A stretch of 64,000 bases of DNA. It comes from Podarcis cretensis (taxonomy: Eukaryota). Made by a program: the position numbers and the translations under genes. Positions 1 through 64,000 of this stretch are shown piece by piece. The first letter of the stretch is position 1; each line of letters begins with the position of its first letter. The notes beneath the pieces were generated by a model that made no database searches, was not told the origin of the DNA, and saw only the letters and a program-made list of their open reading frames with translations. The stretch covers positions 32,240,001-32,304,000 of the forward strand of contig OX638161.1 of assembly GCA_951804945.1 (NCBI GenBank), in the 5' to 3' direction.

Positions 1-300
1 AGTTAAGAGGCAATTGGCCTTAGGCAGGCTCCATAAGGGGGGCGATTGAGAAGGGAAGGGCGTGGAGATTATTTGGAGCAACACCATTACTCCAAGTGGC
101 AGCATTCCAAAGCTTCTCTCTGTGAATATTGAATAAAAGACATTGCAAGAGTTTTTCTTGCTTGCTTATCCCTGGCACCCTGTCGTTGGGGGACAGGGAT
201 CAGATTCCCTGAAGCCTGACACTTGGTCACCGTAGCTGATGGTATTTATCTGGAGAGAAATGGGGGGATTTATTTTGGGGGTTTTGTTCCTGATTTGGCA
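1..300 (+). mobile_element. Degenerate Ngaro-type SGNH hydrolase ORF relic
   Basis: Broken reading GGD*..KGVE/IIWSN and ADGIYL..NG resembles GGND..., IIWS and DGVHL motifs; a better-preserved piece is at 56398-56589. Confidence 0.35.
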
Positions 301-344
301 ATGTCACTGGGCTCAGGGGGCCTTGATGGCTAATAATACCTTTG

Positions 345-480
345 TTCAGCTCTGGTAAAGAACATACAATGCATGGGAAAAGTCCCAAGTTCAGTCTCTG
401 TAACATACAGTTAAGTTGAACAAATACTTTTGTCTAAATCCATGGAGATCCACTGTGGGCAAGTATGGCCAACCCTGAGC
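345..480 (+). mobile_element. Old tRNA-derived SINE relic (Squam3-like)
   Basis: Decayed A/B-box-like head and body similar to relics at ~19970-20100 and ~26385-26540. Confidence 0.4.
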
Positions 481-494
481 TGCTGTGTGTTCAT

Positions 495-578
495 TTCCCA
501 CCAAGCACACAGCTTTGGGAGGGAGGCACATGGAGCGGTGAGGGAGGAAGGCCCACTGCTACTGCCTTCCTAGCCAGC
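495..578 (-). pseudogene. RN7SK: 7SK RNA pseudogene fragment (old, CpG-decayed)
   Basis: cacacagctttgggagggaggcacatggagcggtgagggaggaagg matches the 7SK copy at ~21910-21965. Confidence 0.8.
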
Positions 579-849
579 TTCAACCATCTGGAGGCCTCAT
601 TGAAGGACCCTCCCTTGCAGTGTCTTGCCAGAGTATTTGAGTATTCGAGAGCAAAGCGTGGCAGCATTAAAGAGCCCACAGCTCTTTGCTTTAGCCACGT
701 TGTTACAGCTCTTCATCCCAAAAAGCCGCATGTGTCATATACTCTCAATTCTATGCTCATGATGCCAAGTTTGCAGGTTCTCAATTAATTCTGAGCAAAG
801 CCAATGGGCCTTTTCTGGGCTTCGCCAGGTGACTCTATAACCCTGCTGT

Positions 850-1540
850 GTTTCTCCCCCAAAGTGATGCATGGCATCACAGCAGGCCTCGACATGGCTT
901 CAAACATTACTCTTATTCAAGTGAATATCCCTCTCGCTCAGTCTCTAGGGACAGAACTATTGCCTGCCTTCAAAAGCATCAAGAGCGGGTCGAGGCATGC
1001 ACAGTGAGATCACATTCTCCCTACCACCGTTCACGGATGGCTCGGTGCAGTTGTAGGTTTCCTTCCACCTCTAACCTATCTGACAATTCTTTGAGCCCTG
1101 AACCACATAGGTCTCAGCGCAAGAGAAAAAGACCCCACAGAACCAAGAGAAGAGGACGCAAGTCCAAATGGAACTCATCGTATTCATCGGATTCATCATG
1201 TAGATCTGACTACTCGGACATGGACTATGAGGACCAGATTAAGGGGTTCTGGGTTACAACAGCTAAATTGTCTGGTCTCCCAAAATGGGTCTGGGAAAGT
1301 AGAAATAAGAGGCACAGGCGTGACAATGGTGTCATAGCCCCTTTTGGTGACGAGGGCTTAGACTCCAGGGAAGCACATTAGAGAGAGTAATTTTAAATGT
1401 ATGGATCAGCCTTCTGGGATTTGCTTGCAAAAAAAATATATGTGAGCACATTCTCAATGGGGAGTTTATAAACATGTTTTCCTTGCTGTGGTATAAAATC
1501 AGAACCTGCCAAGTGATGACTGCATGGGAGAGACTTTGGA
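850..1540 (+). mobile_element. Ngaro/DIRS-like gag-type ORF1 relic
   Basis: S/R-rich ORF 848-1381 ending GFW...GLPKWVWE.R, followed by broken EHILNGEFINMFSLL, similar to the KIxxGEYVDIFSLL motif recalled from Ngaro ORF1. Confidence 0.45.
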
Positions 1541-1559
1541 AAGTATATCTGAAATTTAG

Positions 1560-1953
1560 TGCATGCTATTGTGAAAATAATGTATAAGTGGTACTTAGAA
1601 ACATAATAAGTTAGCAAAAATGTATTAAAATGTTCCAAATATGTGCTGGAAATGCCAACAGGAGGAATGGTCATTTTATCACATGTAGTGGTCCTGAGAA
1701 AAAGCTATTTTTGGGAAATGATGTATAATGAGTTGAAAATGATGTTTAGACTGATAATTCCTTGAAAAAAACACAAACCCGTCCCCGAAGCCTTTCTTCT
1801 AGGAATAATGGGACTGGAAGTCCCCCATCCCCCACCCCAAAATTGACCAATTTATTTTTATATGCAACAGCAGCTACAACTTTATATGCACAGAAGTGGA
1901 AAGAAGAAGAATTACCAAGGAAGGAGAATTGGCTTATGAAACCAGTAGACTGA
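1560..1953 (+). mobile_element. L1 ORF2 C-terminal fragment
   Basis: Decayed MYKWYL...KLAKMY...CWKC...FYHM*WS zinc-knuckle region and LFLYATAA..LYAQKWK typical of L1 ORF2 end. Confidence 0.75.
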
Positions 1954-2130
1954 ATTCATTTTGTCTTATTGCTAGATAATTGGGATTAAATGGAAGCCTG
2001 AAGATAACTGGCCATTACTGGATTATCCTTCGTAAGCAGCAGTGTGAGTGAGCAGAGCTCAGTTGTATGCCAGCACCCCATTATGCTGTCTGCTACTGGC
2101 TGATGTCTAAGTTTGAGCAGGCCATGTACC

Positions 2131-2558
2131 TGCTAGGATTCTTTTCCCGTGTTGAAGTCCTGGGATTGTTTTTATCACATGACGGTGTATGTTTTCATTC
2201 CAGGTAGTGGGAAGTGATGGAGACAGGATGTTTTTATTACTGTGTTTCCGTGATGTAGGACATTTGTCCTCTGTTCTTGCTCTTTGCTGTCTGATGCTGA
2301 AGAGGAAGGAGCTGAGTTATGATGCTCCAAGTGTGTATATGTAAATAAACGTAGTTTAGCCAAATTGCTGTGCTACTGAGTCTGAACACTGACTGCCTAT
2401 ACTCTGCTGATGTGTGCGGATGAATCAGTATCAGGCATGTGATATTCGGGCTGGAGAAAGATTTTGAATCTCCTGAATGACCGACCAGGAGGGAGCGAAC
2501 ATGCCAGTTGGGCATGTGTCTCTACTGGACTCCTACTCGTATGCAGGACCTCCTGACA
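2131..2558 (+). mobile_element. Solo LTR (428 bp)
   Basis: TG...CA termini (tgctagga / tcctgaca), 5-bp TSD GTACC at 2126-2130 and 2559-2563, AATAAA near 2344. Confidence 0.8.
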
Positions 2559-3140
2559 GTACCTGTCAATCACCTGATCTTTTAATTTAAATTATTATCA
2601 CTTTGGCTGTGAGAGTTTTCAGAAGGGAACAGGCAGACACAACTAAAGAAAGCCGTTCAGGTGCAGGCTTCTTAACTCCTGCTAGGCAGCAGTGATGCAA
2701 TTGAGTGGAGGTCAACTGAGAGCCACTGCACTACCATAATGTCTGTTACTGCCATTGGGTGCACCCAGTTCCCCAACGTTCAAATGTAAGCTCTAATGCA
2801 CATGATGGAAGAGCACACTTCATATGAAGGGGAACCTAAGCTCCTTCAGCTGAACACTAATGGAAGTTCAAAGTAATTCATGATCAGAAAGAATTTGCCA
2901 GTTTTGCAAACAGATGAGGTGGGGGTAGAGGACAATAAAAATAGTTAAGATGTTATACAAAATGTAGGTATGCACTACAAGAAAAAAATGAAAAAGTATC
3001 CTTGCATACTAGAAGTCAATTAATTTTTGGAGTCGTTTTCGTCTTTCTTTTAGTTCCTGCTGTTTTCTTTGCTACAGTTTAAAATCCATGAAAAAACAGA
3101 AGGGCCAAATAAATTCTAGGAGTAAAATATTGTGCCTTAC

Positions 3141-3240
3141 TGGGCATCCTTCAGCAAACATGAATTAATTCAAATGGCACCAAAATGGGAAAGCATAAAT
3201 TTCCCTGGGGCAAAGATTCCCAAGAGATTTTGCAATGGCA
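3141..3240 (+). promoter_or_regulatory. OR upstream module: homeodomain site plus tandem O/E (EBF) sites
   Basis: Palindrome TGAATTAATTCA 3161-3172; TTCCCTGGGG 3201-3210; TTCCCAAGAGA 3217-3227; paralogous to 6721-6845. Confidence 0.65.
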
Positions 3241-3654
3241 TCTTTGTTTGCATATCTGAGAACAATGAAATTCCTGAACTGGGGAATGAAACATGCTGAT
3301 ATTGTATTGGTTGTGTGTTTTGGATTTCTGTTGTCCCTGAAACTGCCACTTTTCATTTATACATTATGTACATTTCAGTGGCAGAAAATAATGAATGAGA
3401 AAACCTTAGCATACAAGGATTGGGTGGAAATACTCTGATGCGATCTCACTCTTCTCCTGATCGTCTTGCTTTTCATATATATTGAGGAGCAACTGGGGCA
3501 GAACTGGGCTGGCTAGGTTGAATCTATCTTCTCCTCAGCTCCCTTTGTGTCCATCGCTTTCTGGATTGATCCAGCAGGCACTTATATTCTTATGAATATT
3601 AAAAGAACTAGTAGGGAAATCGACAACATTTGTTTTGCACAGTATCATGGGACT

Positions 3655-3797
3655 GGTATGTTCTCCCAAAAGAGACCCTGAAATAGCACAGGAAAGGAGA
3701 ATGACATCACCTCCTCCTTGCAACCCATGTACCTTCAAATAAATATCAGCGTCAAGCACATTGGCACTCTAATCTTCTGAGAGAAACAATGGTGAGT
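3655..3797 (+). promoter_or_regulatory. Putative core promoter and non-coding exon 1 of OR at 5069
   Basis: AT-rich TATA-like element ~3737, donor GTGAGT at 3792; homologous to 9028-9216 and 16560-16747. Confidence 0.55.
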
Positions 3798-5068
3798 ATA
3801 ATCCTTATTGATCATCTTAGAGAAGGGATTCAAGGATGCTCAAGATTTCAATTCTGAAAAGATTGTGAAATGACTCATCCAGTAGTTGGTTTAATGCTGA
3901 GATTAGCATAATATAATAAAATGGACTTCTTGTGGGGTTTTTTTTAAAGAAAATCATTTCTTTTATCTATAGGAGAAGGCAACAGAAACCTTGGGGAAAC
4001 TGCACAGAGAAATATTCCACCTGGAATATGGACAACTCACATTTACTTCCCAAAAATGTGATAGTGGATTGAATTAAGCGTTCTTGTTCACAGCAACAAT
4101 GATGTCAGGCAGATACTCTGGGATTCTATGGCTTTTCTGACAATAGGAAGCTTTTAATGATTCAGTGTGCAGTCTTCATCTTTTCAGCTCATTAGATTTG
4201 TATTTAACACAAATTAATTGGGAGATGTTCTCATCTGGGTTATCTTTTCCATTTTTTTTTAAAATGAAATGAATTATAATATATGGCAATACAATCACTA
4301 GAATAGAAATTACTTATTCAAATGGAATTAAAGGAAGTCCATCCCTTCTCTTCTTGTATTTTTTTAATAGGGTAGAACTTAATATGATTCTGCCTGCACA
4401 TTGAGTCTTTTGGTGTTTCCATGGGCCATGTTTCTAGAAATAAATAAAATAATATTTTGGGTTTTTTTTTTCAATTCTACTTGCAGGTTGTTGAAATCTT
4501 TGCTGTTTCAGTATTCTGGCAATCAGTCTTCATTCCCAAAACTTAATTCATTCAGGCTTATTCTTCATTGCTCTTAGGCAATATGTGAATTGCTATGCTG
4601 TTGTTCAATTGAAAAAAAATGGAGAGCACCTTTCAAAACACATACCCTCGCATGTGATATATCTCTCTCACACACACAAATGTTACATGTTTCATAAAAT
4701 GGTTTATGTACATTTGATGGCAAAATGGAAGATTTCTGTAAAAACTGCAATATTTACATCATGTGGCACATGGCTTATAAAGTATATGTATGCCCCCAGT
4801 CTCTGTTGCCTTTCCCCCAGTCTTTGAGGGTGGATAAATCATATTAGCTGAAAATATGTGAGTGAACATACTATCCCCATTAGGCTTCATGTCATATCAG
4901 GATAAAAGAATGCATCAACAATTGATAGTGTGCATACTTGGTTGCTGATTTAGATAGATGTGTAGTTGTGAACTAAAGCAATACCTATATGATCTTTTTT
5001 TTAAAAAAAGAAACTCCAAAAATTTATAAGCTCCACTAATTCAAAACTATTTAACTTCTATTTGCAGA

Positions 5069-6022
5069 ATGACGGAAATGAGAGAAATGGCTAACCAATC
5101 TACTCCAACAGAGTTCCATCTCATGGGGTTTTCTGAAACCCGTGATTTGCAGATTTTGCATTCTGCAATGTTTCTCTTCATTTACTTAACAGCTTTAGTG
5201 GGAAATTCTCTCATCATCACAGCTGTGGCCCTAGACCGCCACCTTCACAGCCCAATGTACTTCTTTTTGATCAACCTGTCATTGTTTGATGTGTGCTCCA
5301 TCTCCACCACTGTGCCCAAGTCTATCGCCATTTCAGTGACAAACAACAACATGATTTCTTTTGCTGGATGTGTGACACAGGTCTTCTTAGTGGTCACATT
5401 TGTTGGTGGGGAGCTTGCCTTGCTCACTGTTATGGCTTATGACCGTTATGTAGCGATCTGTCGTCCACTGCAATATACCTTAATCATGAATCAGGATGCC
5501 TGTATCCAATTGGCAGCTACTTGCTGGATAGGCAACCTGATCCATGCTGTACTGGAAACCAGTTTTACTTTCAAACTAAATTTCTGTGGAACCAATATGA
5601 TTGGACAATATTTTTGTGACATTCCTCAATTGCAAAAGATTTCTTGCAGTGATACAAAAGTGAGTCAAATTCTAATTCTTGTCCCTGGTTTTTTTCTGGA
5701 CTCTTTCTTTTTTACCTTCATCTTTACTTCCTATGGCTACATATTTTCTGCTGTGCTGAGGATCCCATCTGTCCAAGGCAGATATAAAGCTTTCTCTACC
5801 TGTACTCCTCACCTGACTGTCTTTTCTTTATTCATCATCACAGCTGTGTTTTCATACATGAGACCGAAAGCACTTTCTTCCCCCACAGTGGACTTGGTTT
5901 CTGCTGTATTATATACAGTTTTACCACCGGTTCTTAATCCCATTATTTATAGTCTCAGGAACAAGGACGTCCAACTGGCAGTCTGGAAAATACCCAGAAA
6001 ATTAAAACAGCTTGTAGCATGA
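5069..6022 (+). CDS. Olfactory receptor, OR14-like, intact (conserved start probably 5087, MANQS)
   Basis: 317 aa ORF with LHSPMYFFL, MAYDRYVAIC, KAFSTC, PVLNPIIYSLRN; acceptor tttgcag ends 5067. Confidence 0.97.
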   Translation: MTEMREMANQSTPTEFHLMGFSETRDLQILHSAMFLFIYLTALVGNSLIITAVALDRHLHSPMYFFLINLSLFDVCSISTTVPKSIAISVTNNNMISFAGCVTQVFLVVTFVGGELALLTVMAYDRYVAICRPLQYTLIMNQDACIQLAATCWIGNLIHAVLETSFTFKLNFCGTNMIGQYFCDIPQLQKISCSDTKVSQILILVPGFFLDSFFFTFIFTSYGYIFSAVLRIPSVQGRYKAFSTCTPHLTVFSLFIITAVFSYMRPKALSSPTVDLVSAVLYTVLPPVLNPIIYSLRNKDVQLAVWKIPRKLKQLVA

Positions 6023-6720
6023 TTAATCAGTTCCAAATTCTTTTTTTGAAAAATGTTAAAGATGGAAACACTAAATGGGGATCTGAGGTCTGCCATGTAA
6101 ACTTAGATATACCCATTTATATTTTGAAATAGGACCTTCCTCAATATTAACTATTCATCATACTGAATGGTTCTTTTGTCATTTGCATAGATTTTGTGAG
6201 ACATTTTATATGTGTAAGTTCTATTAATTATTTATTTATGGGACACTGTTACAACTGTGAGAGAATTCTAGAGCAATAACTTGGTGTTCTTTAGGTGAAG
6301 TTTAGACACTTAACAGGGGTTCTGTATTTAAACAAAAATACAAGAGTTTTTAGGAGTCTATTTTCCCAGGAGAGCTACAATTACCAGAGTTACCTGGGGA
6401 GAGGGATTGATTTTTAAACAATTCATGTATTGTTGAGGTGGGATAAGGTGCAACAGAAGCATCTCTGGTTTGCACTCCTTCACCCACCCACATACATGCA
6501 CCATGTATTAACACTCGAACAAGGTTTATTGGAAAATGCAGAAAAATGTAGATGTGATACAGAATATTTGATTTAGCAAAACAAAATGAAAAACTACACA
6601 GCAAAAGACAATTCGGTTTTTAATCCCATATCAGCTCTTCTTTCAGCTCCAGCAGCTTTATTGGCCGCCATTTACAATCAATGGAAAAATAAATTCCTCA
6701 AGCAGAACACTGTACTTCAC

Positions 6721-6845
6721 TGGGCATCCTGTACCATAAATGAATGAAATTCAAAGGGAAAATCTATGGCTTATGGTTTCATAACTAAACCCACACAACA
6801 TAACAGAAATTTCCCCAGAGCAATGATTCCCAGAAGATTTTACAA
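6721..6845 (+). promoter_or_regulatory. Paralogous OR upstream module with tandem O/E-like sites
   Basis: tgggcatcct...tgaatgaaattca...ttccccagagcaatgattcccagaaga aligns to 3141-3235. Confidence 0.6.
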
Positions 6846-7110
6846 AGGGCTTCTTTTTTTCAGGAGACGAAACAAATCTCTGAACTGACTATATATTCTG
6901 ATGTATTATATTGATATTTTCGTGATATGTGTCTGTTTTGGATTCTTCTTGACCATTGAGAATGTGACACCATCTTTCTCCCTTCATACAGTGTGCACCT
7001 TTGAGTTGTATAAATAAATAAATGACTGAGATAACCATTAGCTTATTAAAGTTCTCAAATCATATTAACCATTTACGCATAACTGCTATACCTTGAGTCT
7101 TTTTTAAGAG

Positions 7111-8188
7111 TGTGATGGCAAACCCCCCCCTTTCCCTCCTTTCACATACATTGAGGAGGAACTGGGGCAGCAGTGAGCTGGCTAGGATGAAGGCCATCCA
7201 TCCTCCTCCTCCTCCCAGCCCAACCATCTTCCTTTGTGTGCTTTGCTTTCTGGGCTATCCCCTGGTGACAGAATTGCATCCATTCCTCGCCAAGGCAATG
7301 ATGGATTTTTTTTCAGACAAAACAAAGCAAAATTGATCCACACAAGTAAGATGGCGCTCCCACCAAAACAAGATGGCGCTCCTGCCAAAAGACCCGGTAC
7401 CCCTACAAGAAGAAGATACAAAATGGCAGTCGGGTCACTTTGGGGGGGGGGAGTTTCCAGCCCAGAGCAATTCCCCACAGACCGTAAGCAGAATAAAAGC
7501 CTCTCAAAGAGGGGACTCTCTGGACTAAAAATGAAATCAACTTGAATTTCTAAACCCCAACACTGCAGCCGCAGCCAGGGAATGAGTGAAGCCATCCGGC
7601 TGAACAGAGGCAGCGGCAAGTTCAGAGCTCAAGGGGCCAAAGTCCCATAAGGCAGAAAGCATCCCAAGGGGAAAAGGGAAAGGCAAGGCAAGGAGGGGAA
7701 ATTAAATCAAGGGAATAATGAGTAAAGGAGAAACTGGGGGGAAAGGGGGAATAAATAGAAACAGATTCACCAAGTGGATCATCGAAGTAGATCGTGCTCT
7801 CTCTCGGCTCGCAGCGGACACGTTGCTGGTGTTCCGATGCATGCACCAAAAGAGGAAGCTCTGGGTCATGTGCATAGGTATATATAGGTCCCTTGATCCG
7901 TTTAGCCTGCATCCCATTGGCCTGATTGAACCCTGCATCAAGGGACCTACCAATCAGGTGTTGTGGCTATCTAAAGATACCCACCCACGACACAGGGTTA
8001 GGTTGCCAGGTCCCACCGCAACACATACCCTCTTTAAGGGAGGACCCGATTTACATTCCATTATCCTCCAGCTGAAACAGTTCTTGCCAGGAATCACACA
8101 ACAATCTGGCACAGTCCAGAACACACTCTGAGGACAGTTCAACACAGTTTGCACACAGTCCAGGGACACAGTCTGGGCCCATAACCAT
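7111..8188 (-). mobile_element. Probable solo LTR (~1.08 kb)
   Basis: GC-richer block starting tgtgatgg; minus-strand CCAAT and TATA (~7880-7955); repeated YY1-like AAGATGGCG; no TSD found. Confidence 0.5.
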
Positions 8189-8762
8189 TGTGAGCATTAA
8201 ATGCCCATTGCAGATAGAGAACTCAGTCCTTTACAGCAGAATGCAGCAGAAAAAACTGTGGTTGGAATAGTAACATCAAAGGTTTTATTTATAAAGCAAA
8301 TAACAAAACAACAAGATGACTCTCACATGAATCTTCCTCAGCAGAGGAGCACAGCAGAGCAGAGAGAGAGAGGAGACATTTAAATAGTTCCCATACTCAT
8401 ACATCAATTAAGTAATTAAAGGCAACCCACAACATTATACAATGTGAGAATGAGACATTACAGTACACTTATTATCCTTTTCTTCCTGGACTTTCCCCAT
8501 GATGGCACATCACTGAATCAATCTAGACCATGACTGGCACTTTTTGCAGCATTGCTCTAGTAATAGGATTACTATCCCTCAGTATCAAACAGTGCTGCTA
8601 ACTTGCACCATTGTGTTCTTTGATCATTTGATCTGAGCAAGATTGATTATTCCTCCTTGTCAGCTGGCTTGTTTGATAATCAACATTCCACGGTGCAAAT
8701 ATACAAAATATGACATATTTTAGGCAGTAGTGAAGAAGCTATGGATGCCCTCCCAGATGGAA

Positions 8763-8927
8763 AATGAATTGGAGTGTCTGGCTCAAATGTTAATTGCTTC
8801 CTGGATATGCAATCCAGTTTTAGTTTCATGCTAAATTTTTGTGGGATTGAAGTCATAGGACAATATTTTTGTGACCTTCCTCAGTTAAAAGAGATTTTTT
8901 GCAGTGATACATAGGTTAATCAAGTTC
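8763..8927 (+). pseudogene. OR pseudogene fragment (TM4-ECL2)
   Basis: Reads MNW...QM..ASWI...LNFCG..VIGQYFCDLPQLKEIFCSDT*VNQV with indels and a stop. Confidence 0.8.
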
Positions 8928-9027
8928 AACACTCTAACCGCCACAATATATACAATACTTTATTATGATAAAGACAATTGCACTCCTTGTTGTGTAAATC
9001 AGGACCTGCAAATCATTATGGTGAGGT

Positions 9028-9216
9028 TCTCCAAGGAGTGATTCTCTGAAACACTACGGAAATTTAATGATCTTCTCCATGGACCTACTGTCTGAAACAC
9101 TACAGACAACAGGGAAGCACAATTTATTCCTCCTTCTCATAAAATATATATCTTCTACTAAGGACTACACTCCAGCATCTAGGCATTTCCTCCTTCCAGA
9201 GAATGATGAGGTGAGT
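9028..9216 (+). promoter_or_regulatory. Putative promoter and non-coding exon 1 of OR at 9781
   Basis: O/E-like tctccaaggag, TATA-like aaaatatata ~9141, donor GTGAGT at 9211, acceptor cttag ends 9690. Confidence 0.55.
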
Positions 9217-9780
9217 AGCATCCCATTAGTTCATCCTCAGAGGAGACTAGGGCTTGGAAGGTGTCCTATTTCAGTTCTGAAAAGACCTCAAAATGTTTAA
9301 TACAGCAGTAAGATTAATGCAGACATAATTATTCTATGATAAAAATAGATTACATTTATAGGTAAGAGAAGATAATAATGTGGTGTTTCAAAATTCTGGA
9401 GATTGGGTTTAAACCCTCAGCTCTCATCAAAGCAACATGATATTTCACTGGTTGTTCTTATAAGCTACAGCTAGCAGTTGATTCTACTTTCTCATTATTG
9501 ATTCAACATGTAACCAAGATGGGTCTTTCCTGAGATGCTCTCTATGTGCCCTTCCAACTCTAAAATTCTATGAGTACTGGGGAGAATCAATGGTGCCATT
9601 ACATCATATTGAGATAGGGGGAAACCCCACATACGATTGCCTGCATATTCCCTCAAGCAACAGACTCTCATTAACTCTTTCTAATCTTAGGTGCCACAAC
9701 CCTTCTGCTGGTGTTGCTAAAACAAAATAACAGAGCTACTCTTCTAGAACTTTTTAAAAGAAATATTTCAAAGAATTAAG

Positions 9781-10716
9781 ATGGCCAACCAGTCTACAGT
9801 GACAGAATTTCTTCTGATGGGGTTTTCCAGTGACCCAGAAGAACAATTTTTTTACTTTGTGATATTTCTCTCCATTTATTTAATAGCCTTAGTGGGAAAT
9901 TTCCTCATCATCATTGCTGTTGCCCTAAACCACAAGCTACACACTCCTATGTACTTCTTTCTGGTCAACCTATCATTATCAGACATTTGCTACATCTCAA
10001 CCACAATCCCAAAATCCATAACTGCTTCTTTGTCAGATGACAAAAGGATTTCTTTTGCTGGTTGTGTTGCACAGGTTTTCTTAGTTTTGACTTTTGCAGG
10101 TTCTGAGCTTGCCTTGCTCACTATCATGGCTTATGATCGCTATGCTGCAATCTGCCATCCTTTACAGTATGAGCTAATCATGAACTGCGATGCCTGCATT
10201 CAAATGGCAGCTGCTTCCTGGATAAGTAACCTAATCCATTCATCATTACATACCATTATCACTTTCAGGCTACATTTCTGTGGGTCCAATATTATTGGGC
10301 AGTATTTCTGTGATATCCCTCAGTTGCTAAAGATTTCTTGTACTGACACAAAGGTTAATCAAATTTTGATTTTTGCCATAGGGATTACAGTAGCTTCATT
10401 TTGTGGAGGGTTCATCTTTGTTTCCTATGGCTACATCTTCTCTGCAGTGTTGAGAATCCCTTCTGTTCAAGGTAGATATAAAGTTTTCTCTACCTGCATC
10501 CCCCACCTGACTGTCTTTTCTTTATTTATTAGCACAGATTTGTTTTCATATATGAGTCCTAAAGCACTTTCTTCTACAACAATGGATTTGCTCTCTGCTG
10601 TATTGTATACGGTTTTGCCACCACTACTGAATCCCATTATTTATAGCTTTAGGAACAAAGACATCCAAGAGGCTGTATTGAAAATACCAAAAAGAATTAG
10701 AAGACTCCTAGCATGA
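9781..10716 (+). CDS. Olfactory receptor, OR14-like, intact
   Basis: 311 aa; LHTPMYFFL, MAYDRYAAIC, KVFSTC, PLLNPIIYSFRN. Confidence 0.97.
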   Translation: MANQSTVTEFLLMGFSSDPEEQFFYFVIFLSIYLIALVGNFLIIIAVALNHKLHTPMYFFLVNLSLSDICYISTTIPKSITASLSDDKRISFAGCVAQVFLVLTFAGSELALLTIMAYDRYAAICHPLQYELIMNCDACIQMAAASWISNLIHSSLHTIITFRLHFCGSNIIGQYFCDIPQLLKISCTDTKVNQILIFAIGITVASFCGGFIFVSYGYIFSAVLRIPSVQGRYKVFSTCIPHLTVFSLFISTDLFSYMSPKALSSTTMDLLSAVLYTVLPPLLNPIIYSFRNKDIQEAVLKIPKRIRRLLA

Positions 10717-10779
10717 TTGCTCAAGTTGTGTCTCATACACATCACATTTCCTGTGCATTGTATAAGAATGCAAATGTCA

Positions 10780-11000
10780 GTGAAAATTGCATAAAAATGC
10801 ATTATATTGCTTAACAGTGCACTGCACATAGATGGGCAAATTTGCATATAAAATGTGCATATTAGGAAAGTTTCACACAAAACAACTGATGAGTTTTCAT
10901 TAGGACTTAAAAAAAGAAGAAGTATGCCAATATGTAAATGTGAGGAACTGGATTTAATGCTGAGAAAGTGAAAGAAAATGAAATTGACACATTCACCCTT
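10780..11000 (+). repeat. Unclassified dispersed repeat (related copies ~12470-12690, ~27480-27900)
   Basis: Shared aaatgtg(c/t)atattag...ctgatga.ttttcat..ggact...gaaa.tgaca motifs. Confidence 0.5.
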
Positions 11001-11117
11001 GCTCCTCCCAACCTGCTAAATTACGTTTCTTTTTGAGTGGAGGTGTTAGAAGGGAGGAAGGGTAGAATAAGTCTTTGCACAAATAATGAGGTCTCTGAAC
11101 CACATTTGCATCTGATA

Positions 11118-11473
11118 CAGTGGTGCCCCGCAAGACGAACGCCTCGTAAGACAGAAAACCCGCTAGAAGAAAGGGTTTTCTGTTTTGGAGGTGCTTCGCA
11201 AAACAAATTTCCCTATGGGCTTGCTTCGCAAGACGAAATGTCTTGCGAGTTCCTGCGGGTTCCCCCCCCCTTTCCCCCCCTTTTCCTAAGCCGCTAAGCC
11301 GCTTATCAGGTGATCCGCTGATAAGCCGCTTATCAGCTGATCTGCTAAAAGCCGCTAAGCCGCTAATAGCGCTAATCCGCTAAGCTGTCAATGGGCTTGC
11401 TTCGCAAGACGAAAAAACCGCTATACGAAGAGCCTCACAGAACGGATTAATTTCGTCTTGCGAGGCACCACTG
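11118..11473. mobile_element. Tc1/mariner (Tigger/pogo-like) MITE
   Basis: TIR CAGTGGTGCCCCGCAAGACGAA / TTCGTCTTGCGAGGCACCACTG, TA on both sides; internal CCGCTAAG repeats; CpG-rich, so young. Confidence 0.92.
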
Positions 11474-11557
11474 TACTCTGTCCTCAGTTTCTCGCATAAC
11501 TGTGGCCCCTCTTCCTTCACTGTTTTAGAGGTGTGTTATTCTAGCACCATACTAACT

Positions 11558-11623
11558 AGGTCATGCATGTAGGGGAGCATGCATGTAGGTCATGCATGTA
11601 GGGGTCATGCATGTAGGGGAGCA
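11558..11623. repeat. Short tandem repeat (GGTCATGCATGTAGG)n
   Basis: Four imperfect copies of catgcatgtagg. Confidence 0.8.
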
Positions 11624-11804
11624 AGATGCATTATATTAGTATTTCTTTTTTAAAAGAGCTATTTCAGTGCAGTTCAATGAGTGTCATAATACTCAATGTG
11701 TTGATTATTAGTAGTATTAAACACAAGTTCTCTTTGGTTGCTTTATGTTGGCTTGAGGTTTAGGTGCAAGTTGTGATGGGCTTTTACCTAGGATTCTTGG
11801 TGCA

Positions 11805-12069
11805 GGATTCATGTGTAGGTTCATTTTGTTTCCTATGGCTACATCTCCTTTGCTGTGCTGAGAATCCCTTCTGTTCAAGGTAGATATAAAGTTTTCTCTA
11901 CCTGCATCCCCCACCTGACTGTCTTTTCTTTATTTATGAGCACAGCTGTGTTTTCATACATGAGACCTAAAACACTTTCTTCTACAACAATGGATTTGCT
12001 CTCTGCTGTATTGTATAATGTTTTGCCACCACTACTGAATCCCGTTAATTTATAGCTTTAGGAACAAAG
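11805..12069 (+). pseudogene. 3'-partial duplicate of OR 9781-10716 (TM5-TM7)
   Basis: Near-identical to ~10405-10660, lacks the 5' part, frameshift at cccgttaattta. Confidence 0.93.
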
Positions 12070-12924
12070 TGTCAGAACACACAAATTTAGCAATAGTTAC
12101 TTATTGTGTAGATTGAAGGATTACTTTTCTTCATTGCTTCCACACACAACAAATGAATTATATTTTATCATATTTAAAGCTACAGCTAGATATATTGCTC
12201 ATTTCCAAGGAATATCTTTTAAAATTCAATTTAATTATAATTAATTATAATTTTATAATTATTTTAATTTTAATTATAATTCTTGTAAATTCTACTGGAA
12301 ATATGCTATAGTGTGGACTAAATATTCATCTAATAAAGCTAGATAGATACATGATAGATAGGTGGATACATAGATAGATAGATTGGATTAGATTAGAATG
12401 AAGCTCTTGCTCAGATTATGTACTTCCCCTGGCTTCTGCAATAAAGTTTCCAAATGCAAGAATGCTCACAAAATTAACATTTTGGGTGGAAATTCATGGC
12501 AAAGAATTGAAAAAATGTGTATTTTACAGGAGCAGGGTGTACAGAAAGTGTACAAAATGGATAAAATTTAGATGCAAATATTTTGTTCATTTTTTTTTAA
12601 AAAAAAGATCAGCACAAAAAGAGGATGGACTTGACTGATCTGTGCATTTATTTTTAAAAATGAAAACTGAAATGACTGCACCCTCACTCATTTAAAGGTA
12701 AAAGTAATAATACTCAACCAAAAGTACATATTTTTCACAAGTTTTATATTTGCTTTCATTTTTCATCTCTATTTTTATGCACTCTATCTAGAATCTGGCA
12801 AGTATGATGCCCTAAGGGAGAACACCTGAAAAGGCCATTTGTGCAAATAAATTCTTGGTGTAAAACATTAATGATTATTTCATATGTTTGGTAGAAATGT
12901 GAATCTTGTATCCTCTGGCATTTG

Positions 12925-13110
12925 TACAATGGGATTCCACAGGGTACTAGTCTTTCCTCTGTGCTTTTTAATGCAAGATGTTTGGTGTGGTCGTTAGGAG
13001 TTTTGAAGTAAGGTGCCACCCATTCACTGATTATACACAGCTCTGCTTCTCTATAACATCTGACTCAGAAGGGACAGTGAAAGCATTGGATCAGTATCTG
13101 GATGCTGTAA
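12925..13110 (+). mobile_element. L2 LINE RT relic
   Basis: GIPQG.SLS.VLFN ... VVRSFEVRCHPFTDYTQL (decayed YADDTQL). Confidence 0.7.
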
Positions 13111-13477
13111 TAAACATTCAGAAAGCATTGTGGCTAATACCTTCAAAATTAAAAAGCTCCATCCTAAGTCCTACATCTCTGGTCCAGCTATGGTCCCAGA
13201 ACACTCCCTTTTGAGGATTTATGTTGGTTTATGATTCACCATGCTCAGCTCAGATTACCTGGTCCCAGCTCAGCCAGAATGGTAGGGATAAGCCAGTATT
13301 CTTCTGGCACAGCAGGAGATGGGTAGTCATGCTGGGTTTAGTTGCATAAGGAACCTCTTGTCTCAACTGCAGGTTCTAACCCTAGTCATCCCAGTGGATC
13401 TTGCTGTAAGATTGCTCATTAAACTGGCTACAATCTAGAATTTCTAGTGGGGAGATCAGTCACACAATACTTAGGTA

Positions 13478-13620
13478 GCCTGTAGAATTCACTAGATGTG
13501 GTGATGGCCACCAATTTAGAAGGTCTTAAAATGGAAATGGAAATTATAATTAATGCTGGAGGATGAGATTATCAATGACTGTCATGCTCAATACTCATCA
13601 ATGGCTATCATTATGCTGCA
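13478..13620 (+). mobile_element. CR1 3' end relic
   Basis: gatgtggtgatggccaccaatttagaagg...atcaatggcta. Confidence 0.55.
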
Positions 13621-13973
13621 TTTAGGTTTAAAGACACTATTTTGCTGAATTGTTTGTGTTAAATGTTTCAAATGTATTCATTGGCAATAGAGCCCAGGTT
13701 TCTTCAATAAAGAGGCTGAATTATGGCATATTTATTATAAATAGTATGTTTACCTTGATTCTTGTGTCTTATGTTGCTTTAACAGTCAGGAATATTATTT
13801 CTGTATTGAATTCAAGGAAACTCAAGGAAATATTATATTATATTAAATACAATAAAATATGTAAACATAAACACAAGCAAACAAGTATTTTGATAAAGAG
13901 CTCCAGGCAATCCTGTTTCTTTGAAAAACCTATCATCCAGAATTCACAAAGCGTGTTCTCCTTCATGGAGAGC

Positions 13974-14781
13974 ACGTGTTGCGGTGGGGTCTGCTGAGCC
14001 ACCCCTCTGTTACCAGGCAGGGTCTCTAAAGATGGCCTGGGGCAGTGATTGGTTCACTGGGTTGCTGGGGTAAAAGTTAAGTTGCAATTTTGGTGGGAGG
14101 GGTAAAATGTTTAAATACTCTGCACGCAGCCTGGAGCTTTCTCTTTGCTGCGTGCAACGGATCACCCGCCCACCCGCCCTTGAGTAAGGGGTTGTTGCAT
14201 TGACCTTGCTATGCCTGTCATGGGGTTATCTGCCGTCGGGGCAGGGGCCTGGTAGGAATTTTGTCCATCTGGCTGATTGGCTGGGCCATTTGGTTTTTGC
14301 CTACTGCGTAGCAAATCGTCACAACTTGTAAGGTTGCGGTTAGGCATTGGTTATAAATTGGTGGAGGAGGGGTTAGGATAGGCTGGGCCTGCCCCTCCAT
14401 GGTTGCTGCAGAAAGGGAATTCCGTTAAAGGAATCCTGGGGCTTGCCATCTTTTCGTCCAATCCCTGGAATGGGACTAGGGCCGGCAAGCCTTCGGGGAG
14501 CATGCGGATGAGAATTGAGGGTCTGTGGCCCAGCTCCATTTCTCCCCGACTTGCTTTCCCCCGCACTGTCTTTCGGTGGTGCCTGGAAGTCAGTTCTGTC
14601 CCCAGGCGGGGGGACAGATAGTCTTAACCAATGTCTAAACAACCACTCATGATTTTGTATTTAAATAAAGTTGTGGCCAAAATTATGTCAAAAACAAACA
14701 AAACAAAACTTAAACACACTTAAACAAAAATTAAGTGTGCGTTGTGAGTTATTTGGGGGGTGGCTTGGGGACCTCGACACG
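13974..14781 (+). mobile_element. Ngaro-type solo A-B terminal repeat unit
   Basis: 3' half homologous to 55935-56370 (rc); aataaagttgtggcc; ends cacg|caa; no TSD. Confidence 0.7.
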
Positions 14782-15066
14782 CAATACAATATAATATAAC
14801 ACAATATAAGCTATGATGATGGACTCTATTTTAGAAAGCTTCAAAAGTGACACTCAGTGGGCAGAGTTTTCCACTGCTTTCCAGCCAGTACCTGGCAATG
14901 AAACCAAACAACAATCCCTTTGGGAAGGAGGTGTGAGGGCTCTGACAGGGCCCTAGAATCCACCCTCCTTCTTCCCAAAGCCTAGTAAGTGCTTACTGGG
15001 CTTTGAGAAGTCCTCACATCTCCTTCCAATTTCAGGACTCTCCATGACCAAGTGAGAAGCTGTCAT

Positions 15067-16156
15067 TGAGGCATCTAATCATAAGCCTGCATTTTTATCA
15101 AGCTTATATTTTTTGATCAAGGTTGTATCTTAAAAATGAGTTCAAATTCACAAATGTTTCATGCCAGGCAGGAACTAGGCTGGCTAAGATTTTGGCAGAT
15201 TTTCATCCTCTTGGCCAGAGAGGCCCTCTGGTTTATTGCGGTCATAAAAGGCTGAGAGCGAGGTCACTGACCTTGCATGTTGCAGAGTACAATTAAGCTA
15301 CAATTAAGTTGGTAAATAGTAAGAATTATTGTGCCTCCCGTTAGAGACTTGAGCCACATTTTCCTAAGGGCAAGAGCTAATGGAAATAGGGAAAGAAAGT
15401 GTTTTTAAGTTTTTTCTTACTTTGAAAACGTCTTTGCTTATAAAAAAAATTATATATGTTATGTATTAAATATATTGGCTTAAATGTAATTATGCAAAGG
15501 AATTAGAAGCTAAGAAATGTTAAATCCTTATGCTAGATTCTTATTTCATATAGTTGGAAGAGATCACAGGGGCCATCAGCCACCAGCCTAGCCCCCCCTT
15601 GCCAAGCAGGAAAGTACCATCAGAGCACTCTAGACAGATGGTTGTCAGGTTTTTGTTTAAAGGAACCTCCAATGAAGGAGATCTTTCATTGATGATGCGT
15701 ACAAAAGATCTTTAATACCTGTTTAAAATAGAATTAGCCACCATCTGTTTTAGCCATCTGCTCTATTTTAGAATTAAGGGGGCAAAGGTGATTTGGTAAT
15801 TAAGGTGCTTTGTAGAGGTTAATGGCTACTTGTTTGCCAATTATAAATATAGCTTTTATTTCCCATAAAAGGCAATAGGAAATGGGTGTATCTTTTGTGA
15901 TTGGTTCTAGCAAACAGCCAATAGGAATTTCAACCAAGCTGATTGGACAGAGGCAGCCACAGGAGGAGCAAGGGGGCTGGATTAAGGAAATATAAGTGCT
16001 GGCCAGAATGGCAGGAGGCCAGGCCAGAGCTTGGTAACCATATACCACTGTGCCTCATATTTATTTGTCTGACAAATAAATTATTATTTTAATTTCTCTA
16101 TTGCTGCGTTGAATATTTCATTCCAGCTAAGTGTTAACCACAAGCAGGGTGCTACA
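15067..16156 (+). mobile_element. Solo LTR, ERV1-like (1090 bp)
   Basis: TGAGGC...GCTACA, 4-bp TSD TCAT; CCAAT and TATA boxes; second copy at 58764-59885. Confidence 0.92.
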
Positions 16157-16559
16157 TCATGGCTAAAGAGTTTTGCTGATCCTGGCATTTTTGTTGCACT
16201 TGGAGGCCACTGTTCAGGTTATTTGTTCAAGTTAGGTAGGAATTGTAAGTTAGCAGAAGCTTCCCTCCCCATATGGCCGGCCAACACTAGTTATTTGCAA
16301 AAACTGTTTGAATCTGCCTCTAGGAGGAAGCATCCCTTGCCTCTATGATCTACACTCCACTGACTAGAAGGACATTTCACAGTAAGTCCAACTTTGTTTT
16401 CTCACAGCTGAGTTACTTAAGCTAAATAATTCTTAAAAATGAGGGTGAAATGGTTAAAGCTCCTAAGCATGATGTGAATGGCTTTTTTTAAAAGAAAAGA
16501 TGACATCTTCTGCCTCTTTTGTTGAATTAGAGAAAGGATTGTAAATTAAGACATTGTAA

Positions 16560-16747
16560 ATCTCCAAGGTACAACTCGATGATGCAAGTTATGGATCACC
16601 TTGGTGATGCACAACTTTATGACCACTATTGGGAGCAGAGATGAAACACTCTGCTGAGCAAAGCACATGCTTCTGCAAATATAATTTAGTCTCAGGCATA
16701 CATGCACTGCCATCTTCAAAGAGGATCAACTTCAGATTGAGGTGAGC
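16560..16747 (+). promoter_or_regulatory. Putative promoter and non-coding exon 1 of OR at 20713
   Basis: aaatataa ~16678, exon homologous to those ending 3791 and 9210, donor GTGAGC at 16742; acceptor tttgcag ends 20655. Confidence 0.5.
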
Positions 16748-17133
16748 ATTTTAATAAATTATGTCCAGAATGAAATAAAGGTCTGATCAAAATTTAATGC
16801 TATTAAGAGTAGAGCCACTTAAAAAGAAATCGGTTTTGTTAGCCATGACTAATGACTGTCACATTGATTGCAATAGATCTGCACTAAGCATGTCTAAGTC
16901 TGGTTACAATACTACAAGTTCAGGTTTTCACTTCTAACAATGGTATAACATGTCTGAAACTTTAGTATTAATCTGATAATATTTCATCACTATCACGATA
17001 ATGCATTTCTCAAGTTATCACCACTTTGCTTTTTCTGATAGAGAAAAAATGTAAAATTTGTTTGCACACACCTGTTGAAGAATGACAACAGCACTGAATT
17101 GTATTTGTAACTTTCAGGAAAGGAAAATCACAA

Positions 17134-17135
<2 letters not shown>

Positions 17136-17164
<29 letters not shown>
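17136..17164. repeat. (CA)n microsatellite
   Basis: Direct. Confidence 0.95.
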
Positions 17165-17840
17165 AGCTTTACATTTAACATACACAAGTCTGATTTAGGA
17201 TTTATTTTTTGCATAAGAAGTGTTAAATAAATTTGCTTATAACATATATCAACATTAGGCATAAATTGAGATTTTCATTGTAACATTAAAAACAATATAT
17301 GGTGTGAATGAGAACCTCTGGTCCTCTCATCACTCCAGTCAGGATGGTCAATGATAAGGGCTGATGGCACTTGCAGTTCAAAATACTCATAGTTTCTCCA
17401 CCCCTGATATAGAGCACAATCCTTTGCAGATTAACTCCTACACAAGCCTCTCTGTCTTCAATTCTGCTTACTACCAGGTAAATCTGCATAAGATTAGACC
17501 TTGGGCTGCAAGCAAATGCATGTTTACTTGGGAGTAACTCCCACTGAAGTAAAAAGGATTGGGTTATATCTAAGCACAGGTGTTGGCAAAGTTTTTTGTG
17601 GCTTGGGTCGGTTCACAGTCCCACATATGCCGTGGTGGGTCGGAGTGCAATTGTGAGAGTGCACGCATGCATGCATACGCAAACGCTATTTCTGGCCCTC
17701 CTTCAGGCATGGAACATTCATGGAACATTCTATGCCAGGAACATTCTGATGTGGCTAGAAATCTTTTTGATCTGAACCCCTTTCATTTTAATGGATGTTG
17801 CTTAAATGGATGTTCTCTTAATGACCACTCCCCACTTAAA

Positions 17841-18655
17841 ACGGGGGGCGCCCTTTGCGGGGACGCGTGCAGCCCTGGATCTGGAGTGGCCCCATCAGCA
17901 TAGGCTTTGCCTTCCCTCAGGTGGGATACCTGGAGGTCCCCGCCTACCCCAGTGAGTTGTCCAATCCCACCTGGGGGAAGCGTTGCCAGGGAAACCAGGC
18001 CAGGTAGGGGGAGGGATTACCTGCCCACACAATAGAGGGTGGATCTTAATTGGTAATCCTCACTTGGCTCCAGAGCTTCTCCCACTCTACCCACCCTCAG
18101 TTAATGCCTTCTTTTGCAGGTTATCTTTTCTTCATAGGTTTTGCAGGTTAACCTGTCTCCACAGGTATGCGGGCGCTGCTACAATAAGGTCACTGTTAAA
18201 GGGCCGGAAAGGAATTTCCCTGCATTGGCAGGTTTCGCCTTTCCCGTAGCAAAACGTCACAACTTTGGCGGTATCAGGCCTTGGGCGGAATCCTTTAGTC
18301 CATCTTCCTCTTTGCGGTGGCGATACCAGGGTTCCCCGTTAAAGGGGTTTCTGAAGGGAGGCTTTGGCCGTTGTTCTCCCCTGCGGCGGCGTAACGGGGG
18401 CGGCTATCTCTGCTTGAACATATGTTCTCCAGAGCCGGACCATCCCCCCCACACACACACTGGATAACCCTGATGCTCCCTAGGTCCCCGGCTGGGGACT
18501 AGGGAGGGAGAACGCCCAATGCCTGAGCCAAGGTCTACCCACATTTGAAATTTAATAAAGTTGTGGCCAATTTAATCCCATAGCACGTTGTCTAGAGTCG
18601 TTATTCCACATGATGGGGGGGACCACTCGGGATCTGGGGACTCCGCCTGTCCACG
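17841..18655 (+). mobile_element. Ngaro-type solo A-B unit, different subfamily
   Basis: GC/CpG-rich; ccgttaaagg core, taataaagttgtggcc, ends cacg|caa like 13974-14781. Confidence 0.65.
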
Positions 18656-19585
18656 CAAATGAAATGCAAATCTCTTGTCCTTCTTGGCCAGCAGTATCAA
18701 TTGTCCTAGTTGCTGCCCATTTGTGGCCAGGAAGAGAATAGTCCAGCTATCACTCAGTATGATACTGATCAAGTCCCTTAAGGCAACTCTCTGAGCATAA
18801 AGAGCTGTTTTGAAGGATTTGATATTTAAACAGGTTTCTTGAGGGGTCTGATTATTTCAAAGTGAAACAGCAATACAATATTGGACTCCCAAATTCCTAT
18901 CCTTTGTTAAAGATGGAAAGACCCTGACCACCTTCAGAATCAACCCTATGTTCATTTATGAATCTGCCCCGCTTTCAACTATCAATGTCTTTTACAACAA
19001 GCCTGGCATAATAAACGGTATCTACTTGCCTCATGTAAGTCAGCTATGAATAAGCCATGGATAATGAGTTTTACAAAAGTTTGTGGCTTGCACCCTAAAC
19101 AATCATACCTCTTTCCCTAACAAAAGAAGCATATAACATTTACAGTTAGAATGTAGCTACAGTTAGCAGTTAAGATGCTTACTGCAGTCAATAAACTAAA
19201 ATTCCCAAGCTTTCTGAAATTACTCCATTTTATTTCTGAAGCTTTGAATTCAATTTGGTTTCATGTTTTCAACATTATTTTATGATATGTATTATGTTTC
19301 CTAGTCTATTTTTATATCACTCTGACTTTTTTTTAAATTGTACAGCAGTTTATGCAGTATAAAGTAAACATAAAATAGATAAATCTGGTATATCCATAAG
19401 CACCAGATTATTTATTTATTATGTATGGGACAAAATAAGAATTTCCCATAAACAATGAAAACATACCAATGTTGGAGCATGTTTCACTTCTAGAGAAAGA
19501 GAATTCCAGTTGTTTGATCATGGCAGTAAGCCTCTTAATTTTTAACTTCAAAGTTGTTGCAGTTAAAACACCTTCACACAAACAA

Positions 19586-19867
19586 GGGCTCATCCACATG
19601 TACGTTTGCTCCACATTTGTAGACACAAGCCTGGGCTTTCCAGCTCCAAAACTTTCCCCGCCAAAACCCACTCTTTGACACTGAATCAGAGCAAACGATA
19701 TTCCATGGAAATCCCAAATTGCTGTTTGTTCAGATGCAGTATGAGAGGGCAAGTTTTCCCGGGGAAAGCGGTGGGGCAAAAAAAAAGGGGGGGGGCTCGC
19801 ATATAGACTCAGACACATAGAACTGTGCCAAGAAAATGTGTGGTGAAAGGAAAGTGTGGATGAACCA
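19586..19867. mobile_element. PIF/Harbinger-like MITE
   Basis: TIR gggctcatccaca / tgtggatgaacc; internal homology to ~23660-23910 and 42751-43430. Confidence 0.65.
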
Positions 19868-20712
19868 AAATATAGCTTTAAATGACAAGAACTTTGACGC
19901 TTCAACATCTGTGCCTTGATTTCTTTATGAAGAAAACTGGGCCCATTCAACAGCAATGGGTTGAGATTGCTATTTAGTGACAGAGCACAAACTGGTATTT
20001 TCAGGAAAGCATGAGAAAGATTCTCGTCTAAATCCCTGGAGAGCTGGTGCTAATCATTGCAGAGGAGCTAGACCGAACCATGGTCTGAACTGTTATCAGA
20101 TTTTTATTTTTCAACCCAATGCTTTCATGGGTTAAAATGCTTTCATTTGTATCCATTTTAATCCAATTGTAACATTCAAAGCTACTGAGGCTTCCTCTTC
20201 CTTCTTCTCAACCACAACATGTGAGTACTGATAAACCGTTCCAGACATTATCAACATTTAGTGGCTTCATTGTTAGCATAGTAGCTGATATTTTGCTGCA
20301 GAGTGCAAAATTTGTGGCCTTCCACATAATCTCATATAATGGGGATGAGCACTGGAGTGGATGAGAGCTGCTGTCAACAATATCCAGAGTGGAGTGGGTT
20401 GCACACACCTCTATGGTCTTTTGCTGTATGATATCATACAACTTATGCTCTATCTTAAAGTTCTTTGGGGTTTTTTCTTTTTTCTTTTCTTTTTTTGGTA
20501 GCTCAAATAATAACTTACATTCCATAATTTGTCACCTGTTTTACTCAAAATTCTTAAATCATGCTTGATATTTCTAAGGGCAATAAAAATGACAATTGAA
20601 CTTCAATATGCACACTATGATTCTATAATCATGAACAAATGCTTTCCCTTTGCAGAATCTCCATCTTAAACAAGCTTACTGTTCACTCCAAAGAATATCA
20701 GAAAGAAATTAA

Positions 20713-21645
20713 ATGAACAACCAAACTACTGCAACAGAGTTCCTTCTTATGGCATTTTCTGATGATCGTGATGTGCAGGTTTTGCATTCTGTGGTGTTTC
20801 TCTTCATTTACTTAACAGCCTTAATGGGGAATTTTCTCATCGTGACTACTGTGGCCTTAGACCACCACCTACACAGCCCCATGTATTTCTTTTTGACAAG
20901 CTTGTCATTTTTAGATGTTTGCTATATCTCTACTACTGTACCCAAATCCATAGCCATTTCACTGACAAACAAACTGATTTCTTTCGCTGGATGTGTCACA
21001 CAGGTCTTCTTAGTGATCACATTTGCTGGAACTGAGATTGCCTTGCTCACAGTCATGGCTTACGACCGTTACATAGCAATCTGCTACCCACTTCAATATA
21101 GTCTAATCATGAACTGGGAGGCCTGCATCCAAATGGCAGCTGCTTCCTGGCTGAGCAGCATGGTTAATGCATTATTGGAAACCACGGTCACGTTTAGATT
21201 AAGCTTCTGCCACTCCAATATTATTGGGCAGTTTTTCTGTGATTTGCCTCAGTTACAAAAGATTTCTTGCAGCGATACTAAAGTTAGTGAAGTTTTGCCA
21301 TTTGTCACTGGGCTCATTGTGGCCTCCTTTTGTACTGTGTTCATCTTTGTTTCTTATGGCTTCATCTTCTCAGTTGTGCTGAGGATTCCATCAGCTCAAG
21401 GCAGGTATAAAGCTTTCTCTACCTGCACTCCCCACCTAACAGTCTTTTCTTTATTTATAATAACAGCTGTGTTTTCGACCTTGAGACCTAAATCACTTTC
21501 CTCCCCTGCTGTGGACTTGGTTTCTGCTGTATTGTATACAGTGTTGCCACCGGTTCTGAATCCCATCATTTACAGCTTCAGAAACAAGGACATACAGAAC
21601 GCAGTGTGGCTAATACCTAAAAAAATTAAAAGTCTCATTGCATAA
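20713..21645 (+). CDS. Olfactory receptor, OR14-like, intact
   Basis: 310 aa; LHSPMYFFL, MAYDRYIAIC, KAFSTC, PVLNPIIYSFRN. Confidence 0.97.
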   Translation: MNNQTTATEFLLMAFSDDRDVQVLHSVVFLFIYLTALMGNFLIVTTVALDHHLHSPMYFFLTSLSFLDVCYISTTVPKSIAISLTNKLISFAGCVTQVFLVITFAGTEIALLTVMAYDRYIAICYPLQYSLIMNWEACIQMAAASWLSSMVNALLETTVTFRLSFCHSNIIGQFFCDLPQLQKISCSDTKVSEVLPFVTGLIVASFCTVFIFVSYGFIFSVVLRIPSAQGRYKAFSTCTPHLTVFSLFIITAVFSTLRPKSLSSPAVDLVSAVLYTVLPPVLNPIIYSFRNKDIQNAVWLIPKKIKSLIA

Positions 21646-21811
21646 CTGAACACAGGCACATTTTTGTAAACAATATATCTGGAAAGGCCAAATGAAAAAC
21701 TGAGTTTATACTTTAAGGGGAACATCCTAAGCATAAGAAACTGAAATAAAGCAAACCTAACATATGCTAAATCAGCATAAAGTACATCAGATCCAAATGC
21801 TGTTCAGGAGC

Positions 21812-22047
21812 CTTGAGCTTGTTTGGAGGTTCTAGCAGGGGAGCACAGCTATCGTATACCCTTGACCGAAGAACGGTACACTCCTTCTATCTGGGATGGT
21901 CGTCCTCTTCCACCGAGTGTACAGCTTCGGGAGGGACGCACGTGGAGCGGTGAGGGAGCAAGGGGACACCCGCCTAGCCAGCCAGATCAGCCGAATCAAC
22001 CCTGGCGATCAATGGGGTGACAGATGTCGCAGCCAGATCGCCCTCAC
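21812..22047 (-). pseudogene. RN7SK: 7SK RNA retrocopy (approx. nt 5-240), part of an inverted chimera
   Basis: Reverse complement reads GTGAGGGCGATCTGGCTGCGACATCTGTCACCCCATTGATCGCCAGGGTTGATTCGGCTGATCTGGCTGGCTAGGCGGGTGTCCCC...GAACCTCCAAACAAGCTCAAG, the vertebrate 7SK sequence; insertion flanked by an 18-bp TSD. Confidence 0.96.
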
Positions 22048-22303
22048 TTTTTTGTAAGCTTTAAAAGTAATAAATATTTTTTTAAAAAAAAAACAAAAAC
22101 AAATGCTGTTCAGGAGCACAGCTAATGCTGGTTTAGATGACATAAGCCTAGCAGAGGGAAAATAGGCCATTAAAGTAGTGTTTGAGTCACAGCATCATTT
22201 TTGCTGGCTTAGCTTATGTTGGGCTATCAGGTCACGTGACTGAGCTGACCATACTTACATTCCAACCAAAGTCCTTTATCTCTAGTCTGCAACCCCCATC
22301 CTA

Positions 22304-22304
<1 letters not shown>

Positions 22305-22347
<43 letters not shown>

Positions 22348-22400
22348 TTATTTATACACTGCCCATCTGGCTGGGTTTCCCCAGCCACTCGTTTTGGGTA
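22305..22400 (-). mobile_element. L2-type 3' end with (AAT)n tail
   Basis: Reverse complement matches the 3' end at 62570-62648. Confidence 0.65.
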
Positions 22401-23508
22401 CTTACACCAGCTTAAGATACACAGGGCTTGGCTCAGGCTGTTAGGTTTAGCCTGGATTAGCCAGGATGGAGGACACAATGAGCATATCTGTGGATCAGCA
22501 GAGGATAGGGAATTATGATGTAATAACATAGATGCACAAAGAGCCTCCTGGCTCATCTGGAGATCTGTAGGATCCTAACCTGACTCATGCAGGTGGATGT
22601 TGCTATAAGAGTGCTCCCTAAAAGGATGCATACCAGAACTCCTTTTGGACCACACAGTATATAGTTAACCTGTGGAATGAATGTGCGCTAAATATGGTGA
22701 AAGATACAACTTACATTTTTTAAAAAAGTCTTAAAGGCAGTATGCCACTGAATTGGAGAAGGCAGTAGGTATTTCTATAATCCTAGTTCAAGTAGCAGAA
22801 ATTCTTTTTGAATACATTTGTGGGCTTTCCCCCTCTGTTTTCCCCCCAGTCTGCAGGGATACTATGATATGCATCCTTGGTATATGTTGACCTTTCTTCA
22901 ACTCAAACAACATGGCAGAAAGAAACAGAAGTCGTTTATAAGCATTGGTCCCATATTTGAATATAGGTGATTTTCCAAATTATTGCAAATAATATTAATC
23001 GTTCAATGAAGCATAATGCAGCTGACATTGCAGGTGTTCATAGAAATCTCCTGAATAACATTGAGAATATTTCCTGTATTGTGTTGACTTTGTCCTTCTC
23101 ATTCATACCACTGTGTCAAATTTGTACTTTTCTGGTTCCTTGATTTTCGTACTCTTGTTTTTTTCTTTCACTTATGACAAAGCACAGCATTTTTTCTTAT
23201 GAATTGTTTGTATTAAATATTGCAAATATTAAATATTCATTGGCAATGTAACCACCAGGTTTCATCAATAAATAGGCTGAATGATAACATATTTATTATT
23301 TGTAGTTTATTTATCAAGTCCCTTCTATTTTATTTTTTGTTTGAATAGCCAGGTTCTTTTTTTCTGTTTTGATTTGCTTTAGCAAACCTGGGTTTGTCAC
23401 TCAGTGAACACTTGACATGGAGCTTGAGGCAATCTCAGCTCTGTGAAAAGTCTACCATCTATTGCACTAAAGTATGATTCAACATAAGGTATCATGATGA
23501 CCACTATC

Positions 23509-23630
23509 TTGTTGTTGTTTAGTCGTTTAGTCGTGTCCGACTCTTCATGACCCCATGGACCAGAGCATGCCAGGCATGCCTGTCTTGCCTCCCGCAGTTT
23601 GGTCAAACACATGAGCTTCGAGAACACTAT
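23509..23630 (-). mobile_element. RTE-BovB 3' end
   Basis: ttgttgttgtttagtcgtttagtcgtgtccgactcttcatgaccccatggac. Confidence 0.75.
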
Positions 23631-24044
23631 TCAGTATGGACTAAGGCTTGTATTGAGACTTATGACTTGTCCACACTTCCACCTGTCCCGTGCCTAGGAA
23701 GCATGAGTTCAAGTGGTTTTCCACTTGTCCTTTGCTTCTAAGCATGGGCCTGTGCAGTTTTCTGTTTGCCTTGCCACTTTCCATGTGAAAACCTGCTCCT
23801 TGACACTGAATCAGATAAAATGTCAATCTATGGAAAACCCAAATAATGTTTGCTCTGATTCAGCAGTAAAGCTTGGGTTTTCCCAGGGAAAAGCAGTGGG
23901 ACAAGTGAAAGACTGGGGGGGGGGAGAGAGGCATACATTAATAATTCTCATATAATTGAAAGGGTAGCAGTCGGAAGCAGTGGGAAGCAGTGGGAGAGTT
24001 TTCTAGCAGTGGTGTCACTCAGACCCCATCCTTTGCAGAGTTTG

Positions 24045-24526
24045 TGTCAGGAATGAGGCAGCTCTTAGTGAAACTCCACAGCCTGCTGCAGAACAGAGAG
24101 AGTTAGATCTGCAGCAGGCTGAACAGTGCCCAGTGCAACTCCCACAGGCATTGGAATGCCGATTGCAAAGGGAACAACAGAGAGCGAGCCAGAACATAGC
24201 CAAAGCTCTCTGGAAGATCAGTTAGGCGCAAACAGCCAAGGAGCTAGTATGTCGGAACAGGAAGAGGTTGGAGCTAAGACAATTAGTCCAAAAAGCTGGT
24301 GAATGGGAGGGTTGTTAGACAGGAAGCAAAACAAGAGACGTGAGAGTCGTAAGTTCAATATCTTCTATAGATCTCAGAAGGACTCTTTAGAAGTGTCATC
24401 TTGAGTAATGATGCTGGAGGCTTTGTTAGAGCCGTCCGGAGCTATCTGTTGATTTTTAAATATATTTTTTTTGCAATAAATCCTGTGCTTACTGTGTTAT
24501 CAAGCTGGGAACCTGGACTTCTGACA
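24045..24526 (+). mobile_element. Solo LTR (482 bp), Gypsy-like
   Basis: tgtcag...ctgaca termini, 5-bp TSD GTTTG at 24040-24044 and 24527-24531, AATAAA near 24475. Confidence 0.88.
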
Positions 24527-24916
24527 GTTTGTTATCTCCCCTATAATTAACAGTCACTAATCATTATCATTACTTCTCATCTCCTGTGGCTTTCCAGAAG
24601 AAAAATCGACAGGAAAGCCTATAAAAACTCCTATACCATTGAGATCTAGGAGTTGTGCTCCGGGTTCTCTCTGTTTTTGTTTTTGTTTTGTTTGAGAACA
24701 AAATGAGAACAGAGTGTCTGTCTGTCTTTTTTATGTTATAGTTGAGACATGACAATTCAAGTACTAGTATTCTGTTACCAATGGGGGGAGAAATTATCTT
24801 CAGGAAGCCTATTGACAGAATAAGCCATCATAAACTGTAGCCTGTTCCATGTAACAAGCTGTTGGTATAGAAGGACACAGGAGAGTTTGTGTCTAGAGAC
24901 AAGCCTTGCTGTCAAA

Positions 24917-25131
24917 ATGGTGAGACCAGTGGTGTTGCTGCTTCTGCTATCTCACATGATATTCAATGTTGATACCATGAAGTGCCATATGAACGATCCT
25001 CTCCATATTCCACATGAGTGGTATCAATCAGGTAGCCTTCTCATTGGTGGAATTGCTTCTCAGATAATTTACATTTCTTCAGATGTTCTCTTCAGCAAAC
25101 ACCCTTCCCAGGATGAGTTTGATGTTCAAGT
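24917..25131 (+). CDS. V2R exon 1 (signal peptide)
   Basis: MVRPVVLLLLL...HEWYQSGSLLIGG; donor GTGAGT at 25132. Confidence 0.88.
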
Positions 25132-26843
25132 GTGAGTAATGCAAGAAATAGACTTCTCAAACAATGTATGTATGGGGTGAATTGCAGCAAATGAGTTTAG
25201 AGGGACAGGGAATGCACACAACCTCCTTTCCTGACCACCATGTATATTATGAAAAGGTCCAATGTGGGCCTGTTAGCATGTTTGTCTGATATATTTGAAA
25301 GCCTCTTTGGGATCAAGATCCCTTACTTTTACTTTTCAGGAAAACCCACTTGCAAGCCCCCTTCAGATCATCATGCTAAATATATAAATGTCAGTGCTGA
25401 AGTGGTTGCACACCAGCCTCCTTTGGAGAAGGGACACCTCGTTCACACACCAACATACTTTTGTGCTTATGTGTCTAGCCTGAATGCCCAAAGAGGGCTC
25501 CTATCTTTCTCAATCACTGACTTTTTAATTCTTCTGTTGTCCTCACTTCTTTACAGTATATCCACATTTCCTCCTCCCTTGATGAAAAATTATTCCTGTC
25601 TTGGAATCAGAGGGTCATGTTTTCTTTACATACACCACATTTGCATATAGGCAGGCATAATATTTATAATGTACCATAACTCTAAAAAGAATATCAGAAA
25701 TTAAAGCCTAAATAAATAAGTAAGCAGAAAGCCTCATGTTTGAAAATGTTGCCTGCAAGGATATGTGGACATGAGGAAAATCAGACATGAAGATAGCAAA
25801 GCTGATGGAATAAGTTATATAGAAAGTAGTGAACTTAGATTTCAAAAGGAAAGAAACTAAGCACTTATCCAAACCAGAACAAAATTGTGGATATTTCCTT
25901 CCATTAAATGTTCACGTCTCTGTGTTTATCTCGAACATTTTGCACTTTGCAAGGATTTTAAAGACCCATAGTAAAAGAGGGAAAGGTCTGGGATAGCACT
26001 TAGATATGGAGGTCATCATATGGATTCCCTTATACTAATAGGGAGACAGGCTGGTGCAAATCCAGATTTTTCTCCACTTTGGATAAACATGAAAAAGATG
26101 TTTGAAAACACTGATGGGTGTCAGATCAGGAGACTAGCTTAAGTAGAAAAAGATGAGAAGTATTTTGTTTGTTTTTCCTTCTCCCTTAAATGGCCCTTGC
26201 TAGGAATGACAGTATAGTATAATTTACTTCAGAAAAGTATATTTTTATTCATTTTCTTTTAAATAGAGCACAAACTAATAGTGGACACAGTATTCATTGT
26301 AGTTGTTTAAAGCAGCATATATCTGGTTGAGTAGAGGAGAGCTCTCTCTCAGGGCATTTCCATGGTGGGTGGATTGGAAATAGTCACTGATGATGCACAT
26401 TGTTTGCATATAAAAGGTGCAATCCTAGGCAGCACCACTTGAAAGCTTATCAGGTAACAAAGCTCACAGAAATCATTTTCTAACACCTTGGAGGATCACC
26501 TCTAGGTAGAGAAGGCAAACCAAAGCTCTGATTCATAAAAGAAAGCACCATACATTCATTGCGACTAAATAATTCAATGCAGCTTTTAAGTTGTACTTCA
26601 CCAATTCTCTCAGTGTTGCACTGCTCTACCATCCACCTTGTTATCATTTGATCTTTCTTCCTCTGATCACCATTTTGGCTTTTCTCTGACGTTTACTCCC
26701 CTCCCATTTAACTCTAACAAATTTATGACATTTGTGTGTATAGACTTGTCTTAATGAAATGTAGTGTGGGCCATCGCAGTGCGAAAGTGATTCATATGAA
26801 TTGTAAAATCCTCTTGTGAAAGAGAATGTAACTCCATTTGCAG

Positions 26844-27135
26844 AGTGGTGGCAAAGTTATACCAGCACATCCTAGCCTTGGCGTTTGCTGTGAATGAGAT
26901 CAATGAGAATCCAAAGATATTGCATAATATCACACTTGGTTTCCACATCTATGACAGCTATTACAGCCTGATGATGACCTATCGTACCACTCTGGACCTG
27001 CTTTTCAATTTGCGTAGATTTCCCCCCAACTACAGGTGTGACTTGCAAAAAAACCTGATGGCTGTCATTGGTGGCCTTGGCTCAGACATCTCCTTTCACA
27101 TATCAGACATATTAGGTCTCTACAAGATTCCACAG
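26844..27135 (+). CDS. V2R exon 2
   Basis: YQHILALAFAVNEINENP.IL.NITLGFHIYDS...YKIPQ; 292 nt. Confidence 0.93.
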
Positions 27136-27945
27136 GTAGGATTTGTGCATGGAGATTGGGGGACTTTAAAAGACCATACAGAAAGAGAGGCATGGTTCAC
27201 AGAAAAACAAAATATTGTGTGATGATTATAGAACATATCCTGATGAGGGATGTCTTCAGACAGACTAGGAAAACAGGTGCCATGGAATAGAATCTGGCAT
27301 CTTGGAAGCCTTCCTTCTTATCCCCCCCCCCCATAAATTGTACCCCACAGTCTGCTTTTATGCTATTGCAATAGCTGCTGTTATTTCAAGTTGCTTTATT
27401 TTACAGTGATAGTGCATTGTTTTCATGGTAATTCTTTTACATTCAAAGCAGTCCCATGCACATCTCTACTAATGCATGGCTCATGATGGGGGAGAAAATT
27501 TGTTGATTTGTATTTAACAGCAAACTTACCCAATCTGCACTTTCTGAAACCACATGAAAACTGAAACACAGTCATCTTTTGAAATTTGCACGTCTGCAAG
27601 TTTTGCAATGCAGTTCTTCAGCAAAGTAATGTGTTCAAATATGCCTATGCTAGAGCAAAGTGCACACATACAAATGCATATATTACTGAAAGTTGCTTTC
27701 AAAAATGATTAATTAAAGGGAATTTGCTTTTGAAAAATTGGATATATTAGGCAACATTGCACACAAAAATGTGTATATTAGAGAAGTCACTAAATTGCTG
27801 ATGAATTTTCATGCGGACTATTTTTTAAAAAAATCTGGTGAGGAAATGTGAAGAACTATTATTAAAAGTGGAAAAAAACTGAAACTGACAGGTTTTCCAT
27901 CACAAAGGCACCACTGAAATAAGAACATTTTAAATTTTTTTATAG

Positions 27946-28797
27946 CTGACATATGGCTCCTTCGCCCCAGGGAAAAGTGATACAATGCAACTATTTTCCT
28001 TTTACCGCATGATTCCAAATGAATCTCATCAGTACCTGGGGATTCTCCGATTACTTCAGCATTTTGGATGGATGTGGGTTGGGCTATTTGCTGCGGATGA
28101 TGATAGTGGAGAACAGTTCTTGCAGGTGTTGGAACCAATGCTTTCTCAGAATGGCATCTGTTCAGCCTTTGCAGAAAGAATTCCAAAGCAAGCATCTTGG
28201 CATACAGGAAACCAAATGAACACTATGGCCTTCAATATTAATCAACATTTGACAAATAGCACAGCTAATACATTGATTGTCTATGGAGAAACTATGATCA
28301 TTTCATGGTTAATTCTTATAACAGATATTGTATATAAAGAAAATACGATGTCTTGGAGAAAGCTGTGGATCATGACAGCCCAGATCGATGTTGCATTAAC
28401 AAGCATTCAAGCCCAAGCAAATTTGCAAGTGTTCCAAGGTGCTATTTTGTTCACAGCGCACTCACACAAGCTTCCAAGCTTTAAGGAATTTCTTCAGAAT
28501 ATAAAACTTTGCAGGACACAAGAAAACAGCTTTTTCAAGGACTTCTGTGAGCAAATATTTGGCTGCTCATTTCCAAATTCCCAGGATCTGATGGAGGATG
28601 GTAGTGAATGTACAGGGGAAGAGAGGCTAGAAAGTCTTCCTGGATCTCTGTTTGAAATAGCTGTGACTGGCCACAGCTACAGCATCTATAATGCTGTTTA
28701 TGCTGTGGTGCATTCTTTCCATGCAATGTATTCATCTAGATCCATTCACAGAATAAAAGGAAAGAAGAGAAGTCTTCAAGATTTTGGGGCTTGGGAG
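27946..28797 (+). CDS. V2R exon 3
   Basis: LTYGSFAP...FYRMIPNE...HFGW.WVGL...SYSIYNAVYAV. Confidence 0.93.
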
Positions 28798-28888
28798 GTA
28801 GCATTTCTATAATGAATTTTCTGCTGGTTGCATTCAGTGATAATCCTATGCAGAGTAGACCCATTCAAATTAAAAGACATGACGAGTT

Positions 28889-29265
28889 TAAAGGTAAAGG
28901 GACCCCTGAGAGTTAAGTCCAGTAACAGACGACTCTGGGGTTGCAGTGCTCATCTTGCTTTACTGGCCGAGGGAGCCAGCGTTTGTCCGCAGACAGTTTT
29001 TCCGGGTCATGTGGCCAGCATGACTAAGCCTCCTCTGGCGCAACAGAACACAGAAACCAGAGCAGCACACAGAAACACTGTTTACCTTCCCGCTGGAGCA
29101 GTTCCTATTTATCTATTTGCATTTTTGGGCATGCTTTTGAACTGCTAGGTTGGCAGGAGCTGGGACCGAGCAATGGGAGCTCACCCCGTCACAGGGATTC
29201 GAACCACCGACTTGATCGGCAAGCCCAAGAAACTCAGTGGTTTAGGCCACAGCACCACCCACATC
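28889..29265 (-). mobile_element. Sauria SINE
   Basis: Reverse (ACCTTT)n tail aaaggtaaagg; body homologous to 42776-43141. Confidence 0.9.
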
Positions 29266-30422
29266 CCTATGACTATGTTTATGACTAGTTTAGGTACATT
29301 CATTTCAATAGGTCTACTCTGTGTAAAGCTTAGTTGGAGACAACCATTTGTTATCATGAAAAGCTCAATACAAAGTGAGATAATATCAAACATCCAATAT
29401 CCTGTTGATCTGTGAAATGGTGGTGTGCACGTTATTTTTTTTATAAACTGTTATGGTTTCCCATTTTGTCTTCCTGTAATTCCATTATAAAGTATATACT
29501 CCAATATTATGCTTAAACATAGGAAAGTGCCGGTAGTGGTGAGTGGAGATGAACAGGTGTTGCTCACCTGGCTTCCATACAGCAAGTTCCACTGCTACGT
29601 ACTAAGATGGGGAGGCTCGAGGCATGGTGAGATTAATGTTATGTGTGCACAGTGCCAATCCAACACTCCTGCCACCATGCTTGCATCATGCTGAGCTCCT
29701 CTCACCTTGCTCCTCCCCTTTTCCACCTGGGTAAGCAGCAGCAGCACTTGCAAACCATGCCACCCAACCTGCACCACCCCAATGACCTTTACTAGAAACT
29801 TTGCACCACTTGGGGAAGAAAGAGTATATAAGTTCAAGTAATAAGTGTACATTTCCCAACTTCCGCTATTGCAGAACAGCTGTTGCTGTTGTTTAGGCTG
29901 CACTTACATAAAACTTCAAACAACTGTAATCAATGAAAACATTGTAAAACCCAGCATGGAGGTTTCAAAAATATTCCAAATGGCCTTTTCCATTCTTGAT
30001 CCATAGCTGAAGATTGCTCATTCAGGAAGCTTCATCTGCCACCCACTTTATTTTTCTTCTTGTACTAAAATACATTTTAATTTGCTCATATATTTTAGAG
30101 TCACCTTATAGAACAAGGATGGGAAACCTGTGCCCCTCTGAGTGCTGTTGGACTCTAACACCCAACTTAGAGTCATTGCAGTCAAAGTTGAATGTTGTCC
30201 ACCACTGTTTTAGACTAGTTGAGATAATATGTGTCTTTTTATTTTGATCTTGTGTTGCTGCTGCTCTTACTAAGGTTTAGGGTAATAGGATTCAAGTTTT
30301 TTGTTGTTTGGAATATTCTTGCTTTCATCCTCTTAGAGGCTCTGTATAAAGTTTCTTTAATGCAAAGACACCAAACATATAGGTTATTACCCCTTTGTTT
30401 CATTTTTACCAATTTCAACTAG

Positions 30423-30648
30423 CTCCACCCATTTCTTCAAGGCGTTGTGTTTAATAATTCTGCAGAAGAAATTGTGTCCTTTAATGATAAAAAGGAAATG
30501 GAAGCTGACCTTGACATAGTGAACCTAGTGATTTCCCCAAATCTCATTCCTTAGAGTGAAAATTGGAAAGTTTGAACACAAAGCTCCAATGGAAGATAAA
30601 TTTGTCATCAATGAAGATATAATTGTGTGGCATGGAAGCTTTAACCAG
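30423..30648 (+). pseudogene. V2R exon 4 (frameshifted)
   Basis: LHPFLQ...NLVISPN, then SFLRVKIG...VWHGSFNQ in another frame; in-frame TAG at 30552-30554. Confidence 0.88.
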
Positions 30649-30803
30649 GTATGAGTTTTGAGGTGCTTTGGGGAGCTACTTTCCATTCTCCATATGGGTG
30701 TGCCAATGTTTGAGACTATCCTTTGTTGAATAACAAGATCCATGTAATGGATGATAATTTGTCTTGATAAATCCAGTGCCTTGTACTGCATCCAGAAACA
30801 AAA

Positions 30804-31195
30804 AAAGGTAAAGGTAAAGGGCCTCTGACAGTTAAGTCCAGTCACAAACAACTCTGAGGTTGTAGCGCTCATCTCGCTTTACAGGCCAAGGGAGCTGGCG
30901 TTTGTCCACTCCGCAGACAGTTTTTTCCAGGTCATGTGGCCAGCATGACTAAGCTGCTTCTGGTGCAGTGGAACACCGAAACCAGAGCAGTGCAGGGAAA
31001 TGCTGTTTACCTTTCCGCAGGAGCCATACCTATTTATCTAATTGCACTTTGGGGCATATTTTGAGCTCCTAGGTTGGCAGGAGCTGGGACTGAGCAACAG
31101 GAGCTCACCCCATTACGAAGATTCGAAACGCTGACCTTTTGATCAGCAAGCCCAAGAGGCTCAGTGGTTTAGACAACAGTGCCAATCACATCCCT
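30804..31195 (-). mobile_element. Sauria SINE
   Basis: aaaggtaaaggtaaagg tail and conserved body. Confidence 0.9.
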
Positions 31196-31395
31196 TCTTA
31201 GAAACTAAGGAGAGCTGTAAAAAAGAAGAAAGCTGAATATATAAATCTCTGCATGGAAACAGTTGTTTCCTCCAGTCAGAAAATGGGGCATCTGGAAGTT
31301 CTGCTGTGGCAAGCCAAATACAGAGATGAGGGAGATGAGGGAAATGCACACACACTGGCATCTGGGAGCATGGTCATGGGTCTATAGGTCTATAC

Positions 31396-31844
31396 TGTTG
31401 GCGAGAGGCCCCCTTGGGAAAGGCTGACTCCTCTTCCCAGGCTCTGAGGCCTCTCTCTGGTGGTCTGCCCCTTGCTGGTCTTCGGTCAGTCCACGGAGAC
31501 CGGTGATAAGCGACACCTCCCTTTTGAGAGATGCACACTCACTTTCCCCTTGCATCTCAGCAGAAGAAAGAAACAGTCTGAAAGTAGTCTAACATCCTAC
31601 TTTATTCACAGACTGTACACTGTACATGGAGCCAGTACAAATCATGTCTGCTCTCTCAGCAGCCTCCGTACAACTCACTCCTTCCTCCTTTGCAGCAACC
31701 ACAGGAAGGTCTCAAGTTACACTGAGAACACAACCCTGAGAACAGTGTAGGACATCCTGTCTCACGCTCAGTAACATCAGAAGTATCACATGATGTAAAC
31801 AATGTGCTGCTATCACGCAGCTGGTGAGCACACAAATCCCAACA
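31396..31844 (-). mobile_element. Solo LTR (449 bp)
   Basis: tgttgg...ccaaca termini, 5-bp TSD TATAC, minus-strand AATAAA ~31601. Confidence 0.87.
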
Positions 31845-32687
31845 TATACCACATCTCTGTAGGCCTCAATTGCCATTTCCTACACCTGCCCAGTCTACCC
31901 CTTTATCCAGTGCAGGATTTCCAGTTACTTTAGGACCACAAGTTGGCTAAGTTGTGCATTCCCCCCCCCCAATATACTGGATGCTAGGATAGGGGTTTAG
32001 CGGTAGATGCAGAGAAATGTGTTGATGTGTTTGGAAGGTGCTGGAGAAGTTAATGAGAGAAAAGGGAATAGATGAACACCATTTGGCACCTTTGAAGGTG
32101 AAGAATGTTTCCAGAAGACAGCTACTCTAGGTTATGGGCCCATATGCTGGATATGTAACATTCTTAAGATGCAGGTGCCCAGAGTCATGGGGCACCAGGA
32201 ACAAGAAGGCCTCTCTACTCACCAGAAGGGAGTAACAAGACTCCAGTTCTATACTATACCCTTTGCCATTGTCAAGATATTTGACCAAAGGCTGAGGTTT
32301 TAGGTTATGCACTTCTCATATTAGTAATAAAATGTAGCCCCGTTTTAATCCATTTCATTTGTCTCAACTCTTTATCCCTGAGTCTAGTCACAATAATTGC
32401 CTTGTATTTGGCAAGACTGTGGATACGTATAATAAAACATATTTAAGGGCCAAATCTTGTCTTTCTAGCATCTATAGTCATGCCTGTTTCTATACAATAA
32501 TGCACTAAAACAAGTAATTTATCTTCTCTGGAAACATAACTATTGGGCTCAGTAGTGTACTATGTAATAATGTTCAATATAATTTGATTTTTCTGAGTCA
32601 ACAGCTTACTCATTTTGTGTGTTTTTTTTTAAAAAGGTGATTATTTTCCTCTCATTGATTCCATCATATTCCTTGCTTTGCTAATAG

Positions 32688-32814
32688 GTGCTGCCTATTT
32701 CTTTGTGTTGTGACTCCTGCCACCCTGGTTATCAGAAGAAGAAAAGAGAAGGGGTGAAGTTTTGTTGCTATGATTGTGTTCCATGCCCAGATGGAGAGAT
32801 TTCAAACCAAAAGG
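32688..32814 (+). CDS. V2R exon 5 (nine-cysteine domain)
   Basis: VLPISLCCDSCHPGYQKKKREGVKFCCYDCVPCPDGEISNQK; 127 nt. Confidence 0.93.
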
Positions 32815-33178
32815 GTTAGTGGTACCAACATTTACTGCACATACCACCAATTTATCTAACAGACCATTGAATGGTTGTAAGTACTTGGTGAGGGTGTTAA
32901 GTTTGTGCCATCTTTCCAAGGTGTTACAACAAGTTTACTCCACCTCGAAACTGGTTCATCAATCTGAGTACTTGCTTCAAATGCAGTCTTTGTCAATGAA
33001 AGCATTTTACACATTTATCTGTAGGTCATCAAATGATAAGAGAATTCATGTGTACATTGATGTGTGAATCAGACTTTATCTGACAATATTATTGGGAAAT
33101 CTAGAATTCCATGATTAACTGTTAATCATGATCAACCCAGACAATTAGTCAAGAATCATGTATTGCCGTCACAGACTA

Positions 33179-33441
33179 CCATATTTTTTGCTCTATAAGA
33201 CTCACTTTTTTCCTTCCTAAAAAGTAAGGGGAAATGTGTGTGCCTCTTATAGAGTGAATGCAGGCTGCACAGCTATCCCAGAGGCCAGAACAGCAAGAGA
33301 GATTGCTGCTTTCACTGCGCAGCAATCCCTCTTGCTGTTCTGGCTTCTGAGATTCAGAATATTTTTTTTTTTCTTGTTTTCCTCCTCCAAAAACTAGGTG
33401 CATCTTGTGGTCTGATGCGTCTTATAGAGAGAAAAATACGG
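33179..33441. mobile_element. Tc1/mariner MITE
   Basis: TIR cc(a)tatttt..ctctataagac / gtcttatagagagaaaaatacgg with TA flanks. Confidence 0.85.
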
Positions 33442-33527
33442 TATATTGTCAATGTGTGTAGAAAGAGAAATTACTCCAACATAATGGAAACAAGGCAAAT
33501 TGTCATGAGTGTCTCCAGCTTAGAATC

Positions 33528-33586
33528 CAACTGCTTCTATCTGCATTCTACAAATACAACTGCTTCTATCTGCATTCTACAAATAC
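33528..33586. repeat. 29-bp exact tandem duplication
   Basis: caactgcttctatctgcattctacaaata x2. Confidence 0.95.
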
Positions 33587-34029
33587 CTTAGAAACCCTGC
33601 TTAGAATGTCCTGCAACAATGAATACATGCAGAATTATGTGTGTGTTGTCACCCTATGCATTTATTTTTTTATTTATTGCATAATATTTTTAGCCTGCCC
33701 TAAATCCATCTCAGAATGAATTGCAGCAATTAAAATAACAGTAATAACTCAAATTAATTAAATAAGAGTGTGTAAAGAAAATTAAAAACTATAGCAAAAA
33801 ACCTAGCAGCAGACTAATTTATTTATTTATTTTAGAGTTGCTGTTCTTGCTCAAGGCAGCATTCAATACATGAAAGACAAAAATGCACTTGAGGATTTGC
33901 TAAAACACAAAGTAAAGCGTTAAATGTGCATTAATCAGTATAAAGAACTAGCATAAAAATAATATTATTCAATCACTTCTAAGAATGATAATAATAATCA
34001 CTACATACTGTTATTCATAAGCTTTCTGG

Positions 34030-34346
34030 ACTATAGGTTGGTAGAGCATAAGACTCTTAGGTAGAATATATACACATATAAAAATGTTGTGAAAATATTT
34101 TTTTAAAAAAAATGTTTTGAAAAATAAATTAAATTTAGCATAGCTCACTGTCGCCATTTAGTGGCCTAATTGTATATTGCACTTTACAACACATTTAAAA
34201 CATTTTATCTGCAACTGTATAGATGAGTCCCCAATCTTCAAATTGTGGGTTTGAGCCCCACATTGGGCAAAATATTTTTGTATTACAGGGGGTTGGACTA
34301 GATGACCCTTGGGTCCATTTCAACTTTAAAATTCTATGATTCTATG
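34030..34346 (+). mobile_element. tRNA-head/CR1-tail SINE interrupted by a ~170-bp insert
   Basis: Head ttggtagagcataagactctt, resumes aatctt...gggtttgagccccacattgggcaaaa...gggggttggactagatgacc...(attctatg)2. Confidence 0.65.
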
Positions 34347-34499
34347 TTTAATATAAAAATGTCTTCTCACATAACCAATTCTGTACATGGAATGAAAAGC
34401 TAGAACTCTGCGAGCAGCAAATCCACCTCAGAAGTAATTGTGATATTTTCCCCAAAGGACTTACATAAGTTGGCACTAAAATATTTTTCTACCCCCCAG

Positions 34500-35419
34500 A
34501 CATGGACAATTGTTTCAGATGCCCAGAAAATCAGTACCCAAGCAAAGGCCAAGATCGATGCATTCCCAGAGCTGTGAGCTTTCTGTCATATGAAGAACCA
34601 TTAGGGATTAGTTTAGCTTCACTCTCAGCTATGCTTTCCCTGATCACAGTTTTGGTGCTAGGAACTTTTATTAAGCACAAAGAGACCCCCATAGTCAAAG
34701 CCAACAACCGGGATGTCACCTATACTCTTCTGATCTCTCTCCTGCTTTGCTTTCTCTGTTCTTTCTTATTTCTCGGAAAACCAAAGAAGGTGACCTGTCT
34801 TCTACAACAATCAGCTTTTGGCATCATCTTCACAGTGGCTGTTTCTTCTGTGTTGGCCAAAACCATCATTGTGGTTTTGGCTTTCAAGGCCACCAAGCCA
34901 GGATCCAGCATGAGGAAATGGGTGGGGAAAACAATGACAGGTTCAATTGTTCTTTCCTGCTCCCTTGTTCAAGGAGTCATTTGTGTAGTGTGGCTAGGAA
35001 TCTCTCCCCCCTTTCCAGATGTTGACATGCAGTCACTAGCAGGAAAGATCATCATAAAATGTAATGAAGGATATGTCAACATGTTTTACATTGTCATGGG
35101 CTATATGGGACTTCTGTCTGTTATAAGCTTCACTGTGGCTTTCCTAGCCAGGAAGTTGCCAGATAGTTTTAATGAAGCCAAGTTCATCACTTTTAGTATG
35201 CTAGTGTTCTGCAGTGTTTGGGTGTCATTTGTACCAACGTACCTGAGCACCAAAGGCAAATACATGGTGGCTGTGGAGATCTTCTCTATTTTAGCTTCCA
35301 GCGCTGGGTTACTAGGCTGTATCTTCTCTCCCAAATGCTATATTATTTTGCTGAAGCCTGAGCTGAATCACAGGGAGCAGCTAAGAAAGCGAAATAATGG
35401 AAGCAACCAAGAACCTTAG
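34500..35419 (+). CDS. V2R exon 6 (7TM domain)
   Basis: [49 protein letters not shown]; open to stop. Confidence 0.96.
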
Positions 35420-36398
35420 AAAAAAAATGTATCTACTATGAGTATTGAGTTGGGACAGTGGTCCTACACTAGGATTTAAAATGGGGGCAGTGGTTTTACT
35501 GCAGTGCTACCATATAGTTCAACCCAGTCCATTTTATTTTTATGAATGTGTTCCACACAGCTAACACAAATAATACATGATAAAACAAGTCATTATTTTA
35601 TCAGTAACTGTTCTTAATTAATATATATTCTTGGTTCCTGTTTTATTTGTAACATAGGCAACCATCCAGCTCTGTAGTCCTATTGTTTCTCAATCAGCTG
35701 TTTATATAGTGAAAATTTTCATTGAATCTTGCTTTTTGTATGATATGTATTGACACTGACTCATAAATGATTGCAGTGAGGATGTATTTTGTTGTTTTCC
35801 TGGAGTGGTGCTTCTTGGAATGCATTATGTCACAATCCAATATGCATCTACTCTGAAGTCAGTTCCATTCAGTTCAATGGTTAATAGTCCCAGGTAACTG
35901 TCCATAAGAGTGCAGTCTTAATGTAAGAAAAGAGCATGTCACAAAGTGTGTTTACATTGTTTACCAAGATGTTATAAAGGTGCATTACCTTTTCCAGAAA
36001 CAAATCAGCAAAATATTATAAAATTATTTAATTAGTTGAAGTGTGACTTCCTACAAGGTTGCAGAAATTTCTGAAATTTTATGTTGTCCCCTAAAATGGC
36101 TGGAATTGTCAATGAAGGTTAATATTCACCAAATTGCAGATGTCCATCACACCATTGCATTTGTCAACACATTTCACCAACAGCAAAGCTTTCCCCATAA
36201 ACTGAATGGAAGTGGTTGGTCATAGAATTTTTCTACAGATATGCTCTAATGTCTCTACAGAGATAATGTGTGCACTCTAGCTGGTGAATTGAACACATTA
36301 TTATTATATTACTTTATCAAAAGATCTCAGGACCAGGGATTGCACTAAGAACACATTTTATGGAGCATCAATAATAAAAACATAATAAAAAGCATAAT

Positions 36399-36771
36399 GA
36401 AGGCATGCGGGTGGCGCTGTGGTATAAACCACTGAGCCTAGGGCTTGCCAAACCGAAGGTTGGCGGTTCGAATCCCCGCGACAGTGTGTTCTCTCTTTGT
36501 TCGGTCCCAGCTCCTGCCAACCTAGCAGTTTGAATGCACGCCAAAGTGCAAGTAGATAAATAGGTACTGCTCTGGCAGAAAGGTAAATGGTGTTTCCATG
36601 CATTGCTCTGGTTTTTCCAGAAGCAGCTTAGTCATGCTGGCCACATGACCCAGAAAAACTGTCTACACACAAACGTTGGCTCCCTCGGCGAGTAAAGCAA
36701 GATGAGCGCTGCAACCCCAGAGTCGTTCACAACTGGACTTAACTGTCAGGGGTCCTTTACCTTTACCTTTT
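36399..36771 (+). mobile_element. Sauria SINE, full length
   Basis: Pol III A/B boxes, (ACCTTT)n tail, TSD TAAAAAGCATAAT at 36386-36398 and 36772-36784. Confidence 0.93.
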
Positions 36772-37461
36772 TAAAAAGCATAATAACAGGCAGCATAATA
36801 CTAAGATAATCATATTAACACATGACTGAATAGAGTTAATGATTTCAAATTTCTATCTAAGCACTGAACCAAGCAGCTGTTAATTGCAGGTGTGGAAGGG
36901 AATGATTTTCATTAGGACTGCAACACACAGGGAAGAGAGGGTTAACGTCTTTCATCAAATGTCAAGGTCCTGATAAAAATCACTCCCTTCAATTTGCCAT
37001 TGGACCTGGAAGGAATGTTTCCATTGGCATCAATGAGAATGTTCCTTTATAAGCCAAAAGCAACTTGGGGAAGGGAAACACTTTTTGGTAGGAATGTGTG
37101 GGTGGGAAAGGAGTTAAAACTCCCCTCCCCAAATGTAGCAGACCTCACATCTGCCATGCTACTAATGATTCCTAATACATACACACATCACAACTAGTTT
37201 GGCCCTAAGAGTCATGTTCTGTTCTTCAAAATAAGTGTCAGTGGTGATGCTCCAACTTTTGCCCCATGACTACTTTTTTTAGTGGGAGAAATGAAGTTTG
37301 AGAACTGCATGTAAAAAAAATCAAATAACTGCACATTTTGAATGACGGCTTTCTTTAATTCCAGACTTTGGTTTGAAAAGTGTGACCTGGGTAGTTTCTC
37401 AGTAAAAAAAAATATTTTAATCTCCATCTCTAATTGTGATGAAGTGAAGAGTGTTGACATG

Positions 37462-37462
<1 letters not shown>

Positions 37463-37505
<43 letters not shown>
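37463..37505. repeat. (ATT)n microsatellite
   Basis: Direct. Confidence 0.95.
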
Positions 37506-37579
37506 GAAATTTGATTGGATAAATTATGTTAGTTTCACTTTGGTCCCATTGATACCAATGTGAAAAATCAGGGTGCCAC

Positions 37580-38569
37580 TTAAATCCGCACACAGAGAAG
37601 AAAACTAAATAATATATTATTGGAAGTGGTCCTTAGTCTTAACAAATTAGACAAAGCAGCCTTGATCTCTTTATTTCTCATGCTGTAAATCAGTGGGTTC
37701 AGCAAAGGTGGGACCATGGAATATATCACTGTAAAAATTAAATCTAAATGTGTTGCTGTATTAGTCATGGGACTCAAATAGGAAAACAAGCCTGTGACCA
37801 TAAATGTGGAGAATACCATGAGATGTGGAAGGCAGGTAGAGAAGGCCTTTTGTCTTCCCTGTGTAGATGTCATCCTTAACACCGCACTAAAAATCTGTAC
37901 ATATGTCACAAGAACAAATATAAAACAGCCTAACCCAATGAGAGAAAACAAGAGGAGAACTCCAGTTTCAATCTGATTTTTCTTAGAACAGGAAAGCTTT
38001 ACTAACTGTGGGATTTCACAGAAAAACTGATTGACAACATTGGAGCAGAAAGGAGTTGCAAAAGTGCTGACAGTGTGCAAACCTGCATAAAGAAACCCAG
38101 TGATCCATACAGTAAGGATCATTTCAGTGCAGGCTCTCCTGTTCATCACCACCTGGTATTGCAGTGGATTACAGATAGCAACATACCGATCATAGGCCAT
38201 GACTATGAGGAGGAAAAAATCAGTAGATAAGAAGAAGGTGAAAAATAGGGCTTGACCAACACATCCGGAATAAGAAATGTGTCTAGTATTCATGAGGGAA
38301 TTGGCCATGGATTGAGGGATGATGACTGAAACCTGGCCCAGGTCCTGCATGGCCAAGTTCAACAGGAAGATATACATTGGGGTGTGCAGGTGGTGGTCAA
38401 AGGCTACTGCAGAGATTATTAAAAGATTCCCTGTTACAGTTGCCAAATACAATACCAGGAACAGGATGCTGTGTAGACTTTGTAATTTCTGAACTTTTGA
38501 GAATTCCAGAAGCAGAAACTCTGAAACAGTAGTTTGGTTAGCTATGTCTTGATCCTTGCTAACATCCAT
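37580..38569 (-). CDS. Olfactory receptor, OR14-like, intact
   Basis: LHTPMY, MAYDRYVAIC, KAFSTC, PLLNPLIYSMRN; acceptor ttttacag just upstream of 38574 puts the start at ATG 38569. Confidence 0.96.
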   Translation of the reverse strand: MDVSKDQDIANQTTVSEFLLLEFSKVQKLQSLHSILFLVLYLATVTGNLLIISAVAFDHHLHTPMYIFLLNLAMQDLGQVSVIIPQSMANSLMNTRHISYSGCVGQALFFTFFLSTDFFLLIVMAYDRYVAICNPLQYQVVMNRRACTEMILTVWITGFLYAGLHTVSTFATPFCSNVVNQFFCEIPQLVKLSCSKKNQIETGVLLLFSLIGLGCFIFVLVTYVQIFSAVLRMTSTQGRQKAFSTCLPHLMVFSTFMVTGLFSYLSPMTNTATHLDLIFTVIYSMVPPLLNPLIYSMRNKEIKAALSNLLRLRTTSNNILFSFLLCVRI

Positions 38570-38689
38570 GCTATCTGTAAAAAGAATCACAAGTGGTATC
38601 TCTTAATTTCAACAGAATATTGTAATAATATAATGCTGTCTAAGAAGTGCTATTAGAGACAAATAAAACAGAACTAAAAATAGTTGTGG

Positions 38690-39296
38690 CTAATCATTGA
38701 GGCTAACTGAACCTCCAGTGACAATGAAGCACGTCCAAACTATAGACCTCCCCCTTCCAGAACAGGCAATTCCCCAATCTCCTAGACTTGAGAACTCAGA
38801 GCACATATCACCTCTGTCTTTTCAAGATTCAGCTTCAATTTATTGGCCCACATCCAGCCCATCACTGTCTCCAAGCACCAGTATAGCGCCTGAACCACAT
38901 CTCCTGTTTTAGATGGAACAAAGTGATAAACCCAAGTGTCATCCACATACTAATGGCACAAAATTTCCTAATTATGGCTCCCAGCAGTGTCATTTGTGTC
39001 CAATAAGGTCATAATGAGATTTTCTTCACTTACATTTGATCTACCTTGCAACTACCTACCTATACCTCTGCTCAAATGTAAACCAAGGAGCTACAAGAAT
39101 TCTGCCCATTGGAAAAGGCTTTTGTTATTTCTCGGTTCCATAGATCAACTATGGCTTTGGAAGGAGCAGCTATCGTTCCCATAAACCTTCAGAAATTCAC
39201 CAGAAACCACTACAAATGGGGGTGCACATTTTAATAGCCCCCCCTTTCCAAGGGAAAGAGCTACTAAATTGTTTAATCTCAACAGGAAAAGACATG
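38690..39296 (-). mobile_element. L2 LINE relic, downstream part (RT)
   Basis: Minus strand CH*YVDDT and CLETVMGWMWANKLKLNLEKTEV. Confidence 0.75.
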
Positions 39297-42026
39297 ATGG
39301 AGGGATACAATCTATTAATGGAGGGATACAATCTATTTCAGAGAAACAGACCAGACAAGAAAGGAGGAGGAGTGGCGTTATATGTCAGGGATGTGTATAC
39401 CTGTGAAGAGATCCAAGATTTAGAACCTCAAAGCCAAAGTGAGAGCATTTGGGTCAAAATTAAGGGAGAGAAGAATAACAGTGACCTCATTGTGGGAGTT
39501 TACTATAGATCCCCAAGCCAAACGGAGGACATAGATGATGCCTTCCTGAAACAGATGGCCAAGCATGCAAAAGGAAGGGAGATAGTAGTATTGGGGGACT
39601 TCAATTACCCGGATATTTGTTGGATGTCAAACTCAGCCAAGAGCATAAGGTCAAACAGATTCCTCACTGGCCTTGCAGACAACTTCATTGTCCAGAAAGT
39701 GGGAGAAGCAACAAGAGGAACAGCCATTTTAGATCTGGTCCTAACCAATGCTGATGACCTGGTTAGTGGGGTAGAAGTGGAAGGATCATTAGGCGCGAGT
39801 GATCATGTTCTTCTGAAGTTTACTATATAGCGGAAAGGAGCAGCCAAGCATACTAGGACTCAATTTCTTGACTTTAAGAAAGCCGTCTTCATAAAACTTA
39901 GGGAAGTGCTGGGTGAGATCCCATGGACAGTAATACTAAAAGGAAAGGGAGTTCATGATGGCTGGGAGTTTGTTAAGAGGGAGATAGTAAAAGCACAACT
40001 TCAGGCAATACCAATGAGACGGAAACATGGAAGGTGCCTAAAGAAGCCAGGGTGGCTATCTAAAGAACTTTTAACTGAGTTAAGATTAAAAAAGGATGTG
40101 TACAAAAAATGGAAAAGGGGGGAAACCACCAAAGAGGAATTCAAACAAATAGCCAGCACATGTAGACACAAAGTCAGAAAAGCTAAAGCACAGAATGAAC
40201 TCAGGCTTGCTAGAGAGGTTAAAAGCAACAAAAAAGGCTTTTATGGATATGTTTGTAGCAAAAGGAAGAACAAAGAAACAGTGGGGTCACTCAGAGGAGA
40301 AGATGGTGAAATGCAAACAGGGGACACAGAAAGGGCTGAACTCCTCAATGCCTTCTTTGCCTCAGTCTTCTCTGATAAAGAAAACAATGCCCGACCTGAA
40401 GAATTTGGAGCAAATGATTCAGCAGAGGAAACACAGCCCAGAATAACTAAGGAGATAGTACAAGAATACTTGGCTAGTTTAGATGTATTCAAGTCTCCAG
40501 GGCCAGATGAACTGCATCCAAGAGTATTAAAAGAACTGGCAGATGTGATCTCAGAACCACTGGCAGTCATCTTTGAGAATTCCTGGAGAACAGGCGAAGT
40601 CCCGGCAGACTGGAGGAGGGCAAATGTTGTCCCTATTTTCAAAAAGGGGAAAAGAGAGGACCCAAATAATTACCGCCCAGTCAGTCTGACATCAATGCCA
40701 GGGAAGATTCTGGAGCAGATCATTAAGCAAATAGTCTGTGAGCACCTAGAAAGGAATGCTGTGATCACCAATAGTCAGCATGGATTTCTGAAAAATAAGT
40801 CACGTCAGACTAACCTGATCTCGTTTTTTGACAGAATTACAAGCCTGGTAGATGAAGGGAACGCAGTGGATGTAGCCTACCTTGATTTCAGCAAGGCATT
40901 GACAAGGTGCCCCATGATATTCTTGTAAAGAAGCTGGTAAAATGTGGTCTTGACTATGCTACTACTCAGTGGATTTGTAACTGGCTGACTGACCGAACCC
41001 AAAGGGTGCTCATCAATGGTTCCTCTTCATCCTGGAGAAGAGTGACTAGTGGGGTGCCACAGGGTTCTGTCTTGGGCCCGGTCTTATTCAACATCTTTAT
41101 CAACGACTTGGATGATGGACTCAAGGGCATCCTGATCAAATTTGCAGATGACACCAAACTGGGAGGGGTGGCTAACACCCCAGAGGACAGGATCACACTT
41201 CAAAACGACCTTGACAGATTAGAGAACTGGGCCAAAATGAACAAGATGAACTTTAACAGGGAGAAATGTAAAGTATTGCACTTGGGCAAAAAAAAAATGA
41301 GAGGCACAAATACAAGATGGGTGACACCTGGCTTGAGAGCAGTACATGTGAAAAGGATCTAGGAGTCTTGGTTGACCACAAACTTGACATGAGCCAACAG
41401 TGTGATGCAGCAGCTAAAAAAGCCAATGCAATTCTGGGCTGCATCAATAGGAGTATAGCATCTAGATCAAGGGAAGTAATAGTGCCACTGTATTCTGCTC
41501 TGGTCAGACCTCACCTGGAGTACTGTGTCCAGTTCTGGGCACCACAGTTCAAGAAGGACACTGACAAACTGGAACGTGTCCAGAGGAGGGCAACCAAAAT
41601 GGTCAAAGGCCTGGAAACGATGCCTTATGAGGAACGGCTAAGGGAGCTGGGCATGTTTAGCCTATAGAAGAGGAGGTTAAGGGGTGATATGATAGCCATG
41701 TTCAAATATATAAAAGGATGTCACTTAGAGGAGGGAGAAAGGTTGTTTTCTGCTGCTCCAGAGAAGCGGACACGGAGCAATGGTTCCAAACTACAAGAAA
41801 GAAGATTCCACCTAAACATTAGGAAGAACTTCCTGACAGTAAGAGCTGTTCGACAGTGGAATTTGCTGCCAAGGAGTGTGGTGGAGTCTCCTTCTTTGGA
41901 GGTCTTTAAGCAGAGGCTTGACAACCATATGTCAGGAGTGCTCTGATGGTGTTTCCTGCTTGGCAGGGGGTTGGACTCGATGGCCCTTGTGGTCTCTTCC
42001 AACTCTATGATTCTATGATTCTATGA
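39297..42026 (+). mobile_element. CR1 LINE, 5'-truncated, most of ORF2 (APE endonuclease + RT), young but inactivated
   Basis: [30 protein letters not shown]; stops at 39828 and 41665, frameshifts ~40900 and ~41297; (ATTCTATG)n tail. Confidence 0.97.
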
Positions 42027-42320
42027 CCATGATAAGGGTTAAGATGTTTCAGATCATTGCCCTCCCGCATGGCTGTCAGGACCAAATGCAGAATATGTCC
42101 TGATGCATGTGATATAGTAATGACATATTGGAACAGCCCCATAGCTGCCATAGTGGCCATGAAGCCCTGAACCAGCACAAACAAGCTAGTCTTTTGATGG
42201 GCATTGAATTCCCCCAGCACAATCATCCTGGAGGTCTCCAACTCCAACTCCGAGACCACTTCCATTAACTCAAGTAGACAAATTGCTGGTTGACTGCCAC
42301 TGGTTCTTTCCACCCAGGTG
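42027..42320 (-). mobile_element. L2 LINE relic, endonuclease part
   Basis: IVLGEFNAH...QGFMATMAAMGL.Q...H.SGHIL.LV...PLSWS. Confidence 0.75.
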
Positions 42321-42750
42321 GGCAGGGTATAATTATCATCGCCAACAACATCATCATCATCATCATCTTCATAACATGCCTAAAACAAGAGCTGAACACA
42401 GTCAAAGTCAATTTGTCTCCCCCAAAACGGTGAAACCTCTAAGACCCCTTAGATTTATGCTGTTAACCCCACACAGCCTCTATTTGCACGCCAAATGATT
42501 ATTTGTATCTCCCCCCAGTTGAAAATCAGCACTTCCCATCCTCCACAGCAAGTCATTTCTGAGGGGGGAAATATCTGAGGAAAACTACATTGGCAAAAAA
42601 TACTTTATATTTGTGGTCAAAGAAAGGAGATAGTTAAACAGTTAAAGAAAAGTGAGGAAATAAGGCATAAAAGTTCTGGACATGATGAAACTGTTTCTTG
42701 CAGCTGAATGGCATACAATGGTTAGCTATGTATGCTTACTTTGTAGGTAA

Positions 42751-43430
42751 GGATTTATCCACACTTAACTTTCCTGCGCGGGACGCAGGTGGCGCTGTGG
42801 GTTAAAGCCTCAGCGCCTAGGACTTGCCGATCGAAAGGTCGGCGGTTCGAATCCCTGCGGCGGGGTGCGCTCCCGCTGCTCAGTCCCAGCGCCTGCCAAC
42901 CTAGCAGTTCGAAAGCACCTCCGGGTGCAAGTAGATAAATAGGGACCGCTTACCAGCGGGAAGGTAAACGGCGTTTCCGTGTGCGGCTCTGGCTCGCCAG
43001 AGCAGCGATGTCACGCTGGCCACGTGACCCGGAAGTGTCTCCGGACAGCGCTGGCCCCTGGCCTCTTAAGTGAGATGGGCGCACAACCCCAGAGTCTGTC
43101 AAGACTGGCCCGTACGGGCAGGGGTACCTTTACCTTTACCTTTAACTTTCCTCCAGTCTTTCCAGGCACAATCTGCACTTTAAAGCTCTGAGCATTCTTT
43201 TTTTTTTCCCCTCAGGAGTATTCCCCATGTAAACTTGTTCTGTAAAGCTAAGTAGCAGCAAACAGCAATCCATGGAAAAGCCAAATTGCCATTTGTTGCA
43301 CTTCAGCTTTAAAGAGTAGATTTTCATGGGCAAAGCTCAGGGGCGAAAGAGAGAGTGCTTGGACATGGAGCTTTAAAGTGTTGGCTTGTTCCTGAAAAGA
43401 GTAGGGCAAAATGTAAGTGTGGATAAGTTC
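42751..43430. mobile_element. PIF/Harbinger-like MITE with nested SINE
   Basis: TIR ggatttatccacactta / taagtgtggataagttc, TAA on both sides. Confidence 0.8.
42776..43141 (+). mobile_element. Sauria SINE, young, full length
   Basis: CpG-rich, A/B boxes, (ACCTTT)3 tail, TSD TTAACTTTCCT at 42765-42775 and 43142-43152. Confidence 0.95.
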
Positions 43431-44160
43431 TAAGTTCCAGCTAATTGTGCATGAGACTACAACAGAACCAAAATGGGAAAGGTCTGTTCCATGGAAACCA
43501 GATACGTTGAAAATTAATGATTTTTCAGGCTTTACATATGATAAGCATCCTAGCATCAAAGCACTAGAAAAGCAATTAATGTACACAGTCATATTGTATT
43601 TACAAAAGTTGCATAAACTCTAATTAATACTCAGAAATTTCACTAGCCGTGTAAAAAACATTTTGATTTCCCATTACATTCCTTATAAATTTTGCCTGAG
43701 GAGAATCCTTGAATTTATTTTGAATGCTATGCTTGCAAAATGCACAAACAAGCAATTTGTCTATGGAATTCTACTAAGACATGTTGGAAATCTTAAGGAA
43801 ACCAATTTAATCTTCCCCACTGTTCCCCACTAAGTTTTTTTTTTTAAAAAAATAATTATCTAGAGGAATCCCCAGATTCACTGAGAACATAAATCTAGTT
43901 TGGAATTTTGAAGGCAGCTTTTGTTTTGTTCCTTGTGGTCCTACATTGTATAATACATTGTTTTTTTCAGTAAAAGATTTCACATTTTTCGTGAAGAATA
44001 AAATACCAAAAATATTCCAGTGTCCAGAAAGAAGGGTGTGTGTGGACAGATTCAATGCAGTATTTTCCTAAATAGAAACTTTAGAGAATATATATGTGAG
44101 ATCAATTAAGTAACTCCTATGGTGTTAAGTAATATTTTAACTATATAAATTAATTTTTTT

Positions 44161-44345
44161 TCTCTTACCTTCAAAAGCACTTTCTCTTCTATTGACTTCA
44201 GCTAACTGTATTTGGATAGTCATTCATGAAAATATATGAAAATCAATCAGGCTTTGATGCCAGTAATCACCTCTTCAACATGGGGAGGAGATTGTACTAA
44301 TATCTGTTTTGTGTTCCTAGAGATTTGCTCCCTGGAGTTCACCAG
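44161..44345 (-). promoter_or_regulatory. Promoter and non-coding exon 1 of OR 37580-38569
   Basis: Tandem O/E-like sites 44314-44337; donor GTAAGA at 44168; homologous to 55351-55535. Confidence 0.65.
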
Positions 44346-44433
44346 AGACTAGCAATAGAGACATTCAGGAAATGTATTCAACTTATTATTTGATTCAACA
44401 TTTTTTTGAAAAAATGGAGGACAGAAGGTACAT

Positions 44434-44581
44434 AAAGGTAAAGGTAAAGGGACCCCTGACCATTAGGTCCAGTCGTGACCAACTCTGGGGTTGTGGCGCT
44501 CATCTCGCTTTATTGGCCAAGGGAGCCGGCGTACAGCTTCCAGGTCATGTGGCCAGCATGACTAAGCCGCTTCTGGCGAAC
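44434..44581 (-). mobile_element. Sauria SINE, 5'-truncated
   Basis: Tail plus 3' body only. Confidence 0.88.
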
Positions 44582-47079
44582 AAGAAGATATATGCCTATT
44601 AGCTAATTTCAGTTTGCTAATATTTCTGCCTGTGTTTGTATGCATTTGCAGGCATTCCTCAGCAGACCTCTAATTTCCCCATCCTACCATCCTGCCCCAT
44701 TGACTGCTGCTGAGCAATCTTTCAGCAATGGGTGGAATCAGAAATGGCCACTCACCCAGTCCCAGCAGCATATTTTTGTAAAGAGGTGACCCACCACAGT
44801 GCAGGTTGTGGCAGGAACTGTCAAAATATATTAGCCCTCTCCACAGCACCCCCCCATACCATCTGCCCCATGGCTTCAATATGGGAGCCATCAGGATGAC
44901 CTGCTCTGTGTCTGCCTGGGAACCACTGCCCTGTGCTGCCTTGGATCCAGTCCAGAATAAGCTCAGCTTGGGGCCAATGTTTAATTAGGGGTTTAAAACC
45001 CTATTTATCTATATACATTCAGGAGATGGGTGAAGGAAAGTGAACTTGTATCTCCTTTGCTCCTTCTACCCAAGACAATGTTGCCAACCCCAACCAGGAC
45101 TGACCCCTCTACTAGTCACAACTGTGGTGAAGGTGTTGGTTTTCACACTGTACATATGGATGCCAGAAGGAGGGGCTATGCAGCAAATGTGATGCCAGTC
45201 CTGGAGTGCAACTCCACTCCCCAACTATGTGTTGAAAGGACGAGGATGTCTAGGGGATTGGGAACCTTCTTCAGTCAAGGACCACATTACATCCTGGACC
45301 AGGACCAGGTACCACTGCTGGACAGTGCCAGAGATAAAACTAGATGCAGGGATAAATGTGAATTTTACATTTGCAAAGAAGGCTAGATTCTATACACTCA
45401 CACTACCCTCTCTATCCTCCATCCTGACAAGTGAGAGGCATTAACAGAGCTCAAGGACACATTTCAGTCAGGCAAAACAATTCAGGAAGGTGTGAAGCAG
45501 GCATGGGGAGATTGTGTGACTGGTGAAGATTTGTAGCCTGTGGAGTTTCCCAAGAGCCATGTAGAAGAGTCTAAGGGGTTGCATTTGACTCCCACAACTG
45601 AGGATCTAAAGCAGGGCAGTCCAGCCTTTCAAACCAAGTGGGACACAAGAGTTGATACCGAAACCACAGACCACACACTGAATTAAATTTTCATGTCATT
45701 AATTAAAGTGTTCACAATAGAGTTAATACTATTTAATATATGCCACACACAATTTAATGGTTTAATGTATTTATTCATTTATTAAATAAATTTAATCTGC
45801 ATACTCAGGGTGACTCCCTTACCAATAGATAGATGCAAAACACAAAAATGTGGGAGAATCCAGGATCAGTGTGTGTGAGAGAGAATCCAACCCCTGAAAG
45901 ATCTGAGCATATGGAACAGGAGTCAAAGTAACCACAAAACAATTACCACCACATTCCATCCCTCTCATGCAGTTGCACTCCTGCCTATCCCTCTCCCTGT
46001 CCTGCTGGGGGTGAAGAGAAGAGGCAGAAAGTCACAAATCCAAGGACCCCTTTCCTTATTGATACATGTGTGTGTGCTTTGGGTGTGAGAGACATTAGAG
46101 GTGGGTATCTAAAAAAAATCCCCCCTTGCTAATCTATAAACAAGAGCCCATGTTTGCTCTTCCCACCAGACAGTTATTTTCTGCACAGCTAAGATCTACC
46201 TAGCCTGATCGCCCCAAATTGTCATTCCTCGCCAGCCCACTGATTCCCCCTTTTCTAGCCCCCAGCCAGGTCATTGACCTGTGTGAACAGGAGGCAATGA
46301 GCAGCCCCTCCAACTTACCAGAAGCAGCACTCTGGGGACTTGGGGGCAGCTCTCACCTAGCTCTCTGCTTGCTCCTTCATGACACTGGTGGGTGGGGGGC
46401 AGCACCAGATTTAGAGCAGTGCTACCAGTTCACCCACACAGGATGCCCTGCCTAGGACTCCCAAAAACGGCCTTGTAGGCTACATGTTGGGACACCCCAA
46501 TCTTGGTATAAAATCCCCCATCTTCATTTGGAGTACTAATGCACGTTGCACTGTTTTATCTCTTCATATATTTTGATTATGGCAAGCTTATTCTAGTCAC
46601 ACTTTCCCACTTCTTTATTAAGGCTATAGATAAAACATTTCACCTCATTTTTTAAAGGAATGAAACACAATAGAAAACACCTTTGAGTGTGTTGCACCTG
46701 CTCTTTCCCAATGACCTTTTGTCTCTCCAGTCTTCCCATTCCTCCACTTCTGGCTCCAATCCCACATCTGCAAAATGGAGACTGCATGTCAAAAGAAGTG
46801 CTGGGATGTGAAATCATAACACAAGAGGGAATTTGTGGCCACCCAAGGGTCATTCTGAATGCTGATTGCCATATGTGCAAGTTGTGACATAAAAAGAAAA
46901 CAAAAAACATAACATCCCTATAATGACAACAATGAGTTAAAAACAAGTGAATCGGTGAAAATTTACAACACCTGCAAGAATGGGTACATAGGTAAGCTCC
47001 CATGAATGAAATTACTTTTTATCTATTGGCTTACATTTCCACAGCAAGAATTTATAACTAATACAAATGTTGAGGAATA

Positions 47080-47315
47080 CAGTGGTACCTTGGTTTACGG
47101 GCTTAATCCGTTCTGAAAGTGTTTTCTTAAACCAAGGTATGCTTTCCAATAGCAGTGGCAGACTCAATTTACAAATGGAACACACTCAACAGGAAGCAGA
47201 ACATGTTCTTCTTCCAAGGCAAAGTTCACAAACCAAAACACCTACTTCTGGATTTGCAGCATTCTTAATCCAAGTTATTCATAAATTAAGCTGTTCTTAA
47301 ACCAAGGTACCACTG
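47080..47315. mobile_element. Tc1/mariner (Tigger-like) MITE
   Basis: TIR CAGTGGTACCTTGGTTTA / TAAACCAAGGTACCACTG with TA flanks. Confidence 0.92.
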
Positions 47316-47816
47316 TATAAGCTTTTAAGGAGAACATTGTTATGAATTTTAACATGTGATAATTTACCAGTCAACTGGCAGTCAACACAATCATCTATAT
47401 TAAATAAGCTTTCGATCCTCCTGATTTCAATGGGAAAGATTAAATCTGCAGTCCGATACACAATAGCCAAAAACTCTAAATGTATTCAAAGAGGTTTATT
47501 TCTGAGTATATATTCAATTATATTCAATTATATAAATGCTAGCAGTGAGCTAGTTACATTTGCCCATTTGGGGAGTTTATTCACTCTAAAGAAGGCTTGG
47601 CTTGTATATTGGTCCTCCAATTTCTGTCTGCCTCTGCTAGCATGGGTAATGGGTAGGGAGGATCAAAGCTTTAGTACAACATCAGTCTAAAGCCCTATAT
47701 GGCTACAATCTTTACCTGAGAGTAATTCCTATTGAGTTCAGTGTTGCCTACTTCTGAGTAAACAAACATATGAATGGAAATTTTGGGCAAGGCATATAGA
47801 CAACAGAAACTGTTTT

Positions 47817-48776
47817 TTAAAATGCACTGGAGAACGGTTTTTGCCGAAGGATTGGGGGAGAAATGTTAGTAATCAGTTTCCAGAATGCCACTTTCAGTTC
47901 CTTGTTTCTCATGCTATATATGAGTGGGTTCATTACTGGTGGCACCATGCAGTAGAACATAGAAACCAGGAGGTCAAATGCTGATGGGGAACTGGAACTT
48001 GGTCTGAAATAGACAAAGGTGCCACTTACCACAAACAGGGAAATAACAATAAAGTGAGGCAAGCAAGTTGAGAAGAATTTTTGCTTCCCTTGGCTGGATG
48101 GGATTCTAAGAATAGCTCTGAAGATCTGAACATAAGAAAAAATAATTAGAGAAAAGTAAATGAAGCCAAAAGAAGACCCAAAAATCAGAACCCAAATTTC
48201 ATTGAGATATGAGTCAGAGCAAGAGATTTTCAGCAGTTGTGGGATTTCACAGAAGAACTGATTGATGACATTAGAACAGAACTCAAATCTGAATGTAGCC
48301 CCAGTGTACATAGTTGAATAAAAAACTCCACCAATCCATGCACTGGCTGCCATCTGAATGCAAGCTTTTTTGTTCATAACAGTCTCATAATGCAGTGGAT
48401 TGCAGATGGCAACATAACGATCATATGCCATGACACCAAGAATGATGAAGTGGGAGACCATGAAGAAGACAAGGAAGGAGACTTGGCAGATACATCCAGA
48501 GTAAGAGATGGTTTGGGTCTTCATCAATGAATTTGCAATGGATTTGGGAACTGTAACGGATATGGAGCCAAAGTCTTGGAATGACAGGTTGGCCAGAAAG
48601 AAGTACATTGGTGTATGAAGCTGGTGGCTATAGATGATGACTGTGATGATGAGAAGGTTTTCTATGAAGGCCACCAAATACATCATGACAAAAATGATGA
48701 TGTGGAATATCTGCAACTGCTGGATTTCAGCAAATCCATGAAGAAGGAATCCATTCACTCTTGACTGGTTAGACAT
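47817..48776 (-). CDS. Olfactory receptor, OR14-like, intact
   Basis: Start MSNQS at 48776 (acceptor ttcacag before 48803); LHTPMYFFL, MAYDRYVAIC, KFFSTC, PVMNPLIYSMRN. Confidence 0.96.
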   Translation of the reverse strand: MSNQSRVNGFLLHGFAEIQQLQIFHIIIFVMMYLVAFIENLLIITVIIYSHQLHTPMYFFLANLSFQDFGSISVTVPKSIANSLMKTQTISYSGCICQVSFLVFFMVSHFIILGVMAYDRYVAICNPLHYETVMNKKACIQMAASAWIGGVFYSTMYTGATFRFEFCSNVINQFFCEIPQLLKISCSDSYLNEIWVLIFGSSFGFIYFSLIIFSYVQIFRAILRIPSSQGKQKFFSTCLPHFIVISLFVVSGTFVYFRPSSSSPSAFDLLVSMFYCMVPPVMNPLIYSMRNKELKVAFWKLITNISPPILRQKPFSSAF

Positions 48777-50064
48777 TGTGCTTCTCTGATGTTTGTTTGG
48801 TACCTGTGAACAGAAATATATCACATTACTTCTTTCTTATTCAGCTGTAAATATCTTAGTGATGTTCTCTCAACATCTCTCTATCTGTTCTAACAGTGGT
48901 AAGCTTCAGCATTGAGTTTATTCATGTCTCATTTCTAATCACACCCTGAAGGTTTAATTCTCATGAGTCTTGTACAGCTCAGCAACACTGAATCAGATGT
49001 GTATTTTGAGAGTTGTGCAGGTGGTAACTTAGATTGTCCGTGATCCAAAGTGCTGTTAGAATTTATATAAAGGACTTGGGCCATAATAGCTAACTGGGCC
49101 GCCATTCACCTTATGGTGAATGAAAAGTAGCATTTAAAATTATGGCAACCCCTCTTGAACTTCTGGTCCTGGGTACAATATAATAGTGTGTTGGAATTAT
49201 TTTATGAACACAGCAAGGAAAGCTTAATGCAGTTTTATTTCGACAAGAAGCAACAGTCACTGGGGAGTTCACCATGGTTGATTCCACAGATGTATAAATT
49301 ACACAGGCTTATATAGAGCCCTTTCCTCAGCTTTATACACATGGATGTAGAAATTAAGTGACATTCACAGAGGAAAAGCAGGCATTATCAGAGCTGGAAA
49401 CCTTGTTCAGCAAGAAGAGGATGGAACTTCTTATCAGGCTAGCTCAAGGCTGAGTTATTCCTGCACAAATATTCTTGACACATTCTTAGCACAATATGAG
49501 TAAGCTGATTCTAACAACATTTTTAATGCAATCTGGGTAATGGGAATCAATGGATTCCCCTTACAACAGTCTTAAAAATACTTGTGTTTTAGTAGGCATA
49601 CAACAGACTCAACATGGTGTGACTCCTGGAGACAGATAACATTAGGCTGGTGCTTGTGGACAGCATCAGCTACCCTTTTACATTTGCTTGGGTCTCCCAA
49701 CCCTCATACGTTCCATCAAAGTATCGTCACATTACATTTAGGATTCACCTAAAGGATGAATCGAATGCAGGTCGCCGAATGCAGTATTCCATCCACTATG
49801 ACCATCAGATTGAATGGGAAGCCTCATCCATATGGAATTTTCACTTTGTGTAGATACCCCATTACAAGGCTGAGTAGTGGTGGTGCCCTAAAGTGCCTCC
49901 ACGTATATTTTGTAAAACAATGGTCTTGGGATCCTGGAATTTTAGCACTTTGACTCTCTCTTGAGTAATTCCTCTTAATTAAGTGAAAGGTGAATCTGAC
50001 AATTATATCCTTGGGCTTTACAATGAAACTCATATTTAAGGAAAACAGATGAGGCACATGCCTA

Positions 50065-51030
50065 AGTTCTTGTCTGGCCAGGAAAAGTTTGAGAACAGAT
50101 AATTCAACAGTCAGTCTGTGGGGACATAGAAAAGGATGATGTGATTACCAAGACCCAGCATGGGTTTCTCAAAAACAAGTCATGCCAGACAAATCTCATT
50201 TCTTTATTCCTTTTTTTTCTTTTCTTTTTTTGATGGTGGATCAGGGGAATGCTGTGGACGTAGTGTAACTTGATTTCAGTAAGACTTTTGGCAAAGTCCC
50301 CCATGATATTTTTGAGAAGAAGCTGGTAAAATGTGGGTTGAGTGGGGTAACTGTTAGTTGGATTTGTAGCTGGCTGGCTGACCCAATCCAAAGAGTACAC
50401 CTAATCCTGGAAAAAAGTGACAAGTAGGGTGCCACAGGGTTCTGTCCTAAGCTCATTGTTGTTCAATGTCTTTATAAATGACTTGGTCAAAGGAATTGAG
50501 GGGATGCTCATCAAGTTTGCAGATGACACCAAACTGGGAGGGGTTGCTAATGCCATGAAAGACAGAATCAGGATTCAATATAACCTTAACAGATTGCAGA
50601 CCTGGGCCCAAACTAAAAAAATGAATTTCAGTAGGGACAAATGTAAGGTTCCACATTTGACAGGAAGAAACAACTGCACTAAATCACTGGATTGCCAGTA
50701 GTACATGTGAAAAGGATCTAGGAGTCTTAGAAGACCACAAGCTTAAGATGTGTCAACAGTGTGTTTTAACAGCAAAAAAATAAATATAATGCTATTCTAG
50801 GCTGCATCAGCAGAAGTATAGTGTCCCAATCAAGGGAAGTAATAGTATCACTTTATTCTGCCTTGATCAGATCATATCTAGAAAATTGTGTAGTTCTGGG
50901 TTTCACAATTTAAGAAGGATCATGACAAGCTGGAATATGTGCAAAGAATGGTGGCCAAGATAACCAAGAGTCTGGAAAGGAAGCCTTATGATGAACAGTT
51001 GAGGGAGTTGGGTTTGTTTAGCTTGAATTA
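50065..51030 (+). mobile_element. Older degraded CR1 RT fragment
   Basis: Aligns to ~40690-41665 with many indels; [17 protein letters not shown]. Confidence 0.92.
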
Positions 51031-52107
51031 GAACACATTATTGACATGGATAGACTAGACAATGGAATTCTTAATTTTAAGGCAAACATTGAGTTAATTG
51101 GAATGAAGTTTGGCCTATTTATCCTCCTCACCTTAATTATCATCCAACTTTCCTTTCCATTCAGTGTTGCAATCCATGGTATCCCCCAATTACTCCACTT
51201 GGTTTGGGATTCAGCTGAATTAGGTGTACAAACACAATAAAAGCATCCTGCTAGTCTTATCTAAGGGGTTTCTATTTGCAAAAATTCCATTAAGCAAAAT
51301 TATTTCAGTTAGAGTCCTTTATCCTCTTTATAGATCAAGCTGCCTCAAATCCATGTTTTACTTCCTCATTTTAACATCTCCTGAAGTGATCACCTGCAAT
51401 ACATGGTTGACTTCAGGAAGCAAATTAACTCCATTATTCTCAAACCCAACTGCTTGTAAAATGTTCATTTCTTCTTAAACAGTCCCATTCCTTCACGACA
51501 AGTCAGAGGGTAAAAAGATAGAAATGTTGGGGATGGGTGGAGCTTACTGCACTTATCTCTCCTTGCTCTGTTTGTTTGCAGGATTTACAGGTGAGTAAAT
51601 ATAGGACTTATAATATAGTTCCTTATAGCTCAATAAAAAGATGTTCAAATAGAAGGTCAATGGAAGCATGTGATTGCAAAGAGCAGTTATTGTGGAACAG
51701 TCTTGAGAACGATACACAAGTGAGTACCAGAATTTCTGGCTGCTATTCAATGAAGAATTAAACATACTTTAAACGATTAATGTTAATTATGAATTTATAT
51801 ATTGTTGTACATTTAATGTATATATTTGTATTTGCTACCTTGGTATAATCCCTCACCAAAAGGAGGGGTATAAATCCATTAAATAAATAAACATTCTTAT
51901 GTACACTAAATATTCAATTAGATTGTGTTATGTGTGTTTGCATAATTTATTTATTTCATAAAATTTATACACCATTTGATTGTAAAAATCCTCAGAAAGG
52001 TTTGCAAAATGTCAAAGCTGTTTTTCAAAAAGAAATAGGAAGTACTTGGCAATGCTATTCAGGGCCATATCATCATAGTAAAAATAGTAGAACAAGCTGA
52101 GTTAGAG

Positions 52108-52205
52108 CTCCAGATCGATCTGCCAGTTGACGGTGACTTTGCAGTTGTGGCACACAACTCCAGATCGATCTGCCAGTTGACGGTGACTTTGCAGTTGTAG
52201 CACAC
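52108..52205. repeat. 50-bp tandem duplication
   Basis: ctccagatcgatctgccagttgacggtgactttgcagttgt(g/a)gcacac x2. Confidence 0.95.
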
Positions 52206-52574
52206 CTGGGAACAATGCAAAGCAATGGCAGAGTAGCTGTGGTGGTGTGGCTGGTCTTTCAACAAAATGCTCAAGGAGTCTGCCTTGGGGAACAATGTGG
52301 TCTATGATGAAGTGAAGGGTGGAGGCATGCATTTTCCCACCCTGGAGACATTGGGGGACTTCCAAGAACAAATTTAGAAGGGCATAAGCATGCACAGGAA
52401 GACAAGAAGTAGTAGAAGTTCCTTTATGTAGACTCTTATGTTAGCAGATCCATATAGTTAGACAACAACCAATTGATGGATTCAGATTTAGTTTTATTTG
52501 GTCCCATTGAAATCAATGTGAAACATCCATGTGACACTCATATCCATACCTAAAGAAAATGACTATATTAATTT

Positions 52575-53552
52575 CTATATTAAAAAACTAAAAACAAATT
52601 TATTTGAAGATGTTTTCAACCTTAACATATTTGACAAAGCAGCCTTGATCTCTTTATTTCTCATGCTGTAAATCAGTGGGTTCAGCAAAGGTGGGACCAT
52701 GGAATATATCACTGTAAAAATTAAATCTAAATGTGTTGCTGTATTAGTCATGGGACTCAAATAGGAAAACAAGCCTGTGACCATAAATGTGGAGAATACC
52801 ATGAGATGTGGAAGGCAGGTAGAGAAGGCCTTTTGTCTTCCCTGTGTAGATGTCATCCTTAACACCGCACTAAAAATCTGTACATATGTCACAAGAACAA
52901 ATATAAAACAGCCTAACCCAATGAGAGAAAACAAGAGGAGAACTCCAGTTTCAATCTGATTTTTCTTAGAACAGGAAAGCTTTACTAACTGTGGGATTTC
53001 ACAGAAAAACTGATTGACAACATTGGAGCAGAAAGGAGTTGCAAAAGTGCTGACAGTGTGCAAACCTGCATAAAGAAACCCAGTGACGCATGAAGTAAAA
53101 ATCATTTCAGTGCAGGCTCTCAGGTTCATCACCATCTGATATTGCAGTGGGTTGCAAATAGCAACATACCGATCATAGGCCATGACTATGAGGAGGAAAA
53201 AATCAGTAGATATGAAGAAGGTGAAGAATAGGACTTGAGCAACACATCCAGAATAAGAAATGTGCCTAGAATTCATGAGGGAATTGGCCATGGATTTGGG
53301 AATAATGACTGAAACTTGGCCCAGATCCTGCATGGCTAAGTTCATTAGAAAGAGGTACATGGGGGTGTGCAGACGATGGTCAAAGGATACTACAGAGATG
53401 ATGAGAAGATTCCCTGTTACAATTGCCAAGTACAATACCAGGAATATTACAAAGTGTATTATCTGAAATTCCCAAACTTTTGAGAATTCCAGGAGTAGAA
53501 ACTCTGAAACAAAGGATTGGTTAGCTATAGTTTGGTCTTTGCTTTGGTCCAT
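52575..53552 (-). CDS. Olfactory receptor, OR14-like, intact; close paralog of 37580-38569
   Basis: 325 aa with all OR motifs; acceptor tttttgcag just upstream. Confidence 0.96.
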   Translation of the reverse strand: MDQSKDQTIANQSFVSEFLLLEFSKVWEFQIIHFVIFLVLYLAIVTGNLLIISVVSFDHRLHTPMYLFLMNLAMQDLGQVSVIIPKSMANSLMNSRHISYSGCVAQVLFFTFFISTDFFLLIVMAYDRYVAICNPLQYQMVMNLRACTEMIFTSCVTGFLYAGLHTVSTFATPFCSNVVNQFFCEIPQLVKLSCSKKNQIETGVLLLFSLIGLGCFIFVLVTYVQIFSAVLRMTSTQGRQKAFSTCLPHLMVFSTFMVTGLFSYLSPMTNTATHLDLIFTVIYSMVPPLLNPLIYSMRNKEIKAALSNMLRLKTSSNKFVFSFLI

Positions 53553-55078
53553 GCTGTCTGCAAAAAGAAACAGAAGTACAAAGTTTTAATGACAGCAGAA
53601 TATTCTAGTAATATAACACTTCAGCCTGGAGAATTTAACATTTCATACTCCTGGAGGTGGACTCCATTGTCTCCAAGACAGATGGATGCCAACCCCTCCC
53701 CCCCCCAAAAAAATGGTGCCTTGGAATCCCCGATCTGGACCTTGTGTAGAGTAGAGAAGAATTTGCTCTCCAACATAAGAATGAGTTTCAAATTTTTACT
53801 GGAAACAGTCTTAAAATAGTTGCAAAACAAAAGTTGCAATTACAAAATAACACATTGCTCTTGCCTGCACCATGAGTTGCGAAGGACATCAGCAGCCTTC
53901 AGAGCTCCCATGGATGTAACTTCAGCATTCTGGGTGATGTAAAATAACATCTGAAGAATTTTGAGGGAGATAAGTAACAAACTCAACTGTAAGACAAGAA
54001 ACAATGCCTAGGTTGAGTTTCCAAAAAGTTTCCACAAAAGTTATAGTACTGGATAGATATTTTGGGTGTGGGATTAGAACAGCTAAGGATGTCTACTAAA
54101 TACCAGCTTGAAATGTAGCTAGGTCACTCTTCACAACTTGGATCAAATGTGGTTTGGGAGGAAATGCAGCAGTTCTTAAAAAATGACCAGAGACATGTGG
54201 CTTATGGCTTATGCTGTGTGTATACCACTTCTCAAACCAGTGATAGGAGCACACAGAGAAATGGGGACTGTGCACACAGCCTAACCCTGCGCACCAAAGG
54301 ATTTTAAGCTTTCTCCTGTTGAATATCAGCACCTACTATCCCCCACAGGATGCCATTTTTGAGGGGGACAATATCAGAAGGGAACAAAAGTACACTGGGA
54401 AAAATACTATATAAATAAGCGCTTAAAGAATTGTGAGAGAAAAATTGGAAGAGTGAGGGTAAAAGACTTAAGCACATTGAAAGTGGTTCTTACAACTCAC
54501 TGACATACAGTCCTGTCCTACTTATGTTCAATTTGGATGTAATTTTCAGTTAAGAGTGCATGAGGCTGCAGCTGAATAGATCCACAATGTGATAAAATCT
54601 GTTACATGAGAACCAGGCACTTTGAAAATAAACAGAAAGTTAATGGTTTTTTCAGATGCAGCAGGTAATAAGGATTCTGCCATCAAAGCATCAGAGAAGC
54701 CACAGTATATTATGAAAGGAGCACAAACTCTCTTTCCTCCTCTGAAATTTCACTAGCTTAGTTAAAACCTTTCAATTTCCCAATACATATGGAAACTTTC
54801 AAATAAATTTTGGAAGGCTTGCGAAAACTCATTCAATCTTTCCTTAAGTTCCTCTTCCTACTTTCCTCGGATGTTTTGCCACTGAAGAAACCCCCAAATT
54901 CACTTCAGTTTGAAATGTTAAAGGCAGCTCTTGCTTTATTGATTGTGGTTCTGCATTATAGCCAACACAACACCCTGTTTTTAAAACTTAAAGAACTCAT
55001 TTATTTTTGTCTGTGTGAAGAATAAAAAAGGATTCCCATGCCCAGGAAAAAATCTCACATTCATCAAGATTTTCTTAT

Positions 55079-55114
55079 AAACAAACAAACAAACAAACAA
55101 ACAAACAAACAAAC
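55079..55114. repeat. (AAAC)n microsatellite
   Basis: Direct. Confidence 0.95.
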
Positions 55115-55350
55115 TTCAACATTTTCCAACTCAGGACCTGCTTTTAACCCACACATAAAGTTGAGAACAATTGATTAATCCTGTACTATATATTTGCATG
55201 GTGGTGCTCCTGTTGCAGCCTATACTGAATGGGGCCATGACCTATTAGTTGGCAACCAGTGATTTAATGGATATACATGTGAGATCCATTAAGTAACTCA
55301 TATGGTGTTAGGTAAGGTTTGAACTATATGAATTAATTTAGTAATATTTT

Positions 55351-55535
55351 TCTCTTACCTTCAGATGTGCTTTCTCCTCTAAGGACTTCAGCTGTCTGTG
55401 CATTTGGATAGTCCTCCATAAAAGCATATGAAACCCAACCAGTCCTTGGTGGCCAAAAAGATATATTCAGCAAGGGGAGGAGGGTACAGTAATATCTGGT
55501 TTGTGTTCCTAGAGATTTGCTCTCTTGAGTTTAAT
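55351..55535 (-). promoter_or_regulatory. Promoter and non-coding exon 1 of OR 52575-53552
   Basis: O/E-like sites 55506-55529; donor at 55358; paralog of 44161-44345. Confidence 0.65.
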
Positions 55536-55934
55536 GTATTCTTCATTAAATTGTTTTTCCATTGATATATAATTTTATGGTATTACTCCAGAATAATGTG
55601 GTGTTATGAGCCATCAAACCTTGGAAATACACTTTTCCCCAAAAGGTTTCCACAATTTTGGCCACTAGTATAACTATAGAGATTGTAGGAATCACTCATT
55701 TCACAACCCCCTCCCCTCTACTGGTATGCCTTGGCAAAATGTATATATATAAAAAATAGATGTAAAGCTCCCACAGCTCTAACAGGACAGCAGTTAACCC
55801 AGTGATCCCTAGGACTCTGTATATCTGCTTCACTTTAAGGACATGCATACTCCCCCCTTCCTCCCCATTTTTGGTTCTGTAGGCTTTTAGAATAGTTAGG
55901 GGATCTTTTGTTCTTTAATCAAAGTGTGTATTTG

Positions 55935-56595
55935 CGTGCTGAGGTCCCCCAAAACACCCTTACCCCAGTAACTCACACATCACACATAAATTTTGTTTAA
56001 GGTTTTTGGCATAATTTTGGCCACAACTTTATTAATCATACATATTGTGAGTGGTTGCTTAGGCATTGGTTATGACTATTTGCCCCCCCCCCCGCCTTGG
56101 GGACAGCACTGACTTCCGGATTCCAGCGAAAGCCAGTGTGGAGGAACAAGATCGGGGATAACTGGAGCTGCGACACAGACCCTAAGCTTCTCCCCGCATG
56201 CTCCTAGGGGCTTACGCGGCCCAAACCCGATTCCAGGGGTTTGGACGAAAGGATGGTAAGCCCCTGAATTCCTTTAACGGAATTCCCGTGCAGCAGCCTC
56301 ACTGGAGGGGCAGGCACAGCCAATCCATACCCCTCCACCAACCAATTTAAACCAATGCCTAACCGCCACCCGAGCCCTTACGCTCGCCGCCAACCACTCA
56401 CAAACTTAAACACATCCTCAACCTAGCCACCACCGACTCCAACCAAACATCATTCCCAAGTGAGGAAAGATGAACCCCATCCAACCTAGAGAAGTCGGTG
56501 GTTTTGGCGATAATAGCTGGGTGGGGAATCACAAGCCCACCCAGATCAGACACCAACTTGCTCGCAGTAGAATTAATCCGCTTTCTCACCCTTTC
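55935..56595 (-). mobile_element. Ngaro-type element 3' fragment: SGNH hydrolase C-terminus plus B repeat
   Basis: ORF 56398-56589 with HP.I...RLDGVHLSSLGNDVWL, followed by a repeat homologous to 14330-14781. Confidence 0.75.
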
Positions 56596-56784
56596 AGTAA
56601 CTTTGCTATCTAAAGCAGCATTTTTATATATTCTGTCACTCCTATTTTATATAATAAACCAAGCTTTCTTTGTTTCTTTGTGTGAGAACTTCTTGTGGGC
56701 ATAAGATTAGGGGTTAACACACATCCATCACAAGAACACGTCGTAACTCCAGCAAAAGATCCTAAACTTCTCAGCTGTATGTAA

Positions 56785-56785
<1 letters not shown>

Positions 56786-56826
<41 letters not shown>

Positions 56827-57030
56827 TATACCCCACCCTCCCTGGCCAGAGCTGGGCTTAGGGCAGCTAACACCAGTAAAATTACAATAAAAACATAATA
56901 CAGAAAAATTTAAAATACAGGTTAAAATGCAATTTAAAATGCAGCCTCATTTTAAAAGTAGTCCATAGATCAAAACAGTAAGAGGAGGGAAACGTAAGGG
57001 TCAGACTGAGTCCAAACCAAAGGCCACATG
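56786..57030 (-). mobile_element. L2-type 3' end with (ATT)n tail
   Basis: (att)n-tttataccccaccctccc...gggcagctaac. Confidence 0.55.
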
Positions 57031-58016
57031 GAACAACTGAACATACATGAATGCTGGCAGTGCAAACAGACACATCATAACATCTACCCACCCACTCACA
57101 ACAACAATTTGGAACACCCTCAACCCCCACCATTTCCTGCTGCTTGGCTAATCAGATTTACATCAGCCACATACCAGTCTTTAAAAAAAAAAAAAATTGA
57201 GAGGAAGAATACAGTACCTAACGATTGATGCAACTAGGCTATGATGACAGAGTATGTTTATGTAAGAATGCCAACACCAAGACAGAGGAATCAGTTTCTG
57301 ACCATTGGCAGAGTGTAGCTACTTCCCACCAGTGCCAGACTTTGGGATTTAAAATTTCAGTGGCACCATGTGCAATGCCAAAATTCAGCACCCCCAACCT
57401 CTCAACTTCTGTTCTTCATCATGGCTGTGGCGTCTTCTCGGCTTGGCACCCAGTGTGGACGAACCAGTTTCATTCCCCTAATTCCGCCTCTGATCTCACT
57501 GCCTTACGGAGTGATGGCTAGGGCTGGTGTACTGAACACTCCTAATCCATGAAATCAGAGGAATGACTATGCTAGTGTTGCATACGCTCCAGTCTCTAAG
57601 TGGTGAGAGACTCCAGGGGTGCCAAAACTTTCCCAGGTTTGGTTTCCTTGGGATGAAGTCACTGGAAATTGTGGTTTCAGGATATATGGTTTTATTTTTA
57701 TAAATATATACAATCTGAGCATAAGATGGGAAGAGTCACAACATTAACACTCTGGCATACTGATATAAAAATTGGAGTTTGGCTTTTGCTGCCCAACTCC
57801 CCAAGGGACTCTGAATCCCCTAAGTCCATGATTGGTCAGAGAAAAAATGGATAGAGGCTAGATCCAGTGGAAAGCAAGGTAGACATTTATTTTTTCTGTT
57901 GCAACAGAATTCCCTCCCCTCCCTAAACAAAAGTGTGCATCCTTCAAAGACTTTTGACATGGCCCAACCCCCTTGGTCCAAAGAACCCCAATATCATCAT
58001 ATACACATCATAGGAG

Positions 58017-58254
58017 TTACAGATAGGTAGCCGTGTTGGTCTGCCATAGTCAAAACAAAATAAAAAAAAAAATTCCTTCCAGTAGCACCTTAAAGACCAA
58101 CTAAGTTAGTTCTAGGTATGAGCTTTCGTGTGCATGCACACTTCTTCAGATATCTGAAGAAGTGTGCATGCACACGAAAGCTCATACCTAGAACTAACTT
58201 AGTTGGTCTTTAAGGTGCTACTGGAAGGAATTTTTTTTTTTATTTTGTTTTGAC
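58017..58254. mobile_element. Penelope-like element pLTR insertion, head-to-head palindrome
   Basis: Perfect 103-bp arms 58049-58151 / 58152-58254; TSD ACATCATAGGAG at 58005-58016 and 58253-58264. Confidence 0.88.
58151..58188 (+). ncRNA. Minimal hammerhead ribozyme motif (mirror copy on - strand at 58115-58152)
   Basis: CUGAAGA-A-GUGUG CAUG CACAC-GAAAGCUC-AUAC: catalytic core, stem II, short palindromic stem III. Confidence 0.7.
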
Positions 58255-58763
58255 ATCATAGGAGGTGGTCTACAGCAGAAATCCTGTCTGCCAGGATATC
58301 TGATAATTTGTCGCTGATTGCATTACCTGGGCAGCCTGGCCATTGTGATGGTTTTGTGATGGTTAATATTTTAGTTCCTGTATCTAGGTCACAGGCTCAC
58401 CCTATTCATACATAAATATGCCCTTAAGACAGAATTTGTAAGCAAAAAGACAGTGAGAAGGCTTTCCCCATTTGCCTCTCTTACTATAGAGGAATATTTC
58501 AGGTCAAACTGATTTCAGGATTGCTCTCCTGTACTATGTCAGACACCTGGTTTATATATTTAGATATGTATGCTTTTATGAATATTTATTATATATTTGA
58601 GACCTTAGAATTCTTATAACAATACCTTGCTTCCCCACTATGTCTCTATGGGTCTGCAAAACCATAGCTTTGGTTTGAGCACAGTGAGCATTTCCAGTCT
58701 CTGTCTTTCTAGTTTTCAGTTCCCTGCCTATTCTCCTTCTTACAAGATGACCTAGTCTCCATT

Positions 58764-59885
58764 TGTAGCACCCTGCTTGTGGTTAACGCTTAGCTGGAAT
58801 GAAATATTCAACGCAGCAATAGAGAAATTAAAATAGTAATTTATTTGTCAGACAAATAAATATGAGGCACAGTGGTATATGGTTACCAAGCTCTGGCCTG
58901 GCCTCTTGCCATTCTGGCCAGCACTTATATTTCCTTAATCCAGCCCCCTTGCTCCTCCTGTGGCTGCCTCTGTCCAATCAGCCTGGTTGAAATTCCTACT
59001 GGCTATTTGCTAAAACCAATCACAAAAGATACACCCATTTCCTCTTGCCCTTTTATGGAAGTCAAAAAGCTATATATTCTTCTATCTATAAATGACAAAT
59101 AAGTAGTAATATATCTTACATGTGTCTCAACAAGGAAACTTAATTACCAGCTCACCTCTTGCCCTCCTTGCCCTATTGCCTTCCAAAACAGATGATTAAT
59201 CTTGAATTTTTATCTTAAACATATGTCAAGGATTTTGAGTTCACATCAACATTGAGAGATCTCCTTCATTTGAAGGTTTCTAAACAAAAGGCCTGACAAC
59301 CATATATCAGGAGCGATCGATGGCGTCTCCTGTCCGGCAGGAGGTTGGCTGGTGGCTGACTTAATTTCAGGATAGTTACAACTCTTACAACTATATGAAA
59401 TAAGAATCTAGCATTTCTTAAATCCTTTGCATAATTATATTTAAACTAATATATTTAATACATAAATAACCTTTTAAAAGGAAAAGAAATCTTAAAAGGA
59501 TCTTAGTTTAAGAAAGAAACAGCTTTAGAAAAGACTTCCCAAAAATGCTCTGTTTCTGCCAGCCAGACCAGTTGCTTTTTCACTGCTCTTGACCTTTTTA
59601 ACCTTAGGAAGAAGATATGGCTCATTTTACTATTTATCCACCCTTAATTTGTAGGGTCAGTGTAACCTTGGCTCTCAGCCTGTAATTCCCTTTTTACGAC
59701 TTTGAGAATTGTTTTCTGCTATAAATCAGGGGGGGCCCTTGTCTAGGAGAAAAACATCTTGCCAAGGTTTTTAGGCAGCTGGTCTTCTGCCTGGCATAAA
59801 ACATTTTAAGCTCATTTTTAAAATACAAGCCCTGATTAAACATATAAGCTTTAATAAAAATGCAAGCTTATGATTAGATGCCTCA
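58764..59885 (-). mobile_element. Solo LTR, ERV1-like (1122 bp), same family as 15067-16156
   Basis: Same termini in reverse, 4-bp TSD CATT. Confidence 0.92.
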
Positions 59886-60963
59886 CATTCAGGTGAGAGG
59901 CAAAGACTTGCACCCTACTTCAGGAAGCACCATTAGCTAGTTGTTCCTATGGAAACATGTGCAGTTCTTTAGTCATGCAAATAGGGTGTTTAACAGTGTT
60001 AGCCAGGTCTCTTATCTTAACAAAGAGGCTGACATGATCCCTCTGCTCGATTCCAACATTACATACTGTATATCAAAATTACAGCCTTGTTTTGTTTGAG
60101 AACCACAAGCATCAGCTAAACAAAGCCTCCAATCCTATAGCACAAGATATTACACCTGTATAACATAGAAGAACAGAATTATATCTGTTTGCATTTTAAC
60201 AGAATGAAACCTCGCATTATATCAACATCAAGGGAATTAGAAGCGAGGGCGGGAAATGGGGATCTGTGCAGATCAGGCCTACATCAAGATGTTAGAATGT
60301 TCCATTCTTATTCAGATGAATGGTGTATCACACCAATTTTAGGTGAATCCCAACACGTGTCATTAACTACTCAAACCAGATGGATGGAATGTAGAAGAAA
60401 ATGTTTGAAGCTTATATTTTTATTTGAGCAATGAGTGACTGATTTTTATATTCAGTTGTAAGTTATCTCATATTTCTTTCAATATCTAAGAAAGAACCGA
60501 TATTATTGTTTCAGTGTGACATATATATAGACTCACCCATTCATGAAAATGCACTAGATTGCTTAACCAATTTAAAACGGGATGATTGATCGATTAAAAA
60601 TGGCTCTGTTTCTTTAAAACCCTAAGCATACTTAAATTACAATAGGATTAATGCTTTGAAATAGTTCTATGCTGACATTTTTCTTCTATAACAAACAAGA
60701 AAAGATATTTAGGACTGAAATGGACAAAGCACACATTGGCCATGCTGGCTGAGACAGATGTGAGTTGAATTCCAACAACATGGGAACCACATTAACTTCC
60801 CCTACTTTGATTGTGTATCAAAACATTCATACACTTTAACATCATTACATACAAAACCCTGCATAAAGAATAACACCACAAATTCGTTGTTGTGTATACT
60901 GTGTATATACGGACAATGACAATAAAATTTATCTAATCTAATCTAAATTGTATCCTTAGAAAG

Positions 60964-61881
60964 CTATTTCAATCCTAAAATCTTGGACATAGCGACCTTA
61001 ATCTCCTTATTCCTCATGCTATAGATCACTGGATTCATCATGGGTGGAATCACGGAATATATGACAGCAAAGACCATATTTGTATGTGAGGAGGCATGCT
61101 GTATGGGTCTTAGGTAAACAAGTGCTCCACCAAACAGGAACATGGAGAAAACAACGAGGTGGGGAATGCAAGTTGAGAAAGCTTTTTGCCTTCCCTGTGA
61201 TGAGGGCATTCTCAGAACTGTACTGAAGATCTGGACATAGGTTACAATTATAAAAATAAAGCAGCCAAATGCTACAGCCACACTTAAGAAAAGAAGTGCA
61301 TTTTCAAGTATGTATAACTTTGAGCAGGAGATCTTTATAAGCTGAGGGACCTCACAGAAAAACTGATCAACAATATTGGAGCAGAATGTCATGGCAAAAG
61401 TGCTGCCAGTGTGCAACACAGCATAGAGAAGACCAGTGAGCCATGCACTGCCCGCCATCTGAATGCAGGCACCTTTATTCATAATTGCCTCATACCGTAG
61501 TGGATTGCAGATCGCGACATACCGATCATGTGCCATGACAGTGAGGAGGGTGTAATCTGATGCTGCAAAAAGCAGAAAGAAATAAACCTGAGTGACACAT
61601 CCAGAATAAGAAATCACCCTAGTATTTGAAAGGGAATTTGACATCGATTTGGGGATTGTGACTGAAACTGAGCCAAGATCAGTCACAGCTAAGTTCATCA
61701 GGAAGAAATACATAGGAGTGTGAAGGTGATGATCAAGAGTGACTGCAGAAATGATGAGAAGATTTCCTGTGACAGTGGCCAAATAAAAAAGCAAGAACAC
61801 AAAGAATTGTGTTATCTGTAGTTCTCGAACATTAGAAAACTCCAAGAGCAGAAACGTGTTCACAGAAGTTTGGTTAGACAT
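60964..61881 (-). CDS. Olfactory receptor, OR14-like, intact
   Basis: 305 aa; LHTPMYFFL, MAHDRYVAIC, KAFSTC, PMMNPVIYSMRN. Confidence 0.96.
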   Translation of the reverse strand: MSNQTSVNTFLLLEFSNVRELQITQFFVFLLFYLATVTGNLLIISAVTLDHHLHTPMYFFLMNLAVTDLGSVSVTIPKSMSNSLSNTRVISYSGCVTQVYFFLLFAASDYTLLTVMAHDRYVAICNPLRYEAIMNKGACIQMAGSAWLTGLLYAVLHTGSTFAMTFCSNIVDQFFCEVPQLIKISCSKLYILENALLFLSVAVAFGCFIFIIVTYVQIFSTVLRMPSSQGRQKAFSTCIPHLVVFSMFLFGGALVYLRPIQHASSHTNMVFAVIYSVIPPMMNPVIYSMRNKEIKVAMSKILGLK

Positions 61882-62469
61882 TTTTTCATCTCTGATTTAA
61901 ACTGCAAAATGCTCTATGGAAGGAAAAAAAGGAAGAAAGTTGTTAACATTATTGCATGGTCTAAAGAAGAGTTAACCTCAAGTGCTATTAATTTAAATTG
62001 AATTTAGTAATGTCCGTCAGGTGAGATTCAAAAAAGCCAGAGAGCAGAATGTGTTACAGTAGGTTTCCTATTACTATAAAGTTCTCCTCTCATATAACAA
62101 TACTAAGGAAACCATAAGTTGCTCATGTTAACTAGAATGTGTGAGATAAAGAACATACAACTGTGTCTCCTATAGATCCTGGCATACAGTATATTGTACT
62201 TTCATTAAGCTTACATTAAATATGAATTACTTGAGAGAAAAAGTCTTCATAAAGATGTAATCATTGTAACATAATACGTAATATTTATACAATAATGATA
62301 TATATGAGAACACAGAACAGAGCAGGAGTAGCTAGTATGATGGAGTTGTGCCTTGCTGCCAACTTTTTGACAGTGACATTGTTGCCACTTGCCAGCAAAA
62401 AGTGACTCTGCCAGTGAGCCCCCCCCCCCAACGGACTTCACGACTGTCCTGCCCACCTCCCCATTAGCC

Positions 62470-62618
62470 TAGTAAGCAACAGCTCAATAAAGACATCTGA
62501 AGGAAGCCCTGTTTAGGGAAGTTTTTAATGACTAATGTTTTGATGTATTTTAAATCTTTTGTTCGAAGCCGCCCAGAGTGTCTGAGGAGACCTAGCCAGA
62601 TGGGTGAGGTAGAAATAA

Positions 62619-62648
<30 letters not shown>
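62470..62648 (+). mobile_element. L2-type 3' end with (TTA)n tail
   Basis: gccctgtttagggaagtttttaatg...gccgcccagagtg...ccagatggg...aataaa(tta)n. Confidence 0.7.
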
Positions 62649-62651
<3 letters not shown>

Positions 62652-62744
62652 TGTACCACCTTTCCAAGTTAGTCATTCCTGGAATAGAAACAAAACCCAG
62701 AATGGTAGTAGTTGTAATAAGCAAAAAACTTTCTAACAATCCTT

Positions 62745-63087
62745 AAGGTAAAGAGACCCCTGACCATTAGGTCCAATAGTGACTGGCTCTGGGGTTGCGG
62801 CGCCCATCTCGCTTTATTGGCTGAAGGAGCCGGAGTTTGTCCGCAGACAGTTCTTCTGGGTAATGTGGCCAGCATGACTAAGCCACTTCTGGCAAACCAG
62901 AGCAGTGCACAGAAACACCATTTACCTTCCCGCTGGAGCAGTACCTATTTATCTACTTGCACGTTGACATACTTTCGAACTGCTAGGTTGGCAGGAGCAG
63001 GGACCGAGCAACGGAAGCTCACCCTGTCACTGAAATTCGAACTGCCGACCTTCTGATCGGCAAGTCCTAGGCTCTGTGGTTTAACCA
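62745..63087 (-). mobile_element. Sauria SINE
   Basis: aaggtaaag tail and conserved body. Confidence 0.9.
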
Positions 63088-63560
63088 GAGCTCTTATTTA
63101 CAAACACCTACTCAGAATGTCTTTCTGGGTGACTGCAAAGAAGAAGAGAAACCAGGATGATGTGAGGTTTGGTGCCAAAAGCCTCCTGAAATTTTATCTG
63201 AACCAACTCTAATATTTACTCCAAGGATGAGGCACCAGTGGCTCTCCTGTTATTGTTGTTTACCAACTCTCAGTAGCCCTAGGCAGCATAGCCAATCGAC
63301 AGGCATGATGAAACTTAAATTTTTGGAGGGACACAGGTTTCTTCTTAATCCCAGGTATGGAGTTTTACAAACTCCAAAAACATTCACCACATGCTTCCCC
63401 ACTTTTCCTTGCTAAATTTGAAAACAAACAAACAAACAGAAAAAACACCACCTTGATTTAATATAGTTTCAGTCTTTGCTTTTTTTACCCCATGCTATCA
63501 GGCTGAGCATTATTTTAGTCAGTATTTGTGGTTCTAAGAAAGAACCTGTCTTATGGTTTC

Positions 63561-63650
63561 AGTGATGTGATGTGATGTGTGTGTGTGTGTGTGTACACAC
63601 AGAGACATATACATACACAGATAGAGAGAGAGAAAGAGAGAGAGGGGGGG
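63561..63650. repeat. Compound (GTGAT)/(GT)/(GA) microsatellite
   Basis: Direct. Confidence 0.85.
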
Positions 63651-64000
63651 AATTCAGATATGACCTAGAGCCAATAATTTTGTTTTGAATCTTATTGAAA
63701 ACAATATTCTTATTTAAGAAATGTTATGTGGATTTATATATACTAACATCATACTTCTAGTTATCTTTAGGCTGAGAAGATGATCTGCTTTACTCCTCAA
63801 GTCCTAACCACACCACACCATAGACAAATGGGGAAAGAATAGTTTCATGGATGACAGAGCATGAGGCAAAACATGAAAACTTCTAATGGAATAGCTTAAA
63901 AGAATGACTTACTTTTTCATTCATAGAGTCATTTCCCCTTAGCATGAAATTCTTCTCTATGCACTCAAGAATATTGTGCTGGCAAATGCTGTAACTATAA

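What the first reader, a model, noticed from the sequence alone, without database searches (positions are those of the whole stretch)
21794..22117. Inverted 7SK-polyA chimeric retroinsertion with 18-bp TSD (trans twin priming?)
Seen: TSD CAAATGCTGTTCAGGAGC (21794-21811 and 22100-22117) encloses antisense 7SK (21812-22047, reaching almost the 7SK 5' end), joined to a sense ~50-nt 3' end with AATAAA (22069) and an A-rich tail. Established: long TSD plus polyA is the L1 TPRT signature; U6-L1 chimeras are co-oriented; 5' inversions arise by twin priming on the same RNA. Inference: the second nick primed on a different RNA (7SK), implying 7SK is present in the L1 RNP. The TSD end ggagc|cttgag resembles the 7SK complement ggac|cttgag, consistent with priming microhomology. 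With the second relic at 495, this may be a recurrent lineage-specific pathway. It lies about 165 bp past the OR3 stop and adds a polyA signal and antisense-7SK sequence to its 3'UTR.
Basis: partly seen in the sequence, partly recalled or inferred. Interest (0 to 1): 0.8.

Follow-up and report, generated by a model that had tools for sequence, protein, structure and literature searches.

The report
Backwards 7SK copy joined to polyA end
Just past an olfactory receptor gene lies one retro-insertion made of a backwards 7SK RNA copy joined to a short polyadenylated RNA end; it is real and best explained by reverse transcription from both sides of one DNA break, but the same 7SK chimera, with the same breakpoint, is already published for human L1.

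Summary
Window 21812-22047 is a minus-strand copy of 7SK RNA, nt ~5-240 of 331 (Rfam, 220 bits). It is followed by a 36-nt AT-rich plus-strand piece with AATAAA and an A10CA5 tail. A perfect 18-bp duplication encloses the whole insertion.

Three things support it:
- The 7SK piece ends in the apical loop of hairpin 3.
- It has the size of the standard internally primed 7SK unit.
- Only the polyA side has an L1-endonuclease-like nick site.

It is not new. Inverted snRNA/L1 chimeras and this model were published in 2015. Three human antisense 7SK/L1 chimeras (nt 15-238, 10-235, 12-238) were published in 2026. 7SK in L1 particles was published in 2013. Other notes of this scan list similar chimeras elsewhere in this genome.

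Not shown here:
- That the tail is L1-derived.
- That an empty site exists.
- That the insertion lies in the receptor's 3'UTR.

One unexplained extra: a 12-nt exact match between 7SK and the target, spanning the second break.

The parts
21794..21811 (.). Left copy of the 18-bp target site duplication. Its 3' end (GGAGC) is the inferred top-strand primer for the 7SK cDNA.
   Evidence: Exact repeat of 22100-22117.
21812..22047 (-). 7SK RNA retrocopy, nt ~5-240 of 331, antisense to the polyA tail. It is 3'-truncated in the apical loop of hairpin 3 and keeps 14 CpGs.
   Evidence: Rfam RF00100, 220.3 bits, E 1.4e-60. The structure line puts model nt 233-245 in a hairpin loop. CpG count.
22048..22083 (+). 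36-nt AT-rich 3' end of a second, polyadenylated RNA (LINE or mRNA, not identified), with AATAAA at 22069-22074.
   Evidence: No other copy in the window.
22084..22099 (+). A10CA5 tail abutting the right duplication copy.
22100..22117 (.). Right copy of the 18-bp target site duplication.
22113..22124 (+). 12-nt stretch of the pre-insertion top strand (last 5 nt of the duplication plus the first 7 nt of the right flank). It is identical to 21840-21851 inside the antisense 7SK part, so it is complementary to 7SK nt ~199-210. It spans the second-strand break.
   Evidence: These are the only two copies in 64 kb. Chance is about 2e-4 to 1e-3.
21788..21799 (+). First-strand nick site read in the polyA orientation: CAGATC|CAAATG, i.e. 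TC|CAAA, a loose match to TT|AAAA.
   Evidence: It passes the '1T/3A' criterion used in Table S3 of PMC13174262.
20713..21645 (+). Intact olfactory receptor gene (310 aa) upstream of the insertion. This is context, not part of the insertion.
   Evidence: ORF. Pfam 7tm_4, 170.5 bits.
21745..21750 (+). Native AATAAA between the receptor stop codon and the insertion.
417..589 (-). Old, degenerate 7SK-derived relic. Only about 60 nt (roughly 497-553) is clearly alike. It has no duplication or tail.
   Evidence: cmscan 27.5 bits, E 1e-4, below the gathering score of 35. Sequence.

Best explanation
This is a single target-primed reverse transcription event by a polyA-dependent LINE, L1-type by inference, in which both ends of the staggered break served as primers on two different RNAs.

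Step 1 (inferred): the endonuclease nicked the bottom strand at the left edge of the future duplication (top strand TC|CAAA). That end primed on the A tail of a polyadenylated RNA and copied only about 36 nt of its 3' end.

Step 2 (inferred): the top strand was broken 18 nt downstream. Its 3' end (...GGAGC) annealed in the open apical loop of hairpin 3 of a 7SK RNA, at nt ~240. It was extended to within 4 nt of the 7SK 5' end.

Step 3 (inferred): the two cDNA ends were joined (21812-22047 to 22048-22099) and the 18-nt gap was filled, giving the duplication.

The anatomy is shown directly: one perfect duplication, opposite orientations, the break positions, and the tail. The order of events and the enzyme are inferred.
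For: - One perfect 18-bp duplication encloses both parts. The A tail abuts its right copy and the 7SK 3' break abuts its left copy.
- The 7SK part has no duplication of its own, and neither does the tail.
- The 7SK identity is beyond doubt (220 bits).
- The 7SK break (nt 240) lies in the middle of the 13-nt apical loop (model nt 233-245) in Rfam's structure line.
- The 236-nt piece matches the standard internally primed 7SK unit. By my count, about 9 in 10 of the 98 human tailless 7SK retropseudogenes listed are 228-249 bp. Noll et al. state that truncations fall in single-stranded regions.
- Three independent human 7SK/L1 chimeras are antisense and span nt 15-238, 10-235 and 12-238.
- The nick site is endonuclease-like only in the polyA orientation (TC|CAAA, against GT|GCTC in the 7SK orientation). 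Doucet et al. reported the same asymmetry for inverted U5/L1 chimeras.
- AATAAA sits 9 nt before the A run.
- Unchecked notes of this scan list further head-to-head 7SK, U2, U5 and mRNA chimeras and intact L1s in the same genome.
Against:
- The tail is too short to assign to L1, and there is no L1 3' end in the window to compare it with.
- The nick site is only a loose match to TT|AAAA.
- Junction microhomology is weak.
- The joint between the two cDNAs shows no microhomology.
- A parent transcript that already carried antisense 7SK next to this tail cannot be excluded without the whole genome.
Confidence: 0.72

Rival explanations
1. An ordinary 5'-truncated retrocopy of one polyadenylated transcript (mRNA, lncRNA or LINE read-through). 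That transcript ran antisense through a 7SK gene or pseudogene close to its own polyA site. The chimera would then exist at the RNA or parent-locus level, and only one priming event would be needed.
For: Structurally it would also give duplication, antisense 7SK, tail and polyA, then duplication. 5' truncation with short microhomology is common for L1-mediated copies (background in PMC2912911).
Against: Both edges of the 7SK part coincide with edges of the canonical internally primed unit: nt ~5 at the joint and nt ~240, in the loop, at the duplication. In this rival, the retrocopy's 5' truncation would have to fall by chance within a few bases of that hotspot. The three human cases show the same coordinates with L1 as partner.
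Confidence: 0.12
2. The primary event was an internally primed ('tailless') 7SK retrocopy in the minus orientation, primed at the break on the top strand. The 52-nt A/T-rich piece at its 5' end would be filler, either non-templated or made by template jumps, and not a second primed RNA.
For: Tailless 7SK copies of this size flanked by duplications are common in human and are noted in this genome. The filler is 89% A+T and of low complexity.
Against: The top-strand site GT|GCTC does not look like an endonuclease site, while the other end does. The piece has AATAAA at the right distance from a 16-nt A run that abuts the duplication. This is the signature of a primed polyA RNA (chance about 0.04-0.07). 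A jump would require an RNA with a U-rich 5' end and an A6 3' end.
Confidence: 0.09
3. Two independent insertions: one landed exactly at the edge of the other.
For: Nested insertions are common in repeat-rich genomes.
Against: There is only one duplication, it is perfect, and it encloses both parts. Neither part has flanking repeats of its own. The second insertion would have to hit the junction base exactly.
Confidence: 0.03
4. An assembly artefact joined a 7SK-containing read to this locus.
For: I could lay no reads.
Against: A perfect duplication, an A tail and a loop-precise break are biological signatures. Fifteen public runs from several studies hold at least half of the sampled words of the 1.3-kb stretch, although this does not resolve the junctions.
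Confidence: 0.02

Closest known systems
Human antisense 7SK/LINE-1 chimeric insertions (Cell Genomics 2026, PMC13174262, Table S3 sheet '7SK')
   Same: 7SK is antisense to the polyA-bearing partner inside one duplication. The 7SK segment is nearly the same (human nt 15-238, 10-235, 12-238; here ~5-240). The authors invoke twin priming for antisense chimeras.
   Different: The partner there is a recognisable L1 of 0.5-2.5 kb. Here it is a 36-nt unidentified polyadenylated 3' end. The host here is said by other notes of the scan to be a lizard, which I did not verify. The duplication here is longer and perfect (18 bp against 7-9 bp).
[quoted passage not shown] 2015, PMC4476161)
   Same: A 3'-truncated small RNA in inverse orientation to the partner. 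The truncation lies in a single-stranded loop. The endonuclease consensus is seen only in the partner's orientation. One of their partners was also a non-repeat 'unknown sequence'.
   Different: A different small RNA (7SK). Their cases show clearer junction complementarity than I can show here without the species' own 7SK gene.
Tailless retropseudogenes of 7SK (Schmitz 2004; Noll et al. 2015, PMC5322556; Ichiyanagi-type survey PMC2912911)
   Same: The same ~236-240-nt 7SK unit, 3'-truncated at an internal single-stranded site, with no A tail on the 7SK 3' end.
   Different: Tailless copies stand alone within their own duplication and are primed at the first (endonuclease) nick. Here the unit shares its duplication with an inverted polyA RNA end and was apparently primed at the second break.
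[quoted passage not shown]
   Same: Two reverse transcription reactions from the two ends of a staggered break, giving an inverted 5' part and a sense 3' part with A tail inside one duplication (described).
   Different: Classical twin priming uses one L1 RNA for both primers. Here there are two unrelated RNAs.
U6/L1 chimeras by template switching or RtcB ligation
   Same: A small nuclear RNA and a polyA partner inside one duplication.
   Different: Those are co-oriented with a full-length U6 at the 5' end. Here the small RNA is inverted and 3'-truncated, which template switching cannot produce.

Membership tests
7SK RNA-derived sequence (Rfam RF00100) | Score above the family's gathering threshold with the covariance model | tested here: met
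   220.3 bits against a threshold of 35, E 1.4e-60, minus strand.
7SK RNA-derived sequence (Rfam RF00100) | A functional gene would be full length (nt 1-331) with the 3' hairpin | tested here: not met
   Only nt ~5-240 are present. The rest of the model alignment is forced onto target DNA. This is a retrocopy, not a gene.
L1-type target-primed insertion | Target site duplication of about 7-20 bp enclosing the insert | tested here: met
   18 of 18 identical, at 21794-21811 and 22100-22117.
L1-type target-primed insertion | A tail abutting the 3' duplication copy | tested here: met
   A10CA5 at 22084-22099.
L1-type target-primed insertion | Nick site resembling TT|AAAA | tested here: inconclusive
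   TC|CAAA. It passes the loose 1T/3A rule of PMC13174262 but matches only 4 of 6 positions of the consensus. The site preference of this host's L1 is unknown.
L1-type target-primed insertion | Clean empty site in an allele or relative | not testable with these tools
Paralogous receptor flanks in the window stop being alike at the stop codon.
Inverted small-RNA/LINE chimera by twin priming on two RNAs (Doucet 2015; Cell Genomics 2026) | Small RNA in opposite orientation to the polyA partner, with both inside one duplication | tested here: met
Inverted small-RNA/LINE chimera by twin priming on two RNAs (Doucet 2015; Cell Genomics 2026) | Small RNA 3'-truncated at a single-stranded region, with its 5' end at the internal joint | tested here: met
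   The break at nt 240 lies inside the loop of model nt 233-245. The joint is at nt 5.
Inverted small-RNA/LINE chimera by twin priming on two RNAs (Doucet 2015; Cell Genomics 2026) | Partner is a LINE-1 3' end | tested here: inconclusive
   There are only 36 nt with AATAAA. No copy or L1 3' end is present in the window for comparison. No genome-wide search was available.
Inverted small-RNA/LINE chimera by twin priming on two RNAs (Doucet 2015; Cell Genomics 2026) | Complementarity between the top-strand primer end and the small RNA at the junction | tested here: inconclusive
   Against the Rfam consensus there is 1 nt for certain, 3 of 5 with a G-U pair, or 4 of 5 with a bulge. The species' own 7SK gene was not available.
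Tailless retropseudogene (Schmitz 2004; Noll 2015) | 3'-truncated RNA copy without an A tail, standing alone between its own duplications | tested here: not met
   The truncation and the lack of a tail on the 7SK 3' end are met. However, the duplication also encloses an inverted polyA RNA end.

The most novel reading that the evidence does not exclude
The second template may not have been picked merely because 7SK rides in the LINE particle. It may have been caught by base pairing with the unwound top strand. 7SK nt ~199-210 are perfectly complementary to 12 nt of the target that span the second-strand break exactly, 5 nt on one side and 7 nt on the other. If this is general, complementarity between abundant nuclear RNAs and the displaced top strand would decide which RNA is captured in trans twin priming. 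It might also decide where the second break falls. After the cut, the end would re-prime in the nearest open loop of the same RNA molecule.
Probability: 0.13. Interest if true: 0.55.

Novelty: new member of a known kind. Interest (0 to 1): 0.3.

Why it matters
This is a clean, base-resolution example, probably young given the perfect duplication and 14 retained CpGs. It comes from outside mammals, if the other notes of this scan are right that the genome is a lizard's.

The 7SK break is at the same place (nt ~235-241) as in three human L1 chimeras and in most human tailless 7SK copies. This argues that the open loop of 7SK hairpin 3 determines where reverse transcription starts, and that host- or lineage-specific factors do not. 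It also suggests that the machinery behind polyA-type insertions in this genome can prime from both ends of a break on separate RNAs.

It does not open a new question. The pathway, the 7SK case and the 7SK-L1 particle association are all in print. The 12-nt complementarity across the second break is the only element that could lead somewhere new, and it rests on a single locus.

Tried and rejected
Only local scripts on the window file touched them.

(3) Paralogous empty site. The receptor paralogues in the window resemble this locus only up to the stop codon.

(4) Origin of the tail. There is no second copy in the window at up to 3 mismatches or by blastn; the only hits are A/T runs. The scan's notes found nothing by sequence.

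(5) Other polyA-plus-duplication insertions in the window that could supply an L1 3' end: none. This is the only one in 64 kb.

(6) The target as an old 7SK relic, which would explain the 12-mer: rejected. Similarity does not extend beyond the 12 nt.

(7) The relic at 417-589 as evidence of recurrence: rejected as uninformative.

(8) Age from divergence to the Rfam consensus: not attempted, because that consensus spans metazoans and is not this species' gene.

Full report
**What is there**

- The minus strand of 21812-22047 is a 7SK RNA copy (RF00100, 220.3 bits, E 1.4e-60, gathering score 35). It is the only family match in the 64 kb.
- The well-aligned part runs from model nt 5 (window 22047) to model nt 240 (window 21812).
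- The global model alignment continues to 21750, but with few identities and many broken pairs. An exact second copy of 21794-21811 sits at 22100-22117 next to unrelated sequence, which shows that this stretch is target DNA and not 7SK.
- Between the 7SK 5' end and the right repeat lie 36 nt of 89% A+T sequence, with AATAAA at 22069-22074. Nine bases later comes A10CA5.
- The 18-nt repeat is perfect and cannot be extended on either side.
- In the whole window this is the only A run followed by a convincing duplication.

**Context**

- The insertion starts 166 nt after the stop codon of an intact 310-aa olfactory receptor ORF (20713-21645; Pfam 7tm_4, 170.5 bits). This ORF is one of about ten such ORFs in the window.
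- A native AATAAA lies at 21745-21750, about 60 nt before the insertion. It is therefore open whether receptor transcripts reach the insertion at all.

**Anatomy and mechanism**

The A tail abuts the right repeat, so the bottom strand was nicked at the left edge of the repeat and primed on a polyadenylated RNA.

- Read in that orientation the site is TC|CAAA. This is a loose match to the L1 TT|AAAA consensus, and it passes the 1T/3A rule used in PMC13174262.
- Read in the 7SK orientation the site is GT|GCTC, which is not endonuclease-like.
- Doucet et al. reported the same asymmetry for inverted U5/L1 chimeras and took it as evidence that the small RNA is recruited at the top-strand break.

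On the plus strand, the left repeat is followed directly by the complement of 7SK running from nt 240 down to nt 5. This is what extension of the top-strand 3' end (...GGAGC) on a 7SK RNA template would give. A single reverse transcription run from the A tail cannot produce it, because it would need an antisense 7SK template.

In Rfam's structure line the hairpin loop of the third stem-loop covers model nt 233-245. The cDNA therefore started in the middle of a 13-nt open loop.

The 236-nt length matches the standard internally primed 7SK unit:
- Of the 98 human tailless 7SK retropseudogenes listed in the part of Noll et al.'s supplement that I read, about nine in ten are 228-249 bp (my count).
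- That paper states that truncations coincide with single-stranded regions.

Neither part has flanking repeats of its own. Two separate insertions are therefore very unlikely.

**The rival I take most seriously**

The strongest rival is a copy of one transcript that already carried antisense 7SK next to this tail. It would require the retrocopy's 5' truncation to fall by chance on the 7SK hotspot. I give it about 0.12. Only a whole-genome search can settle it.

**Comparison with what is known**

The pathway is in print.

- Doucet et al. 2015 (PMC4476161) described 3'-truncated U1, U2, U5 and one U6 copies inverted relative to L1 within one duplication. The breaks were in a loop and there was junction complementarity. 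[quoted passage not shown] One of their partners was a non-repeat 'unknown sequence'.
- The 2026 Cell Genomics catalogue (PMC13174262) adds 7SK. Three of its four 7SK loci are antisense to L1 and span 7SK nt 15-238, 10-235 and 12-238. This is practically the segment seen here.
- Goodier et al. 2013 (PMC3753637) recovered 7SK RNA, HEXIM1, MEPCE and CCNT1 with L1 ORF1p particles. They found HEXIM1 as the top two-hybrid hit of the ORF2p endonuclease domain.
- Reptile precedents for related events exist. These include U6 chimeras with L1, L2 and RTE, and 3'-truncated U6 copies in Anolis, and tailless 5S and U2 copies in Anolis.
- Other first-stage notes of this scan, unchecked by me, list a second antisense 7SK/L1 chimera, tailless 7SK copies, and U2, U5 and mRNA head-to-head chimeras in the same genome. 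One follow-up reached the same 'real but published' verdict for a U5 case.

I therefore file this as a new member of a known kind. The 'lineage-specific' idea is not supported.

**What remains weak**

(a) The tail. AATAAA at the right distance from the A run has a chance probability of about 0.04-0.07 given the composition. A polyadenylated pol II-type 3' end is therefore likely. Nothing identifies it as L1: there is no other copy and no L1 3' end in the window.

(b) Junction microhomology. Against the Rfam consensus only the G at nt 241 is shared for certain. The species' own 7SK gene was not available.

(c) The relic at 417-589 is below Rfam's threshold (27.5 bits) and has no duplication or tail. 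It says nothing about recurrence.

(d) No empty site.
- The look-up of sequencing runs returned 21 holders from 8 studies under coded names.
- From then on I worked beside those places and sent no letters of the 7SK part to any search tool.
- I did not verify the host species.

**An extra observation**

The 12 bases GGAGCACAGCTA occur twice in the window and nowhere else.
- One copy is inside the antisense 7SK part (21840-21851, the complement of 7SK nt ~199-210).
- The other is at 22113-22124, which is the last 5 nt of the duplication plus the first 7 nt of the right flank.

Before insertion, the top strand was therefore perfectly complementary to 7SK over 12 nt centred on the second break.

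Estimates of chance:
- The antisense 7SK part contains three GGAGC sites. That one of them is followed by exactly the seven flank bases has a chance of about 2e-4.
- None of 2976 random 60-mers of the window reached a 12-nt match, apart from the two that overlap the old relic.
- A 425-nt neighbourhood reaches the same local score in 2.3% of trials, before position is taken into account.
- The target shows no wider similarity to 7SK.

The cDNA did not start at this match. It started 28 nt further 3' on the RNA, in the loop.

My tentative reading has three steps. 7SK was held at the site by pairing with the unwound top strand. The cut fell within that hybrid. The freed end then re-primed in the nearest open loop of the same molecule. 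This rests on one locus and was noticed after the fact. I give it about 0.13 and list the test that would decide it.

**Verdict**

The novelty and lineage-specificity claims are not upheld. Interest is modest (0.3).

Noticed in passing
window 21840-21851 and 22113-22124: A 12-nt exact match between the antisense 7SK part and the pre-insertion target, spanning the second-strand break. These are the only two copies in 64 kb. The match is not used as the cDNA start and is unexplained.
   Followed up: partly
window 21745-21750: A native AATAAA lies 100 nt after the receptor stop codon and 60 nt before the insertion. The receptor transcript may end before the 7SK insertion.
   Followed up: no
window 417-589 (-): An old, degenerate 7SK-derived fragment (27.5 bits, below threshold). 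About 60 nt is clearly alike, there seem to be internal deletions, and there is no duplication or tail.
   Followed up: partly
window 22075-22093: T7 is directly followed by A10, forming a short A/T palindrome at the polyA site (repeat finder I3). In the RNA, the tail could fold back on the U run.
   Followed up: no
window 22303-22347 and onward to about 22400: An (ATA)n microsatellite of about 45 nt is followed by sequence that recurs at 37450-37506, 56782-56826 and 62576-62649. This is probably a dispersed SINE-like repeat with a microsatellite tail.
   Followed up: no
window 5069-61881: About ten intact ORFs of 305-340 aa are spread on both strands. The ORF next to the finding (20713-21645) matches the Pfam olfactory receptor family 7tm_4, and its 3' coding part is 78-83% identical to 5777-6007, 10471-10714 and 11879-12067. 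This looks like a tandem olfactory receptor cluster.
   Followed up: partly
whole window: This is the only A-tailed insertion with a convincing target duplication in 64 kb. PolyA-type retroposition is sparse in this region.
   Followed up: partly
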